DNA of 64,000 nucleotides, taken from contig JAKASG010000001.1 of NCBI GenBank assembly GCA_021828285.1, positions 27,326-91,325 of the forward strand. The letters are read 5' to 3'. A program made the translations under genes and the position numbers. Position 1 is the stretch's first letter, and each line of letters starts with the position of its first letter. This DNA is from Acidobacteriota bacterium (GTDB taxonomy: Bacteria; Acidobacteriota; Terriglobia; UBA7540). The notes under the pieces are model-generated. The model was not told the DNA's origin and ran no database searches. It saw nothing but the letters and a program-made list of their open reading frames with translations. Positions 1 through 64,000 of this stretch are shown here, piece after piece.

Positions 1-481
1 ACAAGGTACGCATGGCTTCGGTGGATCCCAGCAGATCTCCCACGGCGTCCTTGCGCTCGAACTCCTCGCGCAAAATGCGGTTCTCGCGCTCGATCTGCAG
101 CTTCTCGACGGCGCGATTCAGGATGACGGCAAGGATGTCCGGATCAACCGGCTTCAGGAAGTAGTCATAAGCGCCGGCGTCCATCACTTTCAGCGCCGTG
201 GCCTTTTTTTCATCATCGCTCAGAACGATAACCACTGTGTCAATCGGACCTTTTTGGAGGTCCCGAAGGAGGGCAAGACACTCACGAAGGCCGCCCGAGG
301 GGAGGGTTAAGCTGAGGAGCAAAACGTCGAGGCTTCCCTCCAGCAGCAGGTTGTAGGCGGCCTTGTGGTCCTCGCCTCCGAGGATCTCAAATTGATTGCT
401 GAGCGAATCGGCAATCTTCGAGCGCTCCGGAGCATCGCCGTCCACGATTCCGATTCTGCCTCTGACTTTGGCCGCGGCCAT
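1..481 (-). CDS. sigma-54-dependent (NtrC-family) response regulator, N-terminal part; the gene continues beyond the window start
   Basis: Manual minus-strand translation from ATG 481..479 gives MAAAKVRGRIGIVDGDAPERSKIADSL...LDVLLLSLTLPSGG...VVIVLSDDEKKATALKVMDAGAYDYFLKPVDPDIL, a CheY-like receiver. It is followed by ...LLGSTEAMRTL, the usual entry into the sigma-54 AAA+ activator module. It is absent from the ORF track because it is cut by the window edge. Confidence 0.65.
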   Translation of the reverse strand, partial: MAAAKVRGRIGIVDGDAPERSKIADSLSNQFEILGGEDHKAAYNLLLEGSLDVLLLSLTLPSGGLRECLALLRDLQKGPIDTVVIVLSDDEKKATALKVMDAGAYDYFLKPVDPDILAVILNRAVEKLQIERENRILREEFERKDAVGDLLGSTEAMRTL

Positions 482-554
482 GTAAGGTATTTATGAGGAA
501 ACAGCGCTTCGATTCCGTCAGTCAATGAGCCATCTGCTTCCTTGAGATATCTGC

Positions 555-583
555 ATTCTATGGGCCGTGGGCGGAATTGTCAA
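555..583 (-). promoter_or_regulatory. sigma-70-like promoter for the response-regulator gene (TTGACA-N17-TAGAAT)
   Basis: On the minus strand, TTGACA lies at 583..578, a 17-nt spacer follows, and TAGAAT lies at 560..555. This is about 70 nt upstream of the ATG at 481. Confidence 0.4.
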
Positions 584-624
584 ACGCGGCTCGCCGACGC
601 GGCTCGCCGAACGCGGCTTGCCGA
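584..624. repeat. three tandem 13-14 bp direct repeats (ACGCGGCTCGCCG / ACGCGGCTCGCCGA / ACGCGGCTTGCCGA)
   Basis: Read directly: copies at 584-596, 597-610 and 611-624. The array abuts the -35 hexamer of the putative promoter above. Confidence 0.85.
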
Positions 625-924
625 ATCCATCCTTCTCGGATGACCCACGAAACATTCGCTTTGGCCGGAAGGACTCAGGTATTCTCCTCTCATGAGCGAT
701 ATTTTGAGCTGGAACCAATGCGATTTCATGGCGTTCCATGGATCATGTAACGATCGGGCGCGAGCCGCATCCAATCTCACACGCAGCAGGGGGTGCAATG
801 CAGAGGGGTGAGCCACCCCTCGGAAGCCCTCAAGGGCATTTAGAACAAGCTATTGAGGGGTGGCGTGCTGCCGGTGAGTTGCACGGCTCTATTCGCACGT
901 TCTTTTCGCAGAAAGAGGGGCACA

Positions 925-1830
925 ATGTCTCTTCGTCCAGTCAGGAAAATCATTGAAACCAAGCCCACGATCGAAGGTGCGGGGGTGAAGTTACAGCGCG
1001 CCTTCGGTTTCGGGCAGACCAAAGATTTCGATCCATTTCTTTTGTTGGATGACTTTCGCAATGAGAATCCCGAAGATTATCTCGCCGGATTCCCGTGGCA
1101 TCCGCATCGCGGAATCGAGACGATTACCTACGTTCTGGCAGGCTCCGTGGAGCACGGCGACAGCTTGGGAAATAAGGGCAAGATGACTGCGGGCGACGTG
1201 CAGTGGATGACGGCGGGAAGCGGCATTCTCCACCAGGAAATGCCGAAGGGCGACGCAAGAGGGCGCATGCACGGCTTCCAGTTGTGGGCCAATTTGCCCT
1301 CGTCGCTCAAAATGACCGACCCGCGCTATCAGGATATTCCTTCAAGCGCTATCCCCGAGGTCACAGACGACGATGGCACGCACGTTCGAGTCGTTTGCGG
1401 CGAGTTTTGGGGTAAGAAAGGGCCGGTCGAGGGCGTCGCAGCCGATCCGAATTATCTCGATGTCTTCGTTCCCGCGGGAAAAGAAAAAGTGTTGAAGGTC
1501 GAAACGGATCGCAACGCTTTTGCCTATGTGTTCGCGGGCTCAGGCACGTTCCGCGACGCGTCGAGTCCCCGAGCGGTGCTGACGGACAAAGTGGCGGATC
1601 CCAACGCGACGCCGGTCTATGACGCTCGCAACCATTCGCTCGTGCTGTTCGACCGCGGAGACAATATCAGGGTTCAAGCGGGCGATGAAGGCATTCGATT
1701 TCTGCTCGTGTCGGGCAAGCCGATTGAAGAACCCGTCGCCTGGTATGGCCCGATTGTGATGAACACCCAGGAACAGTTGCGCCAGGCATTTGCGGAGTTG
1801 CAAACCGGCAACTTCATCAAGCACAACTGA
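925..1830 (+). CDS. pirin family protein (bicupin)
   Basis: The ORF 853..1830 contains ...FPWHPHRGIETITYVLAGSVEHGDSLGN...VQWMTAGSGILHQE, the pirin signature region. The likely start is the internal ATG at 925 (MSLRPVRKIIET), preceded by a purine-rich AGAGGGG. Confidence 0.88.
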   Translation: MSLRPVRKIIETKPTIEGAGVKLQRAFGFGQTKDFDPFLLLDDFRNENPEDYLAGFPWHPHRGIETITYVLAGSVEHGDSLGNKGKMTAGDVQWMTAGSGILHQEMPKGDARGRMHGFQLWANLPSSLKMTDPRYQDIPSSAIPEVTDDDGTHVRVVCGEFWGKKGPVEGVAADPNYLDVFVPAGKEKVLKVETDRNAFAYVFAGSGTFRDASSPRAVLTDKVADPNATPVYDARNHSLVLFDRGDNIRVQAGDEGIRFLLVSGKPIEEPVAWYGPIVMNTQEQLRQAFAELQTGNFIKHN

Positions 1831-1928
1831 TTCGGGGATGATTGTGCCGGAGTGCGCCGTTCTCTCCGGTTGATCCATAGGGAGATTTGCCACAGCCACG
1901 CCGGCAGAGGAGCTGTTTTCGCGCACCG

Positions 1929-2978
1929 CTAGTAAGTTTCGTCTCCGCCTTCAAGGCTCACTTTGCCGGCGAAACTGCCGTAAACGTACACGGAATACCC
2001 GGTTACGAGAATCATGCCGATGATCCACCAGACGAGGCCAACTCGCAGGCCGTAATTTCCCGCTTCCGAATTTGAAACGGTAAGTGAATAAGCAGGGTTG
2101 GCGCTGGCAGGCAGGATCAGAGGGTACAATCCGAATACCACGCTGGTCAGCATGCCGAGGAGATAGGCGCAAGAGGATAGAAAACTCTTGAAGTCATCTT
2201 TTTTCAGGATGAACCACTCCATCCCGGCCAAACCCGCGCAGGCAAGCGCCGGAAAGATGTAGCCCCACGGATGATCCACGAGGTTCCCGGGCACGTGCGG
2301 CTGCACGGCGAAGGTCACCGCCGTCACGAGAATCGTGAAGGCGAGGACCGCCCACCATAAGCTTCGCGCGAGCCTCTGAGCGCGATCGTGGACCGCGCCG
2401 CCGGTTTTCAAAGCCAGCCAAAGCGCGCCGTGCAGGGCGAGCGTCACAAGCGCCGCGATGCCGACCAGAATCGTATACCAGTCAAGAATGCCCGTATCCG
2501 GCCCAAGCCTGAAATTCGTCCAGAGCGCCTCGAAAAAATAGCCTTTGTCGTCGAGCGGCACGCCGCGAACCACGTTCGCGAGCGCTGCGCCATAAAAAAT
2601 AGCCAGCAGCAAACTTGAGCCTGCAAAAACGACGTCCCAAAACCTGAACCACACTGGACTTTCCACTTGCCCGCGAAATTCGATGGAGATGCCTCGCAGG
2701 ATCAGCAGCCAGAGCACGATCATCAGCGGCAGATAAAAGCCGCTGAAGGCCGAGGCGTAAAGCGCCGGAAACGCAAAGTAAAGCGTTCCGCCGGCCGCCA
2801 GGAGCCAAACCTCGTTTCCGTCCCACACCGGCCCGATCGATCGGATCACAAGGCGGCGCTCCTCATCCGTCCGGGCCACGAACAAATGGATTGCCCCTGC
2901 GCCGAGGTCAAATCCGTCGAGCACGACGTACATGGCGATCATGAGGGCCACTAAGCAGAACCATATTGTTCCCATCAT
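1929..2978 (-). CDS. cydB: cytochrome bd ubiquinol oxidase subunit II
   Basis: A 349-aa polytopic membrane protein (MMGTIWFCLVALMIAMYVVLDGFDLGAG...) lying immediately downstream of cydA on the same strand. Confidence 0.9.
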   Translation of the reverse strand: MMGTIWFCLVALMIAMYVVLDGFDLGAGAIHLFVARTDEERRLVIRSIGPVWDGNEVWLLAAGGTLYFAFPALYASAFSGFYLPLMIVLWLLILRGISIEFRGQVESPVWFRFWDVVFAGSSLLLAIFYGAALANVVRGVPLDDKGYFFEALWTNFRLGPDTGILDWYTILVGIAALVTLALHGALWLALKTGGAVHDRAQRLARSLWWAVLAFTILVTAVTFAVQPHVPGNLVDHPWGYIFPALACAGLAGMEWFILKKDDFKSFLSSCAYLLGMLTSVVFGLYPLILPASANPAYSLTVSNSEAGNYGLRVGLVWWIIGMILVTGYSVYVYGSFAGKVSLEGGDETY

Positions 2979-3023
2979 CGTTTGACCTCAGATTTCATTC
3001 ATCAACTTTCGGCCATCCCTCTG

Positions 3024-4400
3024 TCAGCGCGCTGCGTCTCCGCCATGGGCCGGCTGAGGGGTCGTCTTGAGCGTTTCCGGGCCGCGCTCAACGACGCGAT
3101 AAATGAGCAAAAGGAAAAGAATGCTGAGCAGTGTATAAATTCCCATGAAACCCAGCAGCGTAAACCAGACGTTTCCTGAAGAGACTTGGGGCGAAACGCC
3201 CGCTGCTGTCCGCATCAATCCATAAATGATCCAGGGTTGACGGCCGGTTTCGGCAGTCATCCAGCCCGCGGTGTTGGCGATGTAGGGGAAAGGAAGGGAA
3301 AGCATGAGCGCCCAGAGCATCGGCCGAAAAGTAAAAAGCGTTCCTCGCCACAGCATCCATGCGGCAAGCCCCATAATGAGAATAAAGATGGTGCCGAGTC
3401 CCACCATGATGTGGTATGAGAAATACACAATCGGGACATTGTCCGGCCAAAGTTTTTGTGGAAACGCATCGAGGCCCTTGACGGTTGATTCCCAGCGGCG
3501 ATAGGTCAGGAAGCTGAGCGCGCGCGGCACTTCGAGCGGATTATCCAGCCGCTTCTTTCGCATGTCGGGCTGGCCGATGAGAGCAATGGGCGCTCCGGCT
3601 TGGGTGTGAAACAATCCTTCCATCGCCGCGAGGGTGACCGGCTGATTCTGCGCCAGCATTTGGCCCTGGCCGTCGCCGGTCGGAAAGAGCTGCATGATCG
3701 TCGCGAAGACTCCGACGATCACGCCCACGCGGACAAATGTGCGGCCGTAGTCGTCATGCCGTCCAACCAGCAGGTAGAAGGCTCCGAGCGCTGCCATGGC
3801 GAACGTTCCGGTAATCACCGCGCCGCACATGGTGTGCGCATACTGCCAAAGCGCCCAGTGATTCAGGAGCAAGCCCCAGAAGCTGGTCAGCGAGAGCTCG
3901 CCGTTCGGGCCGATCGCGTAGGCGACGGGGTGCTGCATCCAGGCGTTGGTAGCGACAATCAGATAACCCGAAAGCCAGGAGCCCAGAAACACCATCAATG
4001 CCGAAAACCAATGGCCCTTCCGTCCCAGCCGTTTTTCGCCGAACAAGAGCAGCCCCAGAAAGCTTGATTCGAGAAAGAAGGAGAACACGCCTTCCATCGC
4101 AAGCGTCTGCCCAATCACGCCGCCCGCAACTTTTGAAAACGCCGCCCAGTTGGTTCCGAACTGGAATTCCATCGGAATGCCGGTTACCACTCCCATGGCG
4201 AAGTTGATGGCGAAAACTTTCGCCCAGAATCGCGCGGCACGGTTGTAATGTTCGTTGCCGGTTCTGAGCGCCAACGTTTTGAGAATCAAAATCAGGAGCG
4301 CCAGCCCCATCGTGAGCTGCGGGAAGAGGTAGTGATAGGTGACAGTAAATGCGAAATGGAGGCGGTCAACGGTCAGAGCTTCAGACATAACAACCTCCAC
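3024..4400 (-). CDS. cydA: cytochrome bd ubiquinol oxidase subunit I
   Basis: 458 aa, with LHFAFTVTYHYLFPQLTMGLA... and GRQPWIIYGLMRT motifs typical of CydA. Confidence 0.9.
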   Translation of the reverse strand: MEVVMSEALTVDRLHFAFTVTYHYLFPQLTMGLALLILILKTLALRTGNEHYNRAARFWAKVFAINFAMGVVTGIPMEFQFGTNWAAFSKVAGGVIGQTLAMEGVFSFFLESSFLGLLLFGEKRLGRKGHWFSALMVFLGSWLSGYLIVATNAWMQHPVAYAIGPNGELSLTSFWGLLLNHWALWQYAHTMCGAVITGTFAMAALGAFYLLVGRHDDYGRTFVRVGVIVGVFATIMQLFPTGDGQGQMLAQNQPVTLAAMEGLFHTQAGAPIALIGQPDMRKKRLDNPLEVPRALSFLTYRRWESTVKGLDAFPQKLWPDNVPIVYFSYHIMVGLGTIFILIMGLAAWMLWRGTLFTFRPMLWALMLSLPFPYIANTAGWMTAETGRQPWIIYGLMRTAAGVSPQVSSGNVWFTLLGFMGIYTLLSILFLLLIYRVVERGPETLKTTPQPAHGGDAAR

Positions 4401-4772
4401 GAGAGAGCAAAGAGCTTTGGGCGGGAACGCCGCAGTTACAATTCAAAGAATCGCCCGATCCACGCCGTGGTTGCGAGCAGGAAGCTGCCGGTGAGCCTCG
4501 GCGAAGGCTTGGGATAACGCCCTTTGAGTGCGCGGGAGCGCAGCGCATTACGTTTCTCTTCAACCTCGTTACAACCAACATTCTAAGGCCGGCCGCGCGT
4601 TTCGTGGAGGTGATTTGCGTCACCTTCCTGTTCGGCCGTCGAACCTTCGGTTGACTCTCAGCCGCCGAGCGCAGGAGAAGATCGAGCAGATGTCTGGATG
4701 GACGGACGGAACCAGCGAGGCGCCAGCACAAAGCGCGTCCCGTGAGCGGCGCGAGAACGCCGGAGCTTTTGC

Positions 4773-5489
4773 TCACTTGTTGAAGAGCGCGTAATACGTT
4801 AGCCCTCCGGCAATTCCTCCGACGATGGGCCCGAGGATCGGCACCCACGCATAGCCCCAATCCGAGCCCTCCTTGCCTTCGATCGGCAGCAAGGCATGCG
4901 CAATGCGCGGAGCCAGATCGCGCGCAGGATTGATAGCGTAGCCCGTCGGGCCGCCGAGCGACAATCCAATCGCCAGCACCAGCAGGCCCACCAGCAGCGG
5001 TGTCAACCCCGACTGCGCAGCGGGATTGTTGGCGGAAATAGCGAGCAATCCGAATATCAGCACGAAGGTTCCAATCGCTTCGGTCAAGAAGTTCATGGGC
5101 GGCCGGCGGATGGCAGGAACGGTCGAGAAAGCCATCAATTTGCGCTGCGCGTCTTCGGTTTCGCTCCAGTGCGGGAGATAGGTGAGCCAGACCAGGACGG
5201 CTCCAAGAAAGCCGCCTGCCATCTGTCCCCCGATGTATTTTGGGACTTCGCTCCAGGGAAATTTGCCTGCCACGGCGAGCGCAATCGTCACCGCCGGATT
5301 GATGTGCGCGCCGCTGATTCGGCCGACCGCGTAAACCGGAATCGCCACGGCCAGCCCCCACCCGATCGTAATCACGATCCAGCCTGAATTCTCCGCTTTC
5401 GATTTCTTCAGCAGTACCCCTGCAACCACGCCGTCCCCAAAAAGAATCAGCATTGCCGTCCCGATGATTTCCGCAACCCAGGGTTTCAC
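4773..5489 (-). CDS. glpF: MIP-family channel, aquaglyceroporin-like
   Basis: 238 aa with two NPA boxes (SGAHINPAVT and YAINPARDLAPR). The Asp after NPAR is the glycerol-facilitator flavour. The symbol is tentative. Confidence 0.85.
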   Translation of the reverse strand: MKPWVAEIIGTAMLILFGDGVVAGVLLKKSKAENSGWIVITIGWGLAVAIPVYAVGRISGAHINPAVTIALAVAGKFPWSEVPKYIGGQMAGGFLGAVLVWLTYLPHWSETEDAQRKLMAFSTVPAIRRPPMNFLTEAIGTFVLIFGLLAISANNPAAQSGLTPLLVGLLVLAIGLSLGGPTGYAINPARDLAPRIAHALLPIEGKEGSDWGYAWVPILGPIVGGIAGGLTYYALFNK

Positions 5490-5648
5490 ACGCCTCCTCT
5501 CGCTCGGCCGAAAGTCGCCCGCGGGAAAGCCGAAAGGAGTATAGACTCACCCGGCGGCTAAAGCGCGCAGATTTTGCAGCGGGGAAATCAGGACACGCCG
5601 GCGGGAAAGAATCGGGCGAGAGTCCCGGGATGTTAACCGGAACGCTTG

Positions 5649-7547
5649 CTACGCGGGCTGCGTTCGTTCACGGCCGGGAACACTGGATGAGGGTTGCGGC
5701 TTCAGGACCTGGGTGACTTCCGGCTCCGCAGGCTTGGTCACGGGGAGCTCGGGCAAGGGTTTCCCCTCGATGAGCAATTTGACTTCGTTGGCGTTGAGCA
5801 CTTCGCGTTCGAGCAACGATTCGGCGATTCGCTTAAGGGTGTCGCGGTTCTTGCTCAAGACGTCTTTCGCGCGTTCGTAACCGGTGATCACGAACCGTTT
5901 CACTTCCTGATCGATTTTGATGGCCGTCGCTTCACTGAAGTCGCGCTGCGTCGTCAGGTCGCGTCCCAGGAAAATTTCCTGCTGGTTCTTGCCGAAAGCG
6001 AGCGGCCCAAGCTCGGACATCCCATATTCGCAGACCATTTCCCGGGCCAGGTGCGTGGCGCGCTCGATATCATTGCTCGCGCCGGTGGTCATGTGCTCGA
6101 GGAAAAGTTCCTCCGCCACGCGCCCGCCCATCAGCACCGCCAGTTCGGATTCCAGGTAGTCACGGGTATGCGTGTGCTTGTCGTCCACGGGGAGTTGCTG
6201 CGTCACGCCGAGCGCCCAGCCGCGCGGAATGATCGTCACCTTGTGGAGCGGGTCGGCGTGCGGCATCGAGGCTGCGACCAGTGCGTGCCCGGCTTCGTGA
6301 TAGGCGGTGTTCTTCTTTTCCTCGTCTGAGAGAATCAGGGACCGGCGCTCCGCGCCCATCAGCACCTTGTCCTTCGCATACTCGAAATCCGCCATGATGA
6401 CTTGTTTGCGGTTATGACGGGCGGCGAGCAACGCCGCTTCGTTCACCAAGTTCGCGAGATCGGCGCCCGAAAATCCCGGCGTGCCGCGCGAGAGCACGGA
6501 GATGTCCACGTCCTCGCCGAGCGGGATTTTCTTGGTGTGAACTTTGAGGATTCCTTCGCGCCCGCCCACATCGGGCAAGGGAACCATCACGCGGCGGTCG
6601 AAGCGCCCGGGTCGCAGAAGCGCCGGATCGAGAACGTCAGGGCGGTTCGTGGCGGCGATCATGATCACGCCTTCGTTCGATTCGAAGCCATCCATCTCAA
6701 CGAGCATCTGGTTGAGCGTCTGCTCGCGCTCGTCGTGCCCGCCGCCGAGCCCCGCGCCGCGGTGCCGGCCCACGGCGTCAATCTCGTCAACGAAGATGAT
6801 GCAGGGCGCGTTTTTCTTGCCTTGCTCGAAAAGGTCGCGGACGCGCGAAGCGCCTACGCCCACGAACATTTCCACAAAATCCGACCCGGAAATCGAGAAG
6901 AACGGAACATTTGCTTCGCCCGCGATCGCGCGCGCGAGCAGCGTCTTGCCCGTTCCGGGCGGCCCGACCAGCAGCACGCCCTTCGGAATGCGCCCGCCGA
7001 GCTTCTGGAATTTCTGCGGCTCCTTCAGGAACTCGATGATCTCATGGAGCTCGTCTTTCGCCTCTTCGACGCCTGCCACGTCTTTGAACGTCACTTTCTT
7101 TTGCTGGCTCGAGAGCAGCCGGGCACGGCTCTTCCCGAAGGAAAGGGCTTTGTTCCCTCCGGCCTGCATTTGCCTCATGAAGAAGATCCAAAGTCCGAGC
7201 AGAAGCAGGATAGGCAAGGCGTTGAACAGCCAGCCTTCCCAGGCGCTGCCGGATGCGTCCTTGATCACCACGTTCACGTTCTTAGTTTGCAGGCTGGTGT
7301 AAAGGTTCGGATAATTGGTCGGAATGGTCGTCTTGAATGCCTGGTTATTCTTTCGCAATTTCCCTTTGACGTCCATCCCTTCAATCGTCACGCTGAGGAC
7401 GTCTCCGTTGTTCACCTCATTCACGAATTGGGTGAACGTCAGTTGGGACACTTGAGGGGTTGACTGGGATTCCACCACTTTCCAAATCACCAGTGCAGCC
7501 ACGGCCATCAGAATCCAGAAAACGATATTTTTGACCGTTGAATTCAC
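5649..7547 (-). CDS. ftsH: ATP-dependent zinc metalloprotease FtsH
   Basis: 632 aa with Walker A GPPGTGKT, an SRH region, and the HEAGHA zinc motif. It has a GTG start and sits in the conserved tilS-hpt-ftsH order. Confidence 0.95.
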
Positions 7548-7644
7548 CGTCTTTACCGACCTTTCTCGACCCCTTGCCTGGGCATCTCACCCCTCACCGA
7601 AGTTTGATGCGCCAAAAGTCCTTTTCGACCCTTAACCGGCCCTG

Positions 7645-8235
7645 TTATTTCAATGCCGCGAGGTAAGGAAGATTTCTAAACTGCTCCTGATAACCGAGGC
7701 CGAAGCCGACCAGAAATCTTCCTGTTGTTCTGAAACCCACATAATCGGTCTTCACATCTGTCTTTCGCTCGTCCTGCCTCTCAACGAGAATCGCAGTCCG
7801 CACGGAATTTGGCCCCTGCCCGAGTACGGATCGGACCAGATGATCGAGCGTCACTCCAGATTGCAACAGGCCGTCCACCAGGAGAACGTCCTTTCCGTGC
7901 GCGTCAATTCGCGGCATGTAAAGGATCTCGTGCAGTTCCACGTTTCCTGAGGCGACCTCACGAGTTTCAGCCTTCACGAAGTGGCAGATTACCGGCATCG
8001 TCAGGGCGCGAACCAAATCTGCCATGAAAATGTAGCAGTTCTCGAGAATCCCGACCACGTGCAGCGTCTTTCCGCGGTAATCGCGGTTGATTTCCTTGGC
8101 CATCGCTGCGACCCGGTTGCGGATTCTTCGTTCTGGAACGACGACGCGAAGATACTTCGCATAAGCCTTGATCCTCGGCGCCGGGCGGGCCGGGCCTCTC
8201 CCCGTGCGCTTCTTTGCTCGGTTGCCCCGCTTCAT
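7645..8235 (-). CDS. hpt: hypoxanthine phosphoribosyltransferase
   Basis: 196 aa with the PRPP-binding loop VLLVDGLLQSGVTL. There is a 4-bp overlap with the tilS stop. Confidence 0.88.
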   Translation of the reverse strand: MKRGNRAKKRTGRGPARPAPRIKAYAKYLRVVVPERRIRNRVAAMAKEINRDYRGKTLHVVGILENCYIFMADLVRALTMPVICHFVKAETREVASGNVELHEILYMPRIDAHGKDVLLVDGLLQSGVTLDHLVRSVLGQGPNSVRTAILVERQDERKTDVKTDYVGFRTTGRFLVGFGLGYQEQFRNLPYLAALK

Positions 8236-9632
8236 AGCTGCTCCACGGCGTCCGATTCCTCGATCACCACCAGGTTGGCGCCTTTTCGCGGCGTCTTGCC
8301 CGGCGCCGACCCGTAACCCCTGACCCAGATGATCCCCTGGTTACTATCAAGCACGGGCCATTCGCGACGCGCCTCAGCAGGGATGCGCCGTTCGCGAAAA
8401 AGCTCTTTTAACTTCTCGGGCCTGCGCCTGCCCGCAGCCTGAAAGCGGTCGCCAGGACGCCAATTCCGGAGCATCATCCTTCCGGGCAATTTCAGCGGAT
8501 CGACCGCCAACAATCCGCTCTTATTATATGCCTCCCCGCCTTCTGCCGGGTCAACTATTTTAAACCGGAAAATCTTGCCGATTTCTCGTACCCGGCATTC
8601 TCCCGGTACGTTTACGGGATAGCTGAATTCGGCCTTCCGCTGGCCGGCAGGAAGGCTCAAAGCAAGCCAGTCGAAATCCTTTCTCCCGACCAAACCCGCG
8701 CCAAGCGAGAGGCTTCTGCCGCTCTGGCCGGAGCCGGCGAATCGCCGAAGCGCCTCAATCTCCCGGTAAGTGACTCCACGCAGGGTGCCGCGAACGCTTT
8801 GGATCATCTGCCGCAGCGCGCGCCGCGCGAGCGCCGGATGAAATTCCCCGAGCGCGCGCACGGGAATTTTCTCGGCGCCGTCCTCGCGCACGCGCCAGGC
8901 CTGTGCCCGTTCGCTCGCTTTCTCCTCGAGGAACGCTTCATCGTCGCGCGAGCGTTCGCTGAGCTCGTTCAGCAGCTTCACGATTTCCGGGCTGTACTCC
9001 CTTTCGAGCAGCGGCAGGAGTTCGGCGCGAATCTTGTTGCGCTGCAATTTCCGATTCGCATTGGAAGAGTCCGCGCGGTATTCGAGCCCGCGCCGCGCGA
9101 TTTCCGCCTCCACCTCGGCGCGTGTGACTCCGAGGAACGGCCGCACGACCGCTCCGTTGAGCGCAGGATAAATGCCGCCGAACCCGCGCGTGCCCGCTCC
9201 GCGGAACAGCCGCAGAAGCAAGGTTTCCGCCTGGTCGTTCGCTGTGTGCGCCGTGACCACTTTGTCGAGCAATCCCTGGCGAATCAAGCCGAAAAAATAG
9301 CGGTAGCGAAGCTCGCGAGCCGTCGCTTCCAGATTTCGATCGCGCGCCGCGTCGCGGACGCGCGCCGAGCCGTGCAAAAACCGCAGCCCCTTTGCGCACG
9401 CCAGTTCCCGCACGAAGCGTTCGTCGCCTTCCGACTCCTCGCCGCGCAGTTGATGGTTGAAATGGATCGCTGAGAGGACCAATCCCTTACGCTCGGCCAA
9501 GCGCCGCATGAAGTCGAGAAGCAATACCGAATCCGCGCCTCCCGAGACCGCAACGCCCACGCGCTCGCCCGGCCGGAACAGCTTTTCCGCTTCCCGCGCC
9601 CACCGCTCGTAAACCTCGCTCTGCGCGCGCAT
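8232..9632 (-). CDS. tilS: tRNA(Ile)-lysidine synthase
   Basis: 466 aa with the N-terminal PP-loop VAVSGGADS and a TilS C-terminal region. Confidence 0.9.
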   Translation of the reverse strand: MRAQSEVYERWAREAEKLFRPGERVGVAVSGGADSVLLLDFMRRLAERKGLVLSAIHFNHQLRGEESEGDERFVRELACAKGLRFLHGSARVRDAARDRNLEATARELRYRYFFGLIRQGLLDKVVTAHTANDQAETLLLRLFRGAGTRGFGGIYPALNGAVVRPFLGVTRAEVEAEIARRGLEYRADSSNANRKLQRNKIRAELLPLLEREYSPEIVKLLNELSERSRDDEAFLEEKASERAQAWRVREDGAEKIPVRALGEFHPALARRALRQMIQSVRGTLRGVTYREIEALRRFAGSGQSGRSLSLGAGLVGRKDFDWLALSLPAGQRKAEFSYPVNVPGECRVREIGKIFRFKIVDPAEGGEAYNKSGLLAVDPLKLPGRMMLRNWRPGDRFQAAGRRRPEKLKELFRERRIPAEARREWPVLDSNQGIIWVRGYGSAPGKTPRKGANLVVIEESDAVEQL

Positions 9633-9743
9633 GGATGCCCTCGCAGGTTTATCTTAGCACCGGCGGGCGCTCGGCGAGCGCAAAGCGACGGCGAAGCGCT
9701 GCGCCTTGCCGCGCGGTCGCCGTCGCTTTCAAATCGCGGAGCG

Positions 9744-10610
9744 TTACTGCTGGGCGTATTCGCCGTTCAGCAAGCGCGCAATCCGTTTTTGAATGGGAGG
9801 ATGGGTCGAAAAGAGGTTTGAGAACATCTGCCTGCCGGCGAGCGGCTGGCAGATGTAGAGGTGAGCCGTGGTCGGGGCCGCTCTCATTGGAATGCGCTTC
9901 GACCACTCGTCAATCTTCCGGAGCGCGCTTGCAAGGCCTTGCGGATTGCCCGTAATGCGCGCTCCCGTTGCGTCCGCTTCGTATTCGCGCGAGCGCGAAA
10001 TGGCCAGTTGAATCAGCGTTGCGGCAAGCGGGGCAAGAATCATCATCGCAAGACCGGAGAGAGCGCCGCCTTCGCGGTCGCGTCCTCCCCCTCCTCCTCC
10101 GAATCCGCCGAATAAGTCCGCAAACCACATCATTTGCGCGATCATCGTGATCGCTCCGGCAATCGTCGCCACCACGGCGCTCGTCAGAATGTCGCGGTTG
10201 CGCACGTGCCCCAATTCATGCGCCAGAACGCCCTCAATCTCCTGGTCGTCGCACAAGTCCAGGATCCCCCGGGTCACGGCCACCGATGCATGGTTCGGAT
10301 TCCTCCCCGTCGCAAAGGCGTTCGGAGAATCGGTGGGGATCAGGTAAATCTTCGGCACCGGAATATTGGCCTTCGCCGCCAGCCGCTCGACAATCTGGTA
10401 GAGCCTCGGCGCATCCTCGCGCGCAATCGGCTGTGCGCCGCTCTGTTTCAGAGCGATCTTATCAGAGTAAAAGTACGCGACTATGTTCATTACGGCTGCG
10501 AGCACAAACGCCAGGATCAGGCCTTGCCTGCCGCCCCACCAGTCGCCAACCGCAAGAAACAGCCCGGTCATCCCTGCCAACAGCACCGTTGTTTTCAAAT
10601 TATTCCACAT
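9744..10610 (-). CDS. htpX: zinc metalloprotease HtpX (M48B)
   Basis: 288 aa with N-terminal TM helices, HELGHV, and a Gly-rich linker. Confidence 0.9.
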   Translation of the reverse strand: MWNNLKTTVLLAGMTGLFLAVGDWWGGRQGLILAFVLAAVMNIVAYFYSDKIALKQSGAQPIAREDAPRLYQIVERLAAKANIPVPKIYLIPTDSPNAFATGRNPNHASVAVTRGILDLCDDQEIEGVLAHELGHVRNRDILTSAVVATIAGAITMIAQMMWFADLFGGFGGGGGGRDREGGALSGLAMMILAPLAATLIQLAISRSREYEADATGARITGNPQGLASALRKIDEWSKRIPMRAAPTTAHLYICQPLAGRQMFSNLFSTHPPIQKRIARLLNGEYAQQ

Positions 10611-10832
10611 AACCTTATGCTCCTTGCCGCTTTCACGTACATGCCCATTATATACTGATGCGCGGGCGCTCGTCCGGGTATCGCGCGGCCGCTTGTTTCG
10701 ATGGGCGGCTATTCGTGCTCGCCTGGCGCCGACTTAAGTCGTGGCGCTCGAATTGCACGCTTGCTATATTCGTGTCCTGCCTGCGCGGGCGGGCAGATTT
10801 TTACGTGGTCTTTTTGCACAAAGGAGCGCTCG

Positions 10833-11096
10833 ATGGCTTACGTTATTGCTGAACCCTGCATCAATACGAAAGATACCGCTTGCGTGGACGTGTGTCCTGT
10901 CGATTGCATTCATCCTCGCAAGGATGAAGCGAACTTCGCCGACGTGGCGATGCTTTATATTGATCCCGCGGAGTGCATTGATTGCGGCGCCTGTGTTCCG
11001 GTCTGTCCTGTTTCCGCCATCTTCCCCGTGGATGACCTGCCGGAAAAGTGGAAGAGCTTTACGGAAACGAATGCCGCCTATTTCCCCGCGAAGTGA
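10833..11096 (+). CDS. ferredoxin, 7Fe-type ([3Fe-4S][4Fe-4S]) pattern
   Basis: MAYVIAEPCINTKDTACVDVCPVDCIH...CIDCGACVPVCP. The ATG at 10833 is preceded by AAGGAG at 10821-10826. The longer track ORF (from 10701) is an N-terminal over-extension. Confidence 0.85.
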   Translation: MAYVIAEPCINTKDTACVDVCPVDCIHPRKDEANFADVAMLYIDPAECIDCGACVPVCPVSAIFPVDDLPEKWKSFTETNAAYFPAK

Positions 11097-11126
11097 ATCG
11101 GCCACGGGAGCTTGCCTCGCGCCGGA

Positions 11127-11194
11127 GCCTTTCGGGCGGCGCTGCGATTCCGCCGTCAATTCATTCTCCGAAAGGGCGGCGTTTTGCCGTTTTA
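11127..11194 (+). terminator. candidate intrinsic terminator downstream of the ferredoxin gene
   Basis: GCCTTTCGG (11127-11135) pairs with CCGAAAGGGC (11168-11177), enclosing an inner CGGCG/CGCCG stem. It is followed by GTTTTGCCGTTTTATT. Confidence 0.4.
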
Positions 11195-11356
11195 TTCGAG
11201 CGCTGCCTGCTTTTCAACGCGGCCGAGCTCCTGCTCGCCCTCTGAGGAGCGAAACTGCGGAGCGATCCGGGCTGCTTTCCGCAGGTTGAGCCATGCCGAA
11301 AGACGTTTCGGGCGGCGTATGGCCGGTTTTTTTCGAGGATAATGTGGAGTTTTTGG

Positions 11357-11385
11357 TTGAATCTTCGAAAGAGGGCTCGTAGAAT
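11357..11385 (+). promoter_or_regulatory. sigma-70-like promoter (TTGAAT-N17-TAGAAT) directly in front of the lytic transglycosylase gene
   Basis: Hexamers at 11357-11362 and 11380-11385. The first ATG of the ORF is at 11394, only 8 nt past the -10 hexamer. Confidence 0.35.
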
Positions 11386-11393
11386 TTGGCCTA

Positions 11394-13310
11394 ATGCAAT
11401 TTCGACGCTCAACTAGGCACGCCGTCGGAAAATCCGGGGCTCTGACTTCGAAGCTCTCGCTCCTGACCATCCTTATTTCTGTTTTAGCGCTTCTGGCCAT
11501 GGCCGGCTGCTCCCACCGGACGACCCGGGTCTATGTTCCTCCGGCCCCGGCTGCAACGCCGCAACCGTCCCAGACGGCGACCCCGCAGCAGCCCTCGCAG
11601 CAGCCTGCAAGCGCCGCAGTGGCGAAGCCGGAGGCGAGTGATGCGATCGGCCAGCTCATCACCAAGGCCGATGCTTTTTACCAGGACGGGATGCAACAAT
11701 ATCAGGCGGGGAATCTCGCCCATGCCCGCACGGATTTCGACCAGGCCCTCGGTGTTTTGCTCGGATCGAAATATGATATCGAGGTGCACCGCCGTCTCGA
11801 CAACGAGTTTGAAAAGCTGGTTCAAAACACCTACAGCCTCGAAGTTGCAAGCCTCAATCAGGGGAATGTCCTGAGCGAGCGGCCTTACGCTCCGCCCCCC
11901 ATTCAATCCCTTCGCAACCTTACTTTCCGCGTGAATCCGGCCATTCGCGCGCGCGTCCGGAATGAAATGAAGACAGTTCACTCCGACATCCCTTTAGTTT
12001 CGAATGATGCTGTGGACGCCGTCATTTCCTATCTCCAGACCGGCGGCCGCGACTATATGACCAAAGTTCTCAGGCGGATCGGCAAGTATCGGCCGATGAT
12101 TTCCAGGATTTTGCGGCAACACGGCCTGCCCCAGGACCTGATTTACCTTCCCGCCATCGAAAGCGGGTTCAATCCTTTCGCCGTTTCGGACGCGCGATGC
12201 GTCGGCCTTTGGCAGTTTGCCCTCGGAACCGGCCGGCTTTACGGCCTGGAGCGCACCCGCTGGGTGGATGAACGCAGCGATCCGGTGATGGCCACCGAAG
12301 CCGCTGCCGCGTACCTCAAAAGCCTCTATCAGGAATTCGGGGATTGGTATCTGGCGCTCGCTGCTTACGATACCGGCGATCTGAACGTGCAGCGCGCGAT
12401 TGAACGCACCGGCTACGCCAACTATTGGAAATTGCGGTCGCTCCACGCCCTGCTGCCGGAAACCCAGAATTACGTTCCCATTTTTCTCGCTACCGCCATC
12501 ATCGCCAAGGACCCCCAAGCTTACGGCTTCGACGTTCAGCCCGACCCGCCACTCACGGAAGACCACGTCAAGATCGGCGCGACCACTGATTTGCGCCTCG
12601 TTGCGGAAATCATCGGCTCGACGCCCCAAGAGCTGCTCCAGCTCAATCCTTCGCTTCTGCGCTGGACGACTCCCGCCGACGATCCCAACTTCGTTCTCAA
12701 CCTTCCCAAAGGTACGGCGCAGAAATTCGAGCAAGGCATCGCCCTGATCCCGCGCCGCGACCGCATCTGGTGGCGCGTCCACACCGTCGCTCCTGGCGAA
12801 ACGCTCGCGAGCATCGCGCGAGCCAATCATCTTTCCGAGTCGGCGCTCGCCCGCTCGAACCACGTCGGGCACGGCGACCCGCTTACCGCTGGTGAAGAGG
12901 TCGTTCTGCCCTTTCCTCCCGGCCATTATTGGGCGCTCTCGCGCTGGGGCGGCGCGGGACTGCGCCGGCCTCTTTGGTATCGCATTCGTCCCGGCGACTC
13001 GCTCGGCTTGATTGCCGACCGCTTCAATCTGACCGTTTACCAGATTCGCCGCTGGAACGATCTCCACAGCACGCGCATCATCGCGGGCCATTTACTGCGC
13101 CTCTATACGCCTCTTCGCGACCCTGCGCGCGGCCACTACCAGCGCGTTCACCTGCGCCCCGGACTCCACTTCTATCGCGTCCGTGCGGGCGATAACCTCG
13201 ATGCCATCGCTGCGCGCTTCGGCGTCAAGGTTGCCGATCTTCGCAGATGGAACGATCTGCATAGCAACCTCATCGTCGCCGGCCACACCCTAAAAATTTA
13301 CGTCCGATAG
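11394..13310 (+). CDS. membrane-bound lytic murein transglycosylase with C-terminal LysM repeats (MltD-like lipoprotein)
   Basis: 638 aa with a lipobox-like LLAMAGCS, the SLT catalytic region AIESGFNPFAVSDARCVGLWQF, and at least three LysM-like repeats (HTVAPGETLASIA..., YRIRPGDSLGLIADRF..., YRVRAGDNLDAIAARF...). Confidence 0.85.
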   Translation: MQFRRSTRHAVGKSGALTSKLSLLTILISVLALLAMAGCSHRTTRVYVPPAPAATPQPSQTATPQQPSQQPASAAVAKPEASDAIGQLITKADAFYQDGMQQYQAGNLAHARTDFDQALGVLLGSKYDIEVHRRLDNEFEKLVQNTYSLEVASLNQGNVLSERPYAPPPIQSLRNLTFRVNPAIRARVRNEMKTVHSDIPLVSNDAVDAVISYLQTGGRDYMTKVLRRIGKYRPMISRILRQHGLPQDLIYLPAIESGFNPFAVSDARCVGLWQFALGTGRLYGLERTRWVDERSDPVMATEAAAAYLKSLYQEFGDWYLALAAYDTGDLNVQRAIERTGYANYWKLRSLHALLPETQNYVPIFLATAIIAKDPQAYGFDVQPDPPLTEDHVKIGATTDLRLVAEIIGSTPQELLQLNPSLLRWTTPADDPNFVLNLPKGTAQKFEQGIALIPRRDRIWWRVHTVAPGETLASIARANHLSESALARSNHVGHGDPLTAGEEVVLPFPPGHYWALSRWGGAGLRRPLWYRIRPGDSLGLIADRFNLTVYQIRRWNDLHSTRIIAGHLLRLYTPLRDPARGHYQRVHLRPGLHFYRVRAGDNLDAIAARFGVKVADLRRWNDLHSNLIVAGHTLKIYVR

Positions 13311-13330
13311 TCGGGCATGCACCATCCCTC

Positions 13331-13359
13331 TTGACAGGACATGATTTGTGGTTTACATC
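13331..13359 (+). promoter_or_regulatory. sigma-70-like promoter (TTGACA-N17-TACATC)
   Basis: Hexamers at 13331-13336 and 13354-13359, about 90 nt upstream of the ATG at 13451. Confidence 0.4.
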
Positions 13360-13450
13360 TGCCCCACAGGGCTGGCGGAGCGGGAATCGCGAATCGAGCG
13401 TGGCCAGCCGCTGAACATTGACGACGGGGTTTTTCCCCGGAGGAGGAGTT

Positions 13451-13801
13451 ATGTCGTTTGATGATGAAAGGGAGCCCGGTGACGAGATGGAGGATATGGG
13501 TGACGAACTCTCCTCCGACTACGAGGAAGAAGAAGGCGGCGTGAGCGAAGAGAGCGAAGGCCTGGAAGAGGAGATTTCATACGAATCGGAAGAGACGCAA
13601 GTGATCGCGCCACTGGCGCCGGCTCCGGCCGCGACGCCGGCTCCCACGGCTCGCAAAGCGCCTTCGAAGGCGCGGACTCGGACGGCGAAAGCGAAGCCGA
13701 AAAAGCCCGCGAAGAAAGCCATGAAGCCTCGCGCCAAGGCCGCAAAAAAAGCAAAGGCGAAGCCCAAGCGCCGCCCCAAAGCGCGCGGCCGGCGACGCTG
13801 A
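13451..13801 (+). CDS. bipolar low-complexity protein: acidic N-terminal half and Lys/Ala/Pro-rich histone-H1-like basic C-terminal half
   Basis: MSFDDEREPGDEMEDMGDELSSDYEEEEGGVSEESEGLEEEISYESEE...TARKAPSKARTRTAKAKPKKPAKKAMKPRAKAAKKAKAKPKRRPKARGRRR. The ATG at 13451 is preceded by GGAGGAGGAG. Confidence 0.6.
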   Translation: MSFDDEREPGDEMEDMGDELSSDYEEEEGGVSEESEGLEEEISYESEETQVIAPLAPAPAATPAPTARKAPSKARTRTAKAKPKKPAKKAMKPRAKAAKKAKAKPKRRPKARGRRR

Positions 13802-13877
13802 ACATCCCGGCCGGATGGCGCGGCCGGGAATCAGCCATTCGCGTCAAAGGCGTGAGACTTCCCGCCGTGAGTGAGCC

Positions 13878-14780
13878 TTGATGGCCCGAGCCGGGATTGA
13901 CACCTCTCGAAACAGGCGGGCGAGCGCGGCCAAAACCGGAGATGGGTCCGCCCCCGCGCCCTCGAGTGAAGTTAGGCGCGTCGTCGCCGTCGAATACGTC
14001 CGCCGGATGCGTGGCGCTTCCCAACCCTTCCTGCTGCGTTGCGACGACGGCGGACTTTACGTCGTCAAGTTTCGCAACAATCCTCAGCACGTCCGCATTC
14101 TCGCGAACGAGCTGCTCGCGGCCTCGCTTGCGCGCCTCATCGGCTTGCCTGCGCCCTTGCCGGCGATTGTGGAGGTGCCCGCAGAGATGCTCGAAAAGAG
14201 CGCAAAACTTGAGTTCCAAATCGGCTCGCGCAATGAGCCGTGCCTGCCCGGCGCCCAGTTCGGCTCGCGGTATCCGGCGGGGTCGGAAGCGCTGCGGGTG
14301 GTAGATTTTCTGCCCGACCGCCTGCTGCGCCGAGTGCCTTCGGTGGAATCGCTCTTTATCGGCGCTTACGTTTTTGATAAATGGACTTGCAATTGCGACG
14401 GCCGGCAGGTGATCTTTTTCCGTTCGGACGAGCGTGAAGACCGCGCCTATTCCGCGGCGCTCATTGACCATGGCTTCTGCTTCAACGACGGCGAATGGAA
14501 TTTTCCCGACAGCCCCATTCGCAGCTTTTACCCGCGCCGGATTGTGTATGAGTCCGTCCGCGGCCTGCGGTCCTTTGAACCCTACCTCTCGCGCGTCGAA
14601 AATCTCGAAGCGCGTGAGATCAAGGAGTGCGTCGAAGCCATTCCCGGCGAATGGTGCGGCGACGCGCCCGATGAAGCGGCGCACCTCGGCGAACGCCTTG
14701 TCGAGCGCCGCCGGCGCCTGCGCCAGATGATCATTGAGGCGAGAGACAGCGCCCTTCGCCCGTTCCCCAATTGGGAATGA
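13878..14780 (+). CDS. HipA-like Ser/Thr-kinase-fold protein (the start codon is uncertain)
   Basis: 300 aa with GASQPFLLRCDDGGLYVVKFRNNPQ..RILANELLAASLARLIGLP at the N-terminus, a catalytic-loop-like FDKWTCNCDGRQVIF, and a DxG-like AALIDHGFCF. The call rests on pattern similarity to HipA-C-like kinases, judged by eye. Confidence 0.55.
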   Translation: MMARAGIDTSRNRRASAAKTGDGSAPAPSSEVRRVVAVEYVRRMRGASQPFLLRCDDGGLYVVKFRNNPQHVRILANELLAASLARLIGLPAPLPAIVEVPAEMLEKSAKLEFQIGSRNEPCLPGAQFGSRYPAGSEALRVVDFLPDRLLRRVPSVESLFIGAYVFDKWTCNCDGRQVIFFRSDEREDRAYSAALIDHGFCFNDGEWNFPDSPIRSFYPRRIVYESVRGLRSFEPYLSRVENLEAREIKECVEAIPGEWCGDAPDEAAHLGERLVERRRRLRQMIIEARDSALRPFPNWE

Positions 14781-14827
14781 GCGCCGGGCTGCACTTGGGA
14801 GCGCATTCGAAGACGGTTTGAACGCTC

Positions 14828-15643
14828 ATGCCCGCGAAGCCTGATTTGAAAGAATGTTCGCTTTACGTCGTACACTACGTTCCGGACCTGGTGCGCGGCG
14901 AATCCTTGAATATCGGCCTGCTCTTGCACAGCCCGGAGCAGCAATATCTCGGCTGCCTGTTTTCCGACGATTTTCGCCGCATCAAGCGGCTCGATCCTCA
15001 CGCCGACCTCGAGCTTTTGCGCGAGCTTCAACAGGATTTTGAGCAGCAGATTGATCTGCACGCCGCGAATCTCGATGAGTACGTTCGGGAGATGCGCGAG
15101 ACGCTTTCGAATCTCATTCAGCTTGATGCTCCACGCGTCTGCTATTTGCGCGACCCGCAGACCGAGCTGGCGAACCTCTTCGAGCGTTACGTGGGGGCGC
15201 GGCTTGGGGGTCCTCCGCCCGAAGATACTCGCCCTCGCATCAAGCAGCGGCTGACGACGGCGCTCGTTCAGGCGGGCGTCTGGGAACGGCTTGAAAAGCG
15301 GATTCCTGCCGGGCGGTGGACCCATCCGGGCGATCCCTTTGCCTTCGATTACGGCTATCGTCCCGTGGCCATCGGCGGCGCGCCGAACGGCCACATCAAG
15401 CTGATTCACGCGCTTTCCCTCAAGCGGGACGCGGACCTCGCGAAAGTGCTCGTTTACACGCTCGACCACGTTCGGCGCAGTGAGCGGGCGGAATTGACGG
15501 CCGTTGTCGAGCGCGCACCCTCGGCGCAGGATGACCCCGGCGCGGTTTCCAAGCGCATTCTCGCCGAAGGCGGCATCACGATTTGTCCGCTCGCTCAGGT
15601 GGGCGAGTTTGCCGCATCCATACGCCACGAACTCGTAATGTAA
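14828..15643 (+). CDS. DUF3037 domain protein
   Basis: 271 aa. The N-terminus CSLYVVHYVPDLVRGESLNIGLLLHSP matches the characteristic DUF3037 opening (Y..RYvPd..RgE..NvGvvl). Confidence 0.65.
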   Translation: MPAKPDLKECSLYVVHYVPDLVRGESLNIGLLLHSPEQQYLGCLFSDDFRRIKRLDPHADLELLRELQQDFEQQIDLHAANLDEYVREMRETLSNLIQLDAPRVCYLRDPQTELANLFERYVGARLGGPPPEDTRPRIKQRLTTALVQAGVWERLEKRIPAGRWTHPGDPFAFDYGYRPVAIGGAPNGHIKLIHALSLKRDADLAKVLVYTLDHVRRSERAELTAVVERAPSAQDDPGAVSKRILAEGGITICPLAQVGEFAASIRHELVM

Positions 15644-15683
15644 GCCGGCTCGCTTGCGCTGAGCCTTTTCGAGTCAATGCCGC

Positions 15684-15713
15684 TTGGAATAATACATCGC
15701 AGTATGATACAAT
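15684..15713 (+). promoter_or_regulatory. sigma-70-like promoter with an extended -10 (TTGGAA-N18-TGATACAAT) in an AT-rich island
   Basis: TTGGAA at 15684-15689 and TACAAT at 15708-15713, preceded by TGA. It is followed by a GCGCC/GGCGC hairpin and the marR-like ATG at 15765. Confidence 0.4.
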
Positions 15714-15764
15714 GACTTTCGTCGGGACAGCGCCTGGAAGGCGCCGCACCCCAGGGGCGGGCAA

Positions 15765-16265
15765 ATGGGCAATAGCAAAAATACGGTTGCGGGCTGGAAG
15801 GATTCCCTTCGGGGGGTCGAGGCCGCCGTAGCAGGGTTCAAACCGACGGCGTCCGCCGCGCTCACAAGGCGGCAGGCCTGGTTTCGCTATCAGCTTCGCC
15901 AATTTCTCCATTTCAGCGAGAAAGCCGCGCGGGCCGCAGGATTGACGCGGCAGCAGCACCAGCTCCTGCTTGGCGTTGCCGGCTTTACGGACCGCGGCTG
16001 GGCGACCATTTCAGAACTCGCGGAATTCCTTCAGGAACGTCACAACGCGGTGGTCGGCCTTGTACAGCGGGCGGCGCGCCGCGGATGGATCAGGAAGCGC
16101 GAGATCGCACGCGACCGGCGACTGGTGCGCGTCGAATTGACGCCGAAAGGCAGGACGATCCTGGCGAGGCTCACCCGGCTCCATCGCGACGAACTTGTAA
16201 GGTTCGAGGCGCGCCTCGCCGATTTCACCGCCGGGCGTGACAGCAAAATCAAAGAAGCCAATTGA
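15765..16265 (+). CDS. MarR-family transcriptional regulator
   Basis: 166 aa with a winged-HTH region LTRQQHQLLLGVAG...ISELAEFLQERHNAVVGLVQRAARRGWIRKREIARDRRLVRVELTPKG. Confidence 0.8.
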   Translation: MGNSKNTVAGWKDSLRGVEAAVAGFKPTASAALTRRQAWFRYQLRQFLHFSEKAARAAGLTRQQHQLLLGVAGFTDRGWATISELAEFLQERHNAVVGLVQRAARRGWIRKREIARDRRLVRVELTPKGRTILARLTRLHRDELVRFEARLADFTAGRDSKIKEAN

Positions 16266-16268
16266 CCA

Positions 16269-17675
16269 TTGATCTGGTTCCGAATGAGCCGACCCCCGAA
16301 AGCCGGTTTATTGGATCATCCTCAAGTCCGCAAGTATGCGCGCTTGTTTCGGCGCGATTTCTCGAAAGCTTATTCTCGGGATCTCTTAAAGTGGCTCATC
16401 ATCGGACCGATGATCGGAATCGCCACGGGTGTCGTCACAACGTTGCTCGTCGAGATTATCCTCGTGTGGCTTTGGCCACGCTTGCTCCGGTGGGATTTGG
16501 CGCACGTCGCATGGATCATTCCATTGACAACCCTCGGGTTCGTCATCGCCGGGGTTCTCATGCAGCGCTTCACACCCGACCCCAACGAGCACTCGACCGA
16601 AGAGATCATCCGCTCCTATCACGAACGCTCGGGCAAGGTGGAAATGAAGCCCTACGTGCCGAAGCTTCTCGCGGCGATCGCGACCGTGGGTTTCGGCGGC
16701 AGCGCGGCGCTCGAAGGCCCGAGCATCTATGGAGGCGGCGCACTCGGCTCGTGGCTCTGGACGCGGCTGCGGCGGCTTCGCCTGGATGCCCGCGACCGGC
16801 GAATCATGCTCATCAGCGGCGCGGCCGCCGGCATGGGAGCAGTGTTCCGCGCGCCGCTCACAGGGCTCGTCTTCGCGCTCGAAATGCCTTATAAGGATGA
16901 CTTGGCGCATGAAGCGCTCCTGCCCTCTTTGATCGCCTCCGTCATCTCATACGCCACGCTGGTTTCTTTCGTGGGCCCGAAGCCGCTCTTTTACTTCACC
17001 GGCGTGCACGCCTTTTCCCGGAGCGACTTGCTCTGGTCCGCGCTGCTCGGTCTGCTGATCGGCCTCGGAGTCATGCTCTTCGATTTGACGTATCGGCGTA
17101 TTCGATTATGGGCGATCCGGATCGCGAAGCCTCACTGGATCAAAATGGCCGTGGGAGGAGCGCTAACGGGCCTGTGCGGGGTGATTTTCATTTGGCTGTT
17201 TCCCGGGCAGCTTGTCCCCCTTGGACCGAATTATGAAGCGGCTCCCCTCATTCTCACGCAACATCACAGCACTGCCGAGCTTCTGGTTTTCGGATTTCTG
17301 AAACTGGCCGCAACGATCTTTTCGCTAGGGGTTGGAGGCGTGAGCGCGATGTTCGTGCCTCTTTATATCACCGGCGGAAGTTTCGGCGTAGCCTTCGCCC
17401 AGGCAGTCGTCCACAGCCCGACGATTGATTTGTTCGCGGCGGTCGGAATGGCTTCGTTCATCGCCGCGGGGTATAAAACGCCGCTCGCGGCGGTCATTTT
17501 TGTGGCGGAAGCGGCAGGCGGCCATACCTACATCATTCCCACATTGATTGGCGCCGCAGTCGCCTACGCGGTGTCGGGTGAGGCTTCCGTCTCGGGCGAT
17601 CAGCGCCTGCAGGAACGCGGCGAACCCGTCGAGCGGCCCGTACAAAGCGGAGACTTGATCCAATCCGAAGGGTAG
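16269..17675 (+). CDS. ClC-family chloride channel / H+-Cl- antiporter
   Basis: 468-aa polytopic protein with GFGGSAALEGPS (GxEGP-like selectivity/gating region) and GGVSAMFVPLY (GxFxP). It is almost contiguous with the marR-like gene. Confidence 0.85.
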   Translation: MIWFRMSRPPKAGLLDHPQVRKYARLFRRDFSKAYSRDLLKWLIIGPMIGIATGVVTTLLVEIILVWLWPRLLRWDLAHVAWIIPLTTLGFVIAGVLMQRFTPDPNEHSTEEIIRSYHERSGKVEMKPYVPKLLAAIATVGFGGSAALEGPSIYGGGALGSWLWTRLRRLRLDARDRRIMLISGAAAGMGAVFRAPLTGLVFALEMPYKDDLAHEALLPSLIASVISYATLVSFVGPKPLFYFTGVHAFSRSDLLWSALLGLLIGLGVMLFDLTYRRIRLWAIRIAKPHWIKMAVGGALTGLCGVIFIWLFPGQLVPLGPNYEAAPLILTQHHSTAELLVFGFLKLAATIFSLGVGGVSAMFVPLYITGGSFGVAFAQAVVHSPTIDLFAAVGMASFIAAGYKTPLAAVIFVAEAAGGHTYIIPTLIGAAVAYAVSGEASVSGDQRLQERGEPVERPVQSGDLIQSEG

Positions 17676-17794
17676 CGCCTCCGCCGATTCACCCTTTGGG
17701 AAACGGGAGTGAGGTCCAGGAAGCGAAAGCAGGAGGAAGGATGCGGCGGCCGGTCTTTCAAGATGCAACGGTCGCCGCACCCGGACGCCGCGGG

Positions 17795-18436
17795 TTATCT
17801 GACTTCGCGGTAGCTTTCGGCGCCAGCGCCGCAGTCAGGGCACTCAGCTTCGGAAGTCTCCGAAGTGTACCCGCAGACGGTGCAGACGTAGTACGTCACC
17901 TTCGAGTCGCGCAAGGAATTGAGATTCACCATCGCGTCGTGGAAGAGGACGAAAAGTTGCGCATCGCCTTCCTTCGCGAACTTGAATTCCTTGACGGCAT
18001 CCGGAATTTGTTCCTTTTCCGCCTGCTTGATGAACTTCGGGTAAAGGATATCCCGGGTGTAAGCGGCATCGAGGTTGGCCGCCGCCTCGAGATTCCGATA
18101 GGTGCTTCGCACGCGCGCCTGTTTCGTGATTCCGGCCTGGACTTTGCCGCCTAAAGCGCCAATCACGCGTTTATAGGCTTTTGCATGCACTTCTTCAGAA
18201 AGGGCGGCGGCCCGGAACAGGCTGGCCGCGCCGGTGTATCCTTCTTTATCCGCCTGCTGAGCGTAGGCCGTGAACGCGGCCCGGTTGTTATTTGTCTCAA
18301 CATAGGCGCGTTGCAAATCCCGCAGGGTCTTGCCTGATTGACCCTGGGAGGCGAGCGAAGCCGCTCCGGTTGCCAGAATTGCTCCGGCAAGAAGGAGAAC
18401 GCTCGGAATCCCAAGACGATTGAAATGCGCTTTCAT
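17795..18436 (-). CDS. rubrerythrin-like protein with an N-terminal signal-peptide-like segment and a C-terminal rubredoxin-type CxxC..CxxC knuckle
   Basis: 213 aa with MKAHFNRLGIPSVLLLAGAILATGAASLASQ, a ferritin-like E...EEVH half-site, and C-terminal YYVCTVCGY...CPDCGA. Confidence 0.7.
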   Translation of the reverse strand: MKAHFNRLGIPSVLLLAGAILATGAASLASQGQSGKTLRDLQRAYVETNNNRAAFTAYAQQADKEGYTGAASLFRAAALSEEVHAKAYKRVIGALGGKVQAGITKQARVRSTYRNLEAAANLDAAYTRDILYPKFIKQAEKEQIPDAVKEFKFAKEGDAQLFVLFHDAMVNLNSLRDSKVTYYVCTVCGYTSETSEAECPDCGAGAESYREVR

Positions 18437-18695
18437 TTGTACGCCTCCTTTTCCTCCCCTCGGGGAGGACCAGCGGACGTACCGCGTGCTTCCGGATTGC
18501 AGCCACGCCGCTCCACATCTATACTTCGCCCCAACGGGTTGGCGCGCTGTGATGGCGAAACCTGCGGATTGTGATTTGGGTCACACGCCGGGCGATCAGA
18601 TTGGAAGAGGCGGCATGACGGCGCGAGGGAAAAGATCAAACCCGCAGAGCCGGGTTCCGCTTGCGCACTGCCGGGCGTACAGATAACAATAGGAA

Positions 18696-20000
18696 ATGGT
18701 GGGACTTTTCGGACCCAAAAAGGTCAAGCAGATTCGCGCGGCCAAGCGCCTTCAGGGGATGGCGCGCATGCCGGGGGATAAATCCATTTCGCACCGGTAC
18801 GCGATGCTTGCGGCGATTGCTGAAGCGCGGAGCGAAATCCATTACTTTGCGACCAGCGCCGATTGCGCGAGCACTCTCGCCTGTCTCGAAAAGCTCGGCG
18901 GGAAGATTGAACGGAAGGACTCGCTCGTGACGGTCGAGGGCGCAGGCGCGAGCGGGCTCCGCGCGCCGCACACGAGACTCGACGCAGGGAACTCCGGCTC
19001 GACGATGCGGATGCTCGCCGGCATTCTCGCGGGCCAGCCGTTTCATTCGGCGATTGGGGGCGACGCTTCACTTTCGCGGCGGCCCATGCGGCGCATCATC
19101 GAGCCGCTGACGCGCATGGGTGCGCGCATCGAGGCGTCGCCGGGCGGCCTGCCGCCGCTCGAAATCGAAGGCGGCCGGCTCAAGCCTATTCGCTACGAGT
19201 TGCCCGTTGCAAGCGCGCAAGTCAAATCGGCGGTGCTTTTGGCAGGGCTATTTGCAGAAGGCGAAACGCAGGTCATTGAACCTGCCCGCACACGCGACCA
19301 CACGGAAATCGCTCTCGAGCACATGGGTGCGGAGATCACTCGCGAGGGGAATACGATCGCCCTGCGGGGACCGGCGCGGCTCCAGGGCGGCAAACTGTTC
19401 GTTCCGGGCGACATTTCTTCAGCGGCGTTTTTCCTTTGCGCTGCGCTGCTGGTTCCCGAATCGAACCTGATGATTCAAAATGTGGGTTTGAATCCGACGC
19501 GCACGGCGATTCTCGACGTTCTCGCGGGAATGGGCGGACAGATCCACATCTCAAATCTCGAATCGCTGAACGGCGAGCTCGTCGGCGACTTGCACGCAGA
19601 GTCGAGCCCGCTCAAGGGCGGAGAAATTCCCCGGGCGTTCGTCCCTCAACTGATTGACGAGCTGCCGGTGCTTTCAGTTTTGGGCACGCAAACGGAGGAA
19701 GGGGTTTGGTTCCACGGCGCCGAAGAGCTTCGCGTGAAGGAAAGCGACCGGATCGCCGCCATCGCGGGGAATCTGCGCCGCATGGGAGCGGACGTCGAAG
19801 AGTTTCCGGACGGCTTGCGAGTGGGCGGGCGGCAGGCATTACGCGGCGCGGAAATTGACCCGCAAGGCGATCATCGCATTGCCATGGCCTTTGCGGTCGC
19901 GGGCCTGGTGGCCAGCGGCGTCACGGCGATTGGCGACTTCGAATGCGCCCGCATTTCCTTTCCGAGCTTTTTCGAGGACCTCGAACGGCTTATTGCTTAG
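18696..20000 (+). CDS. aroA: 3-phosphoshikimate 1-carboxyvinyltransferase (EPSP synthase)
   Basis: 434 aa with PGDKSISHR, LDAGNSGSTMRML, and a RVKESDRI region. Confidence 0.95.
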   Translation: MVGLFGPKKVKQIRAAKRLQGMARMPGDKSISHRYAMLAAIAEARSEIHYFATSADCASTLACLEKLGGKIERKDSLVTVEGAGASGLRAPHTRLDAGNSGSTMRMLAGILAGQPFHSAIGGDASLSRRPMRRIIEPLTRMGARIEASPGGLPPLEIEGGRLKPIRYELPVASAQVKSAVLLAGLFAEGETQVIEPARTRDHTEIALEHMGAEITREGNTIALRGPARLQGGKLFVPGDISSAAFFLCAALLVPESNLMIQNVGLNPTRTAILDVLAGMGGQIHISNLESLNGELVGDLHAESSPLKGGEIPRAFVPQLIDELPVLSVLGTQTEEGVWFHGAEELRVKESDRIAAIAGNLRRMGADVEEFPDGLRVGGRQALRGAEIDPQGDHRIAMAFAVAGLVASGVTAIGDFECARISFPSFFEDLERLIA

Positions 20001-20053
20001 CCGATGATTCTGAGGTTTCATGGTTTGCGAAGGCGATTGACCGGGATCATGGC

Positions 20054-20083
20054 TTGACCCGGGGGCTGGTACTTTCGTACTAT
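20054..20083 (+). promoter_or_regulatory. possible sigma-70-like promoter (TTGACC-N18-TACTAT) inside the aroA / toast-rack convergent spacer
   Basis: Hexamers at 20054-20059 and 20078-20083, in a locally lower-GC stretch. Confidence 0.25.
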
Positions 20084-20204
20084 TCCATGGTCCATAGAAA
20101 ACGGATAGACTGGTTTTTCTCTGAGGCTTGGGGGCTCGGATGCCTCAGGAATTCATGGGCGAGTTCGGAAGGCAGGTACTGCGAGTATGGTGCTAGGAGA
20201 TGCA

Positions 20205-20239
20205 AGCACGAGGGTGGTTGCGCTGGGCCTCGCTTTTTT
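20205..20239 (+). terminator. candidate intrinsic terminator
   Basis: AGC(AC)GAGG pairs with CCTCGCT across a 14-nt loop and runs into TTTTTT (20034-offset read: 20234-20239). Confidence 0.4.
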
Positions 20240-20284
20240 CTTCCCGCTGTCGATCATCGTCTGGATGGTCGTGGACTACCTCCA

Positions 20285-21772
20285 TCAAGGCGTTGCAGAA
20301 GTTGAGTTGCGCGCCTCCCAGAGCGGATCTGCAACCGATCCAACCAAATAGGCCGAGCTCGACAGAGGCGCCCGCCCGGGCGAGTTTGCTGCCGTGCTGC
20401 TTTGCTGCGACGAAGAGCCCGTATACTGAGACAATCGAATCGTCCCGTAAGTTGTGCGCAGGCGAATGGTCGGGCCGTTCGCTCCAATGCCGCCTGAAAT
20501 CGAAGGCCGGCCGCCTCCTTTCGACAAATGCAGGCCTGGCGCTGAAAAGCTGCTATAGACGTCTCCGCCACGAGCTACCGCGTCAATCTGGAAGGCTGCG
20601 GATGCCGGCAAATCCAATTCGATATCTCCTTTTTTAAGATCAACCTCAATGGGATGTTTGAGCGGCGCAGCGGGTCGAAGCTGGACGTCGCCATTCGCGT
20701 CCGTGATGTGCGCGTCGTAATCGAAGTTCGCGAGGCGAATGTCTTTCTGTCGGGTCGTGAGGTTGAACGGGCCGCCCACGCCATCGGCATCGAGCGAACC
20801 TATATCCATGTTGAGGTGGCCGGAAATCTTCTCGACCGTCAGATCGGTGCGCGATGAAGTGAAGCGAAGTGTCTGCGACACGTTTTGGAATTGCATCGCG
20901 CCTGAAAAATCGCCTTCAATGGTGACGGAACCGGTCACGCCGGAGACTTGCACGTCTTCGCCGCGCCCCTCGAGGTGAATGTCGCCGGTCATGCTGCTCA
21001 CCACCGTGGACCCGCCGGACTTATCGATCTGCAATCGGCCACTGGCGTTCATCACATGCACATCCCCGTGCTTGTCGGTGAGCCGAGCGGAGCCGCTCAA
21101 GCCGTCCAGGAGGATATCGCCCTGGCCGGCGGTGAGGTCGGCGGAGGTTTCGGCCGGAGCGTGAAGCACAATATCCAGACGGATGTTTGAGCCGCCGCGG
21201 GGCAATTGGCTGAGGTTCGATTGGAGCGTATAAGCGCCGCCTTGGTGAGAAAAGGAAAGCTGAATTTGCCTTGCGAGCTCGTCGGCGGACTGGCGGTCGT
21301 TCGCGGTTACGGTCTCTTTGATGGAGGCGGAAAGCTCCGGCGCGCTTGAAGCGTGCACCTCGATATCACCCCAGGGATCGACGACAACCAGATGGTCCGG
21401 CGCGGTGACCGGTTGCGAAAGAGTCTGGGAATAGGTGTAAGAATTCATGAAAAGCTCGCCCATGCCGCGTCCCATCGGCCCCCAGCGTCCCCATGGATGG
21501 AGCACGATCGCCGAGACCAGAGATCCGAAGATGAGGATGAGCACGAGGAGAACGACTTCACTCGCCGTAAAAACAGGCGGAGGCGTCCCGGGTCGCGGCG
21601 TGAGGTGCTCGATCAGCTTGGAAATACCCCAGATGATAATCAACGCAGGCCAGTACTTGGCGATGATCTCCCACGGGTGGACGGCTGGATTGAATTGTTG
21701 GTAGAGAAACAGCACGCCCACCGAAATCAGAATCAACGGCCAGAAAATGGATCGGCGACGATAGCTATCCAT
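20285..21772 (-). CDS. membrane-anchored DUF4097 (toast-rack beta-repeat) protein with a LiaF-like N-terminal TM region
   Basis: The N-terminus SIFWPLILISVGVLFLYQQF...YWPALIIIWGISKL gives 2-3 TM helices. It is followed by repeated beta-strand motifs (GDILLDGLSGSARL, GDVHVMNASGRLQI, GDIHLEGRGEDVQVSGVTGSVTIEG, GDVQLRP, GDIELDLP). The start is ATG 21772 or the upstream ATG at 21841. Confidence 0.7.
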   Translation of the reverse strand: MDSYRRRSIFWPLILISVGVLFLYQQFNPAVHPWEIIAKYWPALIIIWGISKLIEHLTPRPGTPPPVFTASEVVLLVLILIFGSLVSAIVLHPWGRWGPMGRGMGELFMNSYTYSQTLSQPVTAPDHLVVVDPWGDIEVHASSAPELSASIKETVTANDRQSADELARQIQLSFSHQGGAYTLQSNLSQLPRGGSNIRLDIVLHAPAETSADLTAGQGDILLDGLSGSARLTDKHGDVHVMNASGRLQIDKSGGSTVVSSMTGDIHLEGRGEDVQVSGVTGSVTIEGDFSGAMQFQNVSQTLRFTSSRTDLTVEKISGHLNMDIGSLDADGVGGPFNLTTRQKDIRLANFDYDAHITDANGDVQLRPAAPLKHPIEVDLKKGDIELDLPASAAFQIDAVARGGDVYSSFSAPGLHLSKGGGRPSISGGIGANGPTIRLRTTYGTIRLSQYTGSSSQQSSTAANSPGRAPLSSSAYLVGSVADPLWEARNSTSATP

Positions 21773-21849
21773 GGTTCGCCTCGAATTGCCAATTGGCCTG
21801 AAAAGCCCCATGCCGTTTCGACCGGCATGCATCAACGGCAATTATTCGC

Positions 21850-22041
21850 TTACTTGCCTTGCTTCACTCTCTGAAGCTCCTCTTCAAGCTCGCGCATCCT
21901 TCGTGCATGTTCCCTTTCCTCGGGCTCGAGTTTACACACCGTGTCGGCCTCACTGTCGTGGAGGCGCGCCATCACAACGATCCCCACAATCAGGACCACA
22001 GCGAGGAAAACCCCGAGGGGAATAATGAACGGTGAATTCAT
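21850..22041 (-). CDS. small single-pass membrane protein with a charged coiled-coil tail (paralog A, PspB-like architecture)
   Basis: MNSPFIIPLGVFLAVVLIVGIVVMARLHDSE...EEREHARRMRELEEELQRVKQGK. It shares NPFIIPLG.F with paralog C. The longer track ORF (to 22146) would overlap paralog B. Confidence 0.55.
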   Translation of the reverse strand: MNSPFIIPLGVFLAVVLIVGIVVMARLHDSEADTVCKLEPEEREHARRMRELEEELQRVKQGK

Positions 22042-22090
22042 GGCCTCGCTCTTTTCCGCGGCACGGGGCGTCTCGCCTGCGCGGCAACCG

Positions 22091-22303
22091 TCAGGCGACC
22101 TTCTGGCCCGCCTGCTGCGCCTTCGTTTTCTCGATTTCCAGGTCAAGCTCTTTCATGTGCCGCTCGTGCTCCATCTCACGGATGCGCAATTCCTGGTGGA
22201 TTTTGAGCTCGTGCTCACGAGTTTTCCCCCAGACGCCGACGGCAACGACGGCGATAATCATGATCCACACGCCCATCGAAGACAAAAAATGAAAAATTGA
22301 CAT
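22091..22303 (-). CDS. small single-pass membrane protein with a charged coiled-coil tail (paralog B)
   Basis: MSIFHFLSSMGVWIMIIAVVAVGVWGKTREHELKIHQELRIREMEHERHMKELDLEIEKTKAQQ.... GGAGG lies 7 nt upstream of ATG 22303. The KTRE.EL..H..LR.REMEHER..K segment is shared with paralog C. Confidence 0.6.
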   Translation of the reverse strand: MSIFHFLSSMGVWIMIIAVVAVGVWGKTREHELKIHQELRIREMEHERHMKELDLEIEKTKAQQAGQKVA

Positions 22304-22317
22304 TGTCGAACCTCCTT

Positions 22318-22441
22318 GATTTATTGGCGATTGATGAGAGCCCTCAGCCATCAGGTCTCGGCTTTCAGCGCTAACACCCTCGGCCCTTTGCTGAGAGCTG
22401 ACCGCTGAAAGCTCTCAATCGCAAATCGCCAATCAGAAATC
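22318..22441 (-). promoter_or_regulatory. nested inverted repeats forming a large predicted RNA structure between paralogs C and B
   Basis: The outer arms GATTTATTGGCGATTGA (22318-22334) and TCAATCGCAAATCGCCAATCAGAAATC (22415-22441) pair as 5+9 bp helices. The inner perfect 10-bp arms are GCTTTCAGCG (22361-22370) and CGCTGAAAGC (22403-22412). Confidence 0.4.
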
Positions 22442-22450
22442 CCAAATCCT
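22416..22450. repeat. five tandem heptamers (CAATCGC AAATCGC CAATCAG AAATCCC AAATCCT)
   Basis: Read directly. The array begins at the stop codon of paralog C. Confidence 0.7.
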
Positions 22451-22671
22451 CAGTGGCTGCCTCCCGCTTTCGTTTTCTCAAGCTCGATCTTGGCCTTTTC
22501 GATCTCCATCTGCTTCAGTTGGCGCTCGTGCTCCATTTCACGCATTCGCAGATCGCGGTGGGCTTCCAGCTCTTTTTCCCGCGTCTTGCGATAGGACCAG
22601 ATTGCGACGATGACAATCACCATCGCAAACGCCCCCAACGGAATAATGAAAGGATTTTGTAACCAATCCAT
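22450..22671 (-). CDS. small single-pass membrane protein with a charged coiled-coil tail (paralog C)
   Basis: MDWLQNPFIIPLGAFAMVIVIVAIWSYRKTREKELEAHRDLRMREMEHERQLKQMEIEKAKIELEKTK, with GGAGG upstream of the ATG. Confidence 0.6.
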   Translation of the reverse strand: MDWLQNPFIIPLGAFAMVIVIVAIWSYRKTREKELEAHRDLRMREMEHERQLKQMEIEKAKIELEKTKAGGSH

Positions 22672-22732
22672 GCGCGTTCACCTCCTCCAGATATTCGCTC
22701 CCTGAATGGTTAATCCTCATTTTCGGCCTTTC

Positions 22733-22942
22733 CTATTGTACTGCGTGCTGCCGCTCTCCATGCCGCACGAGCAGCCAAATTCCAACGCCAATGAGGATGA
22801 ACGGGCTCAGCGGAATCAGCAGACCCAGGCCGATGCCCAGAAGCGCTCCGCCGAGGCCGAACAGAATTCCCAGCGCGCCGGTCATCAATCCAAAAACCAG
22901 CGCGCACATCCCTATCGCCAAACCGAAGATTAGTCTGAACAT
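22733..22942 (-). CDS. Gly-rich (glycine-zipper-like) small membrane protein
   Basis: MFRLIFGLAIGMCALVFGLMTGALGILFGLGGALLGIGLGLLIPLSPFILIGVGIWLLV. GGAGGG lies 5 nt upstream of ATG 22942. Confidence 0.5.
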   Translation of the reverse strand: MFRLIFGLAIGMCALVFGLMTGALGILFGLGGALLGIGLGLLIPLSPFILIGVGIWLLVRHGERQHAVQ

Positions 22943-22999
22943 CTTAGCCCTCCGAAGAATTCGGCTTCCGGGAATTGCCAACCCTCCCCGCGATTCCGC

Positions 23000-23686
23000 C
23001 TACAGGCTCATTCCGCCGCCCGTTTTGGAATCCTGAGCGCCCGCGCCGGGAGGATTCGCCGGCGGCTGCTGCGGTGACGCGACAATATGGCTGGTGCGCT
23101 TCTGCAGGATCAGAATCCCCAAGACGATCAAGAGCACCGGCCAGAACTTGGAAGCTTCTCTGAATACCGGGATGCCGAGATTATCGAGCATAAAGAGCGT
23201 TCCCAGAACGATGAGAAGGCCCGCGGCAACCGGACCGGTCATTTTGAAATCGCCCAGGCCGAACCATTCCTGCGGCTGCTGTCCGAGCTGCTTCGCGCGC
23301 GCCGTCTGATAGGAATCGAAGACCATGTAAAAATAGAAGGCCGCCGAAGCGAAACCAAAAATGGTGCTCAAAGGGTCGGCGACGCGATTGCTGATTGCGA
23401 TCAGCGAACCGAAGAGCAGAACCTGAATGAACCCTTTCATGATCTGCCCGTTGTAAATCGCTCCCACGCCGGGGATGAATCCCAGGGCGAGCGCGACGCC
23501 GGGGCTGGGCGCTCCGGGAACGCCAAAAGCCGGCGGAATACCAGTCGAGGAGCGTAAGCGAGCTGCCAGGCAAGCCTCACAGTAAACGGCTCCGCTGACC
23601 GTGCGCTTGCAGTCCGCACAGAGCGCGCGGCCGCACTGTCCGCAATAGGCAACCGAATCAACGAGTGGATGGTTTGAGCATTTCAT
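23000..23686 (-). CDS. B-box/zinc-ribbon N-terminal domain fused to a polytopic membrane region (the C-terminal TM pair resembles the LiaF-type N-terminal TM region)
   Basis: MKCSNHPLVDSVAYCGQCGRALCADCKRTVSGAVYCEACL is followed by GFIPGVGAIYNGQIMKG... and FWPVLLIVLGILILQKR. The gene is tightly packed (2-nt gap) behind the anti-sigma gene. Confidence 0.65.
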   Translation of the reverse strand: MKCSNHPLVDSVAYCGQCGRALCADCKRTVSGAVYCEACLAARLRSSTGIPPAFGVPGAPSPGVALALGFIPGVGAIYNGQIMKGFIQVLLFGSLIAISNRVADPLSTIFGFASAAFYFYMVFDSYQTARAKQLGQQPQEWFGLGDFKMTGPVAAGLLIVLGTLFMLDNLGIPVFREASKFWPVLLIVLGILILQKRTSHIVASPQQPPANPPGAGAQDSKTGGGMSL

Positions 23687-23688
23687 GG

Positions 23689-24348
23689 TTATGGCTTCCT
23701 CGCGGACGCCGCCAGGCGGTCTATTTTGGAAGTCCCAATCCAGGCCATTTGGGAATCTCGCGCAACACCCTTGTCGCTGGCGCCGCCCGCGGGCCGAGCC
23801 GGCTCGGAAGCGGGCTTCCGCGCATTCGAGGGCCGCAATTGGCTCAGCCGCGACTCGATCTCGTAAACCACGCGAAGATCGTAGTAGAACCTTTCAGCGC
23901 GCGCGGCAAGCAGGTGACCCGCCTGGTTAGCGCGGTAAAACCAGGTTCCTGGATTCAAATCGCTCAAGCGGAGTTTGCGCACGTTTAATCCTGAGGCATT
24001 GATGAGGATGGAGATCGAAAAGACCGCCATCGCCACCGTATAGGCAACGCGCAGTTGGAAGACCGGCCGCAGAAACGCCTGCAGGCGCTCGCTGAACGCC
24101 GGGCGGCTCTCGCCGATAGTGGCGCGAAGAATGTTCGGGACCATCCACGGCGGCGGTTCAAGCGCTTCGGCTGTGTGGCACAAATCGAGCGCCTCGCGCA
24201 GGCTTCCCATGAGGCCCCTGCACTCTTCGCAAGCGTCCAGGTGCTTTTCCATCTGCGCCCGGGCCGCCGCATCAAGCTGGCCTTCCAGGTAATCGCTCGC
24301 GAGATGTTCGATCTCGAGGTGCGTCATTGCGCTTCCTTCAACCCTCAC
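23689..24348 (-). CDS. anti-sigma factor (zf-HC2 type) with one TM segment
   Basis: HLEIEHLASDYLEGQLDAAARAQMEKHLDACEECRGLM is an H-x3-C-x2-C motif. The GTG start at 24348 overlaps the sigma stop (GTGA). An alternative ATG lies at 24327. Confidence 0.8.
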   Translation of the reverse strand: MRVEGSAMTHLEIEHLASDYLEGQLDAAARAQMEKHLDACEECRGLMGSLREALDLCHTAEALEPPPWMVPNILRATIGESRPAFSERLQAFLRPVFQLRVAYTVAMAVFSISILINASGLNVRKLRLSDLNPGTWFYRANQAGHLLAARAERFYYDLRVVYEIESRLSQLRPSNARKPASEPARPAGGASDKGVARDSQMAWIGTSKIDRLAASARKP

Positions 24349-24905
24349 TCATCCATACGCTTTATGAGGCGCGCAAGTTCCAGGCGCCCGCGGTTGATTC
24401 GGGACTTCACGGTGCCCTGCGGGACACTTAAAACCTGCGCAATTTCAGCGTAATCCAAGTCCTGCAAATCCCTGAGGATAACGGCCTCGCGCAACTCCGG
24501 CGACAGATGTTCGAGCGCCGCCTGGAGAGCCTCATGGCGTTCGCGGTGTTCCAGGCGCTCGATGGGATGCTCGCCCCTGGCAGGCTTTTCTTCGATCCGC
24601 ACGCTCGTCTCTTCGAGTGAAGATGTGACGCGGTCTTTCTTCGTGCGGCGGTAATGGTCCACCAGGTGGTTGCGCGCCACGCGGTTCAGCCAGGTCGAAA
24701 AACTCCCTTGCGCAGGGTCGAACGACTTCAGCGTCTGGAAGATTTTGATGAACACTTCCTGCGTCAGATCGTCCGCGTCCTCGCGCCGGCCGGTGAAACG
24801 GTAGCACAGGTTGTAGATTTTCCGGCTGTGCAGATGAAGCAGATTCTCCCAGGCCAGGTTGTCGCCGGTGAGGCATTGCTTCACCAGTTCGTGGTCTTGC
24901 TCCAC
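24345..24905 (-). CDS. ECF (group IV) RNA polymerase sigma factor
   Basis: 186 aa with sigma-70 region 2 (YNLCYRFTGRREDADDLTQEVFIKIF) and region 4 (DLQDLDYAEIAQVLSVPQGTVKSRINRGR). Confidence 0.9.
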   Translation of the reverse strand: MEQDHELVKQCLTGDNLAWENLLHLHSRKIYNLCYRFTGRREDADDLTQEVFIKIFQTLKSFDPAQGSFSTWLNRVARNHLVDHYRRTKKDRVTSSLEETSVRIEEKPARGEHPIERLEHRERHEALQAALEHLSPELREAVILRDLQDLDYAEIAQVLSVPQGTVKSRINRGRLELARLIKRMDE

Positions 24906-25051
24906 GCACGGTCTCCTCGCTCAAGCTCGCGAGCCCGGAGAATGGACGCGAGTCGCACGACGCGCGGCTCTCTCGACTAAAGCTCGTCGGGCATTTTACC
25001 AGAGCCGAAGGGGATTTTGCCGTGATTGCAAGCCCGGGGCCGTCCGCGCTT

Positions 25052-28000
25052 TCATTTCGCCGGCGCGAGCGGAGGAAGCAGCATATAGCCGGGGCGGGTT
25101 TCATCATGTTGCAGATATTCGCGGTACGCCGGCGTCGAAGGCCGATGGTCTCCGGAAGGCGGCGGGTATCCGGTCATGCTGAGGAAAGGCATGGGACCGA
25201 CGGTGCGGGAGTCGGCGGTGTTCGGCTCGCCATCCTTCGCGTAGCCCACGAGATCGAGGAAAAAGTCGCGCTTCCAGCCGGGCTTGAGCGGAGGCAGCCG
25301 GCGTGCGTCGAACTGGAGAGTGATATCGTCTCCGGGCGCGAGCACCACGAGCCGGTTGTCGGCGTGGCCGAGCAGATTCGCCACATCTCCGTACCGCGTG
25401 TAATTACCCTTCAGAGGATTCCACGGAGGCTCTTTCATCAGCTTCGCATATTCGAAGAAATCCGGCTTGCGATTATCGGGATCGGTCACCGGAGTTGAGA
25501 ATCCGCGATAGTGCAAGCGGGCGGCCGCCAGAGGCACGGTGATGGGCGCGGGAACGGACGCTTCGCGCGTGGTGAAGAAGATGCGGTCCCAATACACCGC
25601 GAGATTTGTCACAATCCGGATATGATGATCGGAAGTCAGGAATTTTCCGGTCAAATCAACGCGCATCGTGCGGTTCGTTCCGCTCGGCAGGCCCATATCC
25701 GGGATGACGGTTTCCCACTTGCCCGCGGTATTGCGCACCTGGAGATAGGGCATAATCATTTTCAGCCTGGGGTCCGCCATCAGCGCGCGCGAAGCATTCG
25801 AATCCGTCCAGAAGACCCAGCCCGTCAGATAAAGGGCAACGGGATCTGAATTACGGAAGCGGCCCAGATTGAGCGTCAACGCGTGGAGCCTCGCAAGGCC
25901 GAGGATGCGGTTCAAGCGGAAATCCGTCGGAAAACGGCCGTCCACGGCGAGCAGGTCGGGCAGGACATTATGCCCGCGATCGTCAACGGCGGAGACGGGG
26001 AAACGCTTCCGAACCACAGCGTAAATTTTGGGATGCACGGGGTTCGAGGAATAAATCTCATTCGAATAGAGCGATTCGCCCGCGGGATGATCCACTGCGA
26101 GCAGGCGCGCGCGATCCACAAAATCCACTTCGCGCATTTCTGAGGTGAGCTGGAAAGTGTAAAACCCGTTTTGCGGTTTGGGATGGCTGCCGAGACGGAC
26201 GTATTCTTCGGGATTGGCGCGCGCCCAGGTCCCGTCCGGCTGAAGTTCACCGAGCGGTGAAGCGCCGAGCACGTCGGTGAAGTAGACATACTGTTTCCCG
26301 TTCCAAACGTAGAGGAACGGGCAAGAGCTTGCCAGCCGCTCGGACTCTCGAACGTTCAAGACCGTGTCCGTCTTGACGTTCACGGAATTTTCCACGATGC
26401 CGTTCGGCCACGTCACGCGGACGACGTCGAGCTGCGAAAGGCCGTCGGTGTAGATGCGCAGCGGCGACCTGCGGGCGACGACTTTATCGTAGAAATTTCC
26501 CGCCTTGACTTCGACGACGTCGCCCACGCCCTCGTAATTGCTCTTTTCTCCGGTGAGTTTTACTTCGAGCCAGTGCGGCGCCGGGCCGGCGCGCTTCCAG
26601 GCGATCAACTGCCCTTTTTCGGTCACGCCGGCCAGATCCACGCCCGCTTGGCGTGAAAACCAGGTCGGATGGAGCGCGGCGATCCGGACGCCCAAAGCGA
26701 GGGGCAGCGTGATCGGCAGCTCTTTGAAATGGCCCGCGAGATCCGCAATAAATCGCCAGCGACCGGAAGAGTCCTGGAGCAACAAGCCCGGAAAGCCGTC
26801 GCCTTCGAGGTCGGCAATCGTTCCGCGAAACGCCAGCGGCCCGCGCGGCGGCTTGACAGCCGGCAGACCGGCGTAAGGGGTGAAATGAGCGTGGCCGTCA
26901 TTGCGAAGGACGGTGTAACCGGAAGCCGTCCAGAGCGCGAGATCAAAATTCCCGTTGTGGTCGAAATCCGCAACCCCTCCGCCGGCGGCCGTGGCGCTTG
27001 AAAACACCGGTCCTGCAGCCGCGGACGCATTCCTGAAGCGGTCGCCGCCTTCGTTGAGATAGAGCAGCGGCGGGCCGTCGTCCCTGAAAAACACCAGGTC
27101 CAGATAACCGTTGTTATCGAAGTCGGCGAAAGCTGCGCCGCGCATTCGGCCGATAGCGCCGCCGAGCCCTGACGCACTGGTGATATCGGTAAACGACCCG
27201 TCACCGTCGTTGCGATAGAAGTGCGGGGCGACGCCCGGGAAATCGGCGGGAAAATTGAAGCTCGCGTTTTTCGGCGCGTGAGAGAAGTTGGTGTAGCCGG
27301 TGACCAGGAGGTCAAGAAAGCCGTCGTTGTCCGCGTCGAAAAGGATGGCGCGAGTATCAAGCTCGCCGAAGTCGGCTCTGGGCAGCGCAAGGCCCGATTT
27401 GGCCGTCACATCCGTGAACGTTCCGTTGCCGTTATTCCTGTAAAGATGCACGCCGCCGAGGCCGACGACGAAGAGGCTCGGGTGGCCGCTGTTATTGTAA
27501 TCAGCGAACGTTGCGGAAACCGAGTCCGGAGGGCCGCTCACACCCGCCTGGGCCGTTACATCGGTGAAAGTTCCATCCCCATTGTTGCGGAGCAGATGAT
27601 TGCTTCCCGCCGGGTTGACGATGTAGAGATCGGGCAGGCCATTCCCCAAATAATCTCCCACTGCGATGCAAGGGCCGAAGAGCGGCAAGAGCTCGCGGCG
27701 GGCGTAATCGAGGGAGTAATCCTTCGCCCGAATCGTCGCCGAACGGCCGGTTGCAAGGGCGCTGCGGGATTCTGCAAGCGATACGCCAGGAGGGACAGGG
27801 ACAAAAGACAATTCTTCAGACGCCGCGTAAGCTTCCGGCATTGCGGGCGCCGTGGCGGGGACGATGATGGCGCCGTATTTACCGCTCTCAAGCGCCGTCG
27901 CTTGCACTGACAGCCCCGGCACCTTGTTGTGCACCTTCTGATGCATCGCCAGATATTTCACGGCCTCCGCCCGGTGGCCGAGGCGGATGTCGATCGTAAA

Positions 28001-28621
28001 GCAGTGGAACAGGGCTGCAACATAAAAGTTCTGAGCGCGCGTGAAGCCCAGATGAACCACGTGGAGGTCGGCGTTGAGAGCGGCTTCCAGCTTCGTGTTT
28101 TTTTGCGCCGGCGTCACGGCCGACTCAGCCTCGTCGAAATAAACGTCGCCCAGGTTGAACCATGAAGAAGGATCGCTCGGATTTTTTTCCGCCACTTCGC
28201 GCAGCTCGCGTTCCGCCTCCGGATAATGGAGTTCGCGCTTGTAGAGAATGCCGAGATTGAAATGGGCGGCGAGCAAGTCCGGCGCCATCTCTCGAGCGGT
28301 TGTCAACTCGCCGAGCGCGGCATTGTATTCACCCGCTTGCATCAGAGACATGCCGAGATCGAGATGATCGGTCGCAAGCGCCTTGCCGGCGCCGATGATC
28401 TTCAGGAATTCCGCCGCCGCTTTGTGGTAGTGCCCTTGTTCGTAATAGGCTTTGCCGATGTTTCGCAAAGTCTGAATCTGGGCTGAGGAAAGGACCGGAT
28501 CGGAAGGGCGGGTGCTTTGCAACGCCGGACGCTGGGCCTGAGTGCGTCCGGCGTTGAAGGAAAGAAAAAGCAGACCGAGAATCGCCGCTGTCATTCGCAA
28601 ATATTTTCCGCTTGCTGACAT
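25052..28621 (-). CDS. secreted TPR + FG-GAP/VCBS repeat + ASPIC/UnbV protein (CRTAC1-family)
   Basis: 1189 aa with a signal peptide, N-terminal TPR repeats, repeated FADYNNSGHPSLFV / DADNDGFLDLLV / FADFDNNGYLDLVF / ADFDHNGNFDLAL calcium-binding FG-GAP motifs, and then a VRVTWPNG UnbV-type module. Confidence 0.8.
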   Translation of the reverse strand: MSASGKYLRMTAAILGLLFLSFNAGRTQAQRPALQSTRPSDPVLSSAQIQTLRNIGKAYYEQGHYHKAAAEFLKIIGAGKALATDHLDLGMSLMQAGEYNAALGELTTAREMAPDLLAAHFNLGILYKRELHYPEAERELREVAEKNPSDPSSWFNLGDVYFDEAESAVTPAQKNTKLEAALNADLHVVHLGFTRAQNFYVAALFHCFTIDIRLGHRAEAVKYLAMHQKVHNKVPGLSVQATALESGKYGAIIVPATAPAMPEAYAASEELSFVPVPPGVSLAESRSALATGRSATIRAKDYSLDYARRELLPLFGPCIAVGDYLGNGLPDLYIVNPAGSNHLLRNNGDGTFTDVTAQAGVSGPPDSVSATFADYNNSGHPSLFVVGLGGVHLYRNNGNGTFTDVTAKSGLALPRADFGELDTRAILFDADNDGFLDLLVTGYTNFSHAPKNASFNFPADFPGVAPHFYRNDGDGSFTDITSASGLGGAIGRMRGAAFADFDNNGYLDLVFFRDDGPPLLYLNEGGDRFRNASAAAGPVFSSATAAGGGVADFDHNGNFDLALWTASGYTVLRNDGHAHFTPYAGLPAVKPPRGPLAFRGTIADLEGDGFPGLLLQDSSGRWRFIADLAGHFKELPITLPLALGVRIAALHPTWFSRQAGVDLAGVTEKGQLIAWKRAGPAPHWLEVKLTGEKSNYEGVGDVVEVKAGNFYDKVVARRSPLRIYTDGLSQLDVVRVTWPNGIVENSVNVKTDTVLNVRESERLASSCPFLYVWNGKQYVYFTDVLGASPLGELQPDGTWARANPEEYVRLGSHPKPQNGFYTFQLTSEMREVDFVDRARLLAVDHPAGESLYSNEIYSSNPVHPKIYAVVRKRFPVSAVDDRGHNVLPDLLAVDGRFPTDFRLNRILGLARLHALTLNLGRFRNSDPVALYLTGWVFWTDSNASRALMADPRLKMIMPYLQVRNTAGKWETVIPDMGLPSGTNRTMRVDLTGKFLTSDHHIRIVTNLAVYWDRIFFTTREASVPAPITVPLAAARLHYRGFSTPVTDPDNRKPDFFEYAKLMKEPPWNPLKGNYTRYGDVANLLGHADNRLVVLAPGDDITLQFDARRLPPLKPGWKRDFFLDLVGYAKDGEPNTADSRTVGPMPFLSMTGYPPPSGDHRPSTPAYREYLQHDETRPGYMLLPPLAPAK

Positions 28622-28818
28622 CGTGCGCGCCTGCGGCGCAAACCACCTCGCCTTTCCTTCCGCTTGCCGTCTCGCAGCCGGTAATTATATCCTTTCCTGC
28701 TTCGCGCGGGCGAGTTTTGACGGCGGGGGAGTGGAACGCAATCCGTTGGGCGAGAGGGTTGCGGCGCTCGAAACGCGCGACCGAATCAAAGGGGCGCTAC
28801 AATCAGAATGGTTTTCCC

Positions 28819-30219
28819 ATGAGCGAACCCGCAGGGGCGGTCATTCCGGAGCGGCGCCCTTTGGTGTCAATCCGAAAAACCGTCCACATGTCCATGCTGG
28901 CCTTCGCATTTCTTTTGCCGTTCCTCACCTGGGAGGAAGCGGCCGGCTGCGCGGCGCTCGCGCTCGTTTTCAACACGCTTATTCTTCCGCGCCTTGGAGT
29001 GGACTTGAGCAAAGCGGCCGTAAACTCGGCTGCCGCGAGCGCAATCGGGGAAGCGCCCGTGAGTGCGCACGGAATGTGGACGGGTATCGTGCTCTATCCC
29101 GTCTCAGTGCTCGCGCTTATTTTGCTCTTCCCGCATCATCTCGAAGTTGTCGCCGCCGCCTGGGCGATGATGGCTCTCGGCGACGCGCTGGCAGGCATCG
29201 CGGGCGAAGCCATCGCAAGTCCTGCCCTCGCGTGGAACACCCGAAAATCGTGGGTGGGTTTCGCAGCGTTCATCGCAGCGGGCACGTTCGGCGCCACCGT
29301 GCTCATCCGCTGGACGGCGCCCTGGCTTGCGCCGGAAAGGGCGCTTGCCGTCTGCGCGGCGGCCGCGGTCGTCGGCGCAATCGCCGAATCACTTCCCATC
29401 CGCCTGGACGATAATCTCACCGTTCCTCTCATCTGCGGCGCCTTCCTTTTTTGTGCGCTGCACGTGGGACGCGCTGCGCTTGCGAGCAACGAGCCCTATC
29501 TCGCAACGCGCCTGGCGGTCGCCCTAGGCGTGAATCTGATATTTGCGCTGGCGGCGCTCGCACTCAAGACGGCCAGCCGTTCGGGCGCGGCCATGGGCTT
29601 CTTTCTTGGAGTTCTGGTTTATCTCGGCTACGGCTACAAGAGTTTCGCCGTTTTGCTTGCCTTTTTCGTGCTGGGATCCGTGGTGACGCGCCTCGGCTAC
29701 GCGAAGAAGGCGGCGCGCGGGATATCGGAAAAGCGCGGCGGAGCGCGTGGCTGGCGTGAGGCGGCTGCGAACCTTCTGGTCGGAGCGTTCTGCGCAGTTC
29801 TGGTCATTACGACGCATTGCGAAAAAATATTTCTCGTAGCCCTCGTCGCCGCGTTCTCCGAAGCTGCTGGCGATACCACCTCAAGCGAAATTGGACAATG
29901 GCTTTCCACCCGCGCCTATCTGATTACAAATTTCCGGCCGGTTGCCGCGGGCGAAGACGGCGGGATGACGCTTGCCGGGACGCTCGCCGGCTTCGTCTCA
30001 TCGGCATTGGTCGCCGCCAGCGGTTTGGCCGTGGGGTTGGTGAGCGTCGAGGGGGCTGCCGCGGCGCTTGCGGCGGGCTTCGCGGGGAATCTTTTCGACA
30101 GCTTTCTCGGGGCCACTCTCGAACGGCGTGGATTAGTCACCAATGGCATCGTGAACTTTGCCGGAACGGGTTTTGCCGCCGCCCTCGCCGGCGTGATCGC
30201 CTTTCATCTGCATCTCTAG
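28819..30219 (+). CDS. fusion of a polyprenol (dolichol/phytol)-kinase-like CTP-transferase-1 domain with a DUF92/TMEM19 (VTE6-type) domain
   Basis: The N-terminal half has ...AAAWAMMALGDALAGIAGEAI...RKSWVGFAAFIAAGTFG (the GDxxA..G...KSxxG motif). The C-terminal half has GGARGWREAAANLLVG...SEAAGDTTSSEIGQ...GGMTLAGTLAG...NLFDSFLGATLE, typical of DUF92. The ATG at 28819 is preferred, because the track start 28612 overlaps the divergent gene. Confidence 0.6.
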   Translation: MSEPAGAVIPERRPLVSIRKTVHMSMLAFAFLLPFLTWEEAAGCAALALVFNTLILPRLGVDLSKAAVNSAAASAIGEAPVSAHGMWTGIVLYPVSVLALILLFPHHLEVVAAAWAMMALGDALAGIAGEAIASPALAWNTRKSWVGFAAFIAAGTFGATVLIRWTAPWLAPERALAVCAAAAVVGAIAESLPIRLDDNLTVPLICGAFLFCALHVGRAALASNEPYLATRLAVALGVNLIFALAALALKTASRSGAAMGFFLGVLVYLGYGYKSFAVLLAFFVLGSVVTRLGYAKKAARGISEKRGGARGWREAAANLLVGAFCAVLVITTHCEKIFLVALVAAFSEAAGDTTSSEIGQWLSTRAYLITNFRPVAAGEDGGMTLAGTLAGFVSSALVAASGLAVGLVSVEGAAAALAAGFAGNLFDSFLGATLERRGLVTNGIVNFAGTGFAAALAGVIAFHLHL

Positions 30220-30261
30220 TGTCGCGTAGCGGAAGAAAGTGACGCATGCCGTCACCGGGCT

Positions 30262-30342
30262 GTCATGCTGGGCGAAGCGAGGCATCTGCTGCGCCCCCAG
30301 AGGAATAGGCAAGAGCGGATTCTTCGCTGCGCGCGAAATGAC
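30262..30342. repeat. REP/MITE-like inverted-repeat element, copy 1
   Basis: GTCATGCTGGGCGAAGCGAGGCATCTGC (30262-30289) faces the reverse complement of GTCATTTCGCGCGCAGCGAAGAATCCGC (30315-30342). It lies in the intergenic spacer between the DUF92 fusion gene and coaD. Confidence 0.75.
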
Positions 30343-30531
30343 GGGTTATCGGACGTGCAACTTACTTCGGGAACGCGACAGGAGTTCGCAAGCCATTTCA
30401 GCGGCTCTCGCCCGTAGCGCGTCTCGCTCAACGATTTCTTCGGCGCAGATTGTGGTTTACAATCTTTGAAGCCAGCCGCTAGAATGCATAAGGAAGGTAG
30501 CAGCGGCTCGCCCGTGACTTCCCCTCGTCCC

Positions 30532-31032
30532 ATGGCGGCAACGCGCGCGATATATCCCGGGTCGTTCGATCCGATTACCAACGGCCACCTCGACCTCGTG
30601 GAACGCGCCAGCAAGCTTTTCGGCCACTTGGTGGTCGCGGTGCTGACGAATTTTGAGAAGCGGCCGCTGTTTACGCCCGAAGAGCGCGTGGCAATGCTCG
30701 AGCAGGTGACGAAGGATTATCGCAACGTGTCCGTCGAAACGTTCGGCGGGCTTCTGGTGGATTACGCCGCGCAGAAGAAAGCGCAGGCCATCGTGCGCGG
30801 GATCCGGGCTTTTTCGGATTTCGAGTACGAAATGCAAATGGCATTAATGAACCGCAAACTCGCTCCCAAACTCGAAACAGTGTTCCTGATGCCGGCGGAA
30901 TCCTATACGTACGTCAGCTCGCGGCTGGTGCGCGAGATTTTCTGCCACGGCGGATCGGTGAAGGGCCTCGTGCCTCAACTGGTTGAGGAGCAGCTGCGAA
31001 AGAAATTTTCAGGGAAAAATCGGAAGGGATAG
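30532..31032 (+). CDS. coaD: phosphopantetheine adenylyltransferase
   Basis: MAATRAIYPGSFDPITNGHLDLVERA.... The internal ATG at 30532 is preferred over the track start. Confidence 0.9.
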   Translation: MAATRAIYPGSFDPITNGHLDLVERASKLFGHLVVAVLTNFEKRPLFTPEERVAMLEQVTKDYRNVSVETFGGLLVDYAAQKKAQAIVRGIRAFSDFEYEMQMALMNRKLAPKLETVFLMPAESYTYVSSRLVREIFCHGGSVKGLVPQLVEEQLRKKFSGKNRKG

Positions 31033-31036
31033 GGCC

Positions 31037-32209
31037 ATGCAATTTTCAGAACGGATTGGACGCATTTCAATCTCTTCGACCGCTGCGGTCGTTCAGAAAG
31101 CGGACCGCCTGAAGGCTGCCGGGGCAGACCTGGTTGATTTCGGCGCAGGTGAACCGGATTTCCCGACGCCGGAAAATATCAAGCGCGCAGCGGTCCGGGC
31201 GATCGAGGAAAACTTCACCAAATACACGCCGACGGGCGGCATTCGCGAATTGAAGCAGGCGATCATCGAGCGACATGCCAGAGACTTCGGCTCCGCTTAT
31301 ACGCCCGAGGAAAGCCTGGTCACGGTCGGCGGGAAGCAGGCGATTTTCGAAGCCGTCGCCGCGACCATCAATCAGGGCGACGAAGTCATTCTTCCTTCGC
31401 CTTACTGGGTTTCTTATCTCGATATCATCAACTACGCCGGCGGCAAAGCGGTGATCCTCGAAGCGAGCGAAGAGGAAAATTTTGCCGTTCGCGCTGAAGC
31501 CGTGGAACGGCTCATGACGCCGAAAACCCGTATGATCGTCGTCAATTCACCGGCCAATCCCACGGGCGCCGTGGCGCCGCCGGAAGAGATGGAAAAGCTT
31601 CTCGCGCTCGCGGTGCGCCGGGGAGTGCTTTTACTCTCCGACGAGTGTTATTGTCACTTTCTTTACGACGGCCTTCCGCGATTCTCGCTCGGAGCGTCGC
31701 GCAACAAGGAAAATCTGATCATCGTCGGATCGCTTTCGAAGACTTATGCGATGACGGGATGGCGGGTGGGTTTTGCGCTCGGCGCGCCGAAGCTGCTCGG
31801 CGCCCTGCTGAAGCTGCAAAGCCATTCCACTTCGAACCCGAATTCGATTGCGCAGAAAGCCGCCCTCGAAGCGCTGACGGGTCCACAGGAATCGGTTGAA
31901 GCCATGCGCGCGGAATACGAACGCCGACGCAATCGCATCGTGGCCGGGCTCCGAGCGATTCCGGGAATTCACTGCACGAATCCGGCAGGAGCGTTCTACG
32001 TCTATCCGAACGTTGGAGCGCATCTCGGCAAAGACGGAATCGGCGACGCCACACGGCTTGCGGATTTGCTCCTCGAAAAAGCCTGCGTCGCGCTCGTGCC
32101 CGGCGGCGCTTTCGGCACCGCGCAGCACGTTCGCATTTCCTATGCGGCGTCGCAGGAGCGCATTGACGAGGGACTCCGGCGAATGAAAGATTTCCTCGCG
32201 CGGCTCTAA
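31037..32209 (+). CDS. PLP-dependent aspartate-family aminotransferase (class I)
   Basis: About 390 aa with the SKTYAMTGWRVG Lys motif and NPTG. The start is at ATG 31037. Confidence 0.85.
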   Translation: MQFSERIGRISISSTAAVVQKADRLKAAGADLVDFGAGEPDFPTPENIKRAAVRAIEENFTKYTPTGGIRELKQAIIERHARDFGSAYTPEESLVTVGGKQAIFEAVAATINQGDEVILPSPYWVSYLDIINYAGGKAVILEASEEENFAVRAEAVERLMTPKTRMIVVNSPANPTGAVAPPEEMEKLLALAVRRGVLLLSDECYCHFLYDGLPRFSLGASRNKENLIIVGSLSKTYAMTGWRVGFALGAPKLLGALLKLQSHSTSNPNSIAQKAALEALTGPQESVEAMRAEYERRRNRIVAGLRAIPGIHCTNPAGAFYVYPNVGAHLGKDGIGDATRLADLLLEKACVALVPGGAFGTAQHVRISYAASQERIDEGLRRMKDFLARL

Positions 32210-32215
32210 TTTTCC

Positions 32216-33310
32216 ATGGCGAAGCTTTCCACTCCCTTGCGGCTTTCGCCCGTCTTCAAGGAGAAAATCTGGGGCCGCGAGGATCTTTCTCCGCTTTTTC
32301 CGCGCGCCGCAGAGGGCGTGCCCGCCGTCGGAAATCATCCGTCCCGGCGTGACGCCGGCGATCCTCGGCTCTACGGCGAAGCGTGGCTCACTGACGATGC
32401 GTCCGAATTCATGAACGGCCCCGTCGCCGGACGTGCGCTGGCAGAGGTCTCGGCGGAATACGGCAAAGGTCTTTGGGGCGCGGCGTGGAAAGGCAATCGC
32501 TTTCCCATCCTCGCAAAATACATTTTCACTGCGGAATGGCTCTCGATCCAGGTCCACCCCGATGATGAGCAAGCGCGCCGCTATGACCCCGGCAGCGCAG
32601 GCAAAAGCGAGATGTGGTATGTCGCCGCGGCCGAGGCGAATGCGGCGATTCTTCTCGGCCTGAAGCCAGGCGTTTCAAAGGAACAATTGCGATTCGCCTG
32701 CGCGGAGGGTTCTGCACGCAGCCTACTCCGCGAATGGAATCCGCGCGAGCAGGAAGCGCTATTCGTTCCTCCCGGCACAGTGCATGCGATCGGTCCCAGC
32801 CTCACGCTTTTTGAGACCGAGCAGAACTCGGACCTCACTTACCGCCTCGATGATTACGGACGGCCTGGACAGGATGGAAAGCCCCGCCCGCTCCACCTGG
32901 ATAAGGGAATTGGCGTGACGCGCGTCGAAGCGCCCGCGCATAGAAATCTTCCCCATGCCGTTGTCCGCGAGCCTTTTGGATTGCGGCGGTATGTCCTCGC
33001 ATGCCGGCATTTTGCCGTCGAGGAGTTGACGCTCGATAAAACGGGAAAATTTACGGCTGTTGAGGCGCGCGTCGAGATGCTTTCCGTCTTGCAAGGTGCG
33101 GGGCGTGTCGAGACTGCGGCAGGATGGTTCGGTTATCATCCCGGTGATACGTGGCTGATTCCTCCCGGTGATTACCGCTATCGCCTGGAACCTCGGAGCA
33201 ACACGCGAATGCTGAAGGTTTACGTGCCGGACTCGACGGAAGACTGGCGCCGGACTTTGCGAAGGCGCCGGGTCAAGAAGACTCTCCTCGACCGCATCAT
33301 CTTTGATTGA
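32216..33310 (+). CDS. manA: class I mannose-6-phosphate isomerase
   Basis: 364 aa with FKEKIWGRE, LSIQVHPDD, EMWYV, and HAIGPSL cupin motifs. Confidence 0.75.
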   Translation: MAKLSTPLRLSPVFKEKIWGREDLSPLFPRAAEGVPAVGNHPSRRDAGDPRLYGEAWLTDDASEFMNGPVAGRALAEVSAEYGKGLWGAAWKGNRFPILAKYIFTAEWLSIQVHPDDEQARRYDPGSAGKSEMWYVAAAEANAAILLGLKPGVSKEQLRFACAEGSARSLLREWNPREQEALFVPPGTVHAIGPSLTLFETEQNSDLTYRLDDYGRPGQDGKPRPLHLDKGIGVTRVEAPAHRNLPHAVVREPFGLRRYVLACRHFAVEELTLDKTGKFTAVEARVEMLSVLQGAGRVETAAGWFGYHPGDTWLIPPGDYRYRLEPRSNTRMLKVYVPDSTEDWRRTLRRRRVKKTLLDRIIFD

Positions 33311-33316
33311 ACGCCC

Positions 33317-34426
33317 ATGGCTGCCCGCCGCCAAATCGCTTCGAATCCGCTCGCTCACGCCTACGCGGTCATCCTGGCGGGAGGCAGCGGCACGCGCTTC
33401 TGGCCGCTCAGCCGCCAGGCTCGCCCGAAGCAACTGCTGAGCCTGTTTGGAAAGGGAACGCTCCTCGGCCAGACCGTCGGGCGAATTCGCCCTCTCGTTC
33501 CCGTGTCGCGCATTTTTGTTTTCACTCATGAAGCGATGCGGCGGCAAGTCGAGCGGCTTTTGCCGGAAATTCCACGGCGGCAAATCATCGGCGAACCCGC
33601 GCGGTGCAACACAGCGCCGACCATCGGCCTTGCGGCTCACGAAGTTCTGAGTCGCGATTCCGATGGCATGATGATCATCTTGCCCTCCGATCAGCGTGTC
33701 GAAAAGGCCTCAGCGTTTCGTGAGGCGCTCGCCGCCGCCTGCCGATGGGCGGCGACGGAAGGACGCTCCGTGGTGATTGGCATCAAGCCGGATCGGCCGG
33801 ATACGGGTTACGGGTACGTGCGTCTTGGGCGGCGCGCCGCGCGCCTCGCCGGCCAAAACGTTTTTGAGGTTGAAGAATTCACTGAGAAACCCACTCGAGC
33901 CGTTGCAAAGCGCTATCTCGCCTCCGGGCATTTTCTGTGGAATGCCGGCATTTTTGTCTGGCGAGCCTCGACGCTGCTCGATAACCTCGCCCGATTCGAG
34001 CCGCAGATGGCGAAGGTGCTTGAAGGCATCTCTCGCGCCGGTGGCGCGGCGAATTCAAAGGCGATGCGGAGCCATTTCCCGCGCCTGAAAAGAATCTCGA
34101 TTGATTACGCTCTGATGGAGAGGATCGGCGGCGTCTTTGCCGTCCCTGCGGAAATCGGCTGGAGCGACTTGGGCAGTTGGGAAGTCGCCTATCGGCTGCA
34201 AAAAAAAGATGGCCAGGGTAACGTCGCGCCGAGAAACAGCATTGCCATTGACGCTCGCGGCAATCTGATTCTCTCGGATCGAAAACTCGTTGCAGCGGTC
34301 GGCGTGCGGGACATGGTGATTATTGAGACCGAGGACGCGCTGCTGGTTTGCGCGCGGGACCGCTCGCAGGATGTCGGACGAGTGGTCGAGGAAGCCGCTC
34401 GTCGCGGTTTGCGGGAAATTCTCTAA
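33317..34426 (+). CDS. manC: mannose-1-phosphate guanylyltransferase
   Basis: 369 aa with AVILAGGSGTRFWPLSR, YGYV, and the IDYALME region. Confidence 0.85.
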   Translation: MAARRQIASNPLAHAYAVILAGGSGTRFWPLSRQARPKQLLSLFGKGTLLGQTVGRIRPLVPVSRIFVFTHEAMRRQVERLLPEIPRRQIIGEPARCNTAPTIGLAAHEVLSRDSDGMMIILPSDQRVEKASAFREALAAACRWAATEGRSVVIGIKPDRPDTGYGYVRLGRRAARLAGQNVFEVEEFTEKPTRAVAKRYLASGHFLWNAGIFVWRASTLLDNLARFEPQMAKVLEGISRAGGAANSKAMRSHFPRLKRISIDYALMERIGGVFAVPAEIGWSDLGSWEVAYRLQKKDGQGNVAPRNSIAIDARGNLILSDRKLVAAVGVRDMVIIETEDALLVCARDRSQDVGRVVEEAARRGLREIL

Positions 34427-34460
34427 AGCCTGAGTCCGGGACGGCGGCTCTTTCAGAGAA

Positions 34461-35873
34461 ATGGCCTCTCAGATCAAACTCGGCACCGATGGCTGGCGCG
34501 CCCTCATCGGCGAGGAATTTACTCTCGCGAATGTCGAGCGCGTCGCCGGCGCTTTTGTCGCGCATCTCCGCGACCGCCGGCGCGCCGGGCGCAAAGTGGT
34601 CATCGGTTTCGACACCCGCTTTCTTTCTCCTGAAGCGGCGGAAGCAGCGGCTGAAACAGTCCGCTCCGCGGGCATTGATGTCATTTTGGCCGACCGCCCG
34701 ACGCCCACTCCCGCTTTGAGTTATGCCGTCGTGTCGAACCACGCTTCGGGCGGCATCGTCATCACCGCCAGCCACAACCCCTGCCGCTGGAATGGCGTGA
34801 AATTCAAAGCAGATTATGGCGGATCGGTATCCATTGGAATCGCCCGGGAAATTGAAAAGCGCCTCGCGCAGAAGAGCGCGAAGGCTTTGCGCCGCGCCGG
34901 GAAATCCGGCTCAATCGAGCGTCGCGATCTGGTCACGCCTTATCTCGAGAACGTCAAGCGCATGGTGGATCTCGACAGCATCCGCTCGAGCGGCCTTCGG
35001 TTCGCGCTCGATCCCATGTTTGGGGCAGGGCGTGGATGTCTCGCGCGAATCTTCAGCGAAGCTGGAATTCCTTCAATGGAAATCCACGGCGAGCACAATC
35101 CGCTTTTCCCCGGCCTCAATCCCGAACCTATCGAGCCGCACGTCGAGGCGTTGCGAAGCGCCGTGCTCGAAGGCGGATACGATGCAGGCTTTGCCACCGA
35201 CGGAGACGCCGACCGCATTGGCGCGATGGACCGCAGCGGCGCGTTCGTTGATTCGCACAAAATCTTCTCGATTCTCCTCGTTCATTTGGTGGTGGATCGA
35301 AAGAAAACCGGTGAAGTCATAAAAACCTTTTCGAGCACTGATTGGATTGATCGCCTCGGCCGCCGCTATGGCCTGAAAGTTCACACGACGCGCATCGGCT
35401 TTAAATATATTTGCGCTCTCATGCTGACGCGCAACGTTCTGATGGCGGGCGAGGAAAGCGGCGGGCTTGCGATGGGAGGCCAATTGCCCGAGCGCGACGG
35501 CATCCTCAACGCCTTGCTGCTGGCCGAAGTCATGGCCGAGCGCGGCAAACTCCTCAGCGGACTTATCGAAGAAATTGCCGCGGCGGTCGGGCGGCTTGAA
35601 TATAAGCGCATGGATCTTGAAATGGACCGGGCCGCGGCGCAACGAATCATCCGGGAAGTCGGGCAAAGCAAGCATTTGAAGATCGGCGGCCTCACGGCGA
35701 CTACCGTCGAAATCCTCGACGGCGCCAAGCTGCGCTTTGGCGATGCCGGTTGGATTCTCTTCCGCGCCTCGGGCACTGAGAACCTGTTGCGGCTCTACGC
35801 TGAGTTCCCGGCGAAGAGCGAAGTGCGGCGGATGCTTGACGCGATGGCTGAATTCGCACGCAGCCGGAGTTGA
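34461..35873 (+). CDS. phosphomannomutase/phosphoglucomutase
   Basis: 470 aa with the active-site loop TASHNPCRWNGVKF, the metal loop ATDGDADR, and GEESGG. Confidence 0.85.
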   Translation: MASQIKLGTDGWRALIGEEFTLANVERVAGAFVAHLRDRRRAGRKVVIGFDTRFLSPEAAEAAAETVRSAGIDVILADRPTPTPALSYAVVSNHASGGIVITASHNPCRWNGVKFKADYGGSVSIGIAREIEKRLAQKSAKALRRAGKSGSIERRDLVTPYLENVKRMVDLDSIRSSGLRFALDPMFGAGRGCLARIFSEAGIPSMEIHGEHNPLFPGLNPEPIEPHVEALRSAVLEGGYDAGFATDGDADRIGAMDRSGAFVDSHKIFSILLVHLVVDRKKTGEVIKTFSSTDWIDRLGRRYGLKVHTTRIGFKYICALMLTRNVLMAGEESGGLAMGGQLPERDGILNALLLAEVMAERGKLLSGLIEEIAAAVGRLEYKRMDLEMDRAAAQRIIREVGQSKHLKIGGLTATTVEILDGAKLRFGDAGWILFRASGTENLLRLYAEFPAKSEVRRMLDAMAEFARSRS

Positions 35874-35879
35874 ACCGGG

Positions 35880-37091
35880 ATGAACGAGCCGAAAGCCGAA
35901 ACTGGCGCGCCGCTTCCAGGACCGCCGAACGGGCTCTCACCAATTTCCGGCCAAGCCGCGCCGGATGAAGAGCAAGCGAGAACGTATCATCGCGCGCAGC
36001 GCGTGCTGAGCGTCGTCGGATTCGTCGTAGATTTTGCCTTGCTGATGCTCCTGCTTCTGGCGGGATGGTCGGTCGGCTTTCGAGAGGCCGCCGAGCGCGT
36101 GAGCCGCCATCCAGCGCTCGCATTACTCATTTATTTGCTTCTGCTCGGCCTGCTGTTCAAAATCCCGGACCTCGTGATCGGTTTTTTGAAAGGCTACTGG
36201 CTGGAGCATCGCCACGGCCTTTCGCGAATGACATTCGGCCAATGGCTGCTCGATGAGGCGAAAGGCGCGGCCATTGGCGCGGCGATCGGCGCGCTCGGTG
36301 CGGAGGCGCTTTACGCGGCGATCCGGCTTTGGCCGCGTGATTGGTGGGTGGTCTGCGCCGCAGCCTTTTCCTTATTTTTCATTCTTCTCGCCCATCTCGC
36401 ACCGGTGCTGCTCTTCCCGATATTTTTCAAATTCAAGCCGGTCGAGGACTCGGCGCTCGTCGCCCGTCTCGAAGACCTTTCCCGCCGTGCACGCACGCGC
36501 GTCCGGGGCGTTTACGAATGGAAGCTCGGCGAGAAAACGAAAAAGGCGAACGCGGCCCTCATGGGTTCAGGAAGCACCCGCCGCATCATTCTTTCGGACA
36601 CGCTTCTTTCAAATTTCCAGCCCGATGAGATTGAAGCCGTGCTCGCCCATGAGTTTGGGCATCACGTTCGCCGTCATCTGCTTTGGGGAATGCTTGTGCA
36701 GACGGCCATCACCTTCGCGGGATTCTATCTCGCGAACCGGGCGCTCGCGCGCTGGAGCCATGCGTTCGGTCTCCGCGGGCCTTCGGACTTTGCGAATTTG
36801 CCGCTGTTGATTCTCACCGGCTTCGCGCTTTCGCTGATACTGCTGCCTGCTTTGAGCGCCTTTTCACGCCGAATGGAGCGCGAGGCGGATGCCTACGCGC
36901 TCGGCTCGATTCCCGACAGGGAAGCGTTCATTCGAAGCATGGAAAAGCTCGCGCAGCTCAACCTCGGCGAGCGCCGGCCGCCCAGGTGGATTGAATTCAT
37001 TTTTCACTCTCACCCTTCCATCGAGCGGCGGATTCAATTCGCGCGGGAGTGGAATCCGGCGCGCCGGCGCACTTCTCAGGCAGGAGCTTGA
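35880..37091 (+). CDS. M48-family zinc metalloprotease (Ste24/CAAX-prenyl-protease-like)
   Basis: 403 aa, polytopic, with HEFGHH and a downstream E...D metal region. Confidence 0.8.
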   Translation: MNEPKAETGAPLPGPPNGLSPISGQAAPDEEQARTYHRAQRVLSVVGFVVDFALLMLLLLAGWSVGFREAAERVSRHPALALLIYLLLLGLLFKIPDLVIGFLKGYWLEHRHGLSRMTFGQWLLDEAKGAAIGAAIGALGAEALYAAIRLWPRDWWVVCAAAFSLFFILLAHLAPVLLFPIFFKFKPVEDSALVARLEDLSRRARTRVRGVYEWKLGEKTKKANAALMGSGSTRRIILSDTLLSNFQPDEIEAVLAHEFGHHVRRHLLWGMLVQTAITFAGFYLANRALARWSHAFGLRGPSDFANLPLLILTGFALSLILLPALSAFSRRMEREADAYALGSIPDREAFIRSMEKLAQLNLGERRPPRWIEFIFHSHPSIERRIQFAREWNPARRRTSQAGA

Positions 37092-37113
37092 GAGTCCGTG
37101 ACCCTTCAGGGCT

Positions 37114-37533
37114 TCAACTGGGTTTTGCTTCGGTGAGCGACTGGCGGATGTTATCGAGAACGCCGTTGATGAATTCGACCGAATCCTCGCTTGAATAAAT
37201 CCGGGCAATTTCCAGCGCCTCGTTGATGACCACCGCGGGCGGAGTTTCCGGACGATGCATCAGCTCAAAGAGCGCAATGCGAAGAACATTCCGATCCACG
37301 GCAGGCATGCGCGCAACTCGCCAGTGCTTCGAATGCCGCCCTATCGTCCGGTCGAGCGTTTCCACTTCAGCCACCGCGCCCACGAACAGGTCTTTGGCGA
37401 ACGCTTCGACTTCGGGATTGAGCTTCTTGGTCTGAAGCGTGTTGCGGAGCACATCGGCGGGTTCATGGCTGCCCACTTCCCATTGGAACAGCATCTGGAG
37501 CGCGAGCTCGCGAGCTTTTCTGCGCGATGCCAT
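37114..37533 (-). CDS. nusB: transcription antitermination factor NusB
   Basis: 139 aa: RRKARELALQMLFQWEV...DRNVLRIALFEL...VVINEALEIAR. Confidence 0.9.
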   Translation of the reverse strand: MASRRKARELALQMLFQWEVGSHEPADVLRNTLQTKKLNPEVEAFAKDLFVGAVAEVETLDRTIGRHSKHWRVARMPAVDRNVLRIALFELMHRPETPPAVVINEALEIARIYSSEDSVEFINGVLDNIRQSLTEAKPS

Positions 37534-37620
37534 CAGAAATCAGGCCTCAGCCTTTCGGCAAACAGTTCGCCCGCGGAAGTGAATCTTAGCGAGGGCATCG
37601 GCGTGGAGCAGCATGGAGGG

Positions 37621-38403
37621 TCATTTGCCGGCAAATTTTGCCTCGCGCTTCTCAAGAAATGCGCGAGTGCCTTCTTTCATATCCTCGGTCGCGCAACAAG
37701 CGCCGAAGAGCGCCGCTTCCAGAAATTCGCCGTCGGAATGGGAAAGGTCCGCGCCGTGGCGAACGGCTTCGAGCGCAAACTTGATGGCCAGCGGCGCATT
37801 GCTCAGGATCTTACGTGCCAGGGCTTCGGCCGCCGGCTTCAATTCATTCGCGGGAACGGCCTGATTGACCAGCCCAATGCGAAACGCCTCTTGCGCGTTG
37901 ATCGCCTCGCCGGTCAGGATGAGTTCGAGCGCTTTGCCTTCACCCACCAGACGCCGAAGCCGCTGCGTTCCCGCGTAACCCGGAATGATTCCCAGCTTAA
38001 CTTCGGGCTGTCCGAACATCGCGTTTTCGGAGGCGATGCGAAGCGTGCAGGCCATGGCCAGCTCGCATCCGCCGCCGAGCGCATATCCATTGACTGCGGC
38101 AATGACCGGCTTGCCGAGGTTCTCAATGAGGTCGAGAGTTCTCTGCCCGCGAATCGAAGTTTCCCGGCCGGAAATCGGAGATTGAACGGCCAGTTCGCCG
38201 ATGTCGGCGCCAGCTACAAAGGCTTTGTCGCCCGCGCCGGTCAGTATTGCAACGCGCGCTTCGGCGTCCGACGCAATTTCCCGGAAACAGGAATCCAGCT
38301 CTTCCATGACCCGCTGGTTCAGCGCATTCCGCTTTTCCGGGCGATTGACCGTCACCCAGACAATGCCTTCGCGTTTCTCGGCAAGCAACGTTTGATACGG
38401 CAT
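37621..38403 (-). CDS. enoyl-CoA hydratase (crotonase family)
   Basis: 260 aa with VTVNRPEKRNAL, FVAGADI, and NGYALGGGCELAMAC. Confidence 0.9.
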   Translation of the reverse strand: MPYQTLLAEKREGIVWVTVNRPEKRNALNQRVMEELDSCFREIASDAEARVAILTGAGDKAFVAGADIGELAVQSPISGRETSIRGQRTLDLIENLGKPVIAAVNGYALGGGCELAMACTLRIASENAMFGQPEVKLGIIPGYAGTQRLRRLVGEGKALELILTGEAINAQEAFRIGLVNQAVPANELKPAAEALARKILSNAPLAIKFALEAVRHGADLSHSDGEFLEAALFGACCATEDMKEGTRAFLEKREAKFAGK

Positions 38404-38519
38404 GATTTGACTCCGTTAACTCAGCCGCCGCAATGCTCGAAACCGCCGCTTGGCGGCGAATCCCCTTTTGCAGCGAATGCGTCGCGGAGAGTGCAGATCG
38501 CGCCCTCAAGCATCACAGA

Positions 38520-39419
38520 CTAAAGCAGCTCGTTGGGCCGGGGATTCTTCGGGTCCGTATAATCGTAAAATCCCTTGCCCGTTTTGCGTCCGTAGAGCCC
38601 CGCCATCACCATCCTCTTCATCAGCGGCGGCGGCGCAAATCGTTTTTCCCGATATTCGGTGAACAGGATTTCGGCGATGTAATAGGTGGTATCAATCCCC
38701 ACAAAATCGAGCAGCGTAAAAGGACCCATCGGATGATTGCAGCCGAGCTTCATTCCGGCGTCAATGTCTTCAATGCTGCCGAAGCCTTCTTCAAGCGCAC
38801 GGACAGCGTCGAGCAGGTAAGGAACCAGCAAGCGATTGACGATAAATCCTGCTCGGTCGGAAGTGAGGATAGGTGATTTCCCCAGGCGCTTCCCGAACGC
38901 GAGGCCTTCCTCGACGGCGCCGGGATCGGTCGCCACGGTTTTCACCACTTCGACAAGCTTCATCAAAGGCACGGGATTGAAGAAGTGCAAACCGAGAAAC
39001 CGCGGGGCGCGGCGGGTCGCGGTCATCAGCTCGGTAATCGAAAGCGAGGACGTGTTGCTTGCAAAAACCGCTTCGGGCTTTACGATTTTGTCCAATTCTG
39101 AAAAGAGGATTCGCTTTTTCTCGAGGTTTTCGATGACCGCCTCAATCACCAAATCGCAATCGGCGAAGTCATTGAGCCGCAGGGTGGGCTTCAGCCGGGC
39201 GAGCGTTTGAGTCTTGTCGCCGGCGGGAAGCTGCCCCTTCTCCACGAATTTGCCGAGCGATTTCTCAATGGATGCCATCCCGCGATCGAGCAGGTCCTGC
39301 GAAACTTCGCGCACCACGGTCGGAAATCCTGCCATTGCTGAAACCTGAGCGATGCCCGAACCCATCAGTCCGCAACCCACGACTCCCACTCTTTCAATGG
39401 TCATGATTCTTGTCCTCAA
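38520..39419 (-). CDS. 3-hydroxyacyl/3-hydroxybutyryl-CoA dehydrogenase
   Basis: 299 aa with the Rossmann motif VGVVGCGLMGSGIAQ, NTSSLSI, and HFFNPVP. Confidence 0.9.
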   Translation of the reverse strand: MRTRIMTIERVGVVGCGLMGSGIAQVSAMAGFPTVVREVSQDLLDRGMASIEKSLGKFVEKGQLPAGDKTQTLARLKPTLRLNDFADCDLVIEAVIENLEKKRILFSELDKIVKPEAVFASNTSSLSITELMTATRRAPRFLGLHFFNPVPLMKLVEVVKTVATDPGAVEEGLAFGKRLGKSPILTSDRAGFIVNRLLVPYLLDAVRALEEGFGSIEDIDAGMKLGCNHPMGPFTLLDFVGIDTTYYIAEILFTEYREKRFAPPPLMKRMVMAGLYGRKTGKGFYDYTDPKNPRPNELL

Positions 39420-39544
39420 TCAGCCTTGCGACGTATCCGGATAAAAGGCCCGCGCGGACTGTCCCGAATCGCCGCTCATCCAGCCGCCGGGCCGCGGCAA
39501 CCCCCAAGGATTCAGCTTCGCCGCCCCAGCTCCGGACCGGCGCC

Positions 39545-42088
39545 TTATTCTTCAAACGGCGAGACGACGATCTGCTTGCCGCCCTGTTTTCTCGCTTGCT
39601 CGATGGCCGCTTGCAGGCGGTTGATGACTTCCGTGGTTCCGTCCGCGGCGTCAAATGAAGGCTCGACGTGAAGGTCGCAGATCGCCGAGCAGAAACCCGC
39701 AGGCTCCATCCGGTCGGGCTTGATATCCATGAGGACGCGGCGCAGTTTTTCGACGGCCAGGGCGCCTTGCGCGAGTGCCGTTCCGGGAAAAAGCACGGCG
39801 ACCGAAACCGGGGTATAGCGGATCGCAATGTCATTCTGACGCAGGTTCGCGCTGATCGCTTTGCCGATCTGCTGGACGTATTTCTGCATTCCCGCATCGC
39901 CCAAAGTTTTGCTGACGCCCGCCGCATTCTCCGGCTCGATGATGCAGACCGCAACCGGCTGCGACTGTTCCCGGGCCCGTTGAGCTTCGGCAAGAAGACA
40001 ATCCACGTAGGAGCCGCGCGGCAGCAATCCGGTTTCAGGGTCGGTGCTCGCAAGCGAGCGAACCAGGCGGCGCAGCCGGGTGTTATTGACGGCGACGATG
40101 ATCTGCGGCGCAACCGTCCTCAGCAGAATCACGTCGCCCTGCGACCACCGCCGTTGCGAATCGCACTGCTGAATCAGCAGCAATCCCGCAGGCTCTTCCT
40201 TATCCGTCAGCGGCAGCGCCAGGAGGGACAAGGCATCAATCTTTTCGATCTCGCCCGCCACGGTGCTGAGCGCCGGCTCCAGATTGACGTCATCAATCAG
40301 CCAGCCGTCGCGCCTCGACGCAGCTTGCTTCATCAAAGCGCCGAATATTCGGAAGAGCGCCGGCGCATGCGCGGGCTGCGTCGAGGCGTCGCAGTATTCC
40401 GCGAAGAGCACCGGCGGGAGACCCGGCGTTCCCAGCGCCCCCCAGCATCGGTTCGCGCGAAGCGCCCGGCCCAGTTCATTCATGGCTGCTTGCATCACTC
40501 CTTCGGCGGTTCCCTCCCGGTAGATATTGGCCGTGATGCTCGAAATCCGCGATAGTTCTTCAATCGTCTGGGTTGTTTCGGTCGGCCGCGCAGCTTGTGC
40601 CGGCTTGGGAGCGGCCGGATCGGCGGTTTTTGCGGTTGGCGGAGGCGCGTGTTTGGGAACGTATCCGGCGGTGTCGTATAGCTGCTGCAGCCGCGGATTC
40701 CGTTCCTGCGCTCCCGGATAGAGCTCGTCGATTTTTTCGAGCGTGTCTTTCAGCCTTGCTGAGAGCTGATAGCGATAAAACATTTCGGCTTCGACAATCA
40801 GCTCTTCGAGGGCCGTCTGTTTCGGAGAGGCCGCAGCGCCCGGCGCGTCCGCACCTTGTTCTGAGCGCACACCCGCAAAAGGCTCAACCCGATCGGCGAT
40901 GTTTTTGTACCAGGTCCCGTCAATGTGGCCTTCGAGGTTCAAAAGGCGGTCGCGATGGCCAGAGCCGTAAGGATCAACGTCGAGGATCCGCTCGAAGATT
41001 TCCGCGGCTCTGTCGTAATGTTCCGCTGCCAGGTTCAGGCTGAAAAGCCGCGCCAGCGAACGGCGCAGCGGGTCCTCTCGATTCATCTCGTTATAAAGCT
41101 CAGAGAGCATTTCCAATACCGCGAGGTTCGATTCATCCCGCTCGTAAATCTCTTCGATGAGCTTCAGGAATTCACTGCGCTTACCCTGCTGCATCATCGA
41201 AGACTTCAATTCCCCGGCAACAGCGAGAGCCTTCTCAGTTTCGCCGATACTGAGATAACCGCTGACGAGCTCTTGCAGTAGGTCGCCCGCTTCGGGCTGC
41301 ACCCGGAAAACCTTCCAGCAGACCGGTTCGGCCTGGGCATATTCCTTCGAGCCGAGCGAGGCGGAAGCCAGCAGGCGCAGCACTTCCGGATCATCCGGCT
41401 TTGCCTCAATCAGCGGCTTGAGCAGGGAAGCCGCTTCCGTATAGCGTTGTTTTTGTATCCGCACTTCCGCGGCAGCGAGGGAAGCCGTCTCGCTCGAAGG
41501 TTCGAGGGCGTAAGCGCGCTCAGCGAGGTCGGCCCAGCGCTCATTGGCATTCTGTGCGCGCGCCAGTTTCGCCGCTTGGAGAAACGCCGGCGCTGCGATT
41601 TTTGGCTGGCCTTGCCTGGCGGACTCCTCGGCGAGCGCCACTTGCGCTTCGAGATCCCCCGGCTCGAGCCGCGCAATGTGCTCGAGACATTCGAGCATGG
41701 GAGCCGCGGCCTGGTTCCGGCGGTAAAGAGCCAGGGCCGCGCGGAATGCTTCAGCCGCTTCGCCGGTCTTCTGGGTTTTTTCCAGCATCAGGGCAAGCTT
41801 CATCTGGACTCCCGCATCCTGCGGGGTGATCTTCAGCACTTTGCGGCATGCGCTGATGGCTCGCACCGCGTCATTCCGGCGGACGTAGAATTCGACCAGA
41901 ATGCCGTAATAGCGCTCAGCATCAGAGGGGCGATTCAGTTTCAGTGCGAGATCGCCGAGAGTCAGGAGAACGTCGCTATTCTGCGGGTCAAATTTATACA
42001 CTTCCTGGTAGGCCGAAAAAGCAGCGTCAAAGCGCTGCTTTTGCAGATACTTTTCGGCTTTTTCAACCAGTTTTTCGATGTCCGGCAT
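39545..42088 (-). CDS. TPR - GAF - degenerate GGDEF multidomain signalling protein
   Basis: The start is taken at MPDIEKLVEKAEKYL (ATG 42088), because the track extension to 42448 overlaps lepA. It has long TPR arrays, a GAF-like region, and a C-terminal GGDEF-fold in which VSVAVLFPGT replaces the GG(D/E)EF signature. Confidence 0.7.
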   Translation of the reverse strand: MPDIEKLVEKAEKYLQKQRFDAAFSAYQEVYKFDPQNSDVLLTLGDLALKLNRPSDAERYYGILVEFYVRRNDAVRAISACRKVLKITPQDAGVQMKLALMLEKTQKTGEAAEAFRAALALYRRNQAAAPMLECLEHIARLEPGDLEAQVALAEESARQGQPKIAAPAFLQAAKLARAQNANERWADLAERAYALEPSSETASLAAAEVRIQKQRYTEAASLLKPLIEAKPDDPEVLRLLASASLGSKEYAQAEPVCWKVFRVQPEAGDLLQELVSGYLSIGETEKALAVAGELKSSMMQQGKRSEFLKLIEEIYERDESNLAVLEMLSELYNEMNREDPLRRSLARLFSLNLAAEHYDRAAEIFERILDVDPYGSGHRDRLLNLEGHIDGTWYKNIADRVEPFAGVRSEQGADAPGAAASPKQTALEELIVEAEMFYRYQLSARLKDTLEKIDELYPGAQERNPRLQQLYDTAGYVPKHAPPPTAKTADPAAPKPAQAARPTETTQTIEELSRISSITANIYREGTAEGVMQAAMNELGRALRANRCWGALGTPGLPPVLFAEYCDASTQPAHAPALFRIFGALMKQAASRRDGWLIDDVNLEPALSTVAGEIEKIDALSLLALPLTDKEEPAGLLLIQQCDSQRRWSQGDVILLRTVAPQIIVAVNNTRLRRLVRSLASTDPETGLLPRGSYVDCLLAEAQRAREQSQPVAVCIIEPENAAGVSKTLGDAGMQKYVQQIGKAISANLRQNDIAIRYTPVSVAVLFPGTALAQGALAVEKLRRVLMDIKPDRMEPAGFCSAICDLHVEPSFDAADGTTEVINRLQAAIEQARKQGGKQIVVSPFEE

Positions 42089-42275
42089 CGGCGAAGTGTG
42101 AAGCTCCTCGCAGCAGCCTTTGCCCGGCTGGGGAAATTGACAGAATAGACCCCTTTTGTTAGATTTGCAAAGGGTTTGAATTCGCCTCCCGCGAACGCGC
42201 GCCTTTGCCCGCCTGGCTCCTGGAGCCGACCCTGCGGCCGAAGCACCCCTTGGCGCGGGGGTCTCCGGAAGACCA

Positions 42276-44078
42276 ATGACTTCAGGGTTGAACATCCGAA
42301 ATTTCTCGATTGTCGCCCACATTGACCATGGCAAATCCACTTTGGCCGACCGGCTTCTCGAGAGGACCGGAGCGCTTTCCAAGCGCGAAATGTCCGCACA
42401 AGTTCTCGATTCCATGGATCTCGAGCGGGAGCGCGGGATCACCATCAAGGCCCATGCCGTTCGCCTGCTTTATGAAGCCCGCGACGGCCAGACCTATCAA
42501 TTGAACCTCATCGACACCCCTGGCCATGTGGACTTCAGTTACGAAGTTTCGCGCAGCCTTTCTGCTTGTGAAGGAGCGCTGCTGGTGATTGACGCTTCGC
42601 AGGGCGTTGAGGCGCAGACGATCGCCAACGCTCAGCTCGCCATGAACAACCACCTCACCATCATTCCGGTCATCAACAAAATCGATTTGCCGGGCGCCGA
42701 CGTTGAAGCGACCAAGCAGCAGATTGAGCATGCTCTGGCGCTCGATCCCTCGGAAGCGTTGCTCATCAGCGCCAAACAGGGGACAGGCATTGATGCGGTC
42801 CTCGAAGCCGTGGTTGAGAGAGTTCCTCCGCCGCGCGGCACCGAGGAGGCGCCCCTTCGCGCCCTGATTTTCGATTCCTGGTTCGACGCCTATCGCGGGG
42901 TCGTCGTCCTTGCGCGCGTGGTTGAGGGAACGATGAATGTGGGGACGAAAATGCGCCTCTGGGCGAATGGCCAGGTTTACACCGTCGAAGAACTCGGCGT
43001 GCTCACGCCGAAGCCGATGCGCGTCGAATCGCTGCGCGCGGGCGAAGTCGGCTTTCTCATCGCCAACATCAAGCGCGTGGCCGACACCCGCATCGGTGAC
43101 ACCCTCACGGACGATGAGCGTCCGGCGGCCGCGCCGCTTCCGGGTTTTGAAGAAACCAAGGCCATGGTTTTCGCCGGGCTTTATCCCGTTGAAGCGAACG
43201 CCTATGGCATGCTGCGCGACGCGCTTGAAAAACTTCGCCTGAATGACGCTTCTTTCTTTTACGAGCCGGAAAATTCCGCGGCTCTCGGCTTCGGCTTCCG
43301 CTGCGGCTTCCTCGGCTTGCTCCACATGGAAATCATTCAGGAGCGGCTCGAACGGGAGTTCAATCTCGAGCTGATTACCACGGCCCCGGGCGTCCGCTAT
43401 CGCGTCGCAACCAAAGACGGCGAGGTGCTCGAGGTCAATAATCCCGCCCGATTTCCCGCGCCCACGGAGATCGCCCGCATTGAAGAGCCCGTGATTCGCG
43501 CGCTCATTCTGACGCCGGACGAATACCTTGGCGGCATCTTGAAACTCGTCGAGGAAAAACGTGGCACGCAAAAGGGTTTCGAGTATGTCTCCCCGAAGCG
43601 CGTCCTGCTCACCTATGAGCTTCCGCTCAATGAAATCGTGCTCGATTTTTATGATCGCCTCAAGTCCGTTTCCCGCGGCTACGCGTCTTTGGATTACCAT
43701 CTTGCCGGCTACTGGGAGTCCGACCTTGTGAAAGTGGACTTGCTCGTCGCAGGCGAGCCGGTGGACGCGCTTTCCTTCATTTGCCATCGCGAGCAAGCCT
43801 ACGCGCGCGCCCGCTCGCTTTGCGAGAAGATGCGCAAGCTGATTCCTCGCCAGCTTTTTGAAGTCGCCATTCAGGCGAGCATCGGCTCGAAAATCATTGC
43901 GCGCGAAAATGTGGCCGCCATTCGCAAGAACGTTCTCGCCAAATGCTATGGCGGCGACATCACGCGCAAGCGCAAGCTCCTCGAAAAACAGAAGGAAGGC
44001 AAGCGGCGCATGAAGCGCGTCGGCAAGGTGGATATCCCCCAAGAGGCTTTTCTCGCGGTCCTCAAGGTGTCTGAATGA
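42276..44078 (+). CDS. lepA: translation elongation factor 4 (LepA)
   Basis: 600 aa: [33 protein letters not shown], and the LepA C-terminal domain. Confidence 0.95.
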
Positions 44079-44974
44079 CGTCGCATCCGCCGATGATGAG
44101 GGTCTTCATCGGTCCGAAAGGCGTGAGGGCCGGATGGCGGTTGCTGGCGTTTCTCGGCATCGCCGCAATTCCCACTTACCTCCTGATTGGCATTCAGCAC
44201 CGCATTATCCCTGCTTCGCTACAGGGCATTCCTTTCATTGGCGCGATGATTCTTGGGGAAAGTCTGCTCCTCGTCGCCGTCTTTTTTGCCTCGGGGCTTA
44301 TGGCGCGCATTGAGAGCCGGAGCTTTGCCGAGTTCGGCCTGCCGCTGCGGCAAGCCTTCGGCACGCGATTCTGGCAGGGAGCGCTCTGGGGATTTCTCGC
44401 ATTGACGCTCCTGCTGCTCGCGATTCACGCCGGCGGAGGCTTCAGTTTCGGAGGGCTTGCTTTGCACGGCAGCGCGCTCGCCAAGTATGCGGCTGCGTGG
44501 GCTTTGTTTTTCCTCGTTGTGGGATGCTTTGAAGAGTTTCTGATGCGCGGTTACGCGCTGTTCACGCTCTCGACGGGCATCGGCTTCTGGCGGGCGGCCT
44601 TGCTGGTCTCCGTGATTTTTGGCGCCATTCATATCAGCAACCGCGGCGAGTCGTGGTTCGGCGCGCTCAGCGCCGCGGCGATTTCTCTATTCTTCTGCCT
44701 CACGCTGCGCCGCACCGGCAGCCTGTGGTTCGCCATCGGATTCCACGCCATGTGGGATTATTCCGAGAGCTTCATTTATTCCGTGCCGGATAGCGGATTC
44801 AAGAGTCCGGGACATCTTCTGGCCTCCTCGCTGCACGGCCCGCATTGGCTCACCGGCGGTTCGGTCGGGCCGGAAGGAAGCTGGCTGGCTTTTATCCTGA
44901 TTGCGGGGCTCTTCGTGATCTTCTCCCGCCTCTGCCGCGAGGTTCGCTTCCCCTTGCCATCGCGTGAGTCCTGA
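44075..44974 (+). CDS. CPBP-family intramembrane glutamic protease (CAAX/Abi-like)
   Basis: 299 aa, polytopic, with [13 protein letters not shown], and HAMWD motifs. There is a 4-bp overlap with lepA. Confidence 0.8.
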
Positions 44975-45013
44975 CGCCTTTCAATCCGTGTTATCATTCA
45001 CGCGATCAACGCT

Positions 45014-45496
45014 ATGGATCTCAAAATCGTCAAAATCGAAAAGCCCGCCAGCATGAATTTTATCCTCGGCCAATCGCACTTCATCAAGACGGTCGAGGAC
45101 CTTTATGAAGCCGTCGTGCAGACCGTTCCCGGCATAACATTTGGCATCGGTTTTTGCGAGTCCTCCGGGCCGGCGCTCGTCCGCTGGGCAGGCAACGACC
45201 CAAAGCTCATCGAGCTGGCGCAGAGAAATGCGCTCGCGCTCGCCTGCGGCCATTCCTTCATCGTCTTCATGGAGGGCGGATTCCCCGTCAACATCCTCAA
45301 CACCGTCAAAAACGTTCCCGAAGTCTGCCAGATTTTCTGCGCCACGGCCAATCCCGTCGAAGTCCTCGTCGCCGAAACCGAACAAGGCCGCGGCATCCTC
45401 GGCGTCATTGACGGCGTGAAAACCAAAGGCCTCGAATCCGAAGCCGATATCAAGGGCCGCAAGGAATTCCTCCGCAAGATCGGCTATAAACTGTAG
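45014..45496 (+). CDS. adenosine-specific kinase family protein
   Basis: 160 aa: [34 protein letters not shown]...[18 protein letters not shown]. The call is by recollection of this small, mostly archaeal/bacterial family. Confidence 0.7.
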
Positions 45497-45761
45497 CGTA
45501 GACTCGTGTCGGTCGCGGCCTGTGGCTCGTCCCTTACTAGTCCGCAACGTGAGGGGAGATAAGGCTGTCGTCGTCTGAGCCCCCGAGCCACTGGACGATT
45601 TCGGGTAGGCGGCGCCCAGCTTCAGCGAAGCCACCATACCATATGGCCACGCGGTGCGGGGCATCAACTCCGAACGCGCCCGCACGTGCACCGGGCCGTT
45701 ATCTGCTTCAGCCGCGGACAAGCGCAGACTTTCGCTCTTTAAGCTACGGCACTCCCTCGCG

Positions 45762-45962
45762 TCACGCGCGACGCGAGCCCCTCAGGAGGCGCGCGGGAAG
45801 CAGGATAATACCCTTGAGCAGTTCGAAGACGCCGGTGACGGCGATGCCAAGGATTCGAAAAGGAAGCAGGAGCAGCCAGATTAAGGGATAAAGGACGAGC
45901 GCGAGAATTGCGAGCGGCCAGCAAAGAACGAGGAGAATGCACCAAAGCAGAAATTTCGCCAT
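45762..45962 (-). CDS. hypothetical small two-TM membrane protein
   Basis: MAKFLLWCILLVLCWPLAILALVLYPLIWLLLLPFRILGIAVTGVF... is strongly hydrophobic, but no convincing SD is seen. Confidence 0.4.
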   Translation of the reverse strand: MAKFLLWCILLVLCWPLAILALVLYPLIWLLLLPFRILGIAVTGVFELLKGIILLPARLLRGSRRA

Positions 45963-46045
45963 AGCTCAGGCAAGGGCCTCCGCCTTGTTCTTACGCGGCG
46001 CCTGAAGAAAAGTTCCGCTGGCTCGAGCGAGGCCCGTCGTAGCGC

Positions 46046-47560
46046 TCAGAGCTTTTTTCTGCGGATTTCCGCGCCCAGCTCGCCGCGCGCGAGGCGCACG
46101 GAAATTTCATCGCCTTTTTCAACCTGTGCGGCGTCACGAACGATGCGTCCCTCGGCATCGCGCGTGATCGAATATCCTCGTCCGAGCACCGTCATGGGGC
46201 TGCGCTCGCCGAGCAGCGCCACCGAATACTTCAATCTCGCCTCGCAATCTGTCCAGCGCTTTTTGAATCCGGCGTCCAAACCGCGCGAGCGTTCGCCGAA
46301 CGCCGCCTGCTTGAGCTGAAGAAAGCGCGTGAAATCGAAGCGCACGACGCCCGCGGAACGCGCAAGCCAGCGCTCGCGGCTACGGCTCTGCGTTTCAGTT
46401 ACGAGGCGCGCGAGGTCGGCCACGCTGCGCTCGAGGCGCGATTTTTGCTGATCGAGCCGCGCTCGCCGCAACTCCACGAGCCGCCCCGGCTCGAAGCGCA
46501 TCAGGCGGCCGCTCATCGTCAGGAACGCTTCACGTTTGCGGCTGAGTTCTTGCGCGAACGCGCGCTCCATCTGCGCGAGTGCGTCATCCACGCGCTGCGC
46601 CCGCTCCGCGATGCGCGCCGGAAGCGTTTGGAACGCCCGATGATGCTGCAGGCCGGTGAGCCGTTCGCGCGTCTCAGAAACTTGCAGGCGCAGAGAATGC
46701 GCCAGGCGCCGCATACGGTTCTCAAGCTCGGAAATGAGTTCGTCTTTCGGACGGACAACCAGCTCCGCTGCGGCCGAAGGCGTCGGAGCGCGCAAGTCGG
46801 CGGCGAAATCGGCAAGCGTGAAATCCGTTTCGTGCCCGACGGCGGAAATAACCGGAACTTCAGACGCCGCAATCGCGCGCACCACCGTTTCCTCGTTGAA
46901 CGCCCACAGGTCTTCGACCGAGCCGCCTCCTCGCCCCACAATCAGTGCGCCGGCAAGAGGATGGCGGTTGAAATAGGCGATGCCTTCCGCGATCTCTTCC
47001 GCTGCGCCCTCGCCCTGCACTTTGACGGGATAAAGATAAATATCCATGTTGCGGAAACGCCGGTGAAGGACGCGGATGATATCGCGCACCGCGGCGCCGT
47101 GCGGCGAAGTCACGATGCCGACCGCGCGTGGAAGGGCAGGCAAGGGTTTCTTGCGCGCGGGATCGAACAGGCCTTCGCGCGCAAGTTTTTTCTTCAACTG
47201 CTCGAACGCCACCTGCAGCGCGCCCAAGCCCGCGGGCTCGAGATAATCCACGACGAGCTGATATTCGCCGCGCGCTTCGTAGGCGCTCAAGCGGCCGCGA
47301 GCAATCACCGCCAAGCCGTCCGCGGGCTTGAACTTCAGGTAGCGCGCCTGGTTGCGAAAGCAAACCGCGCGAAGCTGCGCCGATTCGTCCTTGAGGGTGA
47401 AATAGAGATGCCCCGATCCCGCTCCGCGAAAATTCGAAATTTCGCCCGTCACCCAAACGTCGGGAAATTTGCCTTCGAGCAGCGCTTTGATCCCTGCGCT
47501 CAGCTCGGCGACCGTATAAATCTTTCGCTCGGGAATGAGATTAAGCGGAATTTGACTCAT
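46046..47560 (-). CDS. xseA: exodeoxyribonuclease VII large subunit
   Basis: MSQIPLNLIPERKIYTVAELS...VWVTGEISNF (OB fold), GRGGGS, and a coiled-coil C-terminus. The start at 47560 gives a 4-bp overlap with the upstream DUF2905 gene. Confidence 0.9.
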   Translation of the reverse strand: MSQIPLNLIPERKIYTVAELSAGIKALLEGKFPDVWVTGEISNFRGAGSGHLYFTLKDESAQLRAVCFRNQARYLKFKPADGLAVIARGRLSAYEARGEYQLVVDYLEPAGLGALQVAFEQLKKKLAREGLFDPARKKPLPALPRAVGIVTSPHGAAVRDIIRVLHRRFRNMDIYLYPVKVQGEGAAEEIAEGIAYFNRHPLAGALIVGRGGGSVEDLWAFNEETVVRAIAASEVPVISAVGHETDFTLADFAADLRAPTPSAAAELVVRPKDELISELENRMRRLAHSLRLQVSETRERLTGLQHHRAFQTLPARIAERAQRVDDALAQMERAFAQELSRKREAFLTMSGRLMRFEPGRLVELRRARLDQQKSRLERSVADLARLVTETQSRSRERWLARSAGVVRFDFTRFLQLKQAAFGERSRGLDAGFKKRWTDCEARLKYSVALLGERSPMTVLGRGYSITRDAEGRIVRDAAQVEKGDEISVRLARGELGAEIRRKKL

Positions 47561-47802
47561 TTTCGCGTCAGCAGTGACACGACCCACCACGCGAGCGTCA
47601 GCGCCGCGCTCAAAATCAGGCAACTGACAATTGGAAAGTAAAACGCGCCGTGCTTTCCTTTATAGACGATGTCACCCGGCAGGCGGCCGAACCCGAAAAA
47701 GGAAAATCGCGCGCCCGCCATCAGCAGGATTCCAAGCGCGATAAAGAAGAATCCAGCAAAAACCAGTATTTTGCCAATCTGCATCACCGGCCCGCCGGTC
47801 AT
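47557..47802 (-). CDS. DUF2905 family small membrane protein
   Basis: 81 aa: ...FGRLPGDIVYKGKHGAFYFPIVSCLILSAALTL. Confidence 0.7.
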   Translation of the reverse strand: MTGGPVMQIGKILVFAGFFFIALGILLMAGARFSFFGFGRLPGDIVYKGKHGAFYFPIVSCLILSAALTLAWWVVSLLTRK

Positions 47803-47838
47803 AAGATCATTTTACCGCCGCCGCGCGTGGCGGGAGCA

Positions 47839-48258
47839 TCAAAGGAGTTTGATGCCGGGAAAGAAAAAACCGATTTCAAACGCCGCGGTTTCCCGCGCGT
47901 CTGAACCGTGGATGGCGTTGTGCTCGATATTTGAGGCAAAGAGTTTGCGGATGGTCCCGGGAGCGGCTTGAGCGGGGTTGGTGGCGCCCATCACTTCCCG
48001 CAGCCGAGCAATGGCGTTTTCACGCTCGAGCACGAGGACCAGCGCCGGGCCCGACGACATGAACGTCGTCAGGCTTTCGAAGAACGGCCGGCTGCGATGA
48101 ACGGCGTAAAATCCCTCCGCTTCTTTCTTGGTGAGGGAAACCAGGCGTGTCGCCGCGAACCAGAAGCCGTCCGATTCGAGAATCTTCAGAATGTCGCCCA
48201 CGTGGCCCGCGGCCACTGCGTCCGGCTTGATGATCGTCAACGTCCGTTCAATGGTCAT
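47839..48258 (-). CDS. ndk: nucleoside-diphosphate kinase
   Basis: MTIERTLTIIKPDAV...NAIHGSD. The internal ATG at 48258 is preferred. Confidence 0.92.
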   Translation of the reverse strand: MTIERTLTIIKPDAVAAGHVGDILKILESDGFWFAATRLVSLTKKEAEGFYAVHRSRPFFESLTTFMSSGPALVLVLERENAIARLREVMGATNPAQAAPGTIRKLFASNIEHNAIHGSDARETAAFEIGFFFPGIKLL

Positions 48259-48331
48259 AGAGAAGAACAGGCGCTCGGATGAAAAATGCGCAGTCAGCGC
48301 CAAGTCCGGGAGCTTCGCCCGAAACCCTCTT

Positions 48332-49231
48332 TCAGTGCGCTTCTTTCGCCCGCTGGCCCGTTGTTTTCAACCTTTCTTTGAGGGTTTCGCCGATGAGCGC
48401 CGGGCTGGGCGAAACCATAACGCCCGCAGCCTCGAACGCGGCAATCTTATCCGCGGCTGTTCCTTTTCCGCCGGAGATGATGGCTCCCGCGTGGCCCATG
48501 CGCCGGCCGGGCGGAGCGGTTCTTCCGGCGATGAAGCCGACGACGGGCTTTTTGACGCTCGCATGAATGAACGCAGCCGCTTCTTCTTCCGCCGATCCGC
48601 CGATTTCGCCGATCATCACGATGGCGTGCGTTTCCGGGTCATCATTCATCATTCGCAGCACATTAATGAATTGCGTGCCGATAATCGGATCGCCGCCGAT
48701 GCCGACGCACGTGGATTGGCCGATGCCGAGCGCGGTGAGCTGTCCCACCGCTTCGTAAGTGAGGGTACCGCTGCGTGAAATCACGCCCACGTGGCCTTCG
48801 CGATGGATTATGCCCGGCATGATGCCGATCTTGCATTTGCCCGGCGAAATGACGCCCGGACAATTCGGTCCGACGAGGTGCGTCCCGCGCGACGAGAGAA
48901 ATTGCTTCACTCGAACCATATCGAGCGTCGGAACGCCTTCCGTGATGCACACAACCAGCGGAATGCCGGCGTCCGCGGCTTCCATGATCGCATCGGCGGC
49001 GAAAGGCGGCGGCACGAAAATCACCGAAGCGTTCGCGCCGGTTTCCTCGGCCGCTTCGCGAACCGTATTGAAGACCGGCACGCCTTCCGCTTTCGATCCG
49101 CCCTTACCGGGCGTCACGCCCGCGACGACCTTCGTTCCGTACTCCATCGCCTGCCGCGTGTGGAACGAACCTTCCCGGCCCGTAATGCCCTGAACCAAAA
49201 GACGGGTATTTGTATCAACGAGAATCGCCAT
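48332..49231 (-). CDS. sucD: succinate-CoA ligase (ADP-forming) subunit alpha
   Basis: 299 aa with [20 protein letters not shown], and GHAGAII. Confidence 0.95.
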
Positions 49232-49289
49232 AAGATGGGGTCACTCGGTCATTGCTTCCGTCGGCTGAATGAGTCCATGAACCAATGAT

Positions 49290-50456
49290 TCAATTCTTCG
49301 CTTTCGAGAGCGCGACCACTTTTTCCGCCGCGTCTCTCATATTCTTCGCGACGGTGAAATTCAGTCCCGAGTCTCTCAGGATTTTTTGTCCCAGTTCGAC
49401 GTTCGTGCCTTCAAGGCGCACGACGATAGGAATTTTGACGCCCAGCGTTTTCGTCGCACTCACCACGCCGTTCGCGACGATATCGCAGCGCATGATGCCG
49501 CCGAAGATATTGATGAGCACGGCGCGCACGTTCGGATCGCCCAGGATGATTTCAAAGCCGCGCCGCACCTGCTCCTCGCTCGCGCCGCCGCCCACGTCAA
49601 GAAAATTCGCCGGGCTGCCGCCCGCGTACTGAATGATGTCCATGGTCGCCATGGCGAGCCCCGCGCCGTTCACCATGCAGCCCACTTCGCCGTCGAGGCG
49701 AATGTAATTGAGCGACGAGCGGCTCGCCTTCAGTTCGAGCGGATCCTCTTCATCGGGGTCGCGCAGCTCGCGGATTTCCGGATGGCGAAAGAGGGCGTTA
49801 TCATCGAAATTCATCTTGGCGTCGAGCGCCAGCAGCTTCCCCGCCTGCGTAACGACCAGAGGATTGATTTCCGCGAGCGAAGCGTCCGTCGCCTCAAAAG
49901 CCCGGTAAAGGGCCGAGAAAAACCTGACGGCTTCCGACACCGTCTCACCTTCAAGCCCCAAACCAAACGCCAGCTTGCGCGCCTGAAAAGCCTGGAAACC
50001 GACGGCGGGATCCACAAATTCTTTCAGGATTTTTTCCGGATGCTCCGTCGCGACCACCTCAATCTCCACGCCCCCTTCGGTCGAAGCCATGAAAACCGGC
50101 CGGCCGGCCGTGCGGTCCACGACGAGTCCAAGATAAAGCTCGCGGGCGATCGGCAGCGCTTCTTCAACGAGCACGCGGTGCACCACGCGCCCTTCAGGAC
50201 CCGTCTGGTGCGTCACGAGCGTCATGCCGAGAATCTTACTCGCGACCTCCGCCGCTTCATCCGGCCCGTTCGCGAGCTTGACGCCGCCGCCCTTGCCGCG
50301 GCCCCCGGCGTGGATCTGCGCTTTCACCACCACCCTGCCGCCGAACTTCTGGGCCGTCGCGCGAGCTTCTTCGGGGACTGCGGCCACTTCGCCGCGCGGA
50401 ACCGCCACGCCGTATCGGGCAAGAATTTGTTTCGCCTGGTATTCGTGAACTTTCAT
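49290..50456 (-). CDS. sucC: succinate-CoA ligase (ADP-forming) subunit beta
   Basis: 388 aa with [12 protein letters not shown], the ATP-grasp fold, and GGIMRCD. Confidence 0.95.
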
Positions 50457-50587
50457 TCTGAAAAGCGGCTCATCGCTGCCTGTGGCTGGTCAGGCACGGG
50501 CGCTCAAGCTACAATCAGATTGCGAGCTTCGAGCGGAATTTTTGAGTATAGGGAATGCGCGGGCAATTTGCAACGCGTTCAGGAACA

Positions 50588-51658
50588 ATGAATCCCCAGT
50601 CCGTCAAACTGATTCACGAAACCACGGAGAGACTCCGCAAGGGCGAGGACCTCAGCCGCGAAGGCGCGCGCACCGTGATGCGGTGTCTGCTCTCCGGCTC
50701 CGTGCCGGATCAGGAAATCGCCGGCTTGCTCATCGCGTTGCGCGACAAGGGCGAAAAGGCGGAAGAACTCACCGGGTTTGCAGAAATCATGCGCGCGCAT
50801 GCGGCGGAAACACTTGAGCGGGCCGGCGTGCGCGGCGAGGCGATTGCGGGCGATGGCCCGCTGCTCGACACCTGCGGGACGGGCGGCGACGGCCACAAAA
50901 CCTTCAATGTTTCAACCGCTGCGGCGCTGGTCGTCGCGGCGGCGGGCGTTCGCGTCGCAAAGCACGGCAACCGCTCGATCTCAAGCCAAAGCGGGAGCGC
51001 CGACGTGCTCGAAGCCCTGGGCGTCGCGCTCGAGCTTCCGCTCGAGCGCATTCCCGAGTGCCTCGAAACCGTCGGAATGGTTTTCCTGTTCGCCCCTCAT
51101 CTCCATCTCGCCATGAAGCACGTAATGCCCGCGCGCCGGAGCATCAAAACCAAAACGGTTTTCAACCTTCTCGGCCCGCTCACAAATCCCCTGGCCGCTT
51201 CCGTCCAGCTCACCGGCGTTTACGACCGCGGCCGCGCCCGGATGATGGCGGAAGCGCTCTGCGCGCTCGGGACGCGCAGAGCTTTCGTCGTCACGGGTTC
51301 GGAGGGCCTTGATGAAGTGACGCTCGCTGGCCCGACCTTCATCGCCGAAACGCACGGGAAGACCCTCAGCACGCGGGAAATTGCTCCGGAAGGCTTCGGC
51401 CTCAGGCGTTCTCCCCTCGCGGCGCTCGTGGGCGGGAGCCCGGCGGAAAACGCGCGGGCGCTCGCTCGCGCGCTTTCGGGCGATCGCGGCCCCATTCGCG
51501 ACTTCATTCTTGCGAACGCTTCCGCCGCGCTCGTCGTCGCGGGCCGCGCCCGCGATTTTTCCGAAGGCGCGGATGGCGCGGCTGAGGCGATTGATTCCGG
51601 CCGGGCGCGCCGCACCCTCAGCGCCCTGGTCGAATTCACCCAGAGGCGCCGGAAGTAG
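50588..51658 (+). CDS. trpD: anthranilate phosphoribosyltransferase
   Basis: DTCGTGGDGHKTFNVSTAAA and KHGNRSISSQSGSADVLE. Confidence 0.9.
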   Translation: MNPQSVKLIHETTERLRKGEDLSREGARTVMRCLLSGSVPDQEIAGLLIALRDKGEKAEELTGFAEIMRAHAAETLERAGVRGEAIAGDGPLLDTCGTGGDGHKTFNVSTAAALVVAAAGVRVAKHGNRSISSQSGSADVLEALGVALELPLERIPECLETVGMVFLFAPHLHLAMKHVMPARRSIKTKTVFNLLGPLTNPLAASVQLTGVYDRGRARMMAEALCALGTRRAFVVTGSEGLDEVTLAGPTFIAETHGKTLSTREIAPEGFGLRRSPLAALVGGSPAENARALARALSGDRGPIRDFILANASAALVVAGRARDFSEGADGAAEAIDSGRARRTLSALVEFTQRRRK

Positions 51659-51687
51659 GAGAGCGCTTCGCGCCACAATCTCGCCGC

Positions 51688-51766
51688 GTCATGCTGAGGG
51701 GAGCGAAGCATCTGCTTCTCATTCTTACCGGATGTAAACCGCATCCTTCACTTCGGTCAGGGTGAG
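51688..51766. repeat. REP/MITE-like inverted-repeat element, copy 2
   Basis: GTCATGCTGAGGGGAGCGAAGCATCTGC (51688-51715) with a degenerate opposing arm GCATCCTTCACTTCGGTCAGGGTGAG (51741-51766). It lies between trpD and trpG. Confidence 0.65.
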
Positions 51767-51794
51767 ACGATTCGGAGAGTTTCCGGGCAAGGGG

Positions 51795-52379
51795 TCAAAG
51801 CTTGAGGAAGTTGGCCAGCAGGCGCTTGCCCGAGTCTGTCAGGACCGATTCCGGATGGAATTGCACGCCTTCGATTTTCCAATTCTCATTCTTGTGCCGA
51901 AGTCCCATGACCAGGCCGTCGGGAGAAGTGGCCGAGACTTCAAGGCATGCGGGAAGCGTTTCGCGCCGAACAATTAAAGAATGGTAACGCGTGGCGGGAA
52001 AGGGATTGGGCAGGCCCGCGAAGATGGTCCTGTTATCATGCGCGATAGAGCTGGTTTTTCCGTGCATCACTTCAGGCGCCCGCACCACCTCCCCGCCAAA
52101 CGCCTGGCCGATCGCCTGGTGCCCCAGGCAAACACCCAAAATCGGCGTCTTGCCCGCGAATTCCTGGATCAGCTCGAGACAAATTCCCGCTTCACTCGGA
52201 GTCTTCGGCCCGGGCGAGATGACGATTTGCTCCGGAGCCATACGGCCGACTTCGCCGACCGTCGTCTGATCGTTCCGGCGCACTTCAACCTGCGCGCCCA
52301 ATTCGCCGAGATATTGGACCAGGTTGTACGTGAAGGAATCGTAGTTGTCTATCACCAGCAGCATAAAATCAGGGACCAT
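51795..52379 (-). CDS. trpG: anthranilate synthase component II (glutamine amidotransferase)
   Basis: 194 aa with [20 protein letters not shown], and GVQFHPES. Confidence 0.9.
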
Positions 52380-52438
52380 TATTATACGCGCGCCCCCCTC
52401 GAAAATTGCCCCGGGAGGAACGCGCAGACGATGCGTCG

Positions 52439-53941
52439 TTACAAGCCTCGCTCCGCGATTTCAAAGGCTTTCAGCACGGCTTTCGCTTTGTTCAAGGATT
52501 CTTCGTATTCGAGAGCCGGCACGGAATCGGCGACGATTCCGGCGCCCGCCTGGAGGTAGGCTTTGCGGCCCTTGATGACGACAGTGCGGATGACGATGCA
52601 GGAATTGAGATTGCCGGAAAAATCGGCGTAAAGAATCGAGCCGCCGTAAAGGCCGCGGCGCGTGGGCTCAAGCTCGTCAATGATTTCCATGGCGCGAATT
52701 TTGGGCGCGCCGGTCAGCGTGCCGGCGGGGAAGCAGGCGGCGAGCGCGGCGTAGCTGTCCTGATCCGCGCGCAGCCGCCCGCGGATTTGCGAGACCAGGT
52801 GCATCACGTGCGAATACCGCTCGACGAACATGATGCGCTCCGGTGAGACCGAGGAAATTTCCGCCACGCGCCCGACGTCGTTCCGTCCCAGGTCTACGAG
52901 CATGATGTGCTCGGCGCGCTCTTTCTCATCCGTCAGCAATTCCTGCTCAATGCGCCGGTCTTCTTCCGGGTTCCGGCCGCGCGGCCGCGTGCCGGCGATC
53001 GGGCGGTACTCGATTTCGCGCCCCGCGACTTTCACCAGCATCTCGGGCGATGAGCCGAGCACGACGGTCTCGCCGGCGCGAAGAAAATACATGTAAGGCG
53101 ACGGATTCACGGCCCGCAGCGCACGGTAAACCTTGAACGGCGGCACGCGCATCGGCGCCTCCAACCGCTGCGACACGACGATCTGGAAAGCGTCGCCCGC
53201 CCGGATGTATTCTTTCGAGCGCTCGACCATCGCTTCGAAAGCGGCGCGCTTCATGTTGGCCCGCACCGGCAACCGCCCTCGCGGCCGCGCGAATCGCGCT
53301 ATCCGCAGCGGCCCGGCCAAGGCGCGCTCCATGCTCGTGAGCCGGCCATTCGCGCGCTCGTATTTCGAGCGCAAGCTCCCATCGCCGTCCTCCGTCCGCA
53401 CGTTCGCGATGAGAAGCAGCCGGTGCTGCACGTGGTCGAACGCCACGAGGTTGTCGAAATACATGAAAACCGCATCGTCCAAATCCACGTCCGGCGGGAC
53501 GCGCGCCGGCAGCCGCTCGAGCCGCCGCACGGCTTCATACGCGAGATACCCGACCGCGCCGGCCGTGAAGGGCGGCAAGCCCGCGACCGCGACCGAGCGG
53601 TAAGGTGCGCTCGCTTCGCGCAGGAAGTCGAAAATATTTCCCGATTCTTCGCTTCGACGTGCGCCGCGCGTGACGGTAATCCGTTCGCCGCGCGCCGAAA
53701 CCACCATGAAGGGGTCTACGCCAAAGAACGTGTAGCGACCGACGTGCTCGCCGCCTTCCACGCTTTCCAGCAGGAAAGTATAAGGATGCGCATTGAGTCC
53801 GCTCGCCGTCTGCGGCGCGAGCTTCAGGAACGCGGAAACGGGACTCAGCAGGTCGGCGGCGATGGCCCGGTAGACCGGCACCACGGTCCCCTCGCGCGCG
53901 AGGCGGCGGAACTCGACAAAACTTTGCTGCGTTTGAGACAT
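52439..53941 (-). CDS. trpE: anthranilate synthase component I
   Basis: [16 protein letters not shown], and [11 protein letters not shown] motifs. The start is taken at MSQTQQSF (53941). Confidence 0.9.
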
Positions 53942-54013
53942 GCAAGTTCCTTCGGGCGCGGCCGGCGTGTTCATCTCACGCGGCCCGCATCGCCCGAGTC
54001 CGCGCTTCAATTG

Positions 54014-55012
54014 CTAATGCGTCTGGTGTTCGGTGTGCCCGCCGCCGGGATTGCGCTCGGCCGCCCGCTCTTCCTGTATCACTTCGCGGACAACCGCTCT
54101 CAATTCCTCGCGGTCGTATTCCATTTTAATGGCGACCGGCTTGCTGGCCTCGCCAAAATAGAGACTGGTATGCGGGAAAGGAATTTCGATGCCTTCCTCG
54201 TCGAATCTTTTCTTGATGCGCCGGTTCATTTCCCGCCCCACCGTCCATTGCTGGATGGGCGGCGTTTTGATCCGCGCTTTGACGATCACCGCCGAATCTC
54301 CGAATTTGTCCACGCCCAGCACCTCGATCGGTTCCAGCATCAGCGGCCTGTATTTCTCCTCTTTCATCATGCCGTCGGCGATCTCTTTGAGCACCTGCGT
54401 CACGCGATCCGTGTCCTCCTTGTAGGCCACGCCCACGTCGAATACGTAGTAGGAATAGCCGTGCGTCATGTTGGAGAGTGAATTGATCGCGCCGTTCTGG
54501 AAGACGTGGATTGTTCCGTCCTGGCCGCGCAGCACGATGGTCCGCAAGTTGATTTGCTCCACCAGTCCGCCGGTCCCGTTGATGATAGCCACGTCGTTCA
54601 CGCGCACCTGGTCTTCGAGCAGGATGAACAGCCCGGCCATATAATCGCGCACCACGTTTTGCGCGCCAAAACCAACGGCCAGGCCCACCACGCCCGCGCC
54701 CGCGAGAATCGGCCCGACGTCGAAGCCGGCTTCCCTGAGCGCCATAATGAAGGCGATCACCCAAATGATCGCGGCCGCCGACTTGCGGAAAATTGCCCCG
54801 AGCGTCGCGGCGCGTTTTTCCGTCTCGACGTCGCTGCGCCCGCCCCGCTGGATGGTTGCCAAAAAGCTCGACCGCAACTTCGGTTCCGAGCGATGGACGA
54901 TGCGAGTGACGACATACGCGACCGCCAGAATGGCGACCATCCGCGCCACGTGATACAGGAATGGATAGAAATCTGAAAAAACCGGCAACCGGGGAATCGC
55001 AATGGCGGCCAT
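54014..55012 (-). CDS. MscS-family mechanosensitive ion channel
   Basis: 332 aa with TM helices followed by GAGVVGLAVGFGAQNVVRDYMAGLFILLEDQVRVND. Confidence 0.85.
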   Translation of the reverse strand: MAAIAIPRLPVFSDFYPFLYHVARMVAILAVAYVVTRIVHRSEPKLRSSFLATIQRGGRSDVETEKRAATLGAIFRKSAAAIIWVIAFIMALREAGFDVGPILAGAGVVGLAVGFGAQNVVRDYMAGLFILLEDQVRVNDVAIINGTGGLVEQINLRTIVLRGQDGTIHVFQNGAINSLSNMTHGYSYYVFDVGVAYKEDTDRVTQVLKEIADGMMKEEKYRPLMLEPIEVLGVDKFGDSAVIVKARIKTPPIQQWTVGREMNRRIKKRFDEEGIEIPFPHTSLYFGEASKPVAIKMEYDREELRAVVREVIQEERAAERNPGGGHTEHQTH

Positions 55013-55154
55013 GGCCTAATGCTAACGTAATCGTTAATGGCTGTCACGAGCCGTATTTCGGCCTGTGACCGACGCAACATTTACTCGCGGCGCGAGCCGC
55101 CGAATTCACGGAAGCGAAGGAAGCCTTTGGAGGAAGAACGTCCCGGGTTTTACT

Positions 55155-55257
55155 GTCATTCTGAGGAGTCCCGATTCATTACGTCGGGACGGCGAAGCAT
55201 CCGCTTTTGCTTGAATCCGCCGCGCAGAAACAAATTCTTCGATTCGCTCAGAATGAC
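55155..55257. repeat. REP/MITE-like inverted-repeat element, copy 3 (carries an extra nested hairpin)
   Basis: GTCATTCTGAGGAGTCCCGATTCATTACGTCGGGACGGCGAAGCATCCGC (55155-55204, with a nested GTCCCGA/TCGGGAC stem) faces AATTCTTCGATTCGCTCAGAATGAC (55233-55257). Confidence 0.75.
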
Positions 55258-55273
55258 ATCCTTCGAGCCGCCC

Positions 55274-57400
55274 TCAGCGGCTGACGATCGCGAGCGCGCC
55301 GATCTGCCACAGCATGAATTGCATCTCGCGCGCCGTCTCCGCGATTTGCCTCGGCAACGGCAATCCACCCGAGTGTCCCGAACTTGTATCGTAATGAATC
55401 ACGATGGGCCGGCTGGAGCCGTTTGCCCATTGCATCATCGCGCACATTTTGCGCGCGTGCAAGGGCGCGACGCGAGTGTCGGAATCGCCGGTCACGAACA
55501 TCACCGCGGGATATTTCACGCCCTTCGCGACGTGCTGATAGGGCGAATATTTGTAAATGTACTTGAACTGCTGAGGATTCGTTGCGGAGCCGTATTCCGA
55601 AACCCAGTACTTCGCGACGAAGAATTTCTGATAGCGGAGCATATCGAGCAGGGGATACTGGCAGACGATCGCGCGGAAAAGGTGCGGCTGCTGCGTCATC
55701 GCCGCGCCCATCAAAAGTCCGCCGTTGCTCGCGCCCATCGCGGCGATCTTCGAGGGGTTCGTGTATCCGTTCTTCACCAGCCATTCCGCCGCCGCGTAGA
55801 AATCGTTGAACACGTTTTGTTTGTTCTGGAACATCCCCGCCTTGTGCCACGCTTCGCCGAATTCACCTCCGCCGCGTAAATTGGGCAACGCAAAAAGGCC
55901 GCCCTCTTCCGCCCACACCACCGCCTCCGGCCAGTAGAACGGCGTCATGCTGATGTCGAAGCCGCCGTAAGCGGTCATCAGCGTCGGAATTTTGCCGTCG
56001 GGTTTGAGCCCTTTCTTGAACATCAGGAACATCGGCACGCGCGTTCCATCTTTCGAGTGATACCAGATTTGCCGGAGCTCGAAATCGCTGCTCTTGATGG
56101 GGACGTTCATCCGCGCCCAGGCGTTGCGCTCCTCCGTTTTCACGTCATAGTGGTAAATCGTCGTCGGAACGGCGAATGAAGTGAACTCGAAAAACGCATT
56201 GTCGCTTTTCCATCGCCCGCTCACTCCGCTCACCGTGCCAAGCGTCGGGAAGGCGATGTGGCCTTCCGCGCGGCCCTCGGCGCTGAAGATCTTCAGGCTG
56301 GAAGTCGCGTCTTCGGTGTAATTCACCATCAGCTTTCCGCCCGCGGGATAAATTCCCTGGATCACCGCGCTACCCTGCGGAATGATTTCTTTCCAATGTG
56401 CGCGACCGGGTTCCCTGAGCGACGTGGCGAAAACCCGTCCGCGCGGCGCGCCCCAATCCGTCCAAATAAAAAGCGTTTTGCCGCCAAACCGGGCGATGAA
56501 CCGCGAGTGAAGATCCTTTACGACCGGCACAATCGGTCCGCCCGCCGCGACGTTCTTGAGATAGAGATCCGTCCGGTCGCCCGCTGCGCCGTGATAGACA
56601 GTGATCAGCAGATAGCGACCGCCGGGAGATAGCCGGGTGCTGATAATCTTGTCCTGCCCGTAACCCTGGCCGAATATCATGCGGTCGGCGGCCGGATTGC
56701 CGCCCATCGCGTGGTAATAGACGCGCGGCCCGGCGGCGTCCTGCCGCGCGTAGTAAAAGCCCTTCATGTCGGGCGTGAAGTTCGCGCCAAAATACCGCGT
56801 CGAGGGCAGCACGTCCGCCAGGTCTCGGCCGGAATCGACTTTGCGGAACTTGACTTCCACCTGGTCCGCCCCGCCGCGCCGGATGCCGTAGGCAATCAGC
56901 GAGCCATCGTTCGAAATCGCGAGCAATTGAACCGTCGTCGTATGGTTGGCGCTCATTGGCGCGGGATTCACGAGGACGCGTCCTTTTCCTTCAAGTCCGT
57001 CGCGCACGCAAATGGAGAAAAGGTCCTGCCCTTGCAGCCGGCGCATATAAAAGTACCGGCCGTTTCGCTCCGCCGGCATTCTCGTTACGTCCACGTTTTC
57101 GAGCGCTGTGAGCCGCTTGATGAGCGCCGCTCTTCCTGGAAGTTTGCTGAGGATGCTGTGCGTGTAATCGTCTTCAGTTTTGATCCACGCGCGGGTTTCC
57201 GGGCTGGTTTGATTTTCGAGCCATCGGTAGGGATCGGGAATGCGAATTCCCCACATCACGTCCACAACGCTGTCGCGCCGTGTCACCGGCGGCTTGGGAA
57301 CGCCGCGGCTTTGCGCCTGCCCTGCGAGCGGCATCGCCCCCATCATCGCCATCGCCGCCGCAACCAGCGCGACCGCTCGGAACCGAATCCTCGTTTTCAT
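55274..57400 (-). CDS. secreted prolyl oligopeptidase (S9 family)
   Basis: The signal peptide MKTRIRFRAVALVAAAMAMMGAMPLAGQAQS starts at ATG 57400, which has AAGGAGG upstream. It has a beta-propeller region and the catalytic GASNGGLLMG Ser motif. Confidence 0.85.
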   Translation of the reverse strand: MKTRIRFRAVALVAAAMAMMGAMPLAGQAQSRGVPKPPVTRRDSVVDVMWGIRIPDPYRWLENQTSPETRAWIKTEDDYTHSILSKLPGRAALIKRLTALENVDVTRMPAERNGRYFYMRRLQGQDLFSICVRDGLEGKGRVLVNPAPMSANHTTTVQLLAISNDGSLIAYGIRRGGADQVEVKFRKVDSGRDLADVLPSTRYFGANFTPDMKGFYYARQDAAGPRVYYHAMGGNPAADRMIFGQGYGQDKIISTRLSPGGRYLLITVYHGAAGDRTDLYLKNVAAGGPIVPVVKDLHSRFIARFGGKTLFIWTDWGAPRGRVFATSLREPGRAHWKEIIPQGSAVIQGIYPAGGKLMVNYTEDATSSLKIFSAEGRAEGHIAFPTLGTVSGVSGRWKSDNAFFEFTSFAVPTTIYHYDVKTEERNAWARMNVPIKSSDFELRQIWYHSKDGTRVPMFLMFKKGLKPDGKIPTLMTAYGGFDISMTPFYWPEAVVWAEEGGLFALPNLRGGGEFGEAWHKAGMFQNKQNVFNDFYAAAEWLVKNGYTNPSKIAAMGASNGGLLMGAAMTQQPHLFRAIVCQYPLLDMLRYQKFFVAKYWVSEYGSATNPQQFKYIYKYSPYQHVAKGVKYPAVMFVTGDSDTRVAPLHARKMCAMMQWANGSSRPIVIHYDTSSGHSGGLPLPRQIAETAREMQFMLWQIGALAIVSR

Positions 57401-57525
57401 TGTGAAGCCCCCTCCTTTTGCCGTCCGGCCATTGTAGCTCAGGGGCTGTTTTCGAGGCTGAAAGAATCTTCGCATTTTCACTTGCCCTTCCCGCTGCTGG
57501 AGTTTTGGCGTGGAAAGTATGCCGC

Positions 57526-57588
57526 GCCATTCTGAGCGGAGCGAAGAATCCGCTTCTCCTACGCAAAGGATGGATGGTGCGGCATGAC
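57526..57588. repeat. REP/MITE-like inverted-repeat element, copy 4
   Basis: GCCATTCTGAGCGGAGCGAAGAATCCGC (57526-57553) with a degenerate opposing arm ending ...GGTGCGGCATGAC (to 57588). Confidence 0.6.
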
Positions 57589-57655
57589 TTCCTCGCCTTG
57601 AGAACGCCTATCCATGAGGCTCGACTGCAGTTGAGATCATTGCGGTCCCATCAGC

Positions 57656-58228
57656 TCATTTGGGGCGGGGTTTGAGGGAGCGGAGGCTATGACGGATCAG
57701 GTTTGGAACGGCGTGGAAGAAATGTCCGGGCCGGGGAACGACGAGCTTTCGTTTTGGCGCCGCGGCCGCTTGAGAATCACCGAGCAGCCGCAGGACGTCC
57801 GAAGCGGTGACGCGCGCGGCGATGCCGTCAATCGAGGCGTGGGTCACGGTTCGGTCCCGGGCGAGAATGAACATCGCAGGCTTGGCAATACCGCCCTTTT
57901 CACGCGCGTTGTAAACGCCCCACCGCTGCACTACTCTTCGCTCGGTATCGCACAGGATCGGGAACGGCAGACGAAGCTGCTCGCGGATAACCCGCGAATC
58001 TTTTGCTCCGTCCACGGAAATGGCGGCAAGATGAGCGTCCGCGGCGCGGATTGCCGGTTGCAGGTCGCGAAATCCCGCCAACTGGCGGAGACAGAAAGCT
58101 CACCAATATCCTCGATAGAACAGCAGAACGAGTCGCCCTGAATCGCAAAGCTCGGAGAGTCGCCGTGGCGTGCCGTCGGAGTCATGAAGCTCGAAATCCG
58201 GCGCAATTTCGCCGGCCTGTGGAGGCAT
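57656..58228 (-). CDS. peroxiredoxin-like (AhpC/TSA-redoxin family) protein with an in-frame TGA at the first CxxC position: candidate selenoprotein (or, alternatively, a nonsense pseudogene)
   Basis: Manual translation from ATG 58228 gives MPPQAGEIAPDFELHDSDGTPRRLSELCDSGRLVLLFYRGYW-[TGA 58102..58100]-AFCLRQLAGFRDLQPAIRAADAHLAAISVDG...LPFPILCDTERRVVQRWGV.... The track shows only the 3-prime 141 codons (57656..58081), which are in the same frame. An alternative GTG start at 58255 has AGGA upstream. Confidence 0.6.
58043..58089 (-). promoter_or_regulatory. candidate bacterial SECIS hairpin(s) immediately 3-prime of the in-frame UGA
   Basis: In the mRNA, UGA-N11-CCGCC-AGUU-GGCGG (58088..58075) forms a 5 bp stem plus a U.G closing pair, with G at loop position 2. 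An alternative 9-bp stem GGCGGGAUU/AAUCCGC(G)CC (58079..58043) has one bulge. Confidence 0.4.
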
Positions 58229-58454
58229 CTTGCGAGCTGTGAGAGAAGAACTCACCGTTTGTCCTTTTTGTAAAATTCCCTAGAGGCCATTTTATCTCCC
58301 TTCAATAGGTCCGGCCAGCATATCCCCGCGGGCAGTAGAGGCGGCTTCACGCCGCCACGGCCCAATTGGGAAAGGCTCATCGCGCCACGATCCTTGCAAA
58401 GCAAACTTGCCGCCGCAAGAATGCCGGCAGCGCGCGCGTGGGGCGGTTCGCAGG

Positions 58455-60029
58455 CTACGAATGGGAAGAGGATTGAGAGAGCGCGTGGCGGGCGGCCTGT
58501 TCCATCAAGGCGCGGGGGGCGGCGAGGCCGGTCCAGATCTCGAACTGCCGCGCGCCCTGAGCGACAAGCATTTCGATGCCGGAGATGGTGATCATGCCCC
58601 TCCCGCGAGCATCCGCGAGGAAGCGGGTTTCGAGCGGATGATAGACCATATCGAAAACCACGCGGGCGCGCAGCCGCGAGAGGTCGAGCGGCGAGCTTTG
58701 CGGATGAGGCGCCATGCCGACGGGCGTCGCGTTGACCACTGCATCCACTTCAAGCCCATCCACGCTGTCCCACGGAACGATTTGCGCGGAGACGGCGCGC
58801 GCCAGGCGCTTTGCGGCCGCCTCGCGCCGCGCGGCAATCAGAACATTCACGCCTTCGGTCCGCAGAGCATAGGCCGCGGCGCGCGCCGCCCCGCCCGAGC
58901 CGAGAATCAGAATCACGCTCCCGGCAAGACGCAGGCGTTTCGAGACCACCTCAATAATGGCTGCCGCGTCCGTGTTCCACCCCATCCAACGGCCGTGCTG
59001 CACGGCGACGGTGTTGCAAGCGCCGATGCGCATCGCCAAGGGGTCCACCCAATCGAGTTCGCGCATCACGGCCCGCTTGAAGGGCATTGTCACGCTGAAG
59101 CCCGCGAAGCCGAGCGCCCGCGCGAACGCGACGAAATCCCGGAACCGCGGCGTCTCACAGGGCAGATAGACCGCATTGACGCGCTTCGCCTGAAAGGCCA
59201 TATTTTGCATGGCGGGCGATAAGGAGATGGATGCGCGCGATCCAACGACTCCGAAAAGCAGCGAGCGCCGGTCGAGACGGTCCGCCCGGTAAACTGCTCG
59301 GACCACTTCCACGGGCAATTGTCCGGCAGCAACCGCCATCGAGCTTCCGGCGGAGGCATAAGTGAACGCGGAACCCCAGCGCAGCGCCAATAGGCGCGAT
59401 GGAATCCCCGAAGGCCCGAGCCCGAATGCGACCAGCTTCGGTTTGCGCGGGTGATGCGCCTTGAGAAGGCTGTAAATCTTCACATTGTCGCGGAGATGCC
59501 GGGCGTGCGTTGCGATTTTGACCACCTGCGCGTGCGAGCGCGCGAGTCGCCGGTAAAGCGGCGCAAGCGGCGGCGTCTGCCGGTAGTTGTGATGGGAAAC
59601 GATGACCTTCGCCGGCCCAAACTCGTCAATCGCCCCGCCTCCGCTCCGATCGAGCGAGTCCCACTCAAGATCCACCCATTGACAGCCGCTTTGCGCGGCG
59701 GATTTGAGAATTGCAATCTGTTCGGAAACTGTCCCTCGAAACAACCCGCCTGCCCTCGCGCGGCGGCAGGTAGCAATCACCGGCGGAAACCGCAGCGCCG
59801 TGAGCAGGGGACGCAATTGGGTTTCCACCTCTGAAATATCTCGAAGATAATCGAGCCGCAGCTCATAGCCCACGTGAGGAAGTGCGAGTTTGGTGACTAA
59901 GTTCTCCGCCGCCTGCAGGGTTGGGACCGCGAGAGTCACAAAGATTCGCGGAAGTTTCAAAGTCCTGGTCAACGCTGGGTCCGAGTGGCTCCCTTCTTTG
60001 GGTTGCCAATGCGATGAAATATAAAGCAT
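58455..60029 (-). CDS. bifunctional 3-dehydroquinate dehydratase (type I) / shikimate 5-dehydrogenase fusion
   Basis: 524 aa. The N-terminal half is AroD-like (IFVTLAVPT...YELRLDYL...KVIVSHHNY). The C-terminal half is AroE-like (FGVVGSRASISLSPAMQNMAF, ILGSGGAARA, NATPVGM). The exact start is uncertain. Confidence 0.8.
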   Translation of the reverse strand: MLYISSHWQPKEGSHSDPALTRTLKLPRIFVTLAVPTLQAAENLVTKLALPHVGYELRLDYLRDISEVETQLRPLLTALRFPPVIATCRRARAGGLFRGTVSEQIAILKSAAQSGCQWVDLEWDSLDRSGGGAIDEFGPAKVIVSHHNYRQTPPLAPLYRRLARSHAQVVKIATHARHLRDNVKIYSLLKAHHPRKPKLVAFGLGPSGIPSRLLALRWGSAFTYASAGSSMAVAAGQLPVEVVRAVYRADRLDRRSLLFGVVGSRASISLSPAMQNMAFQAKRVNAVYLPCETPRFRDFVAFARALGFAGFSVTMPFKRAVMRELDWVDPLAMRIGACNTVAVQHGRWMGWNTDAAAIIEVVSKRLRLAGSVILILGSGGAARAAAYALRTEGVNVLIAARREAAAKRLARAVSAQIVPWDSVDGLEVDAVVNATPVGMAPHPQSSPLDLSRLRARVVFDMVYHPLETRFLADARGRGMITISGIEMLVAQGARQFEIWTGLAAPRALMEQAARHALSQSSSHS

Positions 60030-60255
60030 TCACAGTGCTAAGGCAAGGTAAAAAGATTGCTTCCTGCGAGCGGCGTACGCAGGCGTTGAGCGCCATAAAC
60101 GCCGTCCACTATGCTGATAAATAACGTATTGCCAACACATTGCGAGCGCGCCTCAAAACGATATAGTGGAAGTAGCATGATAAGGTTTCTCTGAATTCTG
60201 CGCCTTTTCGTGGCTTAATTGAGGTTGCGGCGAGGTTTGCGGAAGGATCGGAACA

Positions 60256-60714
60256 ATGAAGCGTGAATATCCGAAGCTCCCGATTGTCGGCGTGGGCGGA
60301 GTTGTGATTAAAGGCGATGAGGTTTTGCTGGTTCGTCGCGGAAAGCCCCCGATGAAGGGCCGTTGGACGATACCGGGCGGAATGGTCGAGTTGGGCGAGA
60401 GCCTGCCGCAAGCCGTTCAGCGGGAGATCAAGGAGGAAACCCGACTTGAGGTTCGGCCGGTTGGCGTGATTGCCGTTCTCGACCGAATCTTCAAAAAGAG
60501 CGGGCGAGTCCGATTCCATTACGTCATTGTGGATTATGCCTGCCGGGTCAAAAGCGGAAAACTTCGCGCGGCCTCTGACGTGCTCGACGCGCGCTGGGTG
60601 AAGCGTACGGAACTCTCGCGTTATCGCTTGCCCACCGCCGCGAGAAGCGTGATTCGCCGGGCCTTCGAACGGTCAAAGGGGCGCGGCGCGTCTGCGCACC
60701 GCCTTTCGGTCTGA
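60256..60714 (+). CDS. NUDIX hydrolase
   Basis: 152 aa with the Nudix box GGMVELGESLPQAVQREIKEETRLEV. Confidence 0.88.
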   Translation: MKREYPKLPIVGVGGVVIKGDEVLLVRRGKPPMKGRWTIPGGMVELGESLPQAVQREIKEETRLEVRPVGVIAVLDRIFKKSGRVRFHYVIVDYACRVKSGKLRAASDVLDARWVKRTELSRYRLPTAARSVIRRAFERSKGRGASAHRLSV

Positions 60715-60717
60715 ATG

Positions 60718-60767
60718 CAAACGAAAAGCCCCCGGCCTTGCGCAAGTAAAATCGCAAGACCGGGGGC
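60718..60767 (-). terminator. intrinsic terminator (minus strand)
   Basis: A long GC-rich hairpin GCCCCCGG..TTGCG / CGCAA..CCGGGGGC (60728-60767) is followed on the minus strand by CTTTTCGTTTGC. Confidence 0.6.
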
Positions 60768-60882
60768 CGGGCCACTGTTGGGATTGGCTGCCCGAACTCT
60801 CCGAGCTGCGGCGCCGACCAGCGCCCTCTTGCCTGCTTCCCTTCGCTAAGGGAAGCTCCCACGTGCAAGCGCCAGTGAGCGC

Positions 60883-60924
60883 CTAAGCCTCAGGGCCCTC
60901 GCTTAAGTTACTTTCCAATGACAT
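60883..60924 (-). CDS. 13-codon sORF (MSLESNLSEGPEA) behind a 16-nt perfect anti-SD complement
   Basis: On the minus strand, AGAAAGGAGGTGATCC (60940..60925) is followed directly by ATG (60924..60922), and the reading frame ends at TAG (60885..60883). Confidence 0.3.
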   Translation of the reverse strand: MSLESNLSEGPEA

Positions 60925-60952
60925 GGATCACCTCCTTTCTAGCGTTGCCGCG

Positions 60953-60981
60953 ATAATAAAATTCCACGCGGCCCGAGTCAA
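60953..60981 (-). promoter_or_regulatory. near-consensus sigma-70 promoter (TTGACT-N17-TATTAT) with a duplicated AAAATTTCC motif upstream
   Basis: On the minus strand, TTGACT lies at 60981..60976 and TATTAT at 60958..60953. AAAATTTCC occurs twice immediately upstream (60982-61004 region). Confidence 0.5.
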
Positions 60982-61054
60982 GGAAATTTTGACAGGAAAT
61001 TTTGCGCGGGGATTGAGGGCCTCTGCCGTCAGTGGGCAGCTCTCAGCAGGTGCC

Positions 61055-61579
61055 TCACTGCTTTATTCCGATGCCCTCGTCAGTGACCGTCCAGTGGACG
61101 CCATCCGTGGATTTTTCAATTGTCACCTTGACTCGCCGGGACGATTCCCAAACATAGACGATCCGATCCCGAGACTTCTTTCCCGGCTCATCCTCGATCC
61201 ACCGATTGCCCTTGACCGTCATGGGGGTAACGTAAGGATGCGCGCCATGTTCGCCGCTCGCATAGAGTTCGTAATGCCAGAACTCGTGGTCGGCGCTGTT
61301 GTACGTATCCACGACGAGCGACTCCACGGGCTTGCCCGACCAGACGTTACTGAACGTGCATTCGAGAAAAAGGCGGTTTTGCGACCACGCGCAATCCTCA
61401 TTCCAGGTCCACACGCCTGGCTTTGCGCCCGGTTTTCCGAATGTTTTGCCGTGAAAGACCCATCGGCCGAGAGAAATTTCCAGTTTCCGGACGCTCGCAG
61501 AAGGCCGGCTTTCCGCCCCGAGAGCCAGTTGCAAAAATAGAGTGCCGCAAATGAGCGTCAGCAATCCGATCCGTTTCAA
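61055..61579 (-). CDS. hypothetical secreted protein
   Basis: The TTG start at 61579 has AAGGAGG 5 nt upstream. The signal peptide is (M)KRIGLLTLICGTLFLQLALGAES. The mature part is Trp-rich (WVFHGKTFGKPG...WTWNEDCAW...). The track ORF to 61714 is probably over-extended. Confidence 0.55.
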   Translation of the reverse strand: MKRIGLLTLICGTLFLQLALGAESRPSASVRKLEISLGRWVFHGKTFGKPGAKPGVWTWNEDCAWSQNRLFLECTFSNVWSGKPVESLVVDTYNSADHEFWHYELYASGEHGAHPYVTPMTVKGNRWIEDEPGKKSRDRIVYVWESSRRVKVTIEKSTDGVHWTVTDEGIGIKQ

Positions 61580-61748
61580 TTTCGCCTCCTTCACGTTCCG
61601 CCGAGTGGCGCTTCGGTCAAACGCTTCCAAGAGCCTCCATAGAAATACGCTGTTCTCATTTCTGGCGCAAGCCCTTACGCCTGGGCAGTCCGTCCCGGAC
61701 GATGCGATTTTCATTCCGCGAGGTTCGCTTCCGGAACGCGGCTCTTGA

Positions 61749-62483
61749 TTAGAGCGGGTATTTACCCGTCAATTGGCGCCAGCGCAGGGCGATGAGGTCG
61801 AGGAACATGCGGGAGGAATCGCGCAGGAAGTGGACTTTGGTGGCGGGGTTGTCATCCCAGCGAACAGGGACTTCGACGATCTTGCCGCCCGAGCGGCGAA
61901 TGAGAAACAGAATTTCGGGGTCGAAGCCGAAGCCATCAACGCGCTGCAGTTCGAAGGCGCGGCGAGTCGCCGCGCGGCGGAAGAGCTTGAAACCGCACTG
62001 CGTGTCGCGAAGCGGGAGGCCGGTGAAGAGCCGCACCAGCAGGTTGAAAAACTTTCCGCTCATCTCCCGTGTCCACGGCTGGCGCACCCCGATCAAGCTT
62101 CGGTCGAGAGCCCGGGAGCCGATGGCAACGTCGGCGTTTTGCGCTTCGAGCGCGGCCATCAGCTTCGTCGCTTCCTCGATGGGCGCGGAAAGGTCGGAGT
62201 CGGTAAAGAGAACGAATTCACCCTGCGCTTCCAAAACTCCTCGCCGCACGCTATAGCCTTTGCCACGATTCGGCTGGTTGCGCAAAATGCGCGTTGCCGG
62301 ATGGCGCGATTGGAATTCGCGCATCAGCTCGGGCGTTCGGTCGCTCGACCCGTCATCCACCAGAATCAGCCCGACAGGCCCGGCCTGCCCTTCGATATAA
62401 CCGGCAATCTTCTCGAGCGACTTTCCGAGGCGCGCGGCCTCATTGTAAGCGGGAATGACGATGCACAGGCGCGGTTCGCCCAT
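61749..62483 (-). CDS. family 2 glycosyltransferase (polyprenyl/dolichyl-phosphate glycosyltransferase-like)
   Basis: 244 aa with CIVIPAYNEA, LVDDGSSDRT, and FTDSDLS (the DxD region). Confidence 0.85.
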   Translation of the reverse strand: MGEPRLCIVIPAYNEAARLGKSLEKIAGYIEGQAGPVGLILVDDGSSDRTPELMREFQSRHPATRILRNQPNRGKGYSVRRGVLEAQGEFVLFTDSDLSAPIEEATKLMAALEAQNADVAIGSRALDRSLIGVRQPWTREMSGKFFNLLVRLFTGLPLRDTQCGFKLFRRAATRRAFELQRVDGFGFDPEILFLIRRSGGKIVEVPVRWDDNPATKVHFLRDSSRMFLDLIALRWRQLTGKYPL

Positions 62484-62770
62484 GGAGACAAACTATATGG
62501 AGTCATGGGAAAAGTGTCAAAGGCGAACACCCCCCATGCCTTGCCATTCCGAGCGGCGTGAGGAATCTTGCAATACAAACTGACTCCTCGTCGCCCGCCG
62601 GACTCCCCGCAATGACAGCGGCAGTGAGCTTATCAGCAGCTTGTTATGAGCGCCGGGACGGCAGCTTGCAAAATTTGGAACAAAACAGACATCTCTATTG
62701 TCGAAGGGTACAGAACAGGGTGGAAAGCGGGATTGCGGGCAAAAGGCAATCCTGCTATGGTGAAGTTACC

Positions 62771-63406
62771 ATGGCGATAGCGCGGCCGATGAATCCGGCG
62801 GTCGAAGCGACGGCGCGCAGCGCGAGCAGCGAAACGGCGCTCGTCGGTGAATTGACGGCCGGTTCCGAGCAGGCGTTCGCCTATCTGCTCGCCATCTATC
62901 AAAATCCCGTTTTCAATTTCGTTACGCACGTCCTCGGCAATGAGGTGGACGCCGCCGACGTGGTGCAAAACGTTTTCGTCAAGGTCTTCCGCGGCATCAA
63001 GCATTTCCACGAGGAAAGCACTCTCAAAACGTGGATTTACCGGATCGCCGTGCATGAAGCGCTCAATCACCGGCGAAGCTGGCTCCGGCGGCTGTTTCAT
63101 GAACCTGTCTCGATGGACGATCCTGAAACCGGCGGCGCGCTCGCCATGCATCACGCGGACCGAAGTCTCGCCGCTCCCGACCGTTTGCTCGAACAAGCGG
63201 AAACGCAGGAGTTGGTGAGGAGAGCCCTGATGAGCATCCCACCGCCCTATCGCCTGATTCTCGTGCTGCGCGAGATTGAGGATTTGAGCTACGAGGAAGT
63301 GGCGGCGGTTACGGGTTTGGCCGAGGGCACGGTGAAATCGCGGCTGCGGCGCGGGCGTGACCTGCTGCGCCGGAAGCTCGAAGGACATCCGGGGGTTTCA
63401 AGCTGA
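62771..63406 (+). CDS. ECF RNA polymerase sigma factor
   Basis: The start is taken at ATG 62771 (MAIARPMNPAVE). Region 2 is NPVFNFVTHVLGNEVDAADVVQNVFVKVF and region 4 is EIEDLSYEEVAAVTGLAEGTVKSRLRRGR. Confidence 0.85.
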   Translation: MAIARPMNPAVEATARSASSETALVGELTAGSEQAFAYLLAIYQNPVFNFVTHVLGNEVDAADVVQNVFVKVFRGIKHFHEESTLKTWIYRIAVHEALNHRRSWLRRLFHEPVSMDDPETGGALAMHHADRSLAAPDRLLEQAETQELVRRALMSIPPPYRLILVLREIEDLSYEEVAAVTGLAEGTVKSRLRRGRDLLRRKLEGHPGVSS

Positions 63407-64000
63407 TGCGCGACGGGATGTGCGAACACGTTCGCGGTCGGATTTCCGATTACCTGGACAACGCGTGCAGTCCGGAATCGCTGCGCGGCATTCTGTCCCA
63501 TCTCGGCGCGTGCCAGGCCTGCCGTGAGGAATTTGCGCGGGCGGAATCGGTCTCGCAGGCGCTGCGCAGCGCTCCACGGCTGCGCGTCTCACCCGACCTG
63601 GCGCTTCGGCTTCGCGTGCTGCTTTCGCAGGAAGTCCACCGAAACGCCTGGGGCCGGCTGTGGGTGCATTTCCAAAACGCTTTTCAGCCGCTTTGGCTGC
63701 CCGCTTCAGGCGGAATCGTGAGCGCACTGATTTGCCTGGGACTTCTCATGGGCCAGGGCGTGCCGCCGGCGGCCCACACGCCCGATGTTCCCACGGATAT
63801 TTCGACTCCGGCGACTTTGCAGGATCTGAATCCCGTGAGTTTCAACGTGGGTGCGAAACCCGTAATCGTTCTCACCACGGTGGACGCGCAGGGACAAGCG
63901 ACGGGCTATAAGATCCTTTCCGGCCAGCATTCCCCCCAACTGACGCGGCAGCTTGACCGCATGATTTACTTCAGCTTATTTCATCCCGCCACGATGTTCG
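63406..64000 (+). CDS. anti-sigma factor (zf-HC2), partial; runs off the window end
   Basis: Manual translation from ATG 63406 (overlapping the sigma stop as TGATG) gives MRDGMCEHVRGRISDYLDNACSPESLRGILSHLGACQACREEF..., then a TM segment GGIVSALICLGLLMG. The frame stays open to position 64000. Confidence 0.7.
   Translation, partial: MRDGMCEHVRGRISDYLDNACSPESLRGILSHLGACQACREEFARAESVSQALRSAPRLRVSPDLALRLRVLLSQEVHRNAWGRLWVHFQNAFQPLWLPASGGIVSALICLGLLMGQGVPPAAHTPDVPTDISTPATLQDLNPVSFNVGAKPVIVLTTVDAQGQATGYKILSGQHSPQLTRQLDRMIYFSLFHPATMF

Follow-up and report, generated by a model that had tools for sequence, protein, structure and literature searches.

The locus studied here raises the question of whether a promoter, an extended Shine-Dalgarno (SD) sequence, a 13-codon open reading frame (ORF), a run of hairpins and a terminator, stacked on one strand, form a gene, and if so what the RNA of that gene does. 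The window, meaning the whole 64,000-nucleotide stretch of DNA that was analysed, comes from an acidobacterium, and an initial annotation had proposed that the element is a self-contained unit with its own promoter and terminator. All of the features that it named were located on the minus strand at the positions it gave, and they are listed in Table 1 together with those added here. The element lies 74 nucleotides downstream of a gene on the same strand, and its terminator lies 5 nucleotides from the stop codon of a convergent NUDIX gene. ARAGORN reported no tRNA or tmRNA genes between 60000 and 61500.

Table 1. Positions of the element and its parts in the window
Feature	Coordinates	Strand	Details and basis
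Whole element	60981..60719	minus	promoter through terminator
A/T-rich stretch before the -35 box, AAAATTTCC twice	60982..61003	-	window sequence; copies at 61003-60995 and 60990-60982
Sigma-70-type promoter	60953..60981	-	TTGACT (60981-60976), 17-nt spacer, TATTAT (60958-60953); 10/12 match
Putative transcript start and leader AACGCU	60941..60946	-	distance from -10
16-mer (docking sequence) AGAAAGGAGGTGATCC (RNA AGAAAGGAGGUGAUCC)	60925..60940	-	perfect complement of common bacterial 16S rRNA 3' tail
Short ORF, AUG, 13 codons MSLESNLSEGPEA, UAG	60883..60924	-	ATG at 60924, TAG at 60885-60883; sequence and family conservation
Helix H, 5' strand (GGGCCCUG A GG), ORF codons 10-13	60888..60898	-	RNAalifold consensus, 97.5% of cells paired
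Hairpin P1 (GGCGC/GCGCU)	60868..60883	-	97.1% paired, one-sided changes only
Hairpin P2 (GCUUCCCUU/AAGGGAAGC), loop AGCG	60835..60856	-	two-sided changes in 4/6 pairs across family
Hairpin P3 (GGCGC/GCGCC)	60810..60826	-	99.3% paired, near-invariant, so without covariation support
Hairpin P4 (GCUCGGA/UUCGGGC)	60790..60806	-	predicted fold in family copies
Helix H, 3' strand (GCC..CAGUGGCCC)	60769..60788	-	RNAalifold consensus
Intrinsic terminator, 15-16 bp GC-rich stem, 10-nt loop, UUUUCGUUU	60719..60768	-	predicted fold

The element belongs to a family. More than 100 copies were found in Terriglobia (Acidobacteriota), in metagenomes as well as genomes, and 104 of the 123 metagenome matches to a 21-nucleotide pattern were full copies. 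Both large scans demanded the docking sequence, as we call the 16-mer, and its conservation is judged from six independent copies and from Rfam consensus lines. Those six came from nine GT2 loci gathered independently of the motif; each carries at least 15 of the 16 nucleotides of the docking sequence, which is perfect in five copies and lacks one C in the other. The usual neighbourhood of the Terriglobia copies is ThiF, pcm, GT2, the element and a convergent NUDIX gene (pcm at 41 loci, GT2 at 42, convergent NUDIX at 33). Conservation in related genomes, one of the checks named in the initial annotation, was found for the ORF and for the structure alike. The gene is real, and its ORF overlaps a long-range helix, helix H. 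It is very probably a functional small RNA (sRNA) or short-ORF gene of soil Acidobacteria, inherited vertically within Terriglobia, and its sequence predicts independent transcription of an RNA of about 225 nucleotides.

The TTGACT-N17-TATTAT site, proposed earlier as the promoter, was the top promoter-like site of the region. It is followed, 3' of the -10 box, by a G+C-rich discriminator (CGCGGC), and it is conserved across the family: TTGAC is present in all 93 distinct upstream sequences and the -10 box reads TAWWAT. The retention of this promoter in 93/93 sequences, together with covariation in the terminator, agrees with the proposal of a self-contained unit. The end of the -10 box is separated from CUAG by 10 nucleotides in 72 of the 93, and transcription is predicted to start at the A at about 60946/60945. 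For CGCUAG at the leader there are two potential pairing partners, UUAGCG within the ORF and the P2 loop sequence CUAGCG; in the family alignment the CGCUAG/UUAGCG pairing is 94.8% paired, without covariation. Upstream of the -35 box, the duplicated AAAATTTCC noted in the initial annotation is present in the window but is peculiar to it, the family having a T-tract only. Since TTTTT(C) is kept directly adjoining the -35 box, in sequence with an A+T fraction of 0.8-0.9 (93 upstream sequences), the A/T-rich stretch may be an UP-like element.

The docking sequence begins about 6 nucleotides from the predicted 5' end of the RNA. AGAAAGGAGGTGATCC is unique in the window, even with three mismatches allowed, and by arithmetic an exact match is expected about 3e-5 times in 128 kb. 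With the host 16S tail assumed to be the common bacterial one, its predicted duplex with GGAUCACCUCCUUUCU has an energy of -28.6 kcal/mol. For comparison, 40 long ORFs of the window, each taken at its best alternative start, gave a median of -8.4 and a minimum of -14.6 kcal/mol, and their longest exact match was 8 nucleotides. The claim that this complement is far longer than normal SDs therefore holds, both duplex energy and match length being clear outliers given the assumed tail. Single-sequence folding of 83 copies from all clades gave a mean unpaired probability of 0.41 for the 16-mer and 0.25 for GGAGG, so that the SD is not predicted to be especially open. In E. coli, extended SDs reportedly reduce the yield of translation, and efficient translation may thus not be the point of the element.

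The short ORF that opens directly after the 16-mer, also part of the original description, is conserved as an ORF. Among 60 distinct family sequences it has 13, 14, 15 or 16 codons, and the AGCGAGGG block, located 21, 24, 27 or 30 nucleotides from the AUG, is in phase 0 in every one. Stop codons fall at the same place (UAG in 54, UAA in 5 and UGA in 1). The start is AUG at normal SD spacing, with GUG in one copy (L251). The reading frame is thus under selection. Codons 8-13 are fixed at the nucleotide level. Codons 2-7 showed no excess of synonymous change (fraction 0.165 in frame versus 0.18 and 0.20 off frame), consistent with a peptide sequence that appears weakly constrained. The peptide is acidic and hydrophilic and ends in Ala in 60/60 ORFs; its invariant C-terminal SEGAEA could nevertheless be a selected peptide masked by RNA constraint.

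Downstream of the ORF, the family alignment supports a conserved fold. Overall, 95.2% of cells are paired, whereas slid controls reach 41-50%; two-sided change is seen in 14 pairs, and the observed covariation was reached by none of 500 shuffles. The three hairpins named in the initial annotation were recovered as P1, P2 and P3, within a tail whose covariation exceeds controls, but its list lacked P4 and helix H. P1 begins at the final base of the stop codon, and the family form of P2 is CCUCUC..CUAGCGA..GAGAGG. P4 is a predicted hairpin in 54 of 55 aligned copies, with stems of many sequences and a median z of -2.6 against shuffles. Helix H is long-range and encloses the four hairpins P1-P4; between the two parts of its 3' strand lies a conserved unpaired AAUCCCAA. 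The window itself contains a compensatory change in this helix, with GGGCCCUG and CAG(U)GGCCC replacing the consensus GGGUGCUG and CAGYAYCC, and compensatory change occurs in one other copy (L197) as well. There is little or no two-sided change in P1, P3 and helix H across the family, and GCCAAnCCCAnCAG is near-invariant. The strong GC hairpin with a U-tract, described from the start as a terminator, folds and covaries, with two-sided change in 9 of 16 pairs; a simple terminator scan had missed it because its loop is 10 nucleotides long. Two further pairings picked out by eye, a pseudoknot AAUCCCA/UGGGA before P2 and GUGGC/GCCAA, were absent from the conserved stacked pairings and were dropped.

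The whole window was compared with Rfam and nothing reached a gathering threshold. The earlier statement that no known RNA family is recognisable stands to that extent, but the best sub-threshold matches, RF02471 (Ms_IGR-5) and RF01867 (CC2171), are both sRNAs whose consensus starts with the same motif, a complement of the anti-SD tail. Matches to an IRES, a miRNA, nhaA-I and similar families, seen in E-value mode, were sub-threshold and were judged to be chance; the Acidobacteria-associated Rfam motifs encountered were two only, Acido-1 and Acido-Lenti-1. Ms_IGR-5, an actinobacterial sRNA, was the top match, over its full length at 60945-60720 (26.4 bits, E 5e-4, gathering score 45); two other acidobacterial copies (L019 and L112) also fell below its gathering score. 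Both ends of the model align with the window (the 5' anti-SD complement and the 3' AAUuCC..CAGuCACC) but the middle does not. The Ms_IGR-5 consensus starts ACACAaGGAAGGAgGugGuCc and carries AAUuCCccGcAGuCACC, which GCCAAnCCCAnCAG of the window resembles, just before a GGCCCCC-type terminator; unlike the window, it has neither a start codon at SD spacing nor a long-range helix. A Methylomirabilis copy found with the SD pattern used here (L111), with a 15-codon ORF, passes the Ms_IGR-5 threshold at 67.7 bits. CC2171, from Caulobacter and other Alphaproteobacteria, gave 22.4 bits with the window against a gathering score of 75, with true members scoring 76.7 and 91.1 (L005 and L064). Its consensus begins cAAcaAucGAAAGGAGGUGAUCCAGUG, the same docking sequence with a start codon directly after it, and the window shares its GAAAGGAGGUGAUCCA directly before the start codon. 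Copies of CC2171 have ORFs of 14-27 codons, an intrinsic terminator and, immediately ahead of it, a GACAAUG that forms a helix with early codons of the ORF (CAUUGUC); they differ from the window in the peptide, in the internal hairpins and in the ORF segment that enters the long-range helix. Expression of CC2171 has been detected by Northern blot in M. extorquens (bioRxiv 10.1101/2022.01.24.477521).

The same architecture was found in Alpha-, Beta- and Gammaproteobacteria, Gemmatimonadota, Ignavibacteria, Planctomycetota and NC10, the starts being AUG, GUG or UUG and the ORFs, of 12-27 codons, encoding unrelated peptides. Beyond the first 25 or so nucleotides, no similarity to CC2171 was detected with nhmmer or with R1, a covariance model that covers the acidobacterial ORF and 3' domain but leaves out the 16-mer and the terminator. 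R1 likewise gave no match to the Methylomirabilis copy, and neither R1 nor an nhmmer search with the 3' domain matched anything outside Acidobacteria. Pairing between the ORF and the pre-terminator segment across clades gave modest duplex z-scores (median -1.3). Since nhmmer and R1 fail to link the acidobacterial family to the copies in other phyla, common descent is unproven, and the likeness could reflect convergence on the same 16S target. Literature searches found no functional study of Ms_IGR-5, of CC2171 or of any sRNA that binds the anti-SD.

Several other identities were considered and rejected. The element is not a leader or attenuator, as had been argued from the window alone: the next gene there is convergent, and among about 100 copies the downstream genes vary in identity and strand. 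A microcin C-like (MccA/MccB) or other RiPP system was suggested by the ThiF-pcm-GT2 neighbours; however, the peptide ends in Ala in 60/60 ORFs, the ThiF neighbour gave a full-length match to a generic MoeB/ThiF model, and pcm scored above the cut-offs of housekeeping equivalogs. A type I toxin-antitoxin pair is at odds with an acidic, hydrophilic peptide, and no antisense promoter stands out.

How, then, might the RNA act? We infer transcription, translation, ribosome retention and a benefit to the cell, and assign a probability of about 0.4 to the reading, inferred throughout, that the RNA works through very tight ribosome capture and translation, probably in repeated rounds, of its short ORF. 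A strong promoter would start the RNA only about 6 nucleotides before the 16-nucleotide complement of the 16S 3' tail, with the start codon directly after it at normal SD spacing, and capture of the 30S subunit would be much tighter than on any ordinary mRNA of the genome. The ribosome would then read 13-16 codons, and its way to the stop codon would lead through helix H, which would have to open: this helix includes the codons nearest the stop and closes off the 3' domain with its four hairpins. With an ORF so short and an SD so strong, re-initiation would probably occur repeatedly without the ribosome leaving, by analogy with mccA-type minigenes, and a resident ribosome would shield the RNA from decay. 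Selection keeps the docking sequence, the start, the frame, the position of the stop and the fold, but apparently not the amino-acid sequence, and the peptide is accordingly taken to be a by-product. The RNA would be a ribosome-coupled regulator, or a sensor of free ribosomes with an accessible anti-SD.

One precedent is mccA, the first gene of the microcin C operon, which like the element has a tiny ORF and a strong SD; termination at an intrinsic terminator yields its short, abundant transcript. The mccA RNA is stabilised by ribosome binding (PMC4231749), and ribosomes go through the ORF again and again without being released, the number of rounds falling with ORF length: 71, 30 and 6 for 7, 11 and 15 codons (PMC6495379). 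The mccA peptide, however, is a substrate of MccB and must end in Asn, whereas the peptide of the element ends in Ala, no gene follows it and the nearby ThiF-family gene is on the other strand; the SD of the element is also far longer and is followed by a conserved folded domain of 140 nucleotides. Cryo-EM has visualised an extended SD helix close to the start codon, accommodated within a 70S initiation complex (PMC13009471). The extended SDs of Firmicutes (S. aureus) resemble the element in that pairing runs from GGAGG toward the start codon (GGAGGUGAU...), but they are ordinary mRNAs with a few extra pairs, whereas in the element all 16 nucleotides of the tail can pair; other genes in the window, from a different phylum, match 8 nucleotides at most.

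The initial annotation had offered three roles without choosing among them: a micropeptide gene, a dual-function sRNA and titration of 30S subunits. Our data weaken the first and do not separate the other two. The micropeptide reading, conceivable though unlikely, is that the SD and promoter serve an abundant acidic effector peptide of 13-16 residues (consensus MSIESNLSEGAEA) and that RNA structure contributes only stability and termination. In its favour are the conserved start, frame and stop, the retention of Leu at codon 7 via CUU, UUA and CUC and of Ile at codon 3 via AUA, AUU and AUC, and the precedent of mccA, which shows that a tiny ORF equipped with a strong SD and a terminator of its own can be a true peptide gene (PMC4231749, PMC6495379). 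The C-terminal LSEGAEA is near-invariant as well, but its codons are invariant at wobble positions too and form one strand of helix H, and for codons 2-7 the synonymous fraction does not exceed off-frame controls. In other phyla the docking sequence precedes ORFs for unrelated peptides, and the copies there lack pcm/ThiF-type neighbours; with pcm passing housekeeping cut-offs and ThiF a generic MoeB/ThiF, no dedicated partner enzyme is evident.

Less likely again is a stoichiometric binder of the 16S 3' tail, which would sequester 30S subunits or cover the tail against nucleases during stress or hibernation, with the ORF and its stop merely releasing a ribosome that had started before it reached the structured domain. 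This leaves the fixed stop position and the overlap of the ORF with helix H unexplained, and matching ribosome numbers would take a very high copy number; nor did literature searches find an RNA described as blocking the anti-SD tail in this way. In its favour, the 16-nucleotide match far exceeds the needs of translation and has retained its whole length, it sits at the predicted 5' extremity of the RNA, the promoter looks suited to high output, and the full-length complement recurs in many phyla before unrelated ORFs. RNase R is known to enter at the 16S 3' end, which hibernation factors protect (PMC8406268). We hold a conventional trans-acting sRNA, base-pairing or protein-binding, to be more doubtful still; activity would then reside in the 3' domain, for instance in the conserved unpaired AAUCCCA or GUGGCAAGG, and the SD and ORF would be accessories for ribosome protection or a dual function. 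The conserved multi-hairpin fold with its conserved unpaired motifs, the Rho-independent terminator typical of sRNAs and the classification of the related Rfam entries as sRNAs, one of them (CC2171) seen on a Northern blot (bioRxiv 10.1101/2022.01.24.477521), fit such a role. Across phyla, however, the best conserved part is the 5' docking sequence and not the 3' domain, for which R1 (without 16-mer and terminator) and nhmmer find nothing outside Acidobacteria. Finally, conservation refutes the readings in which the motifs are stacked by chance, or the element is a 3' UTR or terminator belonging to the upstream gene, or it is a piece of a 106-codon ORF at 60548-60868 (-), even though a same-strand gene lies 74 nucleotides upstream, the terminator could serve both convergent genes and overlapping ORFs are listed. 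The exact 16-mer is expected only about 3e-5 times in a window, the element has its own promoter in more than 100 conserved copies behind varied upstream genes, and the 106-codon ORF has no Pfam match and runs antisense into NUDIX; the covarying hairpins fit RNA, not protein.

A broader generalisation of ribosome capture, in our view unlikely to much the same degree as the effector peptide, is that strongly transcribed small RNAs whose 5' end is a full complement of the 16S tail form a class in at least seven phyla that acts on the ribosome pool itself. CC2171, Ms_IGR-5 and the acidobacterial family would be members whose shared principle has gone unnoticed; 30S subunits would be sensed, held or protected via the anti-SD tail, and the short ORF would cycle or release the ribosome. 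Such a class, if it exists, would play on the side of translation the part of 6S RNA, which is abundant and small, imitates the nucleic acid that a core machine normally binds and may titrate that machine. The likeness is one of analogy only, as 6S RNA binds RNA polymerase and not the ribosome, has no sequence or structural relation to the element, and its Rfam models were unmatched.

On the plainest reading, Acidobacteria possess a new, well-supported RNA family with a mini-ORF that is predicted to be translated, and two uncharacterised Rfam sRNAs gain a common, testable feature. Should the docking sequence turn out to be the working part, the RNA would be aimed directly at the mRNA-binding tail of the ribosome, a kind of RNA not described in the literature searched; abundant soil bacteria would carry it and so, in other forms, would Alphaproteobacteria and probably Actinobacteria. 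The element offers a natural system for asking about maximal SD pairing, ribosome residence on a short ORF and the monitoring of free 30S subunits.

The window element was characterized from a minus-strand reading, in which the parts described in the initial annotation, namely the duplicated upstream motif, promoter, 16-mer complementary to the 16S rRNA 3' tail (the docking sequence), 13-codon ORF, three perfect hairpins and terminator, were all present. With 10 of 12 positions matching, the promoter is the top promoter-like site within 1.8 kb. The window holds no second 16-mer site, even at three mismatches, and about 3e-5 exact occurrences per 128 kb are expected by chance. Since an Rfam scan of the whole window revealed no 16S gene, the tail used here, GGAUCACCUCCUUUCU, was assumed from the common bacterial sequence and from the S. 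meliloti pre-16S given in PMC6943124. The duplex with this assumed tail reached -28.6 kcal/mol, compared with a median of -8.4 and an extreme of -14.6 kcal/mol for 40 long window ORFs, each at its best alternative start; among these ORFs the longest exact match was 8 nt. Only 5 nt separate the end of the terminator stem from the stop codon of the NUDIX gene, which is convergent with the element (60256-60714, plus strand). Because this GC hairpin is near-symmetric, with A/T runs on either side, both convergent transcripts may end at it.

Features of the window element and loci referred to in the text
Feature	Position or loci	Strand	Source or context
Duplicated AAAATTTCC	61003-60995 and 60990-60982	-	minus-strand reading of 60400-61300
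Promoter TTGACT, 17-nt spacer, TATTAT	-35 60981-60976; -10 60958-60953	-	sequence
16-mer AGAAAGGAGGTGATCC	60940-60925	-	sequence
Short ORF, 13 codons (MSLESNLSEGPEA)	ATG at 60924; TAG 60885-60883	-	sequence
Terminator, 15-16 bp GC stem + UUUUCGUUU	60768-60719	-	fold, z = -3.5
219-residue protein, weak DUF1579 match	61055-61714	-	between GT2 gene and element
UAGCG repeats and leader	60941-60946, 60901-60906, 60844-60849	-	A1 columns 13-18, 61-66, 124-130
P1/P3 alternative pairing	~60876-60868 with 60825-60818		A1 columns 92-100 with 202-209
16S by-catch	L007, L011, L027, L028, L037, L040, L051, L053, L058, L063, L066, L090, L091, L093, L094, L101-L103; L026, L088, L098; L128, L130, L131, L139, L152, L160, others
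Rhodobacterales-type copies with anti-SD mimic	L001, L006, L016, L024, L029, L031, L046, L054, L071, L083, L085, L087, L110, L115, L118, L120

Genomes were scanned with GAAAGGAGGTGATCCAKK, a pattern built to avoid ordinary 16S ends, and metagenomes thereafter with CTAGAAAGGAGGTGATCCATG; counts from both are among the matches listed. Full copies of the element made up 104 of the 123 listed metagenome matches, the others being mostly 16S 3' ends from other lineages. The listed family copies comprise at least 88 unique sequences, at least 58 of them with mutual identity below 93%. Every listed copy has TTGAC, a 17-nt spacer and TAWWAT, with a T-tract 5' of the -35 and a G+C-rich stretch 3' of the -10. 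The proposal of a self-contained mini-gene is supported, and conservation excludes chance or a mere 3' UTR. The promoter layout resembles that of E. coli rRNA promoters, which suggests expression that is high and linked to growth. In the family CUAG begins 10 nt 3' of the -10, which would place the RNA start about 6 nt 5' of the 16-mer. Gene order is also conserved: a ThiF-family gene (opposite strand), pcm, GT2 (a family-2 glycosyltransferase), the element, convergent NUDIX and aroDE. Because GT2 or pcm ends 50-70 nt 5' of the element promoter in most related loci, the DUF1579-like gene of the window looks like an insertion in this lineage.

The docking motif was required in both scans, which makes its invariance there circular; loci were therefore re-fetched through GT2 homologues. 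Nine distinct loci were retrieved, with the element directly downstream in six, and four of these six (L241, L246, L250 and L252/253) carry a perfect docking sequence and AUG. L251 has a perfect docking sequence and starts with GUG, while in L245 the docking sequence is short of one C (GGUGAUC-AUG). Other genes occupy the site in L247 and L249, and in L242 GT2 and the element lie at separate positions of one contig (L242 and L203). At L247 (2429-2894, Terriglobia) the usual element site is taken up by a gene for a ParE toxin together with a small partner gene, and the contig ends nearby.

RNA anatomy was derived from A1, an alignment of 55 acidobacterial family sequences. The consensus 5' ~45 nt (leader, 16-mer, start and codons 1-8) are purine/A-rich and unpaired. 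A long-range helix, H, pairs codons 10-12 (GGGUGCUG) and the GG of codons 12-13 with CAGYAYCC and CC directly before the terminator, leaving AAUCCCAU unpaired and enclosing hairpins P1-P4. Paired cells amounted to 95.2% in A1 versus 41-50% with slid partners, and the observed covariation was reached by 0 of 500 shuffles, with two-sided changes found mainly in P2 and the terminator. For the P4 segment a hairpin is predicted in 54 of 55 copies, the stems having many different sequences; P1 and P3 are too invariant for covariation to be judged. Helix H shows few changes, yet as sequence changes these are telling: GGGCCCUG is matched by CAG(U)GGCCC in the window, and GGGAACUG by CAGUUUCC in L197, another copy. 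Single-sequence folding gave no unusual SD openness, so predicted SD accessibility comes only from the consensus. UAGCG occurs three times, once within the ORF (UUAGCGAGG), once in the P2 loop (CUAGCGA) and, in most copies, once in P1 (CUAGCGC). All three sites are complementary to CGCUAG of the 5' leader, which may thus contact the P2 loop or give rise to alternative folds. The P1 3' arm and P3 5' arm (CUAGCGCU with GGCGCUGG) are pairable in at least 85% of sequences, by several pair types, which suggests a conformation alternative to P1 plus P3.

Among 60 distinct ORF sequences, lengths are 13, 14, 15 or 16 codons and the AGCGAGGG block is in phase in all 60. The stop position is constant while its identity varies (UAG 54, UAA 5, UGA 1), and the start is AUG or GUG. 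Constant phase and stop site despite these variations indicate, from sequence comparison, that an ORF ending at exactly that stop is selected. Codons 8-13 do not vary, wobble bases included, a pattern that a helix strand should give. The initial annotation had asked whether peptide or structure is conserved in related genomes; relatives do carry copies, in which the structure covaries and ORF frame and stop are kept. The amino acids look less constrained than the ORF; frame and stop position matter, and the peptide sequence is probably of little importance.

Maximal 16S-tail pairing, normal start spacing, a short frame, a fixed stop and a fold that a ribosome would have to open together point to ribosome engagement. 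We tentatively favour, at a probability of about 0.4, an RNA that would capture a ribosome very tightly through this pairing, with the start codon at normal spacing. The ribosome would have to open the fold to reach the stop, the short ORF would be translated again and again, and ribosome occupancy would set both the state of the 3' domain and how stable the RNA is; the peptide would arise as a by-product, and the RNA itself would report on, or hold, free ribosomes. This reading draws on the conserved features and on published precedents. The mccA minigene is a short terminator-ended transcript made very stable by ribosome binding (PMC4231749). In mccA-type minigenes, strong-SD short ORFs of 7, 11 and 15 codons undergo 71, 30 and 6 translation rounds without ribosome release (PMC6495379). 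By cryo-EM, an initiation complex has room for SD pairing that runs on towards the start codon (PMC13009471).

The functional options of the initial annotation all keep some probability, with the peptide option weakened: at codons 2-7 the synonymous share of differences is 0.165 in frame versus 0.18 and 0.20 in the other two frames, and a true micropeptide gene, despite the kept frame, appears unlikely. An RNA that blocks or protects the 16S tail stoichiometrically is somewhat less likely again, and the most doubtful of these is a conventional sRNA acting in trans, with the ORF as an accessory. A RiPP or microcin C-like system, suggested by the ThiF-pcm-GT2 neighbours, was rejected: the peptide ends in Ala, pcm is a housekeeping enzyme and ThiF is a generic MoeB/ThiF.

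No model reached its Rfam gathering score. The top matches in E-value mode were Ms_IGR-5 (RF02471; 26.4 bits, gathering 45) and CC2171 (RF01867; 22.4 bits, gathering 75), sRNAs of unknown function whose consensus 5' ends are the same anti-SD tail complement; the statement that no known RNA family is recognizable thus stands by score, but not for this shared 5' end. CC2171 is visible on Northern blots, with no condition or role assigned (bioRxiv 10.1101/2022.01.24.477521). At least ~85 non-16S loci among the listed genome matches share the layout of promoter, docking sequence, AUG/GUG/UUG, 12-27 codons, structured tail and terminator, in many Alphaproteobacteria, Woeseiaceae, Burkholderiales, Gemmatimonadota, Ignavibacteria, Phycisphaerales, Methylomirabilis and Acidobacteria. 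When 18 were scanned against Rfam, only two passed CC2171 and one (Methylomirabilis) Ms_IGR-5. In several clades part of the ORF pairs with the bases directly 5' of the terminator (CAUUGUC with GACAAUG in the CC2171 type, CUCGCUGG with CCAGCGAG in the Bradyrhizobium type, GUGAGAU with AUCUCAC in Woeseiaceae). Homology between clades was sought beyond the first ~25 nt and none was demonstrable, and neighbour genes are not common across phyla; with the universal 16S tail as target, convergence and common descent are equally possible.

Rhodobacterales-type copies carry CCACCUCCUU or CCAUCUCCUU ~20 nt 5' of the terminator, a mimic of the 16S anti-SD. It could, by sequence, pair with the same RNA's 5' GGAGGUG, so one RNA may hold both SD and competing internal anti-SD. 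In CC2171-type copies (L005, L012, L013, L022, L036 and others) the docking-end GAUCCAG has a complement, (A/C)CUGGAU, ~35-45 nt downstream, where the ORF encodes Thr-Trp; because this pairing would cross the CAUUGUC/GACAAUG helix of the Rfam model, the two would be alternatives or a pseudoknot. The scans also caught 16S 3' ends that differ from the usual ..GCGGCUGGAUCACC in the bases just inside the tail: these are ..GGUGCGCCUGGAUCACC in Chloroflexi, Caldisericota, Deinococcus, Marinitoga and others, and ..GCUGCUCAUGGAUCACC in Patescibacteria/CPR and relatives, while L131, L152 and L202 continue ..CCTTGTTCATG.. versus ..CCTTGTTACGACTT in other 16S ends. A Proteobacteria contig (L038) has matches at 459-476 and 583-600 (minus strand), 124 nt apart, one a 16S 3' end and the other an identical 18-mer that continues into different sequence, which looks like a partial duplication of the 16S end.

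Literature searches found no paper on the shared feature, a 5' full-length anti-SD complement with a mini-ORF behind it that takes part in the fold. Two uncharacterised sRNAs represent this kind of RNA in Rfam, and the element adds a new acidobacterial family to it; its anatomy is solid, unusual and recurrent across phyla.
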